The notes below the pieces were generated by a model. It searched no databases and was not told where the DNA came from. It saw nothing but the letters and a program-made list of their open reading frames with translations. From Pseudomonadota bacterium (lineage in GTDB: Bacteria; Pseudomonadota; Gammaproteobacteria; Steroidobacterales; JBCCMA01), in contig JBCCMA010000003.1 of NCBI GenBank assembly GCA_039026595.1, forward strand, positions 1 to 62,716: a stretch of 62,716 nucleotides of DNA. The letters are read 5' to 3'. Of the stretch, positions 1 through 62,716 are shown in pieces (positions within the stretch are counted from its first letter, which is position 1; each line of letters starts with the position of its first letter). The position numbers were made by a program, and so were the translations under genes.

Positions 1-1017
1 CAGGGGCGCGCGTTCTGGGTGCTCGACGATCTTTGGGTGCTGCGGCAAGCAGCAAACGCCCCGGCCGACAACGGACTGCACCTGTACACGCCACCCCGCT
101 GGTCGATGGGCAAACCCGGTGGACGCGGACGTACATTTGAAGGCAAGAACCCCTCGCCGCACGTGCCGCTTTATTACGTCATCCGCGACGAAGTGGACGA
201 CGACGCCACGCTGAAAATCGACATCCTCGATGCGGGCGGCGCGGTGGTCCGTACGATGGCTAGCCGCGAAGGCGATCAGGAGCGCTGCGAGAAGGGCAAC
301 GAAGAGCCGCGCCAACCGATCAAGCACAAGTACGCGCCGACAAAGAAGGGCTTCAACAAATGGCACTGGAACATGAAATCCGAGGACGTGCCGTGCATCG
401 AGAACATCCTGATCCACGCTGGTTTTAACGGTCCGAGCGTGGCGCCCGGAGACTATACCGCTCGGCTGACCCTGGGTGACTTGACCAGCGAGGTATCGTT
501 TCGTGTGGCCCAAGACCCGCGCTCGTCGGCAAGCCCGGACGAGATCAGCGATTGGGCGAACACACTAGCAACGGTCAAAGCGATGCTGAGCGATGCGCTT
601 CAGGCCCTCGATCAGGCGCGTCAGGCACGCGATCAAATTACCGCGTTAATAAGCGAGCACGACGACACGCAATTGCGTGCACTTGCCGAAAACGCAGTAT
701 CCGGCATCGACGTCTGGGAGAAGAAAATCACACAGCTCAAACATGAGACCTACGAGGATGAAGACGCGTGGGCCACGATGTTTGACGGTCAGGTGCGTTA
801 CCTGATGGAAACCATCGATCGATCCGGGGCACCCATTACAGGCGGGATGCGAACGAGGCTGGCCGATCTCACGCAACAATGGGTTGAACTGCAGCAAGAG
901 CTGCGCAACATCACCGCCAATTATATTGTGCCGATCAACGACTGGGCGTATACGCGGCAGGAACCGTACGTCGTGCACCCCGGCGGACATACGGTGACCG
1001 CAGACGGCGGTACGTAA
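1..1017 (+). CDS. C-terminal part (5' truncated by the window) of a VPS10/BNR-repeat glycosyl hydrolase-like protein
   Basis: Frame is open from base 1 (QGRAFWVLDDL). This is followed by an FlgD-like Ig segment (KIDILDAGGAVVRT...GFNKWHWN...PGDYTARLT...VAQDPR) and a helical tail, as in this family. Confidence 0.65.
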   Translation, partial: QGRAFWVLDDLWVLRQAANAPADNGLHLYTPPRWSMGKPGGRGRTFEGKNPSPHVPLYYVIRDEVDDDATLKIDILDAGGAVVRTMASREGDQERCEKGNEEPRQPIKHKYAPTKKGFNKWHWNMKSEDVPCIENILIHAGFNGPSVAPGDYTARLTLGDLTSEVSFRVAQDPRSSASPDEISDWANTLATVKAMLSDALQALDQARQARDQITALISEHDDTQLRALAENAVSGIDVWEKKITQLKHETYEDEDAWATMFDGQVRYLMETIDRSGAPITGGMRTRLADLTQQWVELQQELRNITANYIVPINDWAYTRQEPYVVHPGGHTVTADGGT

Positions 1018-1045
1018 CGGAGCCCAGTGCTTGGTGCGCGAGCAA

Positions 1046-2266
1046 TCAGCCGTAGGCGCGCCCCAAAACCGATAGCGCCCGCTGCACCAATTCCGAGTCA
1101 GACTCGTTGGCGAGCGCCAACGCGGGCTCCGCCCCATTGAACGCGAGAAGCACCGGCGCCCCGGTAAACTTATGGACATTGAACCACTGGTTGAATTGCC
1201 CCTGTGCCAATCCGGTATCTGGCGTGAGTATCCACGACGGCTCGGAGTCCCAGAACGGTTCTTCGAATGACAGGTAGAGTTTATCGAGGGTGCCAAAACC
1301 CAGGCGGGTTATTGCCTCGCGCATCTTGCGCGGCAGCGGAGGATCAAACGCGGGTCGATTCCGTTTCAACACGCCGAGCGGGACGGTAACGATAACCGCG
1401 TCGAAGCGCATCGCATCATTGCCCGGTGCATCGATGAGGACACCCGACGCGTCGTAGATGACACGTCGCACAGGCGTATCCAGCCGAACCTCATAGTCGC
1501 CTTCGAGCGCTGAGAAAATCTGATCGTAGCCGTTGGGGAACAGAACGTCGGGCCCGTCGTAGTCATCCGCGAACAGATAGGACCACACGCTGATCTGCTT
1601 CAGGCTGGCGCCTGCAGTGTGCTGGATTGAAGTGACCTCATCCATCCAGCCGGGAAGCGCGCCGTCATCAAGCGTCCGACCTTCTGCGCGCGCCCGCCAA
1701 GAGGGAGGGGTCTCCCGACGTGACAGCGACAGCGAATCGGCCATGGCCGTGAGCGGGTTGTCGTCGATCCCGTGAATCCAGCTGGCTCCAAGATCGAGCG
1801 CCGGACCCAACTCACGGCTGGTTTGGATTCGACCACCCAGTCGATCGCGCGCCTCGAATACGGTCACGGACACGCCCTCTTCGGCCAGAGCATGCGCGGC
1901 ACTGAGACCGCTCATGCCGGCGCCGACCACCGCGACGCGCTGATGTCCGCGCTCCAGAACCTTGCCCGCGGCCAATCGTCCGGATTCCTCGGCGGCGTGC
2001 ACTGTGCTGCTGCGTTTTGGGTTAGCGGCTTCACCCGCAAGATAGACGCAGTCAAGAACAGGTCGGGTCAGTACGCGATGGTGTTTACGGCGCGCGCCCT
2101 TTGCGATGAAAGAATAGGATCCACCGGCGAGCGGATCGCGGCTCCAGTTGGTGCGCAGGTAGCCAGAAAGAGGTGGCAAGGTGGGGTTCTTACCAAGCGC
2201 GACGGGCCCAAGCGCCGACGCGCACACCCAAAGACCACTTTTGCTCAAAAAACGCCGGCGATTCAT
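1046..2266 (-). CDS. Tat-exported flavin monoamine/polyamine oxidase family protein, circularly permuted
   Basis: Twin-Arg MNRRRFL. Motifs VVGAGMSGLSAA...FEARDRLGGRI, LGASWIHG and FDAVIVTVPLGVLK...FDPPLP...DKLYLSF are present. The TNWSRDP..GGSYS and LAGEA..TVHAA motifs lie N-terminal of the Rossmann motif. Confidence 0.85.
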   Translation of the reverse strand: MNRRRFLSKSGLWVCASALGPVALGKNPTLPPLSGYLRTNWSRDPLAGGSYSFIAKGARRKHHRVLTRPVLDCVYLAGEAANPKRSSTVHAAEESGRLAAGKVLERGHQRVAVVGAGMSGLSAAHALAEEGVSVTVFEARDRLGGRIQTSRELGPALDLGASWIHGIDDNPLTAMADSLSLSRRETPPSWRARAEGRTLDDGALPGWMDEVTSIQHTAGASLKQISVWSYLFADDYDGPDVLFPNGYDQIFSALEGDYEVRLDTPVRRVIYDASGVLIDAPGNDAMRFDAVIVTVPLGVLKRNRPAFDPPLPRKMREAITRLGFGTLDKLYLSFEEPFWDSEPSWILTPDTGLAQGQFNQWFNVHKFTGAPVLLAFNGAEPALALANESDSELVQRALSVLGRAYG

Positions 2267-2400
2267 TTCTGTGTGGCTTTTGTCTATGTCGTGTTTGTTC
2301 CGACCATGTAAGCGATTGCGTGATGGCGCACGCAGCAGATACGCAGTGTTGCCACTGCCCGTGATCTGCTACGCGCGGCCGATCACAGCGAACCGGCGGC

Positions 2401-2886
2401 TTAGGCGAACTCGGGTGGCGAGTAGGGGAGCGACGAGTGATGCAGGATGATCCGCAACGTGCCGTCCGCGTCTTTTTTGTAGCCCCAGCTTTTGTCCACT
2501 TTGGTGACCTGACCGTCTTTGTCAGTCATGGTGACCCAGCCCATCCACATGGCCACATCGCCTTCAATGAAGCTCGCAGACGTCTCCGAAAAAACCTCGC
2601 GCCAGCCTTTCAGAGCAAAGCCACCGTCGAGTGGAAAGTCCGAATCATGGGCGACAAAGTACGACAGTGCGCCCTTCTTTGTAGGACGAAATGTTTTCTC
2701 TCCGCTTGCCAGCGTGGGCTTGAACATGACGGGGCCGAGGTTGTAGCCGTAGGCGGCATCCAGAACGTCGTTGGCAATGCGGCGTGCGCCGTCGATGCCG
2801 TCCGATTCATACGCCTTTGCGATGGCAACCAGAGCGTCGCCCCAGGCAACGCGCGCCGCGTCCAGGTCAGCTTCGGTAATGGACAT
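2401..2886 (-). CDS. COG4337-type (NTF2/SnoaL-like fold) protein, putative iota-class carbonic anhydrase
   Basis: Motifs MFKPTLA, FRPTKKGALSYFV, DGGFALKGW, KVDKSWGY and C-terminal LRIILHHSSLPY; AAGGAG RBS; no signal peptide. Confidence 0.7.
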   Translation of the reverse strand: MSITEADLDAARVAWGDALVAIAKAYESDGIDGARRIANDVLDAAYGYNLGPVMFKPTLASGEKTFRPTKKGALSYFVAHDSDFPLDGGFALKGWREVFSETSASFIEGDVAMWMGWVTMTDKDGQVTKVDKSWGYKKDADGTLRIILHHSSLPYSPPEFA

Positions 2887-3065
2887 ATAGACTCCTTAGA
2901 ATACGTTGGTAAATCAGCCACTTACATGAGAGGAGTGAGCGCGCAGGGCAGGAAGCGCGCGCTCAATTCGCGTGGCTTGAATACGTGAGCGGCTTAAACT
3001 ACCGGGATAGAAGTGAATTTCCAAGATAAATCAGACGGTGTTTAAGCGCCGCCATCAGAAGGATT

Positions 3066-3722
3066 TTATCCGCCCTTTTCCTCGTGCGGCAGCACCTGCG
3101 TCTCCGCTTCGGCCGCGGCCTGCCACTGCTGCATGTCCGGATCAGCGTGTATGAAATCGACAAACCGCTGCGCCGCCGGCGTCAGCTCCACACCATAGGT
3201 CAGGAAACGTGACGCCACCGGCGCATACATGGCATCGGCGATGGTAAAGCCGCCTACCAGACCGCCATCCAGATGGCCAAACCTCTCTGCACACTCGTCC
3301 CAGATGGCAAGAACCCGCGCGACATCACCGACGGCTCGTTCGCTCGGCGCGAGTAACCGACCTCGAGCACGGCAGTTCATGGGCATCTCGCTACGCAGCG
3401 CCGGGAAGCCCGAGTGCATTTCCGCGCTGATGCAACGTGCAAAGGCGCGACGCGTACCGTCATCGGGCCAAAGGCCCGCATGCGGCATCCGGTCTGCAAT
3501 CACATCGGCGATTGCCAGCGAGTCCCAGATCACTTCATCGCCCAGGTGCAGCGCCGGCACCGTTCGCGATGGCGACAGATTGCCGATACGGGCGTCGAAC
3601 TCCGGCGTGTCGAGGTCGAGCTTGAGTTCGTCGAATTCCAGACCGGCCTTGCGTGCAACAAGCCATGCGCGCAACGACCACGACGAGTAGTTCTTGCTGC
3701 CGATAACCAACGTGTTCTTCAT
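3066..3722 (-). CDS. Glutathione S-transferase family protein
   Basis: IGSKNYSSWSLRAWL, SPSRTVPAL, WDSLAI, SAEMHSGF, FTIADAMYAPV; ATGA overlap with the trpA stop. Confidence 0.9.
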   Translation of the reverse strand: MKNTLVIGSKNYSSWSLRAWLVARKAGLEFDELKLDLDTPEFDARIGNLSPSRTVPALHLGDEVIWDSLAIADVIADRMPHAGLWPDDGTRRAFARCISAEMHSGFPALRSEMPMNCRARGRLLAPSERAVGDVARVLAIWDECAERFGHLDGGLVGGFTIADAMYAPVASRFLTYGVELTPAAQRFVDFIHADPDMQQWQAAAEAETQVLPHEEKGG

Positions 3723-4540
3723 GCCGCGCCCGCCTGAATGTGAAGCGACCGAACAAACGACGCCACATCCTCACCCTGTTCCGCCAGTTCAATCAGTCGC
3801 GATCCGACCACGACACCATCGGCGTGCGCTGCAAGGGCCGCCACCTGGTCGGGGCCTCGAATGCCGAAGCCCGCACAAACGGGCCGCTCGCTGACCGCAC
3901 GCACCCGCGCGAGATAGTCCGCGACACGTTCAAGATCCGGTGCGGCATCGCCGGTGGGTGCACCGGCTTTTGCGCCTCCGGTAATCCCGGTGACGGTCAC
4001 CGCGTAAACAAAGCCACCGCTGGCCGCACACAGCGTGGCCAGCCGATCCGCCGGCGTCACCGGTGTCACCAACTGAACCAACGCGAGGCCCTGCGCTTCG
4101 AGTGGCGTGCGCATGGGCGCGCTCTCTTCGTACGGCAGATCCGGCACGATAAAACCCGATACCCCGCTCTCGCGCGCGCGACGCGCGAGCGTCTCGTAGC
4201 CCATCGCCAGCATCGGGTTCAGATAGCCCATTAGCAACAGCGGGCATGCCCAGTTTCTGTCTGCCAGTGTGCGCAGAATCCAGTCCAGCGAGACGCCGTT
4301 GGCCAACGCCGTCTGGCTGGCCCGTTGAATGGTCATGCCGTCAGCCATCGGGTCGGTGAACGGCACGCCGATTTCGACCACGTCCGCCGCTTCGGTTAAC
4401 GCGCCCAGATTTGCAACAAACGATGCCTTGTCGGGGAAGCCCGCAGTCATGAACGCGACAACGGCCGGGCGACCCTCGTCATTCGCCCGTCGAATCGCCG
4501 CTTCGATGGCGTCGGCGCCCACATCGACCACTGCGCTCAT
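3719..4540 (-). CDS. trpA: Tryptophan synthase alpha chain
   Basis: EIGVPFTDPMADG, IVPDLP, GFVYAVTVTGITG, GFGI, ADGVVVGS. Confidence 0.97.
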   Translation of the reverse strand: MSAVVDVGADAIEAAIRRANDEGRPAVVAFMTAGFPDKASFVANLGALTEAADVVEIGVPFTDPMADGMTIQRASQTALANGVSLDWILRTLADRNWACPLLLMGYLNPMLAMGYETLARRARESGVSGFIVPDLPYEESAPMRTPLEAQGLALVQLVTPVTPADRLATLCAASGGFVYAVTVTGITGGAKAGAPTGDAAPDLERVADYLARVRAVSERPVCAGFGIRGPDQVAALAAHADGVVVGSRLIELAEQGEDVASFVRSLHIQAGAA

Positions 4541-5766
4541 GCCCGTGGCTCCAGCGAGCGCAGCGTGGGCAAATCCTTGTCACCCCGTCCCGAGAAACCG
4601 ATCAGAATTTGGGCGCCGGGATGCGCACGCGCGTAGTTGCGCGCGCCGGCCATGGCGTGCGCGGTTTCGATGGCCGGCAGGATGCCTTCGGTGCGACAGC
4701 ATTCGTCGAGCGCGTCGAGCGCTTCATCGTCGCGAATCGATACGTAGCGTGCGCGCCCGGTCGCCTGCAGTAACGCGTGTTCCGGACCAACACCCGGATA
4801 ATCCAGACCCGCCGACACCGAGTGGGTTTCCTGAATCTGGCCGTCCTGGTCGTGCAAGAGCATGGACATGGCACCGTGCAGGACACCGGGTTTGCCGGAG
4901 ACCAGCGACGCCGAATTATCACCGAGCCCCTCACCGCGCCCACCGGCTTCGACGCCGAGGAGGTCGGTGTCTGTATCGCCGATCAACGGGTGGAACAGCC
5001 CGATCGCATTGGAGCCCCCACCCACACACGCAATCGCGACATCGGCGCGGACCCCCGCGCGCGCCATCAGCTGATCGCGCGCCTCTTCGCCGATAACCGA
5101 CTGAAGCTGACACACCAGCCGCGGGTAGGGGTGCGGACCCACCGCCGAACCCAGCAGATAGTAGGTTTCCATCGGCGATGCGACCCAGTCCCGCAGTGCC
5201 TCGTCAATGGCCGAACGCAGCGTGCGATCGCCGTTCTCCACGGCCACAACCTCAGCGCCGAGCCGACGCATCCGATCTACATTGGGCGCCTGGCGTTCCA
5301 CATCGATGGCGCCCATGTACACACGACACGGCAACCCGAGCCGCGCGCAGGCCGCCGCGCTGGCCACACCGTGCTGGCCCGCGCCCGTCTCGGCGATGAT
5401 GCGCGTGACGCCAAGGTGTTTTGCGAGCAGCGCCTGCCCCACCGCGTTGTTGATCTTGTGTGCCCCGGTGTGTGCGAGGTCTTCGCGCTTGAGCCACACA
5501 TGGGCACCCCACGCCTCGCTCAGCCGCGTGGCATAGGTGAGCGGCGTCGGACGGCCCACCCACGTGGCAAGCTCGTCCTTGAACGCAGTCTGAAACGCGT
5601 CGGTGTCGAGCACATCGCGCATACCGGTCTCGAGGCGTTCCAGCGCCGGCACCAGCGTCTCGGGAACGTATCTTCCACCGAACGGGCCATAACGACCGCG
5701 CGCATCCGGATACTCGCCGGCCACCAGCGACGCGTGCATCGCGTCGGTTTCAGGTTGCGTGAGCAT
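4537..5766 (-). CDS. trpB: Tryptophan synthase beta chain
   Basis: GPFGGRYVPE, KREDLAHTGAHKINN (PLP lysine), AETGAGQHG, SAGLDYPGVGPEH, SGRGDKD. Confidence 0.98.
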   Translation of the reverse strand: MLTQPETDAMHASLVAGEYPDARGRYGPFGGRYVPETLVPALERLETGMRDVLDTDAFQTAFKDELATWVGRPTPLTYATRLSEAWGAHVWLKREDLAHTGAHKINNAVGQALLAKHLGVTRIIAETGAGQHGVASAAACARLGLPCRVYMGAIDVERQAPNVDRMRRLGAEVVAVENGDRTLRSAIDEALRDWVASPMETYYLLGSAVGPHPYPRLVCQLQSVIGEEARDQLMARAGVRADVAIACVGGGSNAIGLFHPLIGDTDTDLLGVEAGGRGEGLGDNSASLVSGKPGVLHGAMSMLLHDQDGQIQETHSVSAGLDYPGVGPEHALLQATGRARYVSIRDDEALDALDECCRTEGILPAIETAHAMAGARNYARAHPGAQILIGFSGRGDKDLPTLRSLEPRA

Positions 5767-5776
5767 GCTTTTGTCT

Positions 5777-5806
5777 CCTCATGCGATCAGGCCTCATGCG
5801 ATCAGG
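5777..5806. repeat. Exact 15-bp tandem duplication (CCTCATGCGATCAGG)x2 across the trpF stop and trpB RBS
   Basis: Read directly at 5777-5791 and 5792-5806. Confidence 0.9.
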
Positions 5807-6383
5807 CAGCAGCTCGCGCCGCCTGCACAAAATCGAAAATAAGATTCGGGTCTTTCCGCCCCCGTGTACGTTCAACACCACTGCTGACGTCCACACCGAA
5901 CGGCCGTACAGCGGTGATGCCCGCGGTCACGTTTTCAGGGTTCAAACCGCCCGCCAGAATTAGTTCGGTGCGCAAGGACAACGCCGCGGCAACCGACCAG
6001 TCGCAGGTATCACCGGTCCCGCTGTCCGCGCCTTCGAACAACAAGCGCGGCGGCGGATCACTCGGCGCATCATCACGGTAGACCGGCAGCGCCGTAACGC
6101 GCCCAGCGAGCATCACGCCGTGCAGATCAGGCGCGTCGGACTGCAGCCAGTCCGGTTGGATGCACGCGCAGACCTCCGTGATCCAAGCCATCCGCGGATG
6201 CCGCATCACCGCCACAATCTCAGCGCGACCCCGCGCGTGGTTAACCAGCGGAGCCGCCTCATTGAGCGTCACCTCGCGCGGCGACGGCGCAAAGACAAAG
6301 CCCACCGCGTCTGCGCCCGCCTCAATCGCCGCGTCGATGGACTCGGTGTTGCGCAAACCGCAGATCTTGATCCACAGCGCCAT
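5802..6383 (-). CDS. trpF: Phosphoribosylanthranilate isomerase
   Basis: WIKICGL, GADAVGFVF..SPR, ILAGGLNPENV, PFGVDVSSGVE; TGATG coupling to trpC. Confidence 0.95.
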   Translation of the reverse strand: MALWIKICGLRNTESIDAAIEAGADAVGFVFAPSPREVTLNEAAPLVNHARGRAEIVAVMRHPRMAWITEVCACIQPDWLQSDAPDLHGVMLAGRVTALPVYRDDAPSDPPPRLLFEGADSGTGDTCDWSVAAALSLRTELILAGGLNPENVTAGITAVRPFGVDVSSGVERTRGRKDPNLIFDFVQAARAAA

Positions 6384-7231
6384 CAACCGTGCCCCGGCTC
6401 GGGGTAAATACCGCTGGATCGCGCGATGGTCAGCATCGATTCCAGAAACGCCGTGGGCAGTCTGGCACGCATCAACGCCGTGCCGACCAAGGCCAGGCGA
6501 TAGCCCAGGCCCACAATCCGGCAGGCGTCCTGCGCATTCGCTACACCGCTTTCGGCCACCGACAAGAGACGGTGATCGAACAGCGGGGCGTGCGTGGCAA
6601 GGCGTTCCGGGTCGACATCGAGCGTGGTGAGATCCCGTGTATTGATCCCCACCAGCGGCCGCCGCTCGCGCTTGAGGGCCAGGTCCTGGCTCCGCGCGAG
6701 ATCGTCGGCGTCGAACGCTTCAATCAAAATGAACAAACCGAGTGCGTCCGCCACGTCGAGCATCTCGGACAACTGCGCGTCACTCAACATACGCGTGATC
6801 AACAGGGCGCCGCCCGCGCCGGCCGCCCGCGCCTCATAGAGCTGATACGGGTCCACCAGAAAGTCCTTGCGCATGACCGGGACCCCCTGCGACTCCACCG
6901 CCGCAGACGCCACCGACACGTGCGTCAGGTCGCCGCCAAAGCGCGACGGCTCGGTCAAAACCGAAATCGCGCAGGCGCCGCCGCGTGCGTAGGCCAGCGC
7001 GCGTTTCGCGATGGCATGGGGAACATTGTCATCATCCGCAAGTGCGCCTTCGGCCGGCGAATGACGTTTGATCTCAGCAATGATATCGAATCGATCAAAG
7101 CCCGCACGCAGCGCCGGTGGTGGTGGCATATCGGCCGTACGACTCTCCAGTTCGCTCAAGGGACGCGCGCCGCGCGCCTCGGCGCACCGCGCTTCGCTCG
7201 AACGTTGCATGCTGGCCAGAAAATCACTCAT
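6383..7231 (-). CDS. trpC: Indole-3-glycerol phosphate synthase
   Basis: IIAEIKRHSPAEG, AISVLTEPSRFGG, PVMRKDFLVDPYQ, VGINTRDL, VAESGV. Confidence 0.96.
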   Translation of the reverse strand: MSDFLASMQRSSEARCAEARGARPLSELESRTADMPPPPALRAGFDRFDIIAEIKRHSPAEGALADDDNVPHAIAKRALAYARGGACAISVLTEPSRFGGDLTHVSVASAAVESQGVPVMRKDFLVDPYQLYEARAAGAGGALLITRMLSDAQLSEMLDVADALGLFILIEAFDADDLARSQDLALKRERRPLVGINTRDLTTLDVDPERLATHAPLFDHRLLSVAESGVANAQDACRIVGLGYRLALVGTALMRARLPTAFLESMLTIARSSGIYPEPGHG

Positions 7232-8277
7232 CGACCGGAGACCGGCTGGCGTTCCTGAGCCGCGAGCGTGTCCAGCACCTGGGTCGCACGCTGATCGTGG
7301 ATTGCGTCACGCGCCATGCTGACTGCCGCCCGACGTGTGGTCGCCGCGCCGCAAACCTCAAGTGCAAGCGACGCACCGAGCACCAACGCGTCGAAGTGGG
7401 CATTCTCGACACGACCGCGCAGGACATCGCGCAGGGCGTCGGCGTTGTCGTTGGCATCCCCGCCCGCCAGCGCCTCCGGCGTGCAGCGCGCAAATCCGTC
7501 ATCACGCGGATCGCGTCGCTCGCTGATCACCTGGCCGGGTCGCACGTCGAACACATCGTACGCGCCGACCGGCGTGGCCTCGTCCCAGCCCGGCTCGCCG
7601 TGAATCACAAACGCCCGCTCAATGCGCATACCGCTCAGCGCTTCGGCCATCAATCTGGCGACCGGACGACTGAACGCGCCGATCACGGCAAACGGTGGCT
7701 CGGCCGGATTGGTCAGCGGACCGAGCACGTTGAATACCGTCCGGATGCCCATACCCTGACGCACCGGCGCCACCGCCTTCATCGCCGGGTGGTAAAACGG
7801 CGCAAACAAAAACGTAAAGCCAACCTGTTGCAACGCGCGAGCGGTGGCGGCCTCATCCATCGGCATCGGCAGCCCCAGATTCTCGAGCACGTCCGCGCTG
7901 CCGCTCCGGCTTGAGACCGACCGGTTACCGTGTTTGACCACCGGCACCCCGCACGCTGCGGTCAGAAGGGCACTGCCCGTGGACAGATTGAGGCTGCCCG
8001 ATCCGTCACCCCCGGTGCCGACAATGTCGATGGCTTTTTGCTCGGTCACAAGCGACGGGCGACGCGCCAGAGCGCGCATGGCGTTGGCAAACCCGCGGAT
8101 CTCTTCGGCGGTCTCGCCTTTGGCACGCAGCGCCGTCAGCACGGCAGCGGAGAGGACAGGCGATACCTCTTCATCGGTCAGTGCACGCAGCACGTCAGAG
8201 GCCTGCGACTCGGACAGGTTCTGGCCGGCCAGCACGTGTTCAAGCGCTTGACGCAACAACGCGGTCGATTCGCTCAT
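7228..8277 (-). CDS. trpD: Anthranilate phosphoribosyltransferase
   Basis: DIVGTGGDG, KHGNRSVSSRSGSADVLE, RTVFNVLGPLTNP. Confidence 0.97.
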   Translation of the reverse strand: MSESTALLRQALEHVLAGQNLSESQASDVLRALTDEEVSPVLSAAVLTALRAKGETAEEIRGFANAMRALARRPSLVTEQKAIDIVGTGGDGSGSLNLSTGSALLTAACGVPVVKHGNRSVSSRSGSADVLENLGLPMPMDEAATARALQQVGFTFLFAPFYHPAMKAVAPVRQGMGIRTVFNVLGPLTNPAEPPFAVIGAFSRPVARLMAEALSGMRIERAFVIHGEPGWDEATPVGAYDVFDVRPGQVISERRDPRDDGFARCTPEALAGGDANDNADALRDVLRGRVENAHFDALVLGASLALEVCGAATTRRAAVSMARDAIHDQRATQVLDTLAAQERQPVSGR

Positions 8278-8855
8278 GGCTGAGAAACCTGAAGGAAGTT
8301 GTTGAGCAGTGTATTGCCCTCCGGCGTCAAAACGCTTTCGGGATGAAACTGCACACCCTCAACGCGGTGCTCACGATGGCGCACGCCCATAATTTCGCCG
8401 CGTGCTGTTCGAGAGGTAACGGTCAATACATCGGGCACGTACGGGGGATCGGCAATCAACGAGTGATAGCGCCCGATCTCCATCGGACTGTTGATGCCGT
8501 CAAAAACGCCCTTCCCGTCATGGTCGATCATGGACGTCTTGCCGTGCATCTGTCGCTCGGCGCGCACGATGCTCCCACCGAACGCTTCTATGATCGATTG
8601 GTGGCCAAGACACACGCCGAGTATCGGCACCCGCCCGGTAAAGGCCTGCACCGCCGCCACGCTGATACCCGCGGCACCCGGTTCTCCCGGACCCGGAGAA
8701 ATCACCAGATGCGAGATGTCCAGCGCCAGCGCGTCTTCAACCGAGATCTTGTCGTGGCGATACACCGGCACGTCGGCGCCCAGTGCCCGGAACGCCTGCA
8801 CCAGGTTGTAGGTGAAAGAGTCGTAATTGTCGATCAGAAGTACGCGCGCGCTCAC
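8274..8855 (-). CDS. trpG: Anthranilate synthase component II (glutamine amidotransferase)
   Basis: LLIDNYDSFTYNL, SPGPG, LGVCLGHQ, RYHSL, QFHPES. Confidence 0.96.
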   Translation of the reverse strand: MSARVLLIDNYDSFTYNLVQAFRALGADVPVYRHDKISVEDALALDISHLVISPGPGEPGAAGISVAAVQAFTGRVPILGVCLGHQSIIEAFGGSIVRAERQMHGKTSMIDHDGKGVFDGINSPMEIGRYHSLIADPPYVPDVLTVTSRTARGEIMGVRHREHRVEGVQFHPESVLTPEGNTLLNNFLQVSQP

Positions 8856-17488: not shown

Positions 17489-18062
17489 AGGTCGCGCTCA
17501 GCGCCACGCGCTTCAGTTCGACGGGCGCACAGCAGCCATCGTCAAAGTCGCAGGCGGCCGCCAGACCGGCCCGCGCGATGTCTTCGGGATCATCGCAGCG
17601 ATCGTACAGCGCGTGCATGGCCCCGATCGCGAGGCGCTTGCCGGACCCTATGGCCCAGAACCGGGTGTATTCGGCTACAGATCGATAGCTCTCAAGCTCA
17701 AACAAGCCGTTGCGGTTCACAATCAACGCACTGATCTGACTCGACTCTACCGGCTGATCTTTTTCTTCCTGCGGGTCCATGAAGTAATCCGACTTCATCA
17801 CCTCATGCAGCGCGCGGGCGCTGTCAAAAATTGACGTGGCACTTGAAAAATCGAGCTCGACTTTTTTCTCGCGCACGACCGCGTCCAGAATATGCTGGGT
17901 GGCCGACCAACCTGCCATGCCCAATACACTGTCACCGGCCTGAACGAGTTTCGAATGGTTGACGATGTATTCGGCCCGTATGACCAGATCGTCTTCACTC
18001 TCGGCGGTGTCCGCGCCGATCACCGCCGTATCGCCCTTGCGCACCGCGACGATAATCGACAT
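17487..18062 (-). CDS. Proteasome beta-subunit-like Ntn hydrolase (BPH-like)
   Basis: (M)SIIVAVRKGDTAVIGAD (Asp17), NHSKL, MAG, ESSQISALIVN, RFWAIGSG, AACDFD; TGATG coupling fixes the start. Confidence 0.8.
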   Translation of the reverse strand: MSIIVAVRKGDTAVIGADTAESEDDLVIRAEYIVNHSKLVQAGDSVLGMAGWSATQHILDAVVREKKVELDFSSATSIFDSARALHEVMKSDYFMDPQEEKDQPVESSQISALIVNRNGLFELESYRSVAEYTRFWAIGSGKRLAIGAMHALYDRCDDPEDIARAGLAAACDFDDGCCAPVELKRVALSAT

Positions 18063-18406
18063 CAGTCCCGCACCCGCGGCGTGTCCGGCGATGCCTGCTG
18101 ACACTGCCAGCAGGTTTCAAAAGCCGCGGTATTGGCTTCCCCGCAATGGCTGCAGGTCCAACGCTTTCCCTGCGCCGTACGTGACTCGTATTCCTCGATG
18201 ATCTTCTTCGCTCTAATCTCATTAACCGGCGTGACAAACACGCGCGTGTCTGAAATCTCGGCAACGCCGGGGTAGGCGGCCGACAGGGCCCCGCCACGCA
18301 GTTCGACCTCAATGCCAGACGACTCGAGCAAACCGCGAATCAGATTGCCTTCAATCAGGTTCGCAGCGCGATGAACACAAATGCGCGTGTCGCGAAAGGG
18401 CCTCAT
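18062..18406 (-). CDS. DUF2007-like protein with C-terminal RanBP2-type zinc finger
   Basis: AANLIEGNLIRGLLESSGIEV plus WTCSHCGEANTAAFETCWQC (W-x-C-x2-C-x3-N-x6-C-x2-C). Confidence 0.8.
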   Translation of the reverse strand: MRPFRDTRICVHRAANLIEGNLIRGLLESSGIEVELRGGALSAAYPGVAEISDTRVFVTPVNEIRAKKIIEEYESRTAQGKRWTCSHCGEANTAAFETCWQCQQASPDTPRVRD

Positions 18407-18837
18407 GCGCCGAGCGCCGCGCGTGCATTGCTCACAAGACGAACCCACATGTAGCCCACCACGCCCACGCTGGCAAAAAATGCGGTCATGCGCAGCAAGA
18501 CATTATTGATGGTGATGTGGATGAGGCTGTGCACCGCTCTGGCAACCACATAGACCCAGGCGAGCTGAACCATCAGATCGTCCGACATTCGTGTGGCGAT
18601 CGCTGCCAGACACACGGCGTAAAACAACACCGTCATCTCGAACAGGTTGGTGTAGTTGCGAGCCGCCTGCAGCATGCGCGTGGGTGCATCGTCCGCGAAG
18701 ATGTTGAGGCGAAAATCGCCAATGCTGACGCGTCTGTTTCGCGTTGCGGCGATTCGCTGAATCAGCATGACGGCGGCAACCAGAAAAGTGACCAGCACCA
18801 GTGCGGCCATCGGGAAAAGGAGGCGGATATCGTTCAT
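18403..18837 (-). CDS. MAPEG family membrane protein
   Basis: ARNYTNLFEMTVLFY, AWVYVVARAVHSLIH; four hydrophobic segments. Confidence 0.85.
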   Translation of the reverse strand: MNDIRLLFPMAALVLVTFLVAAVMLIQRIAATRNRRVSIGDFRLNIFADDAPTRMLQAARNYTNLFEMTVLFYAVCLAAIATRMSDDLMVQLAWVYVVARAVHSLIHITINNVLLRMTAFFASVGVVGYMWVRLVSNARAALGA

Positions 18838-18895
18838 AGCGCGGCATTGTGGTTTTGAGCAGTGCGAAGTGTACCCGAACGGCGCGCGCGGGCGC

Positions 18896-19843
18896 TCACG
18901 GGTTGCCAGCGGCGTCACGCGCCCTTCGGTACCACCAGCCGTACACCACGCCGAACAGCGCGCTCGGCAGCATGGCTGCAAACATCAACGAGATCGCGGG
19001 CCGGATGAAGTCATGGTGCAGCCACGCGCCGGGCGACAGTGACGCGTCTGGCGGACGAAACACCGGCGTGATGAAACCGTGGATGTTAACGAACGCGGCA
19101 GTAAACACGACCAGAATACCAAGCCCGAACACACCACCGCGCGCGGCGGCACCGACGCGTGTTCGCATCGCCATGTCGCGCGCCACGCGCGCGGACACGG
19201 CGAAAGACACCGCCAGTGCGATCATCGTTGCCAATACAACAGCCGGAAACAGTCGCGTCGGCGCCATGAGCACGATGGGCCAGCCAGCCAAACTGCCGAC
19301 GAACAGCAGGGCAAGCGCAAGTCGAAGGCCCGAACGACGAGCGGACGCGATCGGCAACCGCGCCGCCAGCCACCACAGCGCCAGGGACACAAGGGCCGGA
19401 CCAGGTAACAGGGTGCTTCTCGGCTGCGGTCGATCGAGCGCTTCATCAATGATTCCGGCCATCGAGTCGACCGCGTCAGACTCGGGGGTGACACCGTCCC
19501 GCGCCAGAGGGGCGATGTCCCGCTCGTCACTGCCCGGCCGGGTCAGCAACATGGCCGACGGCGCGCGCTGGCCGGGCAGCGTGATATCCGTCATGACCTC
19601 CGAAAACGTGCCCTCGGCGCCGCACGGCGTTGGCGGCCCGAACTCGATATCGGGATAGCGCTGTCTGAATACGTCGCGTCGGGCGCGCTCAAGCTCGCCG
19701 CACACGCCCACCCAGTATGGGCCTGCGACCCGTGAGTAGCGCGGCTCCGATGACCAGAAGCTCACGTCCGCCACCGTGGCATACAGGCCCCACACCAGCA
19801 CGGCGAGGGCAACGGCGATTGATCCCTTCAGAGGCGTCATCAT
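18896..19843 (-). CDS. Hypothetical multi-pass membrane protein
   Basis: N-terminal TM, a Cys-containing soluble loop, then about five TM helices; no family recognised. Confidence 0.55.
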   Translation of the reverse strand: MMTPLKGSIAVALAVLVWGLYATVADVSFWSSEPRYSRVAGPYWVGVCGELERARRDVFRQRYPDIEFGPPTPCGAEGTFSEVMTDITLPGQRAPSAMLLTRPGSDERDIAPLARDGVTPESDAVDSMAGIIDEALDRPQPRSTLLPGPALVSLALWWLAARLPIASARRSGLRLALALLFVGSLAGWPIVLMAPTRLFPAVVLATMIALAVSFAVSARVARDMAMRTRVGAAARGGVFGLGILVVFTAAFVNIHGFITPVFRPPDASLSPGAWLHHDFIRPAISLMFAAMLPSALFGVVYGWWYRRARDAAGNP

Positions 19844-19940
19844 CCGAGTATACCGAGCCGCGGTTCGGACCCTGCTACACTTCGCAAAAACAACAATAAG
19901 TGACGCGCGCAAGCGGTCACCGACATCCGGGGAGAACATC

Positions 19941-20771
19941 ATGCGCTGGGAGAAAGGCCGACGCAGCCGAAACGTCGTGGACGCACGGGGACGACGTGGA
20001 CGCAAGACCGCCACGCTGAGCGGCGGCGCGATCATTCTGGCACTGATCGCCATGTTTCTGTTTGGTCAGGACCCCGGGTCACTTTTGCAAAGCGGTGGCG
20101 GCACACCGTCGACGTCGGCGCCCGTTAATGATCCCGCCGAAGCACAGGTCATGGACTTTCTCTCGGTGGTCCTCGGTGACACCGAAGATGTCTGGGGTCA
20201 GCTGTTCGCGGCAAGCGGCAGCCGTTATCGCCAGCCCAAGCTGGTCATTTTCCGCGATCAGGTGCAGTCAGCGTGCGGCTTTGCGTCGGCGGCGAGCGGC
20301 CCGTTCTACTGTCCGGGCGACAGCCAGCTTTATATGGACCTGAGCTTTCTGTCGCAACTGGAGAAGATGGGCGCCAGCGGCGACTTTGCGCTGGCCTACG
20401 TTGTGGCGCATGAAGTGGGACACCACATCCAGAACCTGACGGGCCGAGCGCGGGACGTGCAGGACGCCAAACGCCGCAGCAGCAAGACGCAGGCCAACCA
20501 GTTGCAAATCCGGATGGAATTGGAAGCCGACTGCTATGCGGGCGTGTGGGCGCACCACGCGCAGAGACAACGCAATATTCTGGAACGCGGTGATGTCGAA
20601 GAAGGGCTGCGCGCGGCCGCGTCGGTCGGCGACGATCATCTGCAGCGACAGGCGCGCGGCTATGTGGTGCCCGAGTCGTTCACCCACGGCACGTCCGAGC
20701 AGCGCATGACGTGGTTTCGGCGCGGCATCGAAACCGGCAACGTATCGGCCTGCAATACGTTCGGCAGCTAG
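19941..20771 (+). CDS. Neutral zinc metallopeptidase (YpfJ/KPN_02809 family)
   Basis: MRWEKGRRSRNV, SACG..GPFYCPGD, YVVAHEVGHHIQ, ELEADCYAG, ESFTHGTSEQR. Confidence 0.92.
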   Translation: MRWEKGRRSRNVVDARGRRGRKTATLSGGAIILALIAMFLFGQDPGSLLQSGGGTPSTSAPVNDPAEAQVMDFLSVVLGDTEDVWGQLFAASGSRYRQPKLVIFRDQVQSACGFASAASGPFYCPGDSQLYMDLSFLSQLEKMGASGDFALAYVVAHEVGHHIQNLTGRARDVQDAKRRSSKTQANQLQIRMELEADCYAGVWAHHAQRQRNILERGDVEEGLRAAASVGDDHLQRQARGYVVPESFTHGTSEQRMTWFRRGIETGNVSACNTFGS

Positions 20772-21418
20772 TTCGTCGGCCCGCGTTCGAGTTTGTCGAT
20801 GGACACCGAGTCGAGCGCTTTTTCGATCGTCCTGAACGACACGTCGGCGCCCTCAACCGCAACCACATAGCGGTCCGCAACAAACACCACCTTGCTGCCC
20901 TGAGAGCCGCTGTCAGACTCATCGAAGGACTCGAGAGCGCGGTGGCCCTTGTAGGTGACGGTCCGACTAAAGCCGGTTTCGGTCTCCTCGTAGAAGTCCG
21001 AGTCGATCCAGTCGAGCGTCATGGCCGCCACACCCTGCAGAGATCCGATGTCGGCAACATTGACGGTCAATGTGCCACCGGCATCGTCGCGGTAAACCGC
21101 TTCGGCGTTGGACACCTGAATGCCGAACATACCGTTGCGAGACGCATTCAGACTGCTGCGGTCCAGCCCGGCAAGCCGCTTGGGCAGCACTTCACGCAAC
21201 ACCTCCGTCGACACCGTCTCGACGCTGTCGCCGGTCAGGGCCTTTGCAAACTCGCCAATAGCGGCCTCGACCTGTTCACCCGAAACATCGCCATCCATTG
21301 AGAAATTGATCTCGCGGTCCGGTTCCGGCGGCGGGGGCGGTGGCTCCGGTTCTCCGCAGCCGACAAGCACGGCGGCAATCGAACCGGCGAGTGCAAGTGA
21401 CAGGTAATCTGTTTTCAT
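20768..21418 (-). CDS. Hypothetical lipoprotein with Pro-rich linker
   Basis: Lipobox LVG-C, EPEPPPPPPEPD; ATGA overlap with the ctpA stop. Confidence 0.75.
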   Translation of the reverse strand: MKTDYLSLALAGSIAAVLVGCGEPEPPPPPPEPDREINFSMDGDVSGEQVEAAIGEFAKALTGDSVETVSTEVLREVLPKRLAGLDRSSLNASRNGMFGIQVSNAEAVYRDDAGGTLTVNVADIGSLQGVAAMTLDWIDSDFYEETETGFSRTVTYKGHRALESFDESDSGSQGSKVVFVADRYVVAVEGADVSFRTIEKALDSVSIDKLERGPTN

Positions 21419-22638
21419 AATGCGTTGACCGTGTTGTGGAGCTCATCAACCGCACGCGACACGGCGTAGTCACGTTTGGCCAACGGCGCGACAGCAGACA
21501 GACCCTCGGCGAAATCCGCGGGACGCGTACCGGTCAGCCGACGATCAGGCTGTATGCCCAAACCGTGAATAGAGCGACCCGAGGGGGTGTAGTAGCGCGA
21601 TGTGGTCAGCTTCATGGCGCGTCCCTTTGACAGCGGCACGATGCTTTGTACCGAACCTTTGCCGTAGGTCGTGTCGCCCATGATCACCGCGCGGCCATGG
21701 TCCTGGAGCGCGCCGGCCACAATCTCGGACGCGGACGCACTGCCGGCGTTGACGAGCACAACGACCCGAGCACCATTGGTCAGGTCGCCGGCGTGCGCGC
21801 TGAATCCGAAGTCGGCACTGTCTGTTCGACCGTCGGCCGTAACGATTACGCCATCATCGAGAAACGCATCGGACACCTCCACGGCCGCGTCCAGCAAGCC
21901 GCCGGGGTTATTGCGCAAATCGAGCACCACACCGTCCAGATCTCCGTTGTTAGTGTCCTGCAGCGCCAGAAGCGACTCGGCCACCTCACGCCCGGTGGTC
22001 TCGGAGAACTGACGAATCCGCAGGTAACCGAGGCCCGGTTCGAGTAACTCGGAACGCACGCTGTGCAACTCGATGCGCGTGCGTACCAGATTGAAATGCA
22101 GCAGACCGTCCACACCCTCGCGGCTCACCGACAGCCGCACGGGCGTACCGATCTCGCCGCGCATACGTTCAACGCTCGCATCCAGATCTTCGGGATCGAC
22201 CGGCACATCGTCCACGCTTTGGATCGTGTCCCCAGGCGCGATGCCAGCGCGCGCCGCCGGCGTGTCATCAATCGGCGCCACGATGGTGACGGACTGGTCG
22301 CGCAGGCTGATCTCCACGCCGATACCGGCGTAGTTTCCCTCAGTCGAGATGCGCATCTCCCGAAACTTGCGATCGTCGAGAAACGCCGAGTGCGGATCGA
22401 GGCTCTTCAGAATGCCCTCCACCGCCGCCTCGATCAGAACCCGATCGTCCACCGGCTCGACATAATCCCGTTTCACCCTTTCGAGCACTTCGGCAAGCAG
22501 CCGCGCTTCTTCCCATGACAGCTCGTCCGACGGTTCCGGCTCAGCATCCACATCCGCGTGAACACGCGGCAACGCGAGCGCCACACCAATCAAGGCGCCG
22601 AGCGCAATCGAAAGACAAACACGATGGATCTGGGTCAT
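21415..22638 (-). CDS. ctpA: S41 carboxy-terminal processing protease
   Basis: LDPHS, PDZ (AGIGVEI), LDLRNNPGG, SASASEI, TYGKGSVQ, YYTPSG. Confidence 0.93.
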   Translation of the reverse strand: MTQIHRVCLSIALGALIGVALALPRVHADVDAEPEPSDELSWEEARLLAEVLERVKRDYVEPVDDRVLIEAAVEGILKSLDPHSAFLDDRKFREMRISTEGNYAGIGVEISLRDQSVTIVAPIDDTPAARAGIAPGDTIQSVDDVPVDPEDLDASVERMRGEIGTPVRLSVSREGVDGLLHFNLVRTRIELHSVRSELLEPGLGYLRIRQFSETTGREVAESLLALQDTNNGDLDGVVLDLRNNPGGLLDAAVEVSDAFLDDGVIVTADGRTDSADFGFSAHAGDLTNGARVVVLVNAGSASASEIVAGALQDHGRAVIMGDTTYGKGSVQSIVPLSKGRAMKLTTSRYYTPSGRSIHGLGIQPDRRLTGTRPADFAEGLSAVAPLAKRDYAVSRAVDELHNTVNAL

Positions 22639-22722
22639 AAGGCCGAACGCCTCATATTCGGGTCGGCCTACGAACATAGCACAGCGTTTTGCTCGTCGGG
22701 CGAGCCCGTGCGCAGTCCACGT

Positions 22723-23895
22723 TTAGCGACCGGACACGGTCGACGCGAACCAGTCATGCGGGTTCAGTGGCTTGCTGGCGCGACGGATTTCGAAGTAAAG
22801 CGCCGTACGCGTCTGCCCGCCGCTATCGCCGACGGCGGCTAATATGTCACCTGCATCCACCCACTCACCGGCCTCCCGCGCCAACGATTCGTTGAAGCCG
22901 TAGAGACTGATGTAGTTGTCGCTATGCTCAAGTACGGTCAAAAGACCGAGCCCCGGCAACCAGTCGGCGTACGCCACGCGACCCCGGGCGATGGCGCGAA
23001 CGGCCGTCCCGCGCTCGGCGCCCACGAGGACCCCGTTCCAACGCACATCTGCGCTGCCACGCGGTTGCCCGAAGTCTGCCAGCAACTGACCTGTAATAGG
23101 CCACGCCAGCTCCCCCTTCAGCTTGGGGAACGCATTTTTGCTGGCCACGGGGAAGTTCTTGAGGATCGCCTGCAAATCTGCGATCAATCCCTCAAGCCGT
23201 GCCTGCTCGCGTTCGAGGGTGGCTCTCTCGCCGTTGCCCGTTTCGATTCTTTGGCGAATGCGTGCGATCAACTGAGCACGCTCGGCACGTGTTGCGGCCA
23301 GTGTTTCCCGCCCACGGTTTTCTGACGCGATTTTTTGCTGGAGCGTCGCCTCGGTCTTCACCACTTGTTCTGCGACCTGCTTGAGCGCTTCAAGGCGTTT
23401 GGCGACCGCCCGTATTGCTTGCGCGCGCCGTTCAGAGAACAGCCGATAATAAGTACCCATGCGGCCGACAAATGCCGGGTCTTCCTGATTGAGCATCAGC
23501 TGTATGCGTTCGCGCCCACCGCTTAGAAAGGCCGATCGCACCTGGCTGGCCAGCTCGCTTCGGTCCGCTGCAAGGGCGGCCTCAAGCTCCGCCTCGCGAG
23601 CGCGCAGCGCATTGAGTTCTTCCCGTGTTGCGTGGATGGCATGGCCGAGTTCGGAAAGTTGACGGTCGGCCGCCTGTACCTCGAGATCGAGTTTGCGAAG
23701 CTCGGCGACGCCGCTATCGAGACGGGTCACATCACGGGCGATCTGTTCGTTGACGGCCTCGATGCGCTGGCGCAATGCCTTAAGCCTTGCTTCATTGTCA
23801 TCGGCGACCGCCCAACCCGGCCACGTTGCCAGCACGACGAGCAGCGCCGCGCACCAGCTTGAGACACGCTGATCCGCGCGAGCCCCCGACATCAC
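22723..23895 (-). CDS. envC: Murein hydrolase activator EnvC family (coiled coil plus degenerate M23)
   Basis: Signal peptide, long coiled coil, WPITG..WNGV..GDSGG..LYFEIRR; gpmI-envC-ctpA synteny. Confidence 0.88.
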   Translation of the reverse strand: MMSGARADQRVSSWCAALLVVLATWPGWAVADDNEARLKALRQRIEAVNEQIARDVTRLDSGVAELRKLDLEVQAADRQLSELGHAIHATREELNALRAREAELEAALAADRSELASQVRSAFLSGGRERIQLMLNQEDPAFVGRMGTYYRLFSERRAQAIRAVAKRLEALKQVAEQVVKTEATLQQKIASENRGRETLAATRAERAQLIARIRQRIETGNGERATLEREQARLEGLIADLQAILKNFPVASKNAFPKLKGELAWPITGQLLADFGQPRGSADVRWNGVLVGAERGTAVRAIARGRVAYADWLPGLGLLTVLEHSDNYISLYGFNESLAREAGEWVDAGDILAAVGDSGGQTRTALYFEIRRASKPLNPHDWFASTVSGR

Positions 23896-25418
23896 AACAA
23901 CAAAGAGCGGCCGGACATCTCTTCCGGTTGTGGTAGCCCCATCAGCGCCAGCAGCGTCGGCGCGAGATCAGCGAGGATGCCGCCCTCACGCAGTTCGCCG
24001 TCCTGACCGTGCAGTACAAGTGGCACAGGGAACGTGGTGTGCGCGGTGTGCGGTTCACCGGTCTGCGGGTTGATCATCTGTTCCGCATTGCCGTGGTCCG
24101 CGGTCACCAGCATGACGCCGCCGGCGCGGGCCATGGCCTCGCGGACACGCTCGAGACCCTGATCAACCGCTTCCACTGCCTTGACTGCCGCATCAAAGTC
24201 GCCGCAGTGCCCCACCATATCCGGGTTTGCGTAATTGCAGATGATCGCATCAAACTCGCGGCTGTCGATCGCAGCGACCAGCTTGTCCGTGACCTCGGCC
24301 GCGCTCATCTCAGGCTGCAGGTCGTAGGTCCGGACCTTGGGGGAGGGCACGAGGATGCGCGCTTCCCCATCAAACGGCACCTCAACGCCACCGTTAAAAA
24401 AGAACGTGACGTGTGGGTACTTCTCGGTCTCGGCAATACGCAGTTGTTGCAGCCCGTGGCCTGCGACCACTTCACCAAAAACGTTGGGCAAGGACTGCGG
24501 CGCGAACGCGACCGGCGTATTGAAGTCCGCGTGATACCGGGTAAGACACACATAATGCTGCAACGACACGAATCGGCGCGGCGCAAAGGCGTCAAAGTCA
24601 GGCTCGATAAACGCCCGTGTCAGCTGACGCGCGCGGTCGGCTCGATAGTTCCAGAAGATGACCGCGTCGCCGTCCTCGATGATCGGCGTATCCGCTATGC
24701 GCACCGGAGAGACAAATTCATCCGACTCGTCGCGGGCGTACGCATCCGCCAAGGCGGTCAGAGCATCCGGGGCCGTTTGCTCGCTCATTCCCTCGGTGTA
24801 CAGCCGATAGGCTTTTTCGACTCGCTCCCACCGATTATCGCGATCCATGGCGTAGAACCGCCCGGTGAGCGACGCGATGCAGCCCACACCTTCGCGGGCA
24901 AGTAGCGCCTCCAGTTTTTCGATCGACGGTCCGGCGCTGCGCGGTGGCATGTCGCGACCGTCGAGCATGGCGTGGACCGCCAGATTCTGCACGCCGCGGG
25001 CGCGCGCCATCCGGATAAGCGCGTGCAAGTGTTTTTCGTGTGAGTGCACACCGCCCGGACTCAGCAGACCAAGGAAGTGCAGCGTTTTACCCGAAGCCCT
25101 ACAAGCGTCCATGGCATCGATGAGCGCTGGGTTATCCAGAACGCTGCCGTCGTCGACTGCGCGGCTGATACGCGTGTAATCCTGATACACGATACGCCCC
25201 GCGCCGATATTGAGGTGGCCCACCTCAGAGTTGCCCATCTGTCCGTCCGGAAGACCAACCTGCTCACCGGACGTGTGGATCAACGTCTGGACGCCCTCAC
25301 GACAAATGCGATCCCAGCCGGGCTTCTCGGCGGCCATCACCGCGTTGCCATCGCGGGCCTCGTTATGTCCAAATCCGTCAAGAATAATGAGCGCGACGGG
25401 GCGCGGTTGTTGGGTCAT
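23892..25418 (-). CDS. gpmI: 2,3-bisphosphoglycerate-independent phosphoglycerate mutase
   Basis: LIILDGFG, GQMGNSEVGH, GRFYAMDRD, AETEKYPHVTFFFNGG, TADHGNAE; start reassigned to MTQQPRP. Confidence 0.97.
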   Translation of the reverse strand: MTQQPRPVALIILDGFGHNEARDGNAVMAAEKPGWDRICREGVQTLIHTSGEQVGLPDGQMGNSEVGHLNIGAGRIVYQDYTRISRAVDDGSVLDNPALIDAMDACRASGKTLHFLGLLSPGGVHSHEKHLHALIRMARARGVQNLAVHAMLDGRDMPPRSAGPSIEKLEALLAREGVGCIASLTGRFYAMDRDNRWERVEKAYRLYTEGMSEQTAPDALTALADAYARDESDEFVSPVRIADTPIIEDGDAVIFWNYRADRARQLTRAFIEPDFDAFAPRRFVSLQHYVCLTRYHADFNTPVAFAPQSLPNVFGEVVAGHGLQQLRIAETEKYPHVTFFFNGGVEVPFDGEARILVPSPKVRTYDLQPEMSAAEVTDKLVAAIDSREFDAIICNYANPDMVGHCGDFDAAVKAVEAVDQGLERVREAMARAGGVMLVTADHGNAEQMINPQTGEPHTAHTTFPVPLVLHGQDGELREGGILADLAPTLLALMGLPQPEEMSGRSLLL

Positions 25419-25628
25419 GTGGAACGATTCCGGTCGGGTATTACATGCTTGGGCGGAGTTTAGCAGCGTGCCGGGGCGACGCGCGCCGACACCCGGCGAC
25501 TGGTGACGGGTGCTATACTCTCGCGCCGCGCAGCACCCGCCCGAGGCCCTGCGCCCAAGGCCCTGCGCACGCGGCAGCCGTGGTGCTGTCACCCAAAACC
25601 CACCCCGCCGGATCAGGACACGACCCAG

Positions 25629-26057
25629 ATGGACCGATTGCTTGAATTTGCCGCCAACCACCCCATTCTGGTCTCGTCGGCGGTGTTTCTGACGATTGTG
25701 ACGCTGGGCAATGAGGTCCGCATGGCCAGCCGACGCAATATCGATCTGGACCCGCAAAGCGCGGTTCGACTGATCAACGCCGGCGCCACCGTCATCGACG
25801 TACGCAGTTTTGAGCGTTATCAGAGCGGACACATTATTAACGCACGCCACATCCCGATGGATGAGTTGGCCGATCAGGCCCCCAGGAAACTGGGGGCGCT
25901 CAAAGACCAGCCGGTGGTTGTGTATGACGAAAACGGCGCGGCGAGCGCGAGCGCGGTGGGGATTTTGCGCGGTCTGGCCTTTGCTCAGGTGGTCAATCTG
26001 AAAGGCGGGTTGGTCGCGTGGATGCGGGATAACTTCCCGATCGAAAAAGGCAAGTAA
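25629..26057 (+). CDS. Rhodanese-like membrane protein (YibN-like)
   Basis: N-terminal TM, VIDVR..GHIINARHIP, NLKGGLVAW; synteny with grxC-secB. Confidence 0.88.
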   Translation: MDRLLEFAANHPILVSSAVFLTIVTLGNEVRMASRRNIDLDPQSAVRLINAGATVIDVRSFERYQSGHIINARHIPMDELADQAPRKLGALKDQPVVVYDENGAASASAVGILRGLAFAQVVNLKGGLVAWMRDNFPIEKGK

Positions 26058-26102
26058 CCGATCGCCATACGCACAGCGCAGCCCGCTCACACGGAGAGTC
26101 CG

Positions 26103-26354
26103 ATGCCTGCAATTACGATGTACACCACGCAGTTCTGCCCGTTCTGCGTACGCGCCAAGGCTCTTTTGAATAAAAAGGGCGTGGCGTTCAATGAGATTGA
26201 CGTCGCCGATCGCGCCAAGCGTGCGGCCATGACCGAATTGACCGGCCGCACGAGCGTGCCGCAGATTTTTATTGATGACACCCACGTTGGGGGTTGCGAC
26301 GACCTGCACGCGCTGGACCGCGAAGGCCGGCTCGACCCCATGCTGGGTCTCTGA
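26103..26354 (+). CDS. grxC: Glutaredoxin 3
   Basis: CPFC, TSVPQIFI, VGGCDDL. Confidence 0.95.
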   Translation: MPAITMYTTQFCPFCVRAKALLNKKGVAFNEIDVADRAKRAAMTELTGRTSVPQIFIDDTHVGGCDDLHALDREGRLDPMLGL

Positions 26355-26392
26355 GACCACCCTCTTCTAACTGAAATCCAAGGAGCCAACCC

Positions 26393-26872
26393 ATGGCTGA
26401 AGAAAACGCGGGCGCTGCGCCCGGACAAGACAAACAAGTCGGAATCCAGCGCATGTACCTCAAGGACTGTTCATTCGAGTCGCCCAAGGCGCCGCAGATC
26501 TTCCAGGGTGAATGGAAGCCCGAGGTCAAACTCAATATTTCCACGCAGAACGCACGGATCGAGTTGCCAGCCGAGACGCCGGGACAGGTTTTTGACGTCA
26601 CCCTCACCGTTGAGGTGGATGCACAGATCGAGAAGGAAACCGCGCTGTTGTGCGAGGTGAAGTACGCCGGCATTTTCTATGTGGCCGGTTTCACCGATGA
26701 AGAACTGCCGGCGGTGCTCAACAGCTTCTGCCCGACGCAGTTGTTCCCGTTCGCGCGTGAAGCCATCACCGACCTGGTGATGAAGGGCGGCTTCCCGATG
26801 ATCCCGATCCAGCCCATCAATTTTGACGCCATGCTGGCCCAACGCCAGCGCGAGGCCGCCGGGGCGCACTAG
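26393..26872 (+). CDS. secB: Protein-export chaperone SecB
   Basis: IQRMYLKDCSFESP, CPTQLFPFARE, GGFP..INFDA. Confidence 0.96.
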   Translation: MAEENAGAAPGQDKQVGIQRMYLKDCSFESPKAPQIFQGEWKPEVKLNISTQNARIELPAETPGQVFDVTLTVEVDAQIEKETALLCEVKYAGIFYVAGFTDEELPAVLNSFCPTQLFPFAREAITDLVMKGGFPMIPIQPINFDAMLAQRQREAAGAH

Positions 26873-26890
26873 CGCGCTCTGGCGTTGGTG

Positions 26891-27901
26891 ATGACCGACA
26901 CGCGATTGAAGCAACCCATCGCGGTTCTTGGCGCCGGCTCGTGGGGCACGGCGCTCGCGGTGCAGCTGGCGCGCGTCGGTCGCCCTGTCATTCTGTGGGG
27001 GCGCGATACCGATGCGCTGGCTGCGATGGCCACCGATCGACAGAACGCCCGGTACCTGCCGGACGTGCCGTTTCCCGATGGCCTCAGTACCGAGACCAAC
27101 CTTGCCAACGCGGTGAGATCGGCCGCCGATATTCTCGTTGCCGTTCCAAGCCACGCGTTTCGCACCACACTGGAAGCCATCCGTCCGGACGTTCTTGCCG
27201 ACGCGAGAATCGCGTGGGCAACGAAAGGCTTCGAGGAAGGGTCCGGCCAGCTACCGCACCAGATTGCACTCGATGTGCTCGGACAGCAGCGGACCACGGC
27301 CGTACTGTCGGGGCCCACGTTTGCCGCCGAGGTCGGAGCGGGCCTGCCTACGCTGATGACCGTGGCGGCCAACGACGATGCGTTCGCCCGGGATATGGCC
27401 AGATGCCTGTCCAATGAGGCCTTCCGCGCGTATCTCAGCACCGACATGATCGGGGTGGAAGTGGGCGGCGCGGTGAAAAACGCGTTGGCGATCGGCGCGG
27501 GTGCGTCGGACGGTCTGGGCTTCGGCGCCAACTCCCGCGTGGGCTTGATCACCCGCGGACTGGCCGAGATGTCGCGTCTGGGTCAGGCGCTGGGCGCTGA
27601 TCCGGACACGTTCAAGGGTCTCGCGGGCATGGGCGACCTTGTGTTGACCTGCACGGACAACCTGTCACGAAATCGACGCATGGGTCTGATGCTGGCAGCT
27701 GGCAAGTCGATCGACGAGGCCGCGCGCGAGATCGGCCAGGTTGTGGAGGGCGTGCGCGCAGCACGTGCCGTTCTGGACGTGGCGAACCAGCACAACGTGG
27801 ATATGCCCATCGTGCAGCGCATCCACGACGTTCTATACGCCGGAAAAGATCCGCGCGACGCGGTCGTCGAACTCATGCGCCGCAGTCTGCGGCGCGAGTG
27901 A
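26891..27901 (+). CDS. gpsA: NAD(P)H-dependent glycerol-3-phosphate dehydrogenase
   Basis: GAGSWGTALA, SGPTFA, GGAVKN, GLAGMGDLVLTC..SRNRR. Confidence 0.97.
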   Translation: MTDTRLKQPIAVLGAGSWGTALAVQLARVGRPVILWGRDTDALAAMATDRQNARYLPDVPFPDGLSTETNLANAVRSAADILVAVPSHAFRTTLEAIRPDVLADARIAWATKGFEEGSGQLPHQIALDVLGQQRTTAVLSGPTFAAEVGAGLPTLMTVAANDDAFARDMARCLSNEAFRAYLSTDMIGVEVGGAVKNALAIGAGASDGLGFGANSRVGLITRGLAEMSRLGQALGADPDTFKGLAGMGDLVLTCTDNLSRNRRMGLMLAAGKSIDEAAREIGQVVEGVRAARAVLDVANQHNVDMPIVQRIHDVLYAGKDPRDAVVELMRRSLRRE

Positions 27902-27907
27902 TGGCCG

Positions 27908-28582
27908 TCAGAAGTTGACGCTGATTCCCAGCGACACCACCGGGTACAGCTCAAAATCGTCGAGCTCCGCTTGTAGCTCAGCCTGTTCCACCGCCAGCTC
28001 ACTCTGGAACTGAGCAGAACCGGCGATCGGTCCGTCCGCCGTCAGACTCAACTCCGGCGCGCCCTGGAACAACACACCCGCGTCCAGATGCACGCCCACA
28101 CGATCAATGAAGCGGAAATCCAAACCGACGCCCGCGTACGGGGCGATGCTGTCAAAGCCCACATCACCTCGAAGGGTGCCCACATCGCTGGCGTTGTAGG
28201 TGGTGCCGCCGATGGTGTACGTGCTGCTGTCACGGCTGACCAGATTTACCTCGTTGCCGTTGCTGAACAGGCCCACTGTGGCCCGAAAGGGCGACAACGG
28301 GACGCGCAGATTGGCCGTGGCGTACAGCGTCTGAAGATCCAGCGAAGCGTCGTAATCGACTCCCGCTTCGGATCGTTCGTCGTCGTAGGAAAAGGCGTTT
28401 ATCCCGGCGCGGAAATCCAGATACGGCACCGGGCGCCACGTGCCTTCAAGACCAACGCCAAGCGTGCCGGCTTTGGCACCGACCCAGACATTGTCATCGG
28501 CCATGGCCGCACCGGATAACGCAGTCGCCAAAAGACCGGCGCCGCACGCGGCGGCAAATCGAATCGAAGAAGCTCGGAGCAT
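27908..28582 (-). CDS. Outer-membrane beta-barrel protein
   Basis: Signal peptide, KAGTLGVGLE, APYAGVG, YPVVSLGISVNF with C-terminal Phe. Confidence 0.8.
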   Translation of the reverse strand: MLRASSIRFAAACGAGLLATALSGAAMADDNVWVGAKAGTLGVGLEGTWRPVPYLDFRAGINAFSYDDERSEAGVDYDASLDLQTLYATANLRVPLSPFRATVGLFSNGNEVNLVSRDSSTYTIGGTTYNASDVGTLRGDVGFDSIAPYAGVGLDFRFIDRVGVHLDAGVLFQGAPELSLTADGPIAGSAQFQSELAVEQAELQAELDDFELYPVVSLGISVNF

Positions 28583-28650
28583 AACGCTGTCCCTGCAATA
28601 GCTGAATTCGCAAGGCTATCGGCCGAAGCCAGGGACCGCAGTGATCACTT

Positions 28651-29139
28651 TCACGAAATGTCGAGCGCCCCGGTAAACGCGTACTGTCGCCACGCCTCGT
28701 AGACCACAACGGCGACCGCGTTGGACAGATTAAGGCTGCGGCTTTGCGGTCGCATCGGCAAACGCAGACACTGGTCGTCGGGCAGCGCGTCGAGCACCGA
28801 CGTGGGCAGACCGCGCGTCTCGGGTCCGAACACAACGCAGTCACCATGTTCAAACCGGACGTCGTATGGTGACCGACGGCCGCGCGTGGAGAGCGCATAC
28901 ATCCGCCCGCCGGCAGCCTCGGTCGCCTCACCAAGCGAGGCATGCTGCTTCACATCAACAAACTCGCGGTAATCCATGCCTGCGCGCCGCAGGCGTCGGT
29001 CGTCGAGTTCGAAGCCCAGTGGGTGAACCAAATGCAACGCCGCACCGGTATTGGCGCACAAGCGCATAACATTGCCGGTGTTGGGCGGAATCTCCGGCTG
29101 ATACAGAACAACGTTCAACCAGGGCGTGTCATGCGTCAT
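28651..29139 (-). CDS. trmL: tRNA (cytidine/uridine-34 2'-O)-methyltransferase
   Basis: LYQPEIPPNTGN, LRRAGMDY, FGPETRGLP, RSLNLSN. Confidence 0.95.
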   Translation of the reverse strand: MTHDTPWLNVVLYQPEIPPNTGNVMRLCANTGAALHLVHPLGFELDDRRLRRAGMDYREFVDVKQHASLGEATEAAGGRMYALSTRGRRSPYDVRFEHGDCVVFGPETRGLPTSVLDALPDDQCLRLPMRPQSRSLNLSNAVAVVVYEAWRQYAFTGALDIS

Positions 29140-29141
29140 GG

Positions 29142-29519
29142 TCAGGCGCGCCAGAGCGCCACGGCATAGCCCACCCACGCGAGGATAAACGCGACACCGC
29201 CCACTGGCGTGACCGCGCCGAGAATGGTGATACCCGACAGCGCGAGCACGTAAAGGCTGCCACAGAACACGACGACGCCCACTAACATGCACCACGCGAC
29301 GCGCGTCAGTCCGAAGCAGTCCGGATACTGTCTGAACGTCAGCCCGACAAGAATCAGGGCGAGTGCATGGTAGAAATGATATTGCGCGCCCGTCTCAAAC
29401 GCATTCAGAAAATTGGGCGGCAACGTATCTTCAAGTCCGTGCGCACCAAACGCACCCGCGACCACGGCGAGTGCTGCGTTCATCGCACCCAGCGCGATAA
29501 TCCGTTGCGCGGTCAGCAC
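29142..29519 (-). CDS. DUF423 (YgdD-like) membrane protein
   Basis: GAFGAHGL, FETGAQYHFYHAL, GSLYVLAL, GAVTPVGG; GTG start assumed. Confidence 0.9.
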   Translation of the reverse strand: MLTAQRIIALGAMNAALAVVAGAFGAHGLEDTLPPNFLNAFETGAQYHFYHALALILVGLTFRQYPDCFGLTRVAWCMLVGVVVFCGSLYVLALSGITILGAVTPVGGVAFILAWVGYAVALWRA

Positions 29520-31342
29520 ACCACGTCGTGCTGCTGACACCATTCCTCAAACATGGCGAGTACCCATACGAAATTGCCGTAGAACGCAGCATGGTCTGAC
29601 GCGTGCTGCGCTAACAGAGTATCCACCCAGCGCTCCGAAAATACACCCCGCGCCTTCACCTGATCGACGCGCTCGCCAATCAACGCGCGCAGGTCATCGT
29701 CGGTGCGCAGCCATTCCCCGAACGGCAAACCGAAGCCGTGTTTGGACTTGTTGATGATCTCAGCGGGCAGGAAGCCAGCTGTCTCCTGCTTGTAAAAGCT
29801 GCGCAGTTCGAAGCGTTTGAGCTTGAGCGAACTGGGCACCGATATGGCGTAGTCCACCAGCGCGTCATCGAGCAACGGATAGTGCACGTTGACGCCGGCG
29901 AGGTCGCACATTCGGCTCACCTTGCGCAGGTCGTTATCCGCGAGCGTGAACTTCCAGTCCATTTGCAGCAGCCGGTCCAGCGGGTCCGCCGTGTCGCCGT
30001 CGTCGTACGCCGCGGCCAGCGCGGCGAGCGGCGCCTCGGTATCGACATCAGCCAGAAACGCCTCGTCGAAGACCTCCGCCGCCGGCGTGGTGTGCAACAG
30101 GTTGTAGGTCTGCGTACGACCCGGCATCGACATGTTGGCCTGCTCAATGTAGCGACGCACCTTGTGCTGGAAACCGCGCCCTTTACGCACGACAGAGGCT
30201 CGACCGAAGAACGGCTCAAGCAGCGAGCGTCGCAGCGTCGATGGCACATGCTGATAGAGGCCGAACAGTTTCTGCGTCGCGTAGCGCTCATTACCGGCGA
30301 ACAACTCATCGCCACCGTCACCTGCGAGAAGATCTGTGACACCGTTACGTGCAGCCAGCCGGGCACAAATAAGTGTGGGCACCGCCGAGCTGTTGCCGAA
30401 CGGTTCATCATAGGCGCGTGCCACCTCACCGAATGCGGCGGCGACCTCGGGCCCGGTGATGTAATGATCATAGTGGTCGAGATTGAAGTGGCGAACGGCC
30501 GTGCGCGCAAACTCGATCTCGTCGTACCCTTCCTGAGCAAATCCGATCGTGAACGCCTTGGCGGCCTCGTCCGTCTGTTCGTTCAGAACGCCGGCAACCG
30601 TGGAACTGTCGAGGCCCCCCGACAAAAACGCTCCGCTGGTCTCCGACACGCCGGTTCTGGCCACCGCGTCGCGCACCACAGGCAGAAGAGGCGAGGACGG
30701 CCGCCGCGCGCGCTGGCTGAAGTCCGGTCGCCAGAAACGGCGTCGATGCGCCCGACCGTTGCTGACCTGCACAATCTCGCCCGGCGCCACTTTTTCGATG
30801 CCACGAAAGATGGTCCCGGGCGACGGCACAACGTGAAAATAAACATAATGATAGGCGCTCTGCGGATTCAGGCGCCCATCCACACCGTCCACGCTGCGAA
30901 GCGCGGTGGCTTGACTCGCGAACGCCACGCCGTCGGGAAGCGGCGCATAGGCAAGCGGCCGACGGCCCATGCGATCCACTGCGAACAACGCTTCGTATTC
31001 GAGCAGATTGATCGCCGCGACGCTGAACGGACCCCGCAGCGCGGAAAAGGCGCGGTCGGGATTGCGGGCGATTTCCTCCAGCAAGACACGCGCGACACCG
31101 TTTTCGGCTGCTCTGGCCATCATGGCGCTGTCGGTAAACGTTGGCGCGCCCTCCAGCGCGATCACCCAGTTGTCGATCGTCGCGACACCATCGGACGGAT
31201 AGACACTCCGCACGAACGCGCCGTGCCGCGCACCGGTCGTGCGTCCACGCTCATCCCCGTGTGAGGGCAGCGCCGACGCCATGGTATCGAGGTCAGGCTG
31301 GGCGTCTTCCCGGGTTCGAATCCAGCCGCACAGTCCGGCCAT
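29513..31342 (-). CDS. Asparagine synthetase-like amide ligase lacking the N-terminal catalytic Cys
   Basis: MAGLCGW instead of MCG; VDRMGRRPL, FLSGGLDSS, DEPFGNSS, GDGGDELFAG, KHGFGLP. Confidence 0.85.
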   Translation of the reverse strand: MAGLCGWIRTREDAQPDLDTMASALPSHGDERGRTTGARHGAFVRSVYPSDGVATIDNWVIALEGAPTFTDSAMMARAAENGVARVLLEEIARNPDRAFSALRGPFSVAAINLLEYEALFAVDRMGRRPLAYAPLPDGVAFASQATALRSVDGVDGRLNPQSAYHYVYFHVVPSPGTIFRGIEKVAPGEIVQVSNGRAHRRRFWRPDFSQRARRPSSPLLPVVRDAVARTGVSETSGAFLSGGLDSSTVAGVLNEQTDEAAKAFTIGFAQEGYDEIEFARTAVRHFNLDHYDHYITGPEVAAAFGEVARAYDEPFGNSSAVPTLICARLAARNGVTDLLAGDGGDELFAGNERYATQKLFGLYQHVPSTLRRSLLEPFFGRASVVRKGRGFQHKVRRYIEQANMSMPGRTQTYNLLHTTPAAEVFDEAFLADVDTEAPLAALAAAYDDGDTADPLDRLLQMDWKFTLADNDLRKVSRMCDLAGVNVHYPLLDDALVDYAISVPSSLKLKRFELRSFYKQETAGFLPAEIINKSKHGFGLPFGEWLRTDDDLRALIGERVDQVKARGVFSERWVDTLLAQHASDHAAFYGNFVWVLAMFEEWCQQHDVVC

Positions 31343-31583
31343 GGTGGTGTCCTTGAGTTAAATGGAGGTGTGAAACGCACGCGAGTATACGCAGTGCGGC
31401 AGGGCCTTCGCAGTGACGCATGTTGCGCTCAGCGACAAATGTTTACGGACGGATTTGCCCGAGAAACGGCACTGCCGAGGGGTTTTGTGGTCGGATTATG
31501 GACACGTTTCACCCATCGTCCGTCTGCGGTGCGCTACCATGACGGGCCAAACGAGAAATACAGACTCACGGAGGCGCTGAGTT

Positions 31584-32216
31584 TTGAACATAAAAACCGT
31601 TGTCATCCTGACCTTTGCCGTGCTGGCGCTGCCGGGCCATGCCCAGGTCGTCGGGCCGGACTGCGGCTCGCTGGCCAACGCCTATGGCCCGTTCGACTAC
31701 ACCAACCCGGATCATTTCCGAAACAAATTGCCGATCGTGGAGTACGAGCATTTTGACGCTGGGGTCGAATCGCTGCAGGGCCACGCTCGCCACCGGGACT
31801 GGTTGGCGCTCGACATTGACTACACGCTGCGGGCGTTTCCGAACCACCATCGCGCGCTGTACGCCATGTCGCGCTACTACCTGACCCGACAGTCGCACGG
31901 CCGCGCGCCGATGCGCTACACCGCGCAGTGCTATTTCGAGCGCGCCATGGCCATGAACCCGGCCGACGGCATCGTGCGCATGATTTACGGGCTCTATCTG
32001 TTCAAGGCCGGCGATCTTGAGGGCGCCGAGGCCCGGTTCTCCGAAGCCGTCAAACGCTCGCCCGAAGATCCGGAAGTGCATTACAACCTGGGGCTTGTTC
32101 TGGCGAAGAACAAGCGCTGGGACGAAGCCCGCGAACACGCCAAGCGCGCCTATGAGCTTGGCCATCCCATGCGCGGCCTGCGCAACATGCTCAAGCGCGC
32201 CGGGGAGTGGGAGTAA
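31584..32216 (+). CDS. Secreted TPR-repeat protein
   Basis: TTG start after GGAGG; signal peptide; CGSLANAYGPFDY, DYTLRAFPNHHRAL; TPRs (PEDPEVHYNLG, AKRAYELG). Confidence 0.8.
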   Translation: MNIKTVVILTFAVLALPGHAQVVGPDCGSLANAYGPFDYTNPDHFRNKLPIVEYEHFDAGVESLQGHARHRDWLALDIDYTLRAFPNHHRALYAMSRYYLTRQSHGRAPMRYTAQCYFERAMAMNPADGIVRMIYGLYLFKAGDLEGAEARFSEAVKRSPEDPEVHYNLGLVLAKNKRWDEAREHAKRAYELGHPMRGLRNMLKRAGEWE

Positions 32217-32234
32217 AAAGCCACTGAAACAGGG

Positions 32235-32441
32235 TTAGCCGCGGCGTGGCACCCGCTCGTGTCCACGTCGCGTCTTGGCCATCAGGCGCATTGCTTGATC
32301 GAAGTCCGCCGGCTCCGGCGGTAGCAACTGCTCCGCGAGCCATCGCCTCGCCAGTTCATCGGCCGCAAGCCCACGGTCTGCACGCGCGGTGATGTAGCCG
32401 CGCAACGCCTCAACGATTGACAGCACGGTGGCGTCCGTCAC
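32235..32441 (-). CDS. Small hypothetical protein (68 aa, MTDATVLSIVEALRGYI...)
   Basis: GTG start overlaps the upstream stop (GTGA); amphipathic helices. Confidence 0.45.
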   Translation of the reverse strand: MTDATVLSIVEALRGYITARADRGLAADELARRWLAEQLLPPEPADFDQAMRLMAKTRRGHERVPRRG

Positions 32442-33043
32442 GGCAGATCGGTCTGAAGCCAAAGCGGCGCTCGCATGACGCCGTCGAGCAGCACCATCAT
32501 CGCGAGGAACGCGGTAATGATCAGCGCATGGCGCCACGCCGCCGGACGCTGCCCCGGCGTCAGCGCGATCACATCGGCGTAGCGACGCGACAACACAAAC
32601 ACCGCGCGCGAAGAGAACAGGACATAAAACGGCAGCGCGTGCAGCACGGCAAAAACAAACGCCGCGCGGCCGTTGATGGTGTAAGCCAGAAGACCGAAGG
32701 CGAAACCACCGAACAGATAAAGCGTCTGCACCAAAGCCGCCAGGCGCGACCAGAGCGCAAGTGTCCGCAGTCCATATCCCGCGATCATCAGTACCACGGC
32801 CAGCATCAGGCAGTAGACCGCCCCGGAAATGGTCCGCACGGCGTCAGCATTGGGCAGCGTGAGCAGCCAGAATGACACGAGCGTAACGAACAGCGCCTGC
32901 ACGAAGTACACCAGACCAATACTGCGCAGCAGCCGCTCCACCCCGCGGAACTGACGTCGGATTAACGACGCGTCCTCCGGGGTCATATCCGAACGAAGCA
33001 GGAGCTCGTCCGCCTGCGGCGTGGCGTAAGGATTCTGGGTCAA
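32438..33043 (-). CDS. Hypothetical membrane protein
   Basis: GGGAGG RBS and TTG start; N-terminal NPYATP motif; about five TM segments. Confidence 0.65.
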   Translation of the reverse strand: MTQNPYATPQADELLLRSDMTPEDASLIRRQFRGVERLLRSIGLVYFVQALFVTLVSFWLLTLPNADAVRTISGAVYCLMLAVVLMIAGYGLRTLALWSRLAALVQTLYLFGGFAFGLLAYTINGRAAFVFAVLHALPFYVLFSSRAVFVLSRRYADVIALTPGQRPAAWRHALIITAFLAMMVLLDGVMRAPLWLQTDLP

Positions 33044-33190
33044 GGCAGCGCCTCCCGTGGAGCCAACCGATGATTGAAATGTTACCCCGAGCACGCCGGT
33101 CATATGGATGACGGACAACACACTGCTGCCCGTTACGACTACGTGAAATATGCCATTTAAGCTGGCACAACTTGAGGTGATTTGGAAATC

Positions 33191-33892
33191 ATGAAACGCC
33201 GGATTCTGATCATTGAGGACGAGAGGGACATCGCCGATCTCGTGCAGCTGCATCTGAGTGAAGTCTGCGACGAGGCGGTCATTGCGTCGGACGGACGAGA
33301 GGGTCTTGAGCGCGCGGTTGCCGAGCGCTGGGATCTTGTGGTGCTCGACCTGCGGCTGCCCGGTATCGACGGACTCGATATCTGCCGTCAGCTGCGCGAC
33401 CAGCCCGCCTATACGCCGGTTTTAATGCTGACCGCACGCTCGACCGAACCGGACCGCATCGTGGGCCTTGAAATAGGCGCCGACGATTATCTGACCAAAC
33501 CGTTCAGTGTGCGCGAGCTGGTGGCCCGCGTCCGGGCCATTTTCCGGCGCACCGACTCACTCAACCAGCCCGCCGCCGAGGCAAAACACGAGTACATCAT
33601 GACCGATCAACTGTCGATCGACCCCGCCTCCCGCGAAGTTCAGGTGGAAGGACAAAGCGTGACCCTCACCGCCAAGGAGTTCGATCTTCTGCTGCATTTT
33701 GCGCGACACCCGGGCGTCGTATTTACCCGCTCACAGCTGCTGGATCAGGTCTGGGGCTACGGCCATGATGGCTATGAGCACACCGTCAATTCCCATATCA
33801 ACCGGCTGCGCGCCAAAATCGAACCCAACCCCGCCACACCGCACTACGTCAATACGGTGTGGGGCGTCGGCTACCGGTTTATCTCCGCCTGA
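33191..33892 (+). CDS. OmpR-family response regulator
   Basis: ILIIEDE, LVVLDLRLPGIDG, GADDYLTKPF, wHTH (LTAKEFDLL, TVWGVGY). Confidence 0.95.
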   Translation: MKRRILIIEDERDIADLVQLHLSEVCDEAVIASDGREGLERAVAERWDLVVLDLRLPGIDGLDICRQLRDQPAYTPVLMLTARSTEPDRIVGLEIGADDYLTKPFSVRELVARVRAIFRRTDSLNQPAAEAKHEYIMTDQLSIDPASREVQVEGQSVTLTAKEFDLLLHFARHPGVVFTRSQLLDQVWGYGHDGYEHTVNSHINRLRAKIEPNPATPHYVNTVWGVGYRFISA

Positions 33893-35370
33893 TGGCCCGC
33901 TCGCTGACAACGCGTCTGGTCCTGACCCTGGTCACCCTGCTGATCACGGTGGGGGTCGCGTTTGTCTATCTCGCCAAGTGGAGCTCGGACCGTTACCACC
34001 AGGAAATCACCCAACGACTCAACGCCACCATCGCCGGCTACATTGTCGAGGAGGAACCGCTGTTGGGCGATTCGAACGTGAACTCCAGCGCGCTGGAGCA
34101 CGTCGCCCACATGGCGATGATTATCAATCCCGTGGCCGAGGTGTATCTGCTGGATGATCAGGGCCGCATTCTCGGCCACGCGCTCCCTCAGTCCGCCGTT
34201 ACCACCACGCACGTCGATCTGGCTCCGATCGAGGCGTACCTCGAGGGGGACTCGAACATGCCCGTGCGGGGCGCCGATCCTCTCAATCCGGGCGAGAAAA
34301 AAGTGTTCTCCGCCGCGCCCATCGAGACGGCCGGCAAACTGGTCGGCTACGTCTATGTGGTTCTGGGCGGGCAGAAATACGAAAGCGAAGCCGAGCAGGT
34401 GCTCGACAGCCATATTCTCAGAATCAGTGTTGGGTCGGTGGTCGCACTGGTTTTGATCTCTGCGCTGGTCGGCTTGCTCGCGGTGCGTTTTCTGACGCGC
34501 CGGCTACGTCGCCTCGTGGTTGATTTGCGTCGCTTTCAAGCCGGCGGATTCCGCGAACCGGTCAAGGCCAGCGATGTCGCGCGCAACGACGGCGATGAGA
34601 TCAACACGCTGCGTACGGCGTTTCACGATCTGTCCGCCACGGTCGCCGACCAGATCCGACAGCTTGAGACCACGGACAGCACACGGCGGGAACTGATCGC
34701 CAATGTGTCGCACGATCTGCGTACACCCATCGCGTCAATGAAGGGCTATCTCGACACGCTTCTGATGAAGCACGAGTCGCTCGCGGTGGACGAACGCCAG
34801 CGCTACCTCGAGGTCGCCACGCGACACAGCGCGTACCTTGGCAAGCTGGTCGAAGATCTTTTTGAATTATCGTGTCTGGACAGTGGCCTGGTGCAACCCG
34901 CGCCCGAAGCGTTCTCGCTGAGTGAGCTGGTGCAGGACGTGGCGCAGAAATACCAGCTGCAGGCCGCGCAGGCGCGCATCACGTTGGCACCCCACGTTGA
35001 TCGCGAAGCGCCATTGGTGAAGGCGGATATCGGTATGATCCAGCAGGTGCTCGAAAACCTGATCGGCAATGCGCTGCGCCATACTCCGGCTCGCGGCGAG
35101 ATATCGGTGACCGTGACGCCCGGCGCGGACACCGTCACCACAGTGGTCGCGGATACGGGGCAGGGCATCGCGAACGAAGACCTGCCCCATATTTTCAACC
35201 GCGCCTACAGCGGTGGAGAGAGTCGTCAGAAACCGAGGGCGAACGCCGGGCTCGGTCTTGCCATCGTCAAACGCATTCTTGATTTGCACAATGCGGACAT
35301 TACTGTCACCAGTCGGATCGGAGAGGGCTCAGCCTTCCGGTTCGAATTGCCGCTGGTCGCCGCTGGCTGA
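33892..35370 (+). CDS. Sensor histidine kinase (two TM, HAMP)
   Basis: H-box NVSHDLRTP, N-box NLIGNAL, DTGQGI, GLGLAI; TGATG coupling. Confidence 0.95.
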   Translation: MARSLTTRLVLTLVTLLITVGVAFVYLAKWSSDRYHQEITQRLNATIAGYIVEEEPLLGDSNVNSSALEHVAHMAMIINPVAEVYLLDDQGRILGHALPQSAVTTTHVDLAPIEAYLEGDSNMPVRGADPLNPGEKKVFSAAPIETAGKLVGYVYVVLGGQKYESEAEQVLDSHILRISVGSVVALVLISALVGLLAVRFLTRRLRRLVVDLRRFQAGGFREPVKASDVARNDGDEINTLRTAFHDLSATVADQIRQLETTDSTRRELIANVSHDLRTPIASMKGYLDTLLMKHESLAVDERQRYLEVATRHSAYLGKLVEDLFELSCLDSGLVQPAPEAFSLSELVQDVAQKYQLQAAQARITLAPHVDREAPLVKADIGMIQQVLENLIGNALRHTPARGEISVTVTPGADTVTTVVADTGQGIANEDLPHIFNRAYSGGESRQKPRANAGLGLAIVKRILDLHNADITVTSRIGEGSAFRFELPLVAAG

Positions 35371-35382
35371 GGAACCCGCCCG

Positions 35383-35628
35383 TTACTGACGCGGGCGCGC
35401 TTCGTTTACGCGGACCGGACGTCCGTTCAAGGGCTCGCCGTTCAGGCTTTCGATCGCCGCATTCGCCTCGCCGTCGTTCGGCATTTCGACAAAACCGAAC
35501 CCCTTCGATCTTCCGGTGTCTCGATCACTGATAATCTTCGCCGACGAGACTTCGCCGTGCGCTGCGAACGCCGCCCGCAACTCATCTTCGGTCAGGGTGA
35601 AGGCGAGGTTTCCAACGTAAATGTTCAT
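35383..35628 (-). CDS. RRM-type RNA-binding protein
   Basis: RNP2 IYVGNL, RNP1 KGFGFVEM, VNEARPR. Confidence 0.95.
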   Translation of the reverse strand: MNIYVGNLAFTLTEDELRAAFAAHGEVSSAKIISDRDTGRSKGFGFVEMPNDGEANAAIESLNGEPLNGRPVRVNEARPRQ

Positions 35629-35760
35629 TCAGAGAATCCTGTTTTGTTTGATGTGCCGACGCACGATGAAAGCGCGAAGCTACACGGGCGAAACTCGCAA
35701 ATCAAATCAAAAAACTCATTTATAACAATGCTTTATGAAAGGAATCCGCGCACACGGAAT

Positions 35761-37551
35761 GTGCGAAAAGATAGGGTTATAGCGCTCCGATTTCCCAACA
35801 ATTTGTTTCGGTCGGCTGCAGAGTGTTGCGCGCTTTCACAGCTTGTAGCCGCGTCGGCGCTCGCGGCCTTTTTCTGCGTGCCCGTTCAGGCCGAAGTCAA
35901 ACTAGACGGTGTGAAAGGCGACGCGCGCGCCAACGTCGAGCACGCCCTGTCACTGGCAAAGGCCGATTGCGATACCAGTGCCACTCGGCTCGCACAACTT
36001 GTCGCGGACACGCCGGCGCAAGTGGCCTCGGCACTCGAGCCGCTCGGCTTTTATCGCGCCTCGGTCAACATTACCGATGCTCCGGCCGACAAGAGGAACT
36101 GTTGGCGCAAAACCGTTGCCGTAACGGCAGGCGAACCGACGCGGTATCAATCGGTGCAGGTCACGCTGTTGGGTGACGGTCAAAGCGACGGCGTCTTTCA
36201 GCGTGTCATCGACAGCTCGCAACCGAAGCCGGGCGATGTGGTCCACCACGGCCGCTACAAAGCCTTCAAGACCGCGCTGCAGAATCTGGCGACTCAGCGC
36301 GGCTACTTCAACGCCGGTTTTGAAACGGCGACGGTGATCGTCAGCAATGACGCCGCCAGCGCCGACGCAACAATGGTGTTCCGCACCGGGCCGCGCTTTA
36401 CGTTCGGAGCCGTTGATGTCGACAGCGATATCGTCACCGACGAGCTGCTCGACACATTGGTGGACATCACACCCGGATCGCCGTACGACGCCAGTGATAT
36501 CGCGAGCACACATCGTAATTTGCTCGATAGTGGTTACTTCGCATTCGTAAACGTGCGCGCCAACCCGGCAGAAGCGGAAGCCAACGTGATACCTGTGCAC
36601 ATCGACGCAACGGCCGCAAAGACACGCGTCTACACCGGTGGGCTCGGTTTTGCGACCGATGTCGGTCCGCGCTTTCGCCTCAACTACCGCAATCGTCGCA
36701 TCAACCGGCGTGGCCATACCCTGAATAGCGAGCTGTTGGCGTCCCCCGTTCAGTCCGTCCTCGGTGCCGAGTACCGCATTCCGTCGGGCGAAGATCGCCG
36801 CAACGTCGATTCGATCGCCGCGCGTTTGATAGAGCAAAACACCGATTCAAATGAATTCACATCGATCGACCTTGGTCTGCGACGGGCTGAGGCGCGACCG
36901 TCAGGCTGGCTACGAACGCTCGGCATTGATCTGCTGCGCGAGGACTTCACCGTCAGCGGTATTGACTCCTCCAGCACGCTGCTGATGCCGTCGATCAGCT
37001 ACTGGCGAAGCACACAAGCCGCCTCGCCCCGACCGGACAAGGGCTATCGCCTTGCGCTCGATGTGCGCGGCGCAACGGACAGCGTTGTGTCCGATCTGAG
37101 CTTTGTGCAAATCGAGGCCACCGCACGATGGATACGATCGTTTGGTGACCGCTGGCGTCTTCTGACCCGCGCGACGCTCGGCGCAACCGTGCTGGACGAT
37201 ATCGATGGACTACCGGTGTCGTTACGTTTCTTCGCGGGCGGTGACAACAGCGTGCGTGGATACGAATTCCAGGGAATCGGGCCGGTGGATGCAGACGGGC
37301 TGGTCACCGGCGGCACCATGCTCGCCGTGGGCAGCGTGGAGTTTGACTACCGACTGAACAAGAACTGGTCGCTCGCCGCCTTCGTTGACACCGGCACCGC
37401 GTTTGAGGACGGCGATTCCGATCTCAATACCGGCATCGGCCTCGGCGTGCGGCGGATGACGCCGGTCGGCGCTCTGCGCGTCGATCTCGCGGCTCCGCTC
37501 GATCGTGACCGCAAGGTTCGGCTGCACATCTCGATTGGCAGTGATTTGTAA
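35761..37551 (+). CDS. tamA: Translocation and assembly module TamA (start uncertain, about 35728-35830)
   Basis: Three POTRA-like segments (ALEPLGFY, RGYFNA, SGYF), RFFAGGDNSVRGY, LHISIGSDL; followed by tamB. Confidence 0.9.
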   Translation: MRKDRVIALRFPNNLFRSAAECCALSQLVAASALAAFFCVPVQAEVKLDGVKGDARANVEHALSLAKADCDTSATRLAQLVADTPAQVASALEPLGFYRASVNITDAPADKRNCWRKTVAVTAGEPTRYQSVQVTLLGDGQSDGVFQRVIDSSQPKPGDVVHHGRYKAFKTALQNLATQRGYFNAGFETATVIVSNDAASADATMVFRTGPRFTFGAVDVDSDIVTDELLDTLVDITPGSPYDASDIASTHRNLLDSGYFAFVNVRANPAEAEANVIPVHIDATAAKTRVYTGGLGFATDVGPRFRLNYRNRRINRRGHTLNSELLASPVQSVLGAEYRIPSGEDRRNVDSIAARLIEQNTDSNEFTSIDLGLRRAEARPSGWLRTLGIDLLREDFTVSGIDSSSTLLMPSISYWRSTQAASPRPDKGYRLALDVRGATDSVVSDLSFVQIEATARWIRSFGDRWRLLTRATLGATVLDDIDGLPVSLRFFAGGDNSVRGYEFQGIGPVDADGLVTGGTMLAVGSVEFDYRLNKNWSLAAFVDTGTAFEDGDSDLNTGIGLGVRRMTPVGALRVDLAAPLDRDRKVRLHISIGSDL

Positions 37552-40500
37552 TGCGCGCGCAACCTTGGCTTCGTCGAATTGCGATCTCAGTGGGCGCACT
37601 GCTGGTGTTGATCGCACTGTTGGCGGTCTTCGCGATCAACAGCACGTGGGCCTTGCGTCAGGCCGTGCAGTTGGGGCTGCGCGCCGCGCCGGTTGATCTC
37701 AAGGTGGACCAGATCGACGGTACGCTGGCAGGTGGCGTGACGCTGCTCGGCGCGAGGCTCGACACGGACGCCGTCTCGGTCTCACTCGAACGTCTGTGTT
37801 TACGCATTGATCTCGGAGACCTGATTTCTCGACGTGTGATCGTCCACGAGCTCACACTCGATCAGGTCCATGTCACACCCAAGCCCGCAACTGAAACCAC
37901 ACCCGCGCCACGCGGACCGTTTGCCGTACCCGAGATCACCGCGCCTCTACCGATCCAAGTGAACCGGTTTGCTGTAAACGGACTGCGCGTCAGTTCGGCG
38001 CCGGATTACCCGATCGATCAATTGAAAACCGCGCTGTCGTGGGAGGACAGCCGCATCCGGATTCGCAAACTCGTCGTCAACGCACCGTTCGCTGGACTTG
38101 ATCTCAACGCCACAGCCGATCTCGGAACAGAGCCCGCCCTCGATGCCACAATCAACTGGACGTGGACCGAACCGGCCGCCAAGGGCGCGCTCACGCTGGG
38201 TGGTACCGTGGGCAATATCGCGTTTGATCATCAACTGAGCGCACCAGCGTCCGTGTCCTCCACCGGCCAGATCCAGCTTGAGGGCCGCGTCCAACCACTG
38301 ATCGATTTAACCCACGCGCTCGCGCGACCCTACATCGCAAACGACGTGCGTGTCGGTCGGCTCACACTCCAGCACCGGGGGACACCGAGCGATACCGTGG
38401 CCGCGTTGTCCGCTCGCGTTTCCCACCCCCGTTTGCCGGCCACCAACGTCAACGCCGATGTCGCATGGCATGACAGCACGTTGCGGGTAGATACCGTGGC
38501 GGTGGACGGAGATGCGCTGCAGGCTCAGTTGAGCGGCACGGTGGCAACAAAGGGCGGTGTCACCGCGGAACTCGACGTTGTGCTCGCGCGTCTCTCCGCC
38601 GCGCTGCTCGATCCATCTGTAGAAGGCCAGCTCGCGGCGCGCGGGCACGTCACGGCACGTCCCGAGCGCTGGCAGGCGACGCTGCCCGAGCTCACGGGCA
38701 CCATCAACGGCTTTGATCTGCGCGGTACTGTGGACGCGCGCGGTGCAGGCAAAGATATTGAAATACAGCGCGGCGATTTGTCACTTGGCGACAACCGCGT
38801 CGAGGTCCGCGGCCAGATCGCCGAATCGGGCACGCTCGATCTCAAGGCCCGGCTGGATCTGCCCGCGCTCGCACAGATCGACACCCGTTTTGGCGGCACG
38901 CTCGATGGCACGCTGACGGTCACCGGAACCAAAGACGCACCTGCGCTTGATCTTGCGCTGGACGGTAGGGATCTTGCCGCCGGTGCATTGAACGTGCGTG
39001 AGGTCGCCGCCGAGATCGCGCTGGAGGCGTCCGGTGCGCTGCGGGGTACGGCCAGACTGGCCGACGCGCGTGTCGACGATGTGGATTACGGTAGCGCCGA
39101 TCTGATGTTGGCCGGCTCGCGTGACCGCCCGGAAGTGAGCTTCAACGTGACGTCCAACGCGCCGCTCGCCGGCCTGACCGCGCGCGGTGCCGTATCGGCC
39201 GAGCAAAAGGCCACGCACTGGCAAGTCGGCGTGACCGAGGTGGCGATCGATGCCGACGTGATCGGACGCTGGGCACTGGAGGCGCCCTTCACAGCGCGCG
39301 CGGCGCCTGGAGATATTCAGGTCACACCAAACATCTGGCGAAGCGGTGACGGCGCGTTCATCGAGCTGCGTAACGCACAGATGCAGGATGACACCGTCGC
39401 CATCGATGCGCGCATTGAACGCCTGCCGCTCGCCATTGCGCAGATCGCGCTGCCCACCGACATCACCCTTGCCGGAACGGCATCAGCCGATGTTCAGCTT
39501 GAAAAGACAAACGATCAATGGACCGGCAACGCAAGCTGGGCACAGTCCGATACGATACTGAGCGTGCCCGTTCAGGCGACAACCGAAGAGATTGCCTTTG
39601 ATACCGCGACGGTCGATCTGGTGATCGAACGTGGCGGACTGCAAGCCGACATCGACGTTCAGGGTGACCACGGCGTGAGCATCACGGGCGTGGTGGGCGT
39701 CAGCGATATGACGGCCATCGCGCAAAGCCCGATCAGCGGCCAGCTTGATCTGGCGCTCGGCGAGCTCGACTGGCTCGCCGCGCTTGCGCCCGGACTTGAT
39801 CAGCTCCGCGGCGCGTTTGAGGCGCGCGCGACGATTGGCGGTCGCGCCGACCTACCCGAGATCAAAGGCGATCTGTCACTCACCAACGGCAGCGTGTTCC
39901 TGACCGACGCCGGCGTTCGCGTCGATGGCATTGACATGACGGGCGCACTCGATGACGACTTCGCGCTCAACGGTCGCGCTCAGCTCGGCGGCGGCCCGCT
40001 CACCATAGAAGGGCGGGTGACCCAGCCGCTTCTGGCCACGCGTCGGGTGTCTGTGTCGCTTGCCGGCGAGCAGTTGCAGGTGATCAACGACGACCAGTAT
40101 CAAGTCAAGGTATCGCCGGACATCACGCTCGTATTCAATGCGGCCGACGGCGCCAGCATCGGAGGCCGGATCGATGTGCCGATGGCTAATGTACGGATCG
40201 CCGAGCTACCGCCGAGCGTGGTCACCGCGTCGCCGGACATTCAGGTGGCGGGACGCGAGCCGGACGATGCCATCGCGTTGCCGATTCACGGTGCCGTGAC
40301 ACTGGCCCTCGGGGACGAGGTACATGTCTTCGCACTGGGACTCGACACCGACGTTGGCGGGGATGTGAACCTGCGGCTCGATGAAGGCAAGCCGCCGCGC
40401 CTGGACGGTCGCCTCACGCTCGAAAACGGCACGTTCAAAGCCTACGGACAAGATCTTGTCATTGAACGCGGCAACGTGATCTATGCCGGCCCGATCGACA

Positions 40501-40991
40501 ATCCCAACATTGATCTGCGCGCCGTCCGTCGCGTGCAGGATGCCAGCGGTGATGTGACCGCGGGCGTGCGAGTAACCGGGGCGGCCAAACAACCCAACAT
40601 CGAGCTGTATTCCGAACCGGCGCTGTCGCAAACCGACACATTGTCCTATTTATTGCTCGGACGCGCGTCCGACGACACGTCGGGGGCAGAGGGCCAATCG
40701 CTCAGTCAGGCGGCGCTGAATCTGGGACTGTCGCGTTCGGCACCGCTGACGCGCGAGTTGGCAGCTGGACTCGGTCTGGATGAACTGACCGTGGGCGGCG
40801 ACAGTCTCGATGCGGCCGAACTGGTGGCGGGCAAGCAGATCAATGACCGGCTCTACATTCGCTACTCATACGGCGTGTTCTCGAATCTGGGCGCCATTTT
40901 GCTGCGCTACCGGTTGTCCAGACGACTCACTCTGGAAGCAGGCAGCGCCGATGCGCAGTCGCTCGATATGCTGTACACCATCGAGAAATAG
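37551..40991 (+). CDS. tamB: Translocation and assembly module TamB
   Basis: N-terminal anchor, long beta-rich body, DUF490 tail (FKAYGQDL, LSYLLLGR, SLDMLYTIE). Confidence 0.9.
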   Translation: MRAQPWLRRIAISVGALLVLIALLAVFAINSTWALRQAVQLGLRAAPVDLKVDQIDGTLAGGVTLLGARLDTDAVSVSLERLCLRIDLGDLISRRVIVHELTLDQVHVTPKPATETTPAPRGPFAVPEITAPLPIQVNRFAVNGLRVSSAPDYPIDQLKTALSWEDSRIRIRKLVVNAPFAGLDLNATADLGTEPALDATINWTWTEPAAKGALTLGGTVGNIAFDHQLSAPASVSSTGQIQLEGRVQPLIDLTHALARPYIANDVRVGRLTLQHRGTPSDTVAALSARVSHPRLPATNVNADVAWHDSTLRVDTVAVDGDALQAQLSGTVATKGGVTAELDVVLARLSAALLDPSVEGQLAARGHVTARPERWQATLPELTGTINGFDLRGTVDARGAGKDIEIQRGDLSLGDNRVEVRGQIAESGTLDLKARLDLPALAQIDTRFGGTLDGTLTVTGTKDAPALDLALDGRDLAAGALNVREVAAEIALEASGALRGTARLADARVDDVDYGSADLMLAGSRDRPEVSFNVTSNAPLAGLTARGAVSAEQKATHWQVGVTEVAIDADVIGRWALEAPFTARAAPGDIQVTPNIWRSGDGAFIELRNAQMQDDTVAIDARIERLPLAIAQIALPTDITLAGTASADVQLEKTNDQWTGNASWAQSDTILSVPVQATTEEIAFDTATVDLVIERGGLQADIDVQGDHGVSITGVVGVSDMTAIAQSPISGQLDLALGELDWLAALAPGLDQLRGAFEARATIGGRADLPEIKGDLSLTNGSVFLTDAGVRVDGIDMTGALDDDFALNGRAQLGGGPLTIEGRVTQPLLATRRVSVSLAGEQLQVINDDQYQVKVSPDITLVFNAADGASIGGRIDVPMANVRIAELPPSVVTASPDIQVAGREPDDAIALPIHGAVTLALGDEVHVFALGLDTDVGGDVNLRLDEGKPPRLDGRLTLENGTFKAYGQDLVIERGNVIYAGPIDNPNIDLRAVRRVQDASGDVTAGVRVTGAAKQPNIELYSEPALSQTDTLSYLLLGRASDDTSGAEGQSLSQAALNLGLSRSAPLTRELAAGLGLDELTVGGDSLDAAELVAGKQINDRLYIRYSYGVFSNLGAILLRYRLSRRLTLEAGSADAQSLDMLYTIEK

Positions 40992-40996
40992 CGTCT

Positions 40997-42385
40997 TTAC
41001 AGCTCAAGCTCCTTCATCTTTCGGGTCAGCGTATTGCGGCCCCAGCCAAGCAGCTGGGCCGCCTTCTGCCGCTTACCGCGTGTCTTGGTGAGGGCCGCGC
41101 GAATCAGGGTTTTTTCAAACAGGGGAACGGCGCGGTTCAAAAGAGGCCCCGGCGATGTCGCCATGTGATGAACAGCCCAACGACCGAGTTGCTGCGCCCA
41201 ATCCGTGCCCTCGTTCCCGGCGCTGCGTCCAAGATCGGATGGTAAATCCTGCTGACGTATCTCGCGGCCGGGTGCCAGCGCCGTCAGGCGCCGACACATA
41301 TTGATGAGCTGACGCACGTTGCCGGGCCAATCGAGGCTCAAAAGCGTTTTACGCGCGGTCCTGGTAAGTGTCTTTGGGGGTACACCGATCTCCCGCGCGG
41401 CCTCGGCGAGGTAGTGCGCCATCAGCAGCTCGATATCATCGCGTCGATCGCGCAGCGCCGGCGCCTCAATCTGAATCACGTTCAGGCGATGGAACAGATC
41501 CTCGCGGAAGTCGCCGCTGGCCACCAAGGCATCCAGATCCTGATGGGTGGCCGCAATGACGCGGGTATCGACCTTGATAGGCGCCTGCCCACCAACGCGG
41601 TAAAACTCGCCCTCAGCCAGAACGCGCAGCAGACGGGTTTGCAACGCCGCGGGCATATCCCCGATCTCATCGAGGAACAACGTGCCGCCGTTCGCCTGCT
41701 CAAACCGCCCGACGCGCTGGCGATCCGCGCCAGTGAACGAGCCCTTTTCATGACCGAACAACTCCGACTCAAGAAGATCCGCCGGAATCGCTGAGGTGTT
41801 GATGGCCACAAACGGACGCTCATGGCGCGGCGAGTGTTCATGCAGCGCCTGGGCGATCAGCTCCTTGCCCGTGCCGCTTTCACCTGTGATCAGGACGGTC
41901 ATTGCCGAGCGCGACAATCGACCGATCGCCCGGTACACCGCCTGCATGGCCGGCGCCTTGCCGATGATGTTTGAAATCTGGGGCGGGCTGGTTGTGACAT
42001 CGGCCGGCCCCGCCGCGTGCTGCACCGCGCGTCTCACCAGGTCAACAGCCTCATCGACGTCGAACGGCTTGGGCAGGTACTCGAATGCCCCGCGCTGGTA
42101 GGAATCGACCGCATGGTCGAGATCGCTGTGGGCCGTAGTCACGATAACCGGTAACGATGCGTGCGTTTTTTGCAGCTCGCTCAGAAGCTCCAGACCGCTC
42201 ATGCCGGGCATTCGAATATCCGTGATCACCACGTCCGGCTGGCGCATTTTTAATGCGCTCAGGAACAGACTGGCACCTTCAAAACTGGTGGGACACATAC
42301 CGGCGTCACGAAGTGATCGCTCCAGTACCCAGCGAATCGACGCATCGTCGTCCACCACCCACACATCGATGTCTCTCGGGATCAT
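40997..42385 (-). CDS. ntrC: Nitrogen regulation protein NR(I)
   Basis: [48 protein letters not shown]. Confidence 0.96.
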
Positions 42386-43479
42386 GCTGAGACTCCTTCG
42401 GGCTCGCCGCGTTCGGCGTAATAAGGCAAATACAAACTGAAAACGGTGGGTGTACGGCGGGTCACCTTGATCAGACCACCGTGTCGTGCCACCAACTCCT
42501 GAGCCAGACTCAAACCAAGTCCCGTACCGTCGGGTCGACTGGTGACCAGCGGCAGGAACAGCCGGTCCGCGACGGCCGGGTCGATGCCCGGACCGGAGTC
42601 TTCCACGTCGATCCTCAAGACCAGAGCGTGGCGCTCATCGGCAATCATGAAACCGCTGACCGCACGGCTGCGCACGGTCACGGTGCCGCGCCCATCGACT
42701 GCCTGGACCGCATTGCGAACCACGTTGAGTACCGCCTGAATCAGACTGTCCTCGTCGAGTTCGATGTCGGGCAGGCTGGGGTCGTAGTCCTCCACGACGC
42801 TCAGGTCGTCGCCGGATTCGGCGCCGACCAACCGCACAACGTGCTGCAGCACTTTGTGGATATTCATCGATTCGGGACGCAATGGCTTGGCCGGACCCAG
42901 CATTGTGTCGACCAATGCCACAAGACGATCCGACTCGCGGATGATGACGTCGGTGAACTCACTGAGTTCGGGTTCACAGAGACGCCGCGCGAGGAGCTGC
43001 GCGGCACCGCGCAGACCACCCAGCGGGTTCTTGATCTCGTGCGCGAGTTGACGGGCGATGGTGCGACCCACGCCGCGCTGTTCAAGCAGCGTGTTTTCGT
43101 GCTCGATCTGGGTGTGGACCGTCTGATCCAGCAACTCGATCAGCACCAGTTCATCACCGTACGGGCTGACGACCAGATCGATATGACGAGCGGCGTGCGA
43201 ACGCCCCACCGCTTCGATCTCGAAATCGCGTAGGACCACCGTGTTGCCGTCGCGCGCCACGCGCTCGATGGTGCGCAGCAATTTTTCCGGCGTGTGCAGC
43301 AAAGAGCCGAGGGACCGACCCAGAATGTGCGATTGCGTGGTGTGGAGGATGCGTTCGGCGGCGGCGTTGGCCGCGTTCACTGAACCATCGGCGCCAACCA
43401 CCACCACGCCTGTGGCCAGCGCGTTGAGGACATCAGAGGCCTCAAGTCCCGGGGTGCGCAACTGCGCCCCGGCGTTCAT
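42382..43479 (-). CDS. ntrB: Nitrogen regulation kinase NR(II)
   Basis: PAS domain, LAHEIKNPLGGLRGAAQLL, DYDPSLP, GTGLGLS; start reassigned to MNAGAQ. Confidence 0.95.
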   Translation of the reverse strand: MNAGAQLRTPGLEASDVLNALATGVVVVGADGSVNAANAAAERILHTTQSHILGRSLGSLLHTPEKLLRTIERVARDGNTVVLRDFEIEAVGRSHAARHIDLVVSPYGDELVLIELLDQTVHTQIEHENTLLEQRGVGRTIARQLAHEIKNPLGGLRGAAQLLARRLCEPELSEFTDVIIRESDRLVALVDTMLGPAKPLRPESMNIHKVLQHVVRLVGAESGDDLSVVEDYDPSLPDIELDEDSLIQAVLNVVRNAVQAVDGRGTVTVRSRAVSGFMIADERHALVLRIDVEDSGPGIDPAVADRLFLPLVTSRPDGTGLGLSLAQELVARHGGLIKVTRRTPTVFSLYLPYYAERGEPEGVSA

Positions 43480-43510
43480 GCGGATGGCGAGGCCGGATGG
43501 CCGTCGCAGA

Positions 43511-44110
43511 TCAGTTGATGGTGCTTTGCTGCACCACGAAGCGGATCGGTTGGCTGGCGATCTTCTGATTGCCGAAATTGTCCCGCACTGCAGCCACCAG
43601 AACATGTTCGCCGCGGTAGACATTGCTCAGCGTGATGCTGGTACTGGTGGCGGGTCGACCGGTCATGACCCGACCGTCCATCACAAGCACGATGCCGTCC
43701 CCAGGTTTCAGGGCCGGGCTCAGCTGCACCTTCACCCCCAGCGTGCCACCAATATTCCAAAGGGTTTCGCCGTTGTTCGGTGAGGTGATTGCCAGTGTCT
43801 GATAGGGCACGTTGGCCTGCGGATCGTCTTCCGCCGGCGGGGCATCCGCATCGGAGGTATTCGACTCCGGTCGCGGGCGAGGTCGCGGCGCCCGACTGAC
43901 GTTCGGTGAGCGGATCTCGACCTTGTCGGCAGCGGGATCGGCTGCGTCGGGGCGCGGCGAGTCCGAAAAGTGAATGACGCCATTGTCGTCCACCCACCGA
44001 TACAGAGTCGTGCGACCGGCGTCGCGCGCGCTCTGCGCCCATACGGGCCAAAGCGACAGCGGCAGAATCAGTGCGGTCAGAAAAGCAGCAAGGCGACGGC
44101 GATTTTGCAT
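43511..44110 (-). CDS. DUF4124 domain secreted protein
   Basis: Signal peptide, LYRWVDDNGVIHFSDSP, C-terminal Ig-like segment (NVYRGEH). Confidence 0.85.
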   Translation of the reverse strand: MQNRRRLAAFLTALILPLSLWPVWAQSARDAGRTTLYRWVDDNGVIHFSDSPRPDAADPAADKVEIRSPNVSRAPRPRPRPESNTSDADAPPAEDDPQANVPYQTLAITSPNNGETLWNIGGTLGVKVQLSPALKPGDGIVLVMDGRVMTGRPATSTSITLSNVYRGEHVLVAAVRDNFGNQKIASQPIRFVVQQSTIN

Positions 44111-44148
44111 AATGAAGCATGGTAGCGACAGTCACCTGATTTGACCAA

Positions 44149-44178
44149 GACGGGGGCCGGAGATTCCGGCACCCCGTC
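44149..44178 (-). terminator. GC-rich hairpin downstream of glnA (weak terminator or mRNA stabiliser)
   Basis: GACGGGGGCCGGA-gat-TCCGGCACCCCGTC, 13-bp stem with one bulge; only a short U-tail. Confidence 0.55.
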
Positions 44179-44200
44179 ACATTTAATGCGCCGCTGATCG

Positions 44201-45610
44201 TCAGAGGCTGTAGTACATCTCAAACTCAACCGGATGCGTGGACATGCGCAGACGCTGCACCTCCTCACCCTTGAGCTCGATGTAAGCGTCGATGACGTCG
44301 TCGGTGAACACGTCGCCGGCGGTCAGGAACGCACGGTCCTCGGACAAGGCGGCGAGCGCTTCGTCCAGCGAGAACGCGACTTCGGCAATCTGCTTTTCTT
44401 CTTCCGGCGGCAGGTCGTACAGATCCTTGTCCATGGCATCGCCCGGGTGGATCTTATTCTTGATGCCGTCCAGCCCGGCCATCAGCATCGAGGCGAACGC
44501 GAAGTAGGGGTTGGCCGTGGAATCCGGGAAACGCACTTCGATGCGACGTGCTTTCGGGTTCGCGATGTAGGGCACACGGATCGACGCCGAGCGGTTACGC
44601 GCGGAGTACGCCAGCTTCACCGGCGCTTCGAAGCCCGGCACCAGACGCTTGTAGCGGTTGGTGCTGGCGTTCGCGAACGCGTTTAGCGCGCGCGCGTGCT
44701 TGATGATGCCGCCGATGTAGTACAGCGCGGTTTCCGACAGGCCGCCGTACTCATCACCGGTGAACAGGTTGTTGCCGTCTTTCACCAGCGACTGGTGAAT
44801 GTGCATGCCGTTGCCGTTGTCGCCGACCAGCGGCTTGGGCATGAACGTGGCGGTCTTGCCAAACATATGGGCAACGTTCTGCACGCAATACTTGTAGATC
44901 TGGACCTCGTCCGCCTTCTTGACCAGAGAGTTGAAGCGCGTGCCGATCTCACACTGACCCGCCGTTGCGACCTCATGGTGATGCACCTCGGTGACCACGC
45001 CCATGTCTTCGATGGCCAGGCACATGGCGGAACGCAAATCGTGCAGCGAATCGACCGGCGGGACGGGGAAGTAGCCGCCCTTGACGCCCGGACGATGGCC
45101 CGTGTTGCCCTCCGGATAGGTCTTGTCCGAGTTCCAGCCAGCTTCAATTGAATCAATGGCGAACATCGATTTGCCGATGCTGTCGTGGAAGCGCACGTCG
45201 TCGAAGACAAAAAACTCGTTCTCAGGACCGAACAGGGCCGTGTCGGCGATGCCGGTGGATTTGAGATACGCCTCGGCGCGCTTGGCGAGTGATCGCGGAT
45301 CGCGCTCGTAGCCCTGGCCGGTGGCCGGCTCCAGCACATCACAGCGCAGGTTCAGCGTCGGCTCTTCGGCGAAGACGTCACGAACGAGCGTGTCGACCTC
45401 GGGCATCAGGATCATGTCGGACTCGTTAATGCCCTTCCAGCCGGCGATCGACGATCCGTCGAACATCTTGCCCTCGTCGAGAAAGCCCTGGTCGATCTGA
45501 TGGGCGGGCACGGTTACGTGCTGCTCTTTGCCTTTGGTATCCGTGAACCGCAGATCAACAAATTTGATCTCTTCGTCTTTGATCTGCTTGAAAATATCTG
45601 GCGATGCCAT
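44201..45610 (-). CDS. glnA: Glutamine synthetase type I
   Basis: [42 protein letters not shown], adenylylation Tyr in DKDLYDLP; 469 aa from MASPD. Confidence 0.98.
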
Positions 45611-45715
45611 GGAATGTGCTCCGTTGTGATTTCGCGATAGATGCGCGCAAAACCGTCCCCGCGTGCAGCGCACAGCGGCGACGGACTGCGCCAGTATTGA
45701 TTCTGCCCCGTGGTT

Positions 45716-45731
45716 TGCAGGAACTGTGCCA
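45716..45731 (-). promoter_or_regulatory. sigma54 -24/-12 promoter of glnA
   Basis: Minus strand TGGCACAGTTCCTGCA (GG-N10-GC). Confidence 0.85.
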
Positions 45732-45782
45732 TGCACAAATCGCTGAAAAATCAACGACACATGGCGGCAGCGCCCACTGACC

Positions 45783-45830
45783 TGAGCCATTATAGTGCAC
45801 TCAGATAATGCGCTGCTCCGAAATAGTGCA
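45783..45830. promoter_or_regulatory. Two NtrC enhancer sites
   Basis: TGAGCCATTATAGTGCA (45783-45799) and TGCTCCGAAATAGTGCA (45814-45830), 31 bp apart, resemble TGCACCAnnnTGGTGCA. Confidence 0.8.
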
Positions 45831-45991
45831 CATGCTCGTAGGCCAGTACCGACAGTCGCCGCCGGTGCTCGCACAATACGTTGAATAACGGGCAGTTGCG
45901 CCACCGCCAGATAGTCGCCTGCCGCGCACCCCGCTATACTGTCGCGCCGCACCACAACCGACAAAACGACCGGCCAGGAGGCCGTTTCCCC

Positions 45992-46939
45992 ATGACCGCG
46001 TCCACGACTTCGCGCCCCGAGACACCGCTCGGCACGCCACCCGCCACCTTTCAGGATCTGATACTCGCGCTGCAGTCTTTTTGGGCCGCGCGAGGCTGCG
46101 TGATCATGCAGCCGTCTGACCTGCCGATGGGCGCGGGCACATTCCACCCGGCCACATTCCTGCGGAGTATCGGCCCCGAGCCGTGGAACGCCGCCTACGT
46201 GCAGCCGTGCCGACGACCCACGGACGGCCGCTACGGCGACAATCCGTTCCGTCTGCAGCACTACTATCAGTTTCAGGTGCTGCTGAAGCCATCCCCGCCG
46301 GACATCATGGATCTCTATCTGGATTCGCTGCGCGCACTCGGGCTCGACACACTCACCCACGACGTGCGGTTTGTGGAGGACAACTGGGAGTCACCCACAC
46401 TCGGGGCGTGGGGTCTTGGTTGGGAGGTGTGGCTCAACGGCATGGAGGTCACGCAGTTCACTTACTTCCAACAGACCGGCGGCCTCGATTGCAAGCCGGT
46501 GTCCGGTGAGTTGACCTACGGGCTCGAGCGGATTGCCATGTATTTGCAGGGTGTGGAAAGCATCTTCGATCTGGTCTGGACACACGGACCGTCCGGCACC
46601 GTGACGTACGGGGATGTGTATCACCAGAATGAGAAAGAGCAGTCGGCGTACAACTTTGACCTGGCGGATCCCGACGCCCTGTTCCGCGAGTTTGACACCT
46701 GCGAGTCCGAGTTTGCGCGCCTGATGGACGCGGAGCTGCCGCTGCCCGCGTACGAGCAAGTGCTGCGGGCCTCGCATGCGTTCAATCTGCTCGACGCGCG
46801 CCACGCCATTTCGGTCACCGAACGACAGGCCTACATCCTGCGCGTACGCGCGATGGCACGCGACGTCGCGGCGCTTTATTACAAGATTCGCGAAGACGCG
46901 GGCTTCCCGCTGGTTAAACCTGGAGCGGATGCGGCATGA
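45992..46939 (+). CDS. glyQ: Glycine-tRNA ligase alpha subunit
   Basis: [45 protein letters not shown]. Confidence 0.98.
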
Positions 46940-49050
46940 GCGCCCGTGACCTGTTGTTCGAGCTCGGCACCGAAGAACTGCCACCGAAATCATTGAAAAC
47001 GCTCAGTGACGCCCTGACGTCGGGCATCGAGAAGGGGCTGGGTGAGGCCTCGCTGACATTTGATTCGATCAGACCCTACGCCACGCCGCGACGATTGGCA
47101 GTGCACGTTGAAGGTCTGGCCGAACGTCAGCCTGAGCAGGTCATCGCTCGGCGTGGGCCACCGGTCAGGATTGCGTTTGACGAGAACGGGCAACCAACAA
47201 AAGCGGCGCAGAAATTCATCGACGGGTGTGGCGTGACGCTGGACGACATCGGTCGCCAGAAAACGGACAAAGGCGAGTGGCTCTTTTATGAGGGCCGCCA
47301 GGCCGGTGAACCGGCAAGCGCACTTTTGCCCGGCATCATTGACGACGCCTTGCGCGCGTTGCCCATCGCCAAACGCATGCGCTGGGGTACGCGCGACGTT
47401 GAGTTCGTGCGCCCGGTGCAGTGGTCGGTGTTATTGCTCGGCGACGATGTGATTGAAGCCGACTTCATCGGCGCGCGCAGCGGCCGCACCACCTTTGGCC
47501 ATCGCTTCCACGCGCCCGCCGCCGTGGATCTGGCCCGGCCCGCAGACTACGCCGGTACGCTTGAGAAACACGGTCGCGTTATCGCAGATTTCGCGGCGCG
47601 ACGCGCGCGGATTACCGACATGGTGAACACCACCGCGCGCGCGCTGGACGGCACTGCGATTGTCGACGACGCCCTGATGGACGAGGTCACGGCTCTGGTC
47701 GAGTGGCCCGTGCCGGTGGCGGGACGTTTTGACGAGGCGTTTCTGGCGCTGCCCGAAGAGGTACTGATTTCCACCCTGAAGGATCACCAGCGCTACTTCG
47801 CTTTGCGCGGAGAAGACGGGGCCCTGCTGCCTTGGTTCATCACCATCGCAAACATCGACAGCGACCGCCCTGAGGCGGTCCGTGACGGCAATGAACGCGT
47901 GGTGCACCCGCGCCTGAGCGATGCACGCTTTTTTTACTCGCAGGACCAGCGTACAGCGCTCGCCGACCGCGTAGCGTCGCTGGACAGCGTTTTGTTCCAG
48001 AAGCAACTCGGATCGCTGGGGGACAAGGTTCGCCGAGTCCGTGAGCTTGCCACACAGGTGGCGCCGCAGATCGGCGCGGACCGCGACGTCACCGCGCGCG
48101 CCGCCGATCTGTGCAAAAGCGACCTGGTCACTGAGATGGTCGGCGAGTTTCCCGAGTTGCAGGGCACGATGGGACGCTACTACGCCACGCACGACGGGGA
48201 AGCGGATGAAGTGGCCCGCGCCATAGAGGAACACTACCGTCCCCGGTTTGCCGGCGATGACCTGCCTGAAACCGGCGCCGGACGCGCCGTCAGTCTGGCC
48301 GACCGCATCGATACGCTGGTCGGCATTTTCGCCATCGGCAAACCTCCCAGCGGGACTCGCGACCCATTCGGCCTGCGCCGCGCCGCGCTTGGCGTGTTGC
48401 GGTTACTCACCGAAACGGGCGCCGATGTGGATCTGGCCAGTGTTGTCCGACAGGCGGCGCAGCAGCTGCCTGACCTGTCGGCGAAGGACAACGCCGCCAG
48501 CAGGAAGCCGCGCAAGGCTCTGCCGAGCGGCGAGGCGCTAGTCAGTCAGGTCATGGACTACCTCACCGAGCGCCTGCGCGGCATGGCGCTGGAGCAGGGC
48601 GCGACGACCGGCCAGTTTGATGCGGTGGTGTCGCTCGGCGCGTCACGACCCGTGGACGTCATGGCGCGCGTCGCGGCCGTGCGAACGTTTGCTGCAACAC
48701 CGGCTGCGGAAGCATTGATCGCAGCAAACAAGCGCATCGCCAATATCCTGCGCAAAGTGGACGAAGAGCTGACCACGGTCGACACGACGCGTTTTGACAG
48801 CGCGCCCGAAACGGCACTGTACGATGCGCTCACCGGTGTGACGCGCGAGGTGTCGGCAGCGGTCTCCCATGCCGATTACGTCACCGCGCTCGATCACCTC
48901 GCGACGCTTCGCGGGCCGGTTGACGCTTTCTTTGACGACGTGCTGGTGATGGCCGACGACCCCGACGTTCGCCTGAACCGGTTGGCACTTCTGTCGGAGG
49001 TTCGGGCGCTCTTTCTGAACGTCGCCGACATTTCGCTCGCCGCGCAATAA
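46936..49050 (+). CDS. glyS: Glycine-tRNA ligase beta subunit
   Basis: [43 protein letters not shown]. Confidence 0.98.
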
Positions 49051-49057
49051 CCAGGCC

Positions 49058-49543
49058 ATGCCGGCACACGCGCAGACAGACACCGTACGCGTTCTGCCGT
49101 TGATCGCCGCGGTGCTGGCAGGCATGGCGTATTTCCATCTGCATGAGCAGAGCGCGGCGTGGTACACGGCAACCCGCCTCCCCGACGCGCTCTACACTTT
49201 CTGGTTCGCTTCGCCGTTACTCGGAGGCTGGCTGATCGGTGGCGTGGGCGCGCTGATCAGCCATTGGGCGGTTGCTCTGGTTGTCGGGCTCTTGTTGGCG
49301 ATGATCGTACGTCGGGACTTCTGGCTCTACGGGGCTATCGCAGTGGGCGCGTCGTTGACCACAGCGTGGCTGGTCCGGCTGGACGGGTGGTTCTCTGTAC
49401 TGCAGTTCGGCCCGGGGTTCTGGCTATCCATGCGCGCCAAGTGGCTGACGGTCGATCCGATCGGCGTGTTGAGCGCGCTCCTGGCGATGCCGCTATGCAC
49501 CGCCTGGTGGGGCCGCGTTGTTTGTCGTCGGGCCGTTGCGTGA
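49058..49543 (+). CDS. Hypothetical membrane protein inserted between glyS and gmhB
   Basis: Four hydrophobic segments, Trp-rich; fits the gap and overlaps gmhB by GTGA. Confidence 0.6.
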   Translation: MPAHAQTDTVRVLPLIAAVLAGMAYFHLHEQSAAWYTATRLPDALYTFWFASPLLGGWLIGGVGALISHWAVALVVGLLLAMIVRRDFWLYGAIAVGASLTTAWLVRLDGWFSVLQFGPGFWLSMRAKWLTVDPIGVLSALLAMPLCTAWWGRVVCRRAVA

Positions 49544-50094
49544 GCACGCGCCGGCGCCCGTTGGTCGTGCTCGACCGGGACGGCGTGTTGAACGAGGATT
49601 CCCCGGAGTTCGTGAAGTCCGCTGCCGAGTGGCGCCCCTTGCCGGGCGCGCTTGAGGCCGTCGCGCGGCTGACGCAGGCGGGGTGGCGCGTGGTGGTGGC
49701 GACCAATCAGTCGGGGCTGGCCAGGGGCAAGTTTACCTATCAGGCACTGCACGCCATGCACCAGAAATGCGAGCACCTACTGGCTGCGTTGGGCGGCCGT
49801 ATCGACGGTTGGTTCTTCTGCCCGCATGGACCGGGTGACGGCTGCGCTTGTCGCAAGCCGAACACAGGACTGTATGACCAGATTGACCGCGTCTTCCCGG
49901 GGGGCTTTGACGGCGTGCCGTCGGTAGGGGATTCTCTACGCGACATGGCAGCGGCGCAGACCGTCGGCGCGACCCCCGTTCTGGTTCGCACCGGCAATGG
50001 CCGACGCACGGAAGCCGAACTGCCCGCGAACACGACTGTGCAGGTCGCCGATGACCTGGCCGCCGTCGTGTCGCATCTCCTCAACAACCGCTGA
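49540..50094 (+). CDS. gmhB: D-glycero-beta-D-manno-heptose 1,7-bisphosphate phosphatase
   Basis: LDRDGVLN, ATNQSG, CPHGP..CACRKP, VGDSLRD. Confidence 0.95.
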   Translation: MSTRRRPLVVLDRDGVLNEDSPEFVKSAAEWRPLPGALEAVARLTQAGWRVVVATNQSGLARGKFTYQALHAMHQKCEHLLAALGGRIDGWFFCPHGPGDGCACRKPNTGLYDQIDRVFPGGFDGVPSVGDSLRDMAAAQTVGATPVLVRTGNGRRTEAELPANTTVQVADDLAAVVSHLLNNR

Positions 50095-50115
50095 TCGCTC
50101 GCCACTTAAGACACC

Positions 50116-50853
50116 GTGCAAATACTCGGCTCCCTGATTTTCAATCTGTACTTTGTATTATCGACGGCCCTCTGGTCGCTTGTGGTGGCGTTCGCGGGTT
50201 TCTTTCTGAGCTACGAACGTCGCTTTGAGCTGGTCCGCAGCTGGGCGCGTTCGGTGACGCACTGTCTGGAGATGTGTTGCGGGCTGAGCTACGACGTTGA
50301 GGGTGCCGAGCATTTTGACGGCCCCGCGGCCGTGATTCTGCAAAAACACTCGTCAGCATGGGAGACGGTCGCGGGAATCGTGTATTGCCCGGCGCACACA
50401 TGGGTGCTCAAGCGCGAGTTGATGTGGGTTCCGATCCTGAACCTGGCGCTGATTGCCATGCGTGTGATTCCAATCAATCGCAAAGGACGACGCAGCGCCG
50501 TCGCGCAGGTGATCGAGCACGGCACCAATCGGCTTGGAGACGGCATCAATGTGATGATCTATCCCGAAGGCACCCGCGTCGCGCCCGGGCAGAACGGGCG
50601 GTTTGGTCGCAGCGGCGCCAAACTGGCGGTGAGCGCCGGCGTCCCGGTGATTCCGGTCGCGCACAACGCAGGCGAATTCTGGGGACGCAATCAGCACATC
50701 AAGTCACGGGGTACGATCCGGGTGGTGATCGGTCCACCCATTCCCACTTTGGGACGGGACCCGGACGACGTCACACGTGAAGCGGCCGAGTGGCTGGACG
50801 TCACCATGGCGCGCATCAGCGACGCACACGCCTCGATCGCCGTCACCCCGTGA
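50116..50853 (+). CDS. plsC: 1-acyl-sn-glycerol-3-phosphate acyltransferase family
   Basis: KHSSAWET, WVLKREL, IYPEGTR, PVIPVAHNAG. Confidence 0.88.
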   Translation: MQILGSLIFNLYFVLSTALWSLVVAFAGFFLSYERRFELVRSWARSVTHCLEMCCGLSYDVEGAEHFDGPAAVILQKHSSAWETVAGIVYCPAHTWVLKRELMWVPILNLALIAMRVIPINRKGRRSAVAQVIEHGTNRLGDGINVMIYPEGTRVAPGQNGRFGRSGAKLAVSAGVPVIPVAHNAGEFWGRNQHIKSRGTIRVVIGPPIPTLGRDPDDVTREAAEWLDVTMARISDAHASIAVTP

Positions 50854-51938
50854 CCGCCGAGCCCCGCGTGCTGTGCGTGACCTCGCACGCCGATACCTTG
50901 AATTCGATCCGCCCGGAAGCCGAGGTGTTTATCGGCTGCCGACAGGCCGGGCTCCATGTTGAGGCACTGATCGAATCCGATTCCTGCTACGCCGACGCGT
51001 TCCGGCGCGCGGGCATCACCGTCCACCCCAACTTCATCGAGCGCAAGTTTGATCGCACGGCAGTGGCGCGACTGCGATCGCTGTTGCAGTCCCGCGCCAT
51101 CAATGTGCTGCACCTGTTCAACAACAAGGCGATCGTGACGGGACTGCGCGCCGCGCGCGGACTGCCGGTGAAGGTGGTCACCTATCGCGGTCAGACTGGC
51201 AACGTCAGCAGGCTGAATCCGACCAGCTATCTGACCCACCTCAGCCGACGCGTGGACAAGATCACCTGCGTGTCGGACGCGGTACGGCGTGACCTCGCGC
51301 GTCACTTGAGCACACCGGACAAGGCCGTGACCATATACAAAGGACACGATCCGCGGTGGTACACCGAAGCGCCCGCTGATTTGAGCGAATTCGGTTTTTC
51401 GGCCGATGACTTTGTCGTTGCATCAGTGGCCAATCTGCGCCCGCGCAAGGGCGTGAATTTTCTGATCGACGCCGCCGCGCACCTTCCCGGCGATGCGCCC
51501 ATCCGGATTCTGCTGGTGGGGCGGGGTACCGACAGCCCGCAAGTGCGCGACGCGGTGGCCGCCCATCCCGGGCGCTTTGCGCTGGCCGGATTCCGGCGGG
51601 ATGCGGTCGCGCTTCTGGCAGCCTGCAACGCCAGCATTCTCGCGGCGACCAAACGCGAAGGACTGCCCAAGACCGTCATCGAGTCGATGGCCTACGGCGT
51701 AACGCCGATTGCCACGCGGACGGGCGGTAGCCCGGAATTGATTGAGGACGGCGTCAGCGGGCTTTTGATTGAACCGGCCAGCGCACGGGCGATTGGCGAG
51801 GCGATAACCCGCCTGTGGCAACACCCGGAGCAAAACCGTGCGATGGGTCAGCGCGCACGCGCCCGTTTGGCCACACACTTTCACCATAATGATACGGTCA
51901 CGCAGCACGTCGCGCTTTATCGCGCCCTTTCCAGTTAA
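50850..51938 (+). CDS. Glycosyltransferase family 4
   Basis: VANLRPRKG, REGLPKTVIESMAYG, GGSPELIEDGVSG. Confidence 0.9.
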   Translation: MTAEPRVLCVTSHADTLNSIRPEAEVFIGCRQAGLHVEALIESDSCYADAFRRAGITVHPNFIERKFDRTAVARLRSLLQSRAINVLHLFNNKAIVTGLRAARGLPVKVVTYRGQTGNVSRLNPTSYLTHLSRRVDKITCVSDAVRRDLARHLSTPDKAVTIYKGHDPRWYTEAPADLSEFGFSADDFVVASVANLRPRKGVNFLIDAAAHLPGDAPIRILLVGRGTDSPQVRDAVAAHPGRFALAGFRRDAVALLAACNASILAATKREGLPKTVIESMAYGVTPIATRTGGSPELIEDGVSGLLIEPASARAIGEAITRLWQHPEQNRAMGQRARARLATHFHHNDTVTQHVALYRALSS

Positions 51939-51957
51939 CCCGCCAGGGAGGCCCGGT

Positions 51958-53622
51958 GTGAGCACGCCTGACCGCCGCTCTTCAGTCTTGCACCGAATTG
52001 GATTGGTGGCGGCCGTGTTGCTGAGCTCAATGCCGGTGGCGGCGGACGTCGCAACGGAGTTTGTGGTGACACGGCCGGCCAGTGTTCCGGACGATCAAAC
52101 CCTGGTGGCGGAGGGCGCCGTCGTCGGCCGCATCCAGACCGACCGCCGCGGCATTTTCGATCATCGCGACAACCTGAACTGGCTTCTTTCAACCGCAAAC
52201 CGTCTGCACCGGACAACGCGCGAGAGTGTCGTCCGGAGTCAGCTCGTTTTTGCCACCGGGGAGCCCTACGATCCGCGCAAACTCCAGGAGAGCGAGCGGA
52301 TATTGCGCAGCAACCAGTTCCTGTTCGATGCCGCCATTGTGCCGGTGTCTTACCGCGATGGCGTGGTGGATATTGAAGTGGTGACCCGCGATCTGTGGTC
52401 CATCGAACCCACATTAAGCCTGAAGCGTTCAGGGGGCGAGAACCAGACGACGCTCGGCATCGAGGACGAGAATTTTCTTGGGACCGGGGCCCTTCTGGGC
52501 GGGCTTTACGAACGCGACCTCGATCGGCGAACACGCCTGGTGTACTTCGCAGACCGGCAGCTTGGCACGCGCTGGTTGTCGCTCGCCGCCAGCGCTGCGG
52601 ACAGCAACGACGGGCATCGCTACGCGTTTTCGTTGGGTCGTCCGTTTTTTGCGCTGGAGACGCGTTACGCCTGGAACGTACAGGCGGTCGACTTCAAACG
52701 TGTGGACTCGCTGTATCGCCTCGGCGACGAACTTGTGGACTATGAACACGATGAGCGTTTTCTCGACGTGTGGGGTGGGTGGTCGCGCGGTTTGCAGAAC
52801 GGGTGGGTGCGCCGATGGCGCGTCGGGATCGTGGCCAATGACAATCGCTTTGCACCCCCGCCCAACGGGATACGCGCCGGGGTCGTCCCCGCCGACCGTG
52901 AACTGATTTATCCGTACGTGTCCGTCACCTGGCTTGAAGATCGCTTCATCAAGACCGCCAATGTGCAGCAAATTGCGCGTACCGAAGACTTTTTTCTTGG
53001 CGCACAGCTGGGACTGACGCTCGGCTACGCAGGGACCTCACTGGGCTCGGATCGCAGCGCGTGGATCATTGGCGCCTCTGCCCAGCGTGGATTTGGTCGC
53101 GCGGATCACAAGCTACTTCTGCTTGATGCACAGACCCGTGGCCGCATTGAAAGCGGGCGCACGGCTAACGGAACGCTCTCGTTCCGCGCCCGTTATTTCC
53201 ACCGGCAGTCAGCGAAATGGCTGCAGAGCATCACGCTATCCGGGGTTCGCGGTCAGCGTCTGGATCTGGATCGACCGCTGCAGCTTGGCGGCGACATCGG
53301 GCTGCGTGGCTATCCTGTCCGCTATCAAAGCGGCGAGAGTCGCGTTCTGTTCTCGTTCGAGCAGCGGTATTTCACCGACTGGTACCCGTGGCGCGTGCTG
53401 CGCGTCGGTGCGGCGGCGTTTGTCGACGCGGGCCGAACGTTTGGCGATAACCCCATCGGTGGTCAGAGCCTGGGCTGGCTACGCAGTGTGGGCGTCGGTC
53501 TGCGACTGGCGCCCACCCGTGGCGGACGCAAGGTGTTCCATCTGGATGTCGCGTTCCCGCTCGATGGCGACCCGTCAATCGACTCGGTGCAAATCAGCTT
53601 CCAGGGCAAGCGTGGGTTCTGA
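51958..53622 (+). CDS. Omp85 (BamA/TamA-like) outer-membrane protein with a single POTRA domain
   Basis: TTRESVVRSQL..GEPYD..ESERILR, ENFLGTG, LGGDIGLRGYP, AAFVDAG, C-terminal Phe. Confidence 0.82.
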   Translation: MSTPDRRSSVLHRIGLVAAVLLSSMPVAADVATEFVVTRPASVPDDQTLVAEGAVVGRIQTDRRGIFDHRDNLNWLLSTANRLHRTTRESVVRSQLVFATGEPYDPRKLQESERILRSNQFLFDAAIVPVSYRDGVVDIEVVTRDLWSIEPTLSLKRSGGENQTTLGIEDENFLGTGALLGGLYERDLDRRTRLVYFADRQLGTRWLSLAASAADSNDGHRYAFSLGRPFFALETRYAWNVQAVDFKRVDSLYRLGDELVDYEHDERFLDVWGGWSRGLQNGWVRRWRVGIVANDNRFAPPPNGIRAGVVPADRELIYPYVSVTWLEDRFIKTANVQQIARTEDFFLGAQLGLTLGYAGTSLGSDRSAWIIGASAQRGFGRADHKLLLLDAQTRGRIESGRTANGTLSFRARYFHRQSAKWLQSITLSGVRGQRLDLDRPLQLGGDIGLRGYPVRYQSGESRVLFSFEQRYFTDWYPWRVLRVGAAAFVDAGRTFGDNPIGGQSLGWLRSVGVGLRLAPTRGGRKVFHLDVAFPLDGDPSIDSVQISFQGKRGF

Positions 53623-53648
53623 CCAGCGGTCGTTTGGGGCATCGCCTA

Positions 53649-54251
53649 TTACTCACCGCCGCCAAACAAATAGCGATACCGCAACTTGATGGCGCTCACA
53701 TCCCCCGCGTCTGTGTCCGTGAAACTCCATGACAGCCCGAGGCGCCCATTCTGCGAGATGTGCCAGTCGCCGCCGAGTTCGAGATAGAGCGACGTGCCGT
53801 CCTGTGACAACGAGTCTTCCGGCCCGGGATTGAGAAGGGGCGATTCTGTGAGTTCAAGATCGTAGATATTGAGTCCGAGCTTGCCAACAAAGCTCAACCG
53901 GCCGGACGGTTTGGACGCGTAACCCAGATTGATCCGAGTGGCGTTGTACTTGAGTTGACCTGTGAGTAGCGGCGCGAACAAAATCCCGGTTGACTCATAA
54001 TCATCGAAGGCAAGGTCAATAGTGAGACCGTTGTCGAACTGGTACCCGACAAGAAACTCGGACGCAAACACGGTGTCGGTGGATTGATCATCGACCACAT
54101 TCGGGCTTGAGATAAAGGCGTTTGGTGCGGCGTCGACATCGCCCGCACCGAGCCCGAAACCCAGATAGAACTGCCCGTCCGCATGGGCGACATTGGCACC
54201 AAGGCCGGTCAAAAGCAGGGCGCTGAAAAAACGGTTTCTTTTGATGAGCAT
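53649..54251 (-). CDS. Outer-membrane 8-stranded beta-barrel (OmpA-TM/porin-like)
   Basis: Signal peptide ending AHA; FYLGFGLG, LVGYQF, KLRYRYLF. Confidence 0.75.
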   Translation of the reverse strand: MLIKRNRFFSALLLTGLGANVAHADGQFYLGFGLGAGDVDAAPNAFISSPNVVDDQSTDTVFASEFLVGYQFDNGLTIDLAFDDYESTGILFAPLLTGQLKYNATRINLGYASKPSGRLSFVGKLGLNIYDLELTESPLLNPGPEDSLSQDGTSLYLELGGDWHISQNGRLGLSWSFTDTDAGDVSAIKLRYRYLFGGGE

Positions 54252-54319
54252 GGTGTCTTATCCCTTTGGTCGATCGTTTCGCGCCAGTTGTTTTGAAGCA
54301 TACGGCGTCAGCGTTGAAT

Positions 54320-55093
54320 TCAGTCTGGTATGCGAGGTCGTTCGCGCTTCACTTGGCGGTCAGCGTGAATCTTCATGTATTTATAAAAAGTCCCGTTGGC
54401 TTCCGACCACGCGATGGCCAACCCACGCCAGCCATCCAGAAGTCCAAGCTTTAACACATAGGTTCTGAAAAATGTGAAGAGCGCCTTCAGAAAGATCACG
54501 GACGATGGATAGGTATGACCGAGTGTGTCACGCCGGAGTTCTGTGTAGCGATCCACCTTTTGAAGGCACTGGCTCAGCTCGCGCACGGTGGCATGGAGAA
54601 TGACGCCTTGCAGAGGTTTAATTTTGCTGAGGTTTGTCGTCTTCACTTTTTCGTGCACAGCGGCGTCGTTAAACCGGTGAACAGTGCGATTGAACAGTCT
54701 GATCAACCGATCGTTACCCCACCCACCCCTGTGGATGGTCTGACCCATAAACTGGTTCTCACGAACAATTTCTCCGACAGAATGGATATCGCCCGGTGAC
54801 CAGCGCGCCAGGGCATCAACAAGTATCGGGTTCATTTTCTCGTCAGCGTCCAGTGAGAACACCCAGTCATTTTGTGCCAAGTCAACGGCGGCGTTCTTGG
54901 TGGGACCGAAACCGGTGAACGCACCTTCATGGTAGGCCACATTGTGATGTTGCCTGGCAATTGTCGGCGTGAGGTCGTCGGAATTGTTGTCATAGACGAC
55001 AACGTTTGAGAAGCGGTCTACACTCGCGAGCGCTGCATCCAGTGTGTCGGCCGCATTGCGCGTGATAATGACAATACTGATGTGGTCGATCAT
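54320..55093 (-). CDS. Glycosyltransferase family 2 (WaaE/KdtX-like)
   Basis: ISIVIITRN, WVFSLDADE, VHEKV, KLGLLDGWRG. Confidence 0.9.
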   Translation of the reverse strand: MIDHISIVIITRNAADTLDAALASVDRFSNVVVYDNNSDDLTPTIARQHHNVAYHEGAFTGFGPTKNAAVDLAQNDWVFSLDADEKMNPILVDALARWSPGDIHSVGEIVRENQFMGQTIHRGGWGNDRLIRLFNRTVHRFNDAAVHEKVKTTNLSKIKPLQGVILHATVRELSQCLQKVDRYTELRRDTLGHTYPSSVIFLKALFTFFRTYVLKLGLLDGWRGLAIAWSEANGTFYKYMKIHADRQVKRERPRIPD

Positions 55094-55120
55094 GGGCAGG
55101 CCGGGTTAGGTGCGCACAGT

Positions 55121-55750
55121 ATGACGTACGTCAGAGTGGATCGCGATACGCTTCGAGCCGGGTGCGAGGTGTTAGCCCAACGCGACGAGGTTCTGCGCGC
55201 ATTGCTCGAACGTAATGGTGTGCCGCCATTGTGGGATCGCCCCACAGGCTTTCCAACACTCGTTCAGTTGATTCTTGAGCAGCAAGTGTCGCTTGATAGC
55301 GCGGCTGCGGTCTATGCGCGGTTGAAAACAGAACTGAGCCGGGTCACACCAAAAAGGGTCTTGCTGCTGTCTGACGAGGCGTTTCGCAGTTGCGGTGTCA
55401 GCCGCCAGAAAAGCCGTTACATCCGTTTGCTGGCCGAGCAAATCGACAAAAAGGTATTTCGGTTATCCGATCTCCATCGCGCAGAGGCCAGTCGCGCCCG
55501 AGCCATGCTGATTTCGCTGACCGGCATCGGACCGTGGACAGCCGATGTGTATTTGTTAATGGCGATGCGGCATCCCGATGTCTGGCCGCCGGGTGATGTG
55601 GCGTTGATTCGGCAGTTTGAGAAATGCATGCCGGTGCGATCCATCGAGAGTCGACGGAGCGTACAGCGTATTCAAAGCTGGTCGCCGTGGCGCGCCGTTG
55701 CGGCGCGCCTGATCTGGCACGACTATCTGATTGAACGCGGGCGCGTTTAG
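55121..55750 (+). CDS. DNA-3-methyladenine glycosylase II (HhH-GPD)
   Basis: ILEQQVS, GVSRQK, LTGIGPWTADVYL, DVWPPGD, WSPWR. Confidence 0.9.
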   Translation: MTYVRVDRDTLRAGCEVLAQRDEVLRALLERNGVPPLWDRPTGFPTLVQLILEQQVSLDSAAAVYARLKTELSRVTPKRVLLLSDEAFRSCGVSRQKSRYIRLLAEQIDKKVFRLSDLHRAEASRARAMLISLTGIGPWTADVYLLMAMRHPDVWPPGDVALIRQFEKCMPVRSIESRRSVQRIQSWSPWRAVAARLIWHDYLIERGRV

Positions 55751-57009
55751 CCCGCGCGTCTCAGATCGCCGGCGGGGCGAAGATCGCCGTACTGCCGTTG
55801 ATGGTTTCTAGTTCCAAGATAGAAAAGATCGCCCTTCAGATTCCAGTGGTCGGGATCAAGGTGGGCGGCCTCATTTTCGTCCGCATGCTCTTCTTCACGC
55901 ATGAGCATTTCATACTCTTCGACCGTGAGGCGACGGCGTTCGGCAAGTTGCGCGGCGGGATCAACCTGTTTGCGATAGGCTGAGGCACCGGCCGCAACCT
56001 GTCCTGCAGAGTACGATGCGCCGCATCCACTCCCGTAGGCGAAGAAGCTGGTGTTCGTACCTTCCTGATGAGGCTTTACGCGACGTAGGAAATCGATCAA
56101 AGCCAGAAAGATGGAGCCGGTGTAGATGTTGCCGACGTTGGCGTTCAGGGAGAGCCAGGGCGCAACGCGCTGTTCGTACGAAGCACGGAACGCCTTTTCG
56201 TGCATGACATCATGCTGAAGTTCGACATGACGACGGTGCGCTTTGCTCGCCATCTTTACAAACGGCACGTGGTAGAAACACGCTTCCATGGCATCGGTGT
56301 TCAATTGATGCGGATCGTCGATCTGGCTTTTGGCATCCGCCAACGCGCCTTCAAGCGCATCGAGATAACACTGGATTGAGTAGTGGCCGTCGGCAAAGGC
56401 GTACTTCGAATAAAGCGGGCGCCAAAAGTCCATGACCTGCCGGGTGTAGTCACCAATGCAGTTCAGATGAAGGTTCATCAGACGAGGGTGTTGTCCCACT
56501 ACCAATGCGACCGCGCCGGCACCTTGAGTGGGCTCTCCGGCGGTTTTCAGCCCGTATCGCGCGATGTCCGATGCGATGATGAGGGCTTTTCGGCCGCGTG
56601 CGCGTCCGGAAGCAATCCAATCGGCGGAGCTACCCACTCCAGCCATACCACCGAAGCACGCGTGCTTGGTTTCGAAGGTGCGGCAATTGGTGGGAAGCCC
56701 CAGTATCTCGTGGACGTAGACCGCCACCGGTTTTGCGTGGTCCACGCCGGTTTCGGTGCCAACAATCAGCGTTCCGATTTCTTCTGGATCGATATTGAAA
56801 TTCGTCAGTGCATCTTTCGCGGCTTTCGCGGCCAAGGTGACGGTGTCTTCACACGGAGTGGCGACGGCCATCTGCTTCTGTCCGAGTCCGAGTGTGAATT
56901 TATCCGGGTCGATGTCGCGCGCTTCGGCAAGGTCGCGCATGTCCAGATAGCACTGTGGGCCGGCGAATGCGATGGCATCGATGCCGACGGGATTCTCGGA
57001 CGGGGTCAT
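55747..57009 (-). CDS. mvaS: Hydroxymethylglutaryl-CoA synthase
   Basis: VGIDAI, EDTVTLA, GTETGVD (Glu), KHACFGG (Cys), DIARY, GEPTQGAGAVA, DFWRP, HVPF (His), GNIYTGS, YGSG; AAAGGA RBS before ATG 57009. Confidence 0.92.
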   Translation of the reverse strand: MTPSENPVGIDAIAFAGPQCYLDMRDLAEARDIDPDKFTLGLGQKQMAVATPCEDTVTLAAKAAKDALTNFNIDPEEIGTLIVGTETGVDHAKPVAVYVHEILGLPTNCRTFETKHACFGGMAGVGSSADWIASGRARGRKALIIASDIARYGLKTAGEPTQGAGAVALVVGQHPRLMNLHLNCIGDYTRQVMDFWRPLYSKYAFADGHYSIQCYLDALEGALADAKSQIDDPHQLNTDAMEACFYHVPFVKMASKAHRRHVELQHDVMHEKAFRASYEQRVAPWLSLNANVGNIYTGSIFLALIDFLRRVKPHQEGTNTSFFAYGSGCGASYSAGQVAAGASAYRKQVDPAAQLAERRRLTVEEYEMLMREEEHADENEAAHLDPDHWNLKGDLFYLGTRNHQRQYGDLRPAGDLRRAG

Positions 57010-57130
57010 AGCGGATCCTTTGGAGCTCGGTGTCAACAAAACATGACTGTGAATGTGTCAAGCAACACTGTCACACTGCGCTGTCAGTGTAGCAAGCCGC
57101 AGCGCTCAGCCCAACATTTCGGCAGTAAGT

Positions 57131-57162
57131 TCGAAAGTTTCAGTGCTGGCAGAAACTTTCGA
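57131..57162. repeat. Perfect 11-bp inverted repeat TCGAAAGTTTC-N10-GAAACTTTCGA
   Basis: Read directly in the gyrB-mvaS spacer. Confidence 0.75.
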
Positions 57163-57255
57163 CGATTGCCCACCGATCAACCGAGCCGATTAGAGAGCAT
57201 GAACGCACGATATGGCGCCGATGTGGCGGAAATCGGCCCGGGTCGGGCAGATCGC

Positions 57256-59706
<2,451 letters not shown>

Positions 59707-60765
59707 TTATATCATCAATTCGACTTTCCCTTGTTCCACGTGGAACACGTGACCGACCGGTCGATCAGGCAGGACAGCTGCGTCCAGCGCTGTGACAAAG
59801 CGTTGAACCGGCAACTCGGCCGTGACGCTCAGTAGACGACCCAAGCTCTTTTGATCCAGTTCGGCGGCCGGGTCATCAAGGAGCAGCACGGGCGACCGCT
59901 TACCCGCTTTTTCCACAAGCGAAACCTGCGCAAGCACAAGTGCCGCAGCCAGCAGTTTTTGCTGGCCGCGGGAAACGCGATCACGGGCCATACGATCTGA
60001 AAAGCGAAGTTTCAGGTCCGCGCGCTGCGGTCCAACGTGCGTCATGTGTAATCGGGCATCTCGATCCCAGGATTCGTTAATGGCATCCCGCAGCCCCGAT
60101 TCGTCGGACCAGCCGCGGGAATAAACCACTGCCGCCGGCACGTCGAGCAGTCGGGCGACGATTTTCTGAAACTCCGGCATCAGGTCGGCAAGATAGGTCG
60201 CCCGACACTGATCGACGGCCTCCCCAGCGGCCACAAGCGCATCTTCCCACACCGCCGCCTCACGGCGTTGCCCGCCTTGCCTCAGTACGGCATTCCTCTG
60301 ACGAAGCGCTCTTTGATAACGCCGCCACTCCTCGAGAAACGTATGTTTCACGTGGAACACACCCCAATCGAGAAACGCCCGCCGCTGGCTTGGACCTGAC
60401 TCAACCAGACGGTGGATTCCGGGTTCGATCACCTGAATCGGCAAGGCGCGGATCAACGCCTCAATTTTACCCGCCACATGACCATCGACACGGATCCGAA
60501 GCGCGTCCCCACCGCCCTCAACCCCGAGTGAGTTAGGTGCACCATCGATATCGCAACGCACGACAAACCTTCGCTCACCGTCTCGCACAAGCCCACGCGT
60601 GCGCGTCGATCGGAATGATCGCCCGCGCCCCAGGAAATAAAGACTCTCAAGAAAACTGGTTTTCCCGCTACCGTTGGGACCAACGATCAGATTGAAAGCG
60701 GGATGACAGGCTACATCGACCTGCTGCAAACACCGGAAATCATGGATGGCGGCCGTCGTTAGCAA
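59707..60765 (-). CDS. recF: DNA replication/repair protein RecF
   Basis: GPNGSGKT, GRSFR, RRAFLDWG, SRGQQKL, LLLDDPAAELD. Confidence 0.96.
   Translation of the reverse strand: MLTTAAIHDFRCLQQVDVACHPAFNLIVGPNGSGKTSFLESLYFLGRGRSFRSTRTRGLVRDGERRFVVRCDIDGAPNSLGVEGGGDALRIRVDGHVAGKIEALIRALPIQVIEPGIHRLVESGPSQRRAFLDWGVFHVKHTFLEEWRRYQRALRQRNAVLRQGGQRREAAVWEDALVAAGEAVDQCRATYLADLMPEFQKIVARLLDVPAAVVYSRGWSDESGLRDAINESWDRDARLHMTHVGPQRADLKLRFSDRMARDRVSRGQQKLLAAALVLAQVSLVEKAGKRSPVLLLDDPAAELDQKSLGRLLSVTAELPVQRFVTALDAAVLPDRPVGHVFHVEQGKVELMI
59732..59747. other. parS site TGTTCCACGTGGAACA
   Basis: Perfect 16-bp palindrome matching the parS consensus, inside recF, near oriC. Confidence 0.9.
60344..60359. other. 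parS site TGTTTCACGTGGAACA
   Basis: Matches the TGTTNCACGTGNAACA consensus, inside recF. Confidence 0.88.
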
Positions 60766-60786
60766 CGGCCGCTCCCTTGTCGATGC

Positions 60787-61887
60787 CTACAGCCGCATTG
60801 GCATAACAACGTAAGTACACCGCGTTTCGCCGGGGTCCCGGATGATGCAGCTGCTATTCGCATCCGTTACCTGCATTTCCACTTGATCGTGTTCAAGGGC
60901 CCCCAACGCATCCAATAAATAGTTGACGTTAAAGCCAATCTCAACGCCACTGCCCACGTACTCCACTTCCAGCTGTTCTTCCGCTTCCTCTTGCTCGGGG
61001 TTATGCGCCTGAATCAGCAAGGTCGTGTCTTTGAGTTCCAGCCGGATACCACGGTATTTCTCGTTTGACAGGATCGCTGTGCGTTGCAGCGCCTTACGCA
61101 AGGCGTCGCGCTCCGCCTTCAGGCCCTCATTTTGCGATTTGGGTATCACGCGCTCGTACTCCGGGAATCGGCCGTCGACAAGCTTGGAAGTGAAACGCAG
61201 TGACGCGATCTCCACGCGCGCATGGTTACTGCCAATCGACATACGAATATCGGGCCCGTCATCCGACAGCATCCGATAAAGCTCCAGCACGCCCTTCCTT
61301 GGAATAATCACCTGCTGCTGCGCGTTGCCACCGTGTTCGAGCTCCACATCGCAGAGCGCCAGGCGATGCCCGTCGGTCGCGACGGAGCGAATGCGTTTGT
61401 TGCCCACCTCGAGAAGCAAACCGTTGAGGTAGTAGCGGACATCCTGATTGGCCATCGCGAACTGCGTCTTTTCAAGCAGTCGTTTTAATTCAGACTGAGG
61501 CAACGTGAGCGTTTGCTGCGCACCAATGTTGTCCACCGTTGGGAATTCGTCCGCCGGGAGCGTTGATAGCGTAAAGCGGCTGCGAGCTGCCGTGACCGTT
61601 ACACGATCGCCTTTTAACGTGACAGTGACAGGCGTGCCCTCCGGCAACGCTCGGCATATATCCAGAAACTTCCGACCCGGCACTGTGACGGTGCCCTCTT
61701 CAAGTATCTCGGCCCCGCCAGTCGCCATGAGCTCGACTTCAAGATCTGTGGCAGTCACGGTCAACGACTCACCTTCAGCCACCAACAGGAAGTTCGCCAG
61801 AATCGGCATGGTTTGGCGTCTCTCTACCACGCCCACGATGGCCTGCAGTGGCGTTAACAGATTTTCTCTCGAGACTCGAAATTTCAT
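60787..61887 (-). CDS. dnaN: DNA polymerase III beta clamp
   Basis: 366 aa from MKFRVSRE; ATDLEVEL, QDVRYYLNG, ATDGHRLA, YVVMPMRL. Confidence 0.98.
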   Translation of the reverse strand: MKFRVSRENLLTPLQAIVGVVERRQTMPILANFLLVAEGESLTVTATDLEVELMATGGAEILEEGTVTVPGRKFLDICRALPEGTPVTVTLKGDRVTVTAARSRFTLSTLPADEFPTVDNIGAQQTLTLPQSELKRLLEKTQFAMANQDVRYYLNGLLLEVGNKRIRSVATDGHRLALCDVELEHGGNAQQQVIIPRKGVLELYRMLSDDGPDIRMSIGSNHARVEIASLRFTSKLVDGRFPEYERVIPKSQNEGLKAERDALRKALQRTAILSNEKYRGIRLELKDTTLLIQAHNPEQEEAEEQLEVEYVGSGVEIGFNVNYLLDALGALEHDQVEMQVTDANSSCIIRDPGETRCTYVVMPMRL

Positions 61888-62104
61888 TCGGGCGTGTCCT
61901 ATTAACAAGATTTATAAAATATTAATTAAGAATTGTTGTTGTTGTTGGGCTCGAAGGCAGCGGTGGAAAAAAACTAAAAATATAATAAAATCAATTTCTT
62001 AAACTCAGAATTTGCGCGTGTAACCGGTTGATCAACCCGGTGTACAGCCTGTGGAAAACCTCTGCATGAAATGGCATGCCGATGTTGTCCACAGCTTATC
62101 CACA
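61888..62104. other. Replication origin (oriC, or part of it) between dnaA and dnaN
   Basis: DnaA boxes TTATCCACA (62096-62104), TTGTCCACA (62085-62093), TGTGGAAAA (62050-62058) and GGTGGAAAA (61962-61970); IHF-type AATCAATTTCTTA (61989-62001); AT-rich tract about 61900-61934; (TTG)5 at 61933-61947. Confidence 0.88.
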
Positions 62105-62716
62105 CTAACCATCCAGCTTTCTCAACAGGTTGTTATAGTCTTCTTCCACAGAGGAGTTGGTCGACCGTAACTCCTTGATTTTACGGCACGCGTGCATCAC
62201 GGTCGTATGGTCGCGGCCGCCGAACGCCTCGCCGATTTCCGGCAGGCTGTGGTTGGTGAGTTCTTTGGACAGGGCCATGGCCATCTGCCGAGGACGCGTG
62301 ATTGCGCGTCGCCGACTGGCCGACTGGAGATCACTCAAACGGATCTTGAAGTACTCGACCACCGTTTTCTTGATGTTGTCGACGCTGACCAGGCGGTCCC
62401 GACGTTGTACGAAGTCGTGGAGGATTTCGCGCGTGACGTCGACCGTGATGGGTGCGCCCCGGAAGTTGGCGCCTGCGATCAGTCTTGTTAGCGCACCCTC
62501 GAGCTCTCGCACGTTGGAGCGGACCAGTCTTGCAATGAAAAACGCCACATCGTCATCGAGCGCAACGCCCATCGACAGGCCTTTGCGTTTGAGAATGGCG
62601 ACGCTGGTTTCGAGCTCCGGCGGCTCAATAGCTACTGTGATGCCCCAGCCAAACCGGGATCTTAGCCGTTCCTCAAGCCCTTCCACCTCGCGCGGGTAGC
62701 TGTCGCATGTGAGAAC
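62105..62716 (-). CDS. dnaA: Chromosomal replication initiator DnaA, C-terminal part (truncated by the window)
   Basis: [46 protein letters not shown]. Confidence 0.99.

What the first reader, a model, noticed from the sequence alone, without database searches (positions are those of the whole stretch)
1046..2266. Natural circular permutation of a flavin amine oxidase, exported by Tat
Seen: after the twin-Arg signal the protein begins with YLRTNWSRDPLAGGSYS...VYLAGEA...TVHAAEESGRLAA, and only then has the GxGxxG/EARDRLGGR Rossmann motif. It ends at ...LVQRALSVLGRAYG. Established: in MAO/PAO/LSD1 enzymes the GxGxxG motif is N-terminal and the W..DP..GSYS and FAGE..TVHGA segments close the chain. 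The middle helical substrate-binding region also looks much shorter than usual. Inference: a permuted, trimmed periplasmic amine oxidase that may have an open active site and a new substrate range.
Basis: partly seen in the sequence, partly recalled or inferred. Interest (0 to 1): 0.7.

Follow-up and report, generated by a model that had tools for sequence, protein, structure and literature searches.

The report
Circularly permuted, lid-trimmed amine oxidase
This bacterial gene encodes a flavin amine oxidase whose usual last 75 residues come first and whose middle is about 45 residues shorter than in normal-order relatives; hundreds of natural relatives share the rearranged order, and the enzyme is likely exported and likely oxidises polyamine-type amines, which nobody has tested.

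Summary
Confirmed. The ORF at 1046-2266 (minus strand, 406 aa) hits Pfam PF01593 in the order 375-443, 1-68, 178-366. It is no misassembly: one contig spans it, 119 of 119 aligned relatives share the order, and permuted genes occur in five named phyla. The AlphaFold model is one confident fold (pLDDT 92; 18). Its residues 104-406 match LSD1 278-736; a normal-order sister matches 278-831. The nearest normal-order kin are twin-arginine bacterial proteins that include Synechocystis polyamine oxidase. The six active-site residues shared by mammalian spermine and acetylpolyamine oxidases are present. Trimming is a separate event: the middle is 39 residues here, 78-92 in normal sisters, and full-length in 22 of 47 permuted clusters; two predicted helices are lost. 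Single origin is unresolved. There are no conserved neighbours. Substrate, export and an open site are untested. My paper searches found no description. This scan found the permutation before on other DNA, at least eight times. Verdict: new variant of a known enzyme kind.

The parts
1046..2266 (-). Whole gene, 406 aa, circularly permuted flavin amine oxidase (P0001)
2192..2266 (-). Predicted Tat signal peptide, residues 1-25 (twin Arg at residues 3-5, hydrophobic stretch; cleavage site inferred)
   Evidence: pLDDT under 50 for residues 1-23; motif in 103 of 111 leaders
1952..2179 (-). Moved block, residues 30-105: the normally C-terminal segment with S50, Y51, E79, S87, T88, H90 and the final FAD-domain helix
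   Evidence: PF01593 375-443; predicted helix 89-105
1940..1951 (-). New junction, residues 106-109, joining the old C-terminus to the old N-terminus
   Evidence: helix ends at 105 and strand starts at 110; gap between block boundaries is 2-4 residues in 120 of 120 family members
1709..1939 (-). Rossmann dinucleotide-binding start (G115, G117, G120, E138), GG motif, W163 and H165; residues 110-186
1592..1708 (-). Trimmed middle of the substrate-binding domain, residues 187-225 (39 aa against 78-92 in normal-order sisters); one main helix 207-218 left; P205, W207, Q215, H216
1049..1591 (-). Rest of the core, residues 226-406, with K329; ends on the helix that in normal enzymes precedes the moved block

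Best explanation
The gene encodes a naturally circularly permuted flavin amine oxidase of the polyamine oxidase/LSD1 branch, with a shortened substrate-binding domain, which likely folds around non-covalent FAD, is likely exported by Tat, and likely oxidises polyamines or their N-acetyl/N-alkyl forms outside the cytoplasm. Shown: the chain order, the shortening, the conserved family and its purifying selection. Predicted: the moved block takes its normal place in the fold. The old ends are joined by about four residues, and the new ends fall at the loop between the last substrate-domain helix and the next strand. Inferred from the known mechanism of the family: the amine C-N bond is oxidised by FAD next to W163, H165, Y51 and T88, with K329 at flavin N5; O2 would reoxidise the flavin to give H2O2; the imine would hydrolyse to an aldehyde and a shorter amine that the cell would take up. 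History, inferred: a normal-order twin-arginine ancestor had its last block moved behind the leader, and two helices were lost in a separate, probably later step. The gene is a patchy stand-alone gene, likely spread sideways.
For: Order. Family: 119 of 119 aligned relatives, 118 of 120 hits of a Streptomyces relative, 46 permuted against 28 normal ORFs in 80 GTDB loci, 47 of the best 150 clusters at 50% identity. Fold: pLDDT 92.2, pTM 0.89; Z 25.6 over 294 residues to LSD1 278-736 and Z 24.4 to maize PAO 5-378, against Z 51.8 over 419 residues to LSD1 278-831 for the normal sister. Site: PMC3517346 names Trp62, His64, Tyr430, Ser473, Thr474 and Lys315 as conserved in acetylpolyamine oxidases and shared with spermine oxidases. 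The matching W163, H165, Y51, S87, T88, K329 are kept in 119, 119, 118, 110, 109 and 119 of 119 relatives. The signature H-Q-L-K-S-Y-T is one change from the H-E-L-K-S-Y-T of Clade IV bacterial PAOs in PMC7576179 Table 1. Synechocystis PAO is 61% identical to a normal sister and aligns to P0001 in two reversed pieces. dN/dS is 0.08-0.31 in 5 of 5 close pairs. TatC is present.
Against: No member has been assayed. No polyamine transport or catabolism gene is a conserved neighbour. The same His/Tyr/Thr/Lys set is widespread in the branch, so it marks kinship, not substrate. The conserved Glu of the site is Gln here (105 of 119), and the helices that line the tunnel in SMOX/PAOX are partly gone. 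This copy departs from the family at conserved columns (E93, found in 0 of 119 others; S86, S226, P187, P188), so it may be weakened. The moved block of the closest pair gave dN/dS 1.9 on very few changes. Export rests on a motif. Some relatives are broken (L029, L037, L051).
Confidence: 0.6

Rival explanations
1. Same architecture, but loss of the two helices opens the site for a bulky or tethered non-standard substrate, such as peptide-bound or free N-methyl-lysine, alkaloid-like amines or long N-methylated polyamines, and the enzyme works as an LSD1-like oxidative demethylase outside the cell.
For: The best sequence and fold matches among solved structures are LSD1 and LSD2. T88 sits at the place of the second cage aromatic, as in LSD1. 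The middle is 39 residues against 78-92. Invariant residues new to the trimmed clade (W207, W361, N363, N377) point to a remodelled site.
Against: H165 and S87 match SMOX/PAOX, not LSD1. Normal sisters also match LSD1 best, yet include Synechocystis PAO. No cavity was measured.
Confidence: 0.2
2. It is an amine dehydrogenase rather than an oxidase and passes electrons to a periplasmic carrier instead of O2.
For: Gln at the maize Glu170 position is also found in 20 of 35 AtPAO5-like enzymes, and AtPAO5 is more active as a dehydrogenase (PMC7576179). The predicted location is periplasmic.
Against: K329 is invariant. No cytochrome c or other carrier family recurs among 208 neighbouring ORFs of 69 permuted loci. 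The Gln link is a single-position resemblance.
Confidence: 0.13
3. The family is active, but this copy is decaying or inactive.
For: There are unusual residues at conserved columns. None of 40 related genomes has the gene. Broken copies exist elsewhere.
Against: The frame is intact, all 42 invariant columns are kept, and dN/dS against L021 is about 0.28 (a rough value at this distance).
Confidence: 0.06
4. The order is an assembly chimera or a one-off scramble.
For: The only sequencing run that holds this DNA may be its source.
Against: One contig spans the gene with no joints. The same order is in hundreds of other proteins, including named cultured strains.
Confidence: 0.01

Closest known systems
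Synechocystis PCC 6803 polyamine oxidase (SynPAO, WP_011153630.1; L106:1345-2721) and Clade IV bacterial PAO-like proteins of PMC7576179
   Same: 30% identity over the core and 32% over the moved block; twin-arginine leader; site signature nearly the same; lies among the normal-order sisters. L106 is identified as SynPAO by flanking accession numbers.
   Different: Normal chain order; full-length middle; Glu where P0001 has Q215; Gln where P0001 has H165; a Cys in the leader that may be a lipid anchor.
Mammalian spermine oxidase SMOX (7oxl) and N1-acetylpolyamine oxidase PAOX (5lae)
   Same: Best solved matches for the Rossmann start of P0001 (SMOX) and for the moved block of relative L021; the six shared site residues; Z 23.1 to 5lae.
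   Different: Normal order, intracellular, three full helices around the tunnel.
LSD1/LSD2 amine oxidase domain
   Same: Best whole-sequence and fold match (E 5e-41; Z 25.6, rmsd 1.8, 294 residues); Lys, Tyr and Thr of the site.
   Different: Normal order; extra SWIRM and Tower parts; no His at the H165 position; nuclear peptide demethylase.
Maize polyamine oxidase (1b37)
   Same: Z 24.4 over 296 residues, chain 5-378; Lys300 equivalent; exported.
   Different: Glu62 and Tyr439 of its site are His and Thr here; normal order.
Monoamine oxidases A/B
   Same: Same fold; the moved block hits MAO-B 383-451.
   Different: P0001 has Ser, not the flavin-linking Cys, and Thr, not the second cage Tyr; weaker matches throughout.

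Membership tests
Flavin amine oxidoreductase family PF01593 | Score above the Pfam cut-off | tested here: met
   216.8 bits against 19.8
Flavin amine oxidoreductase family PF01593 | Rossmann GxGxxG, acidic residue, GG motif and C-terminal GE/H-x-A FAD motifs all present | tested here: met
   G115, G117, G120, E138, G144-G145, G78-E79, H90 invariant or nearly so
Flavin amine oxidoreductase family PF01593 | Normal chain order with the Rossmann motif first | tested here: not met
   order 375-443, 1-68, 178-366; this defines the variant
Flavin amine oxidoreductase family PF01593 | Amine oxidase fold | tested here: met
   predicted model, Z 22-26 for residues 104-406; the place of residues 30-103 rests on sequence matches and model confidence, as the aligners are sequential
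Polyamine oxidases (SMOX/PAOX/Fms1/Clade IV) | Trp, His, Lys, Tyr, Ser, Thr site set | tested here: met
Polyamine oxidases (SMOX/PAOX/Fms1/Clade IV) | Glu at the maize Glu170 position (usual, not universal) | tested here: not met
   Q215 aligns with the SynPAO Glu; Gln also occurs in AtPAO5-like and green algal enzymes; the link to maize numbering is inferred
Polyamine oxidases (SMOX/PAOX/Fms1/Clade IV) | Three helices around the substrate tunnel | tested here: not met
   one main helix (207-218) in the model against three (132-152, 160-169, 178-193) in the normal sister
Polyamine oxidases (SMOX/PAOX/Fms1/Clade IV) | Oxidises polyamines at a secondary amine with H2O2 release | not testable with these tools
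   needs an assay; filed as PAO-like, not as a PAO
Monoamine oxidase A/B | Cys for covalent FAD and two cage tyrosines | tested here: not met
   S50 and T88
LSD1/LSD2 demethylases | SWIRM domain | tested here: not met
   no such hit among 16 Pfam families; the 406 residues are accounted for
Tat substrates | Twin-arginine motif before a hydrophobic stretch, and a Tat translocase in the genome | tested here: met
   (motif count, no predictor)
Tat substrates | tatC-dependent export | not testable with these tools
   needs cell fractionation
Natural circular permutants | All blocks present once, in rotated order, conserved in independent genomes | tested here: met
   no protein with two copies of the moved block among those scored
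Natural circular permutants | Single origin or a duplicated intermediate | tested here: inconclusive
   one clade at 89/94, not recovered; AU p 0.27

The most novel reading that the evidence does not exclude
Permutation and loss of two lid helices made a minimal (about 377-residue), exported, open-cleft flavin amine oxidase that acts on bulky amines no known PAO takes, such as long N-methylated algal polyamines or peptide-bound methyl-lysine, and the same rotation arose more than once at the same loop.
Probability: 0.15. Interest if true: 0.8.

Novelty: new variant of a known kind. Interest (0 to 1): 0.5.

Why it matters
The MAO/PAO/LSD1 family is much studied as drug targets and biocatalysts, and my searches found no natural circular permutant described. 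Nature offers a graded series: normal order, permuted with a full middle, permuted with 65-72 residues, permuted with about 40. That series lets one test separately what moving the ends and what removing the lid helices do to folding, O2 reactivity and substrate range. It names a tolerated cut site for engineering. It also points to an unstudied group of exported bacterial PAO-like enzymes that may matter for amine turnover in water and soil. If the chemistry proves to be ordinary polyamine oxidation, it is an evolutionary curiosity with engineering value.

Tried and rejected
Misassembly: rejected. Read-through or a second copy of the moved block after the stop: none; another stop follows and the converging gene ends 28 bases away. 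Duplicated intermediate: of 120 longer hits, 117 are in normal order, 3 unclear, 0 with the moved block first (weak evidence by the tool's own note). Three tandem multi-copy proteins among 150 representatives are in normal order and look like insect or other arthropod oxidases by my reading, unlabelled. Single origin: supported; not recovered once 41 more permuted clusters were added (5 changes, and 10 on the core alone), nor in a set chosen to include the outliers (9 changes, unsettled bootstrap), nor in a quick tree with SynPAO (2 changes); not rejected by AU. Conserved neighbours: none in 48 permuted and 28 normal loci or in 208 ORFs from 69 permuted loci; a GNAT gene lies next to 2 of the 69. 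GNAT fusion: seen as an Atlas cluster; not found in the permuted ORFs. Foreign base composition: none (gene GC 0.62, window 0.61). NCBIfam: no family above its cut-off among the best 25 of 94 shown. Plasmids: no record covering 80% of the protein. No RNA holder listed. No model coordinates were available, so no cavity or distance was measured. The SynPAO paper (PMID 28869871) is not held; I saw only its title.

Full report
Observation. The finding is a minus-strand ORF at 1046-2266 of 406 residues. It converges on a gene that ends at 1017 and lies downstream of a carbonic-anhydrase-like gene, a glutathione transferase and a trp operon (the trp labels are my reading of the translations). Pfam PF01593 matches in three stretches. 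Residues 36-104 match profile 375-443, residues 118-186 match 1-68, and residues 222-406 match 178-366. Residues 30-106 alone hit the C-terminal ends of 7rt0, LSD2, spermine oxidase and MAO-B. The chain is therefore a rotation of the normal order behind a leader peptide.

It is real. One contig of 2,561 bases at even depth spans the gene without joints (possibly the source run). A protein search gave 2,418 hits among 7,998 scored candidates and listed 120. I aligned 119 of them, leaving out the window's own entry; identity is 48-56%. With three segment profiles, 120 of 120 aligned proteins, 118 of 120 hits of a Streptomyces relative (2 incomplete) and 46 ORFs from 80 GTDB loci are permuted; 28 ORFs are in normal order and 9 are fragments. 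Record titles place permuted genes in Pseudomonadota, Cyanobacteriota, Verrucomicrobiota, Myxococcota and Actinomycetota. Of the best 150 clusters at 50% identity, 47 are permuted, 98 normal and 5 other. Of the amine oxidase ORFs in 80 metagenome loci, 29 start with the moved block and 50 are complete and normal. The gene is patchy. None of 40 relatives of this genome, four of them in the same genus, has it. It was found in 10 of 401 genomes of the phylum of G041 and 2 of 401 of the class of G042, centres included, with only four candidates scored per genome. dN/dS is 0.08-0.31 in five of five close pairs; the moved block of the closest pair gave 1.9 on very few changes.

Structure. AlphaFold2 gives mean pLDDT 92.2 and pTM 0.89, low only in the leader. 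Residues 104-406 align with LSD1 278-736 (Z 25.6, rmsd 1.8, 294 residues) and maize PAO 5-378. As a control, a normal-order sister from Marinomonas aligns in one run with LSD1 278-831 (Z 51.8, 419 residues). The difference of 125 residues equals the moved block plus the lost middle. The aligners are sequential, so the place of residues 30-103 in the fold rests on sequence matches and model confidence. The old C-terminal helix (89-105) runs into the first Rossmann strand (110-114). Against Synechocystis PAO, P0001 111-406 matches 26-366 and P0001 30-103 matches 369-442, so almost nothing is lost at the cut.

Trimming. Between fixed boundaries the middle is 39 residues in P0001, 37-47 in the 120 aligned proteins, 62-73 in the 118 relatives of the Streptomyces protein, and 78-92 in 28 normal sisters. 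The normal sister has three predicted helices there (132-152, 160-169, 178-193); P0001 keeps one main helix (207-218). In SMOX and PAOX three such helices surround the catalytic tunnel (PMC9355956, section 8); matching them to mine is inference. Among the 47 permuted clusters, 22 have a full middle (74-91), 7 an intermediate one and 18 a short one, two of these aberrant. No normal-order cluster has under 74. So permutation does not need trimming, and trimming most likely came second. P205 and W207 are conserved in the trimmed clade, which suggests remodelling, not decay.

Ancestry. The nearest normal-order proteins are bacterial, and 20 of 26 scorable ones carry a twin-arginine motif, so export likely predates the rotation. 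Synechocystis PAO belongs among them. The gene at L106 lies between accessions WP_011153629.1 and WP_011153631.1, SynPAO is listed as WP_011153630.1, and it is 61% identical to L059. A 60-row tree gave the permuted proteins as one branch (89/94). Wider sets did not, and the AU test did not reject one clade (p 0.27). One origin is favoured by the shared cut site but is not shown. No duplicated bacterial intermediate was seen.

Chemistry. All FAD motifs are kept. Ser at position 50 implies non-covalent FAD (PMC7576179 Table 1). PMC3517346 lists Trp62, His64, Tyr430, Ser473, Thr474 and Lys315 as the residues conserved in acetylpolyamine oxidases and shared with spermine oxidases. Their equivalents W163, H165, Y51, S87, T88 and K329 are kept in 119, 119, 118, 110, 109 and 119 of 119 relatives (alignments; one search used relative L021). 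Three come from the moved block, so the site is built from both sides of the cut. The Glu of the helix is Gln (Q215). I therefore favour oxidation of polyamines or their N-substituted forms (0.6 overall), over a bulky-substrate demethylase (0.2), a dehydrogenase (0.13) or an inactive copy (0.06). Against: no assay exists, neighbours give no clue, and this copy has odd residues at conserved columns, E93 above all. A lead in favour: the Atlas lists an Actinomycetota cluster of 78 members in which a GNAT acetyltransferase is fused to an oxidase aligning with residues 30-406. That would resemble the mammalian acetylate-then-oxidise route (recalled). I did not find such a fusion in my loci.

Export. 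The leader motif is in 103 of 111 scorable leaders against 83 of 1,323 control windows; a lipobox-like pattern is in 2 of 111, against 78 of 104 in the set of Streptomyces relatives (loose patterns). TatC is in the genome. The trimmed clade is thus likely soluble in the periplasm, and the other likely lipid-anchored. In the permuted form the anchor would hang from the substrate-binding domain and not from the FAD domain, a possible reason for keeping the rotation (speculation).

Literature. Five searches for a description found none: 4 papers; 19 papers, 18 listed; 0; 0; 122 papers with two of five terms; none of the 30 listed holds 'circular permut'. I saw these as listings only. PMC7576179 has no occurrence of 'permut' or 'rearrang'; I read parts 1, 2 and 4 of 7, passages and five supplement rows. 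I read passages and section 8 of PMC9355956, and passages of PMC3517346, PMC6341606 and PMC6632040. The SynPAO paper was seen by title only. Most subscription journals are not in the library. Databases name these proteins generically. Earlier notes of this scan report the same rotation in at least eight other genomes and a GNAT fusion; they are unchecked AI notes and are not counted as support.

Verdict. It is a new variant of a known kind: a conserved natural circular permutant of the PAO/LSD1 fold, here in its most trimmed common form. Interest 0.5.

Noticed in passing
window 2401-2886 (-): 161-aa protein matching the metal-independent carbonic anhydrase model NF047901 over positions 50-204 of 205, below the cut-off (205.5 against 350 bits); it lacks the N-terminal part. 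It lies directly upstream of the oxidase on the same strand, but is not a conserved neighbour.
   Followed up: partly
window 3066-10234 (-): A glutathione transferase directly follows what reads as a complete trp operon (labels from my reading).
   Followed up: no
window 1-1017 (+): C-terminal 338 aa of a gene cut by the window edge, with no Pfam or NCBIfam hit; it converges on the oxidase with a 28-base gap.
   Followed up: no
ESM Atlas, structure row 7: Actinomycetota cluster (78 members, 592 aa) with a GNAT acetyltransferase fused to an amine oxidase that aligns with residues 30-406, so probably permuted.
   Followed up: partly
L029:4173-6741, L037:5959-7124, L051:6136-7091, L180:3875-5326: Permuted genes in pieces; L029 is split by about 1.2 kb of other sequence.
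   Followed up: no
L139:2775-5790: A permuted gene converges on a second, more distant PF01593 gene in normal order.
   Followed up: no
L178, L183, L194, L206: Normal-order sisters of 555-571 aa with 136-153 extra N-terminal residues that have no Pfam hit; may be early starts or an unknown domain.
   Followed up: partly
P0124, P0507, P0427: Normal-order sisters with long C-terminal extensions (repeated extracellular-looking domains), which fits an exported ancestry.
   Followed up: no
P0370, P0461, P0504: Tandem two- and three-copy amine oxidases in normal order; in two of them the old C-terminus and the next N-terminus are under ten residues apart.
   Followed up: partly
alignment A1, leader columns 18-25: The trimmed clade keeps an F-x-P-W pattern late in the signal peptide (Pro in 112 of 119, Trp in 71); the window's copy has only the Pro, one column over.
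   Followed up: no
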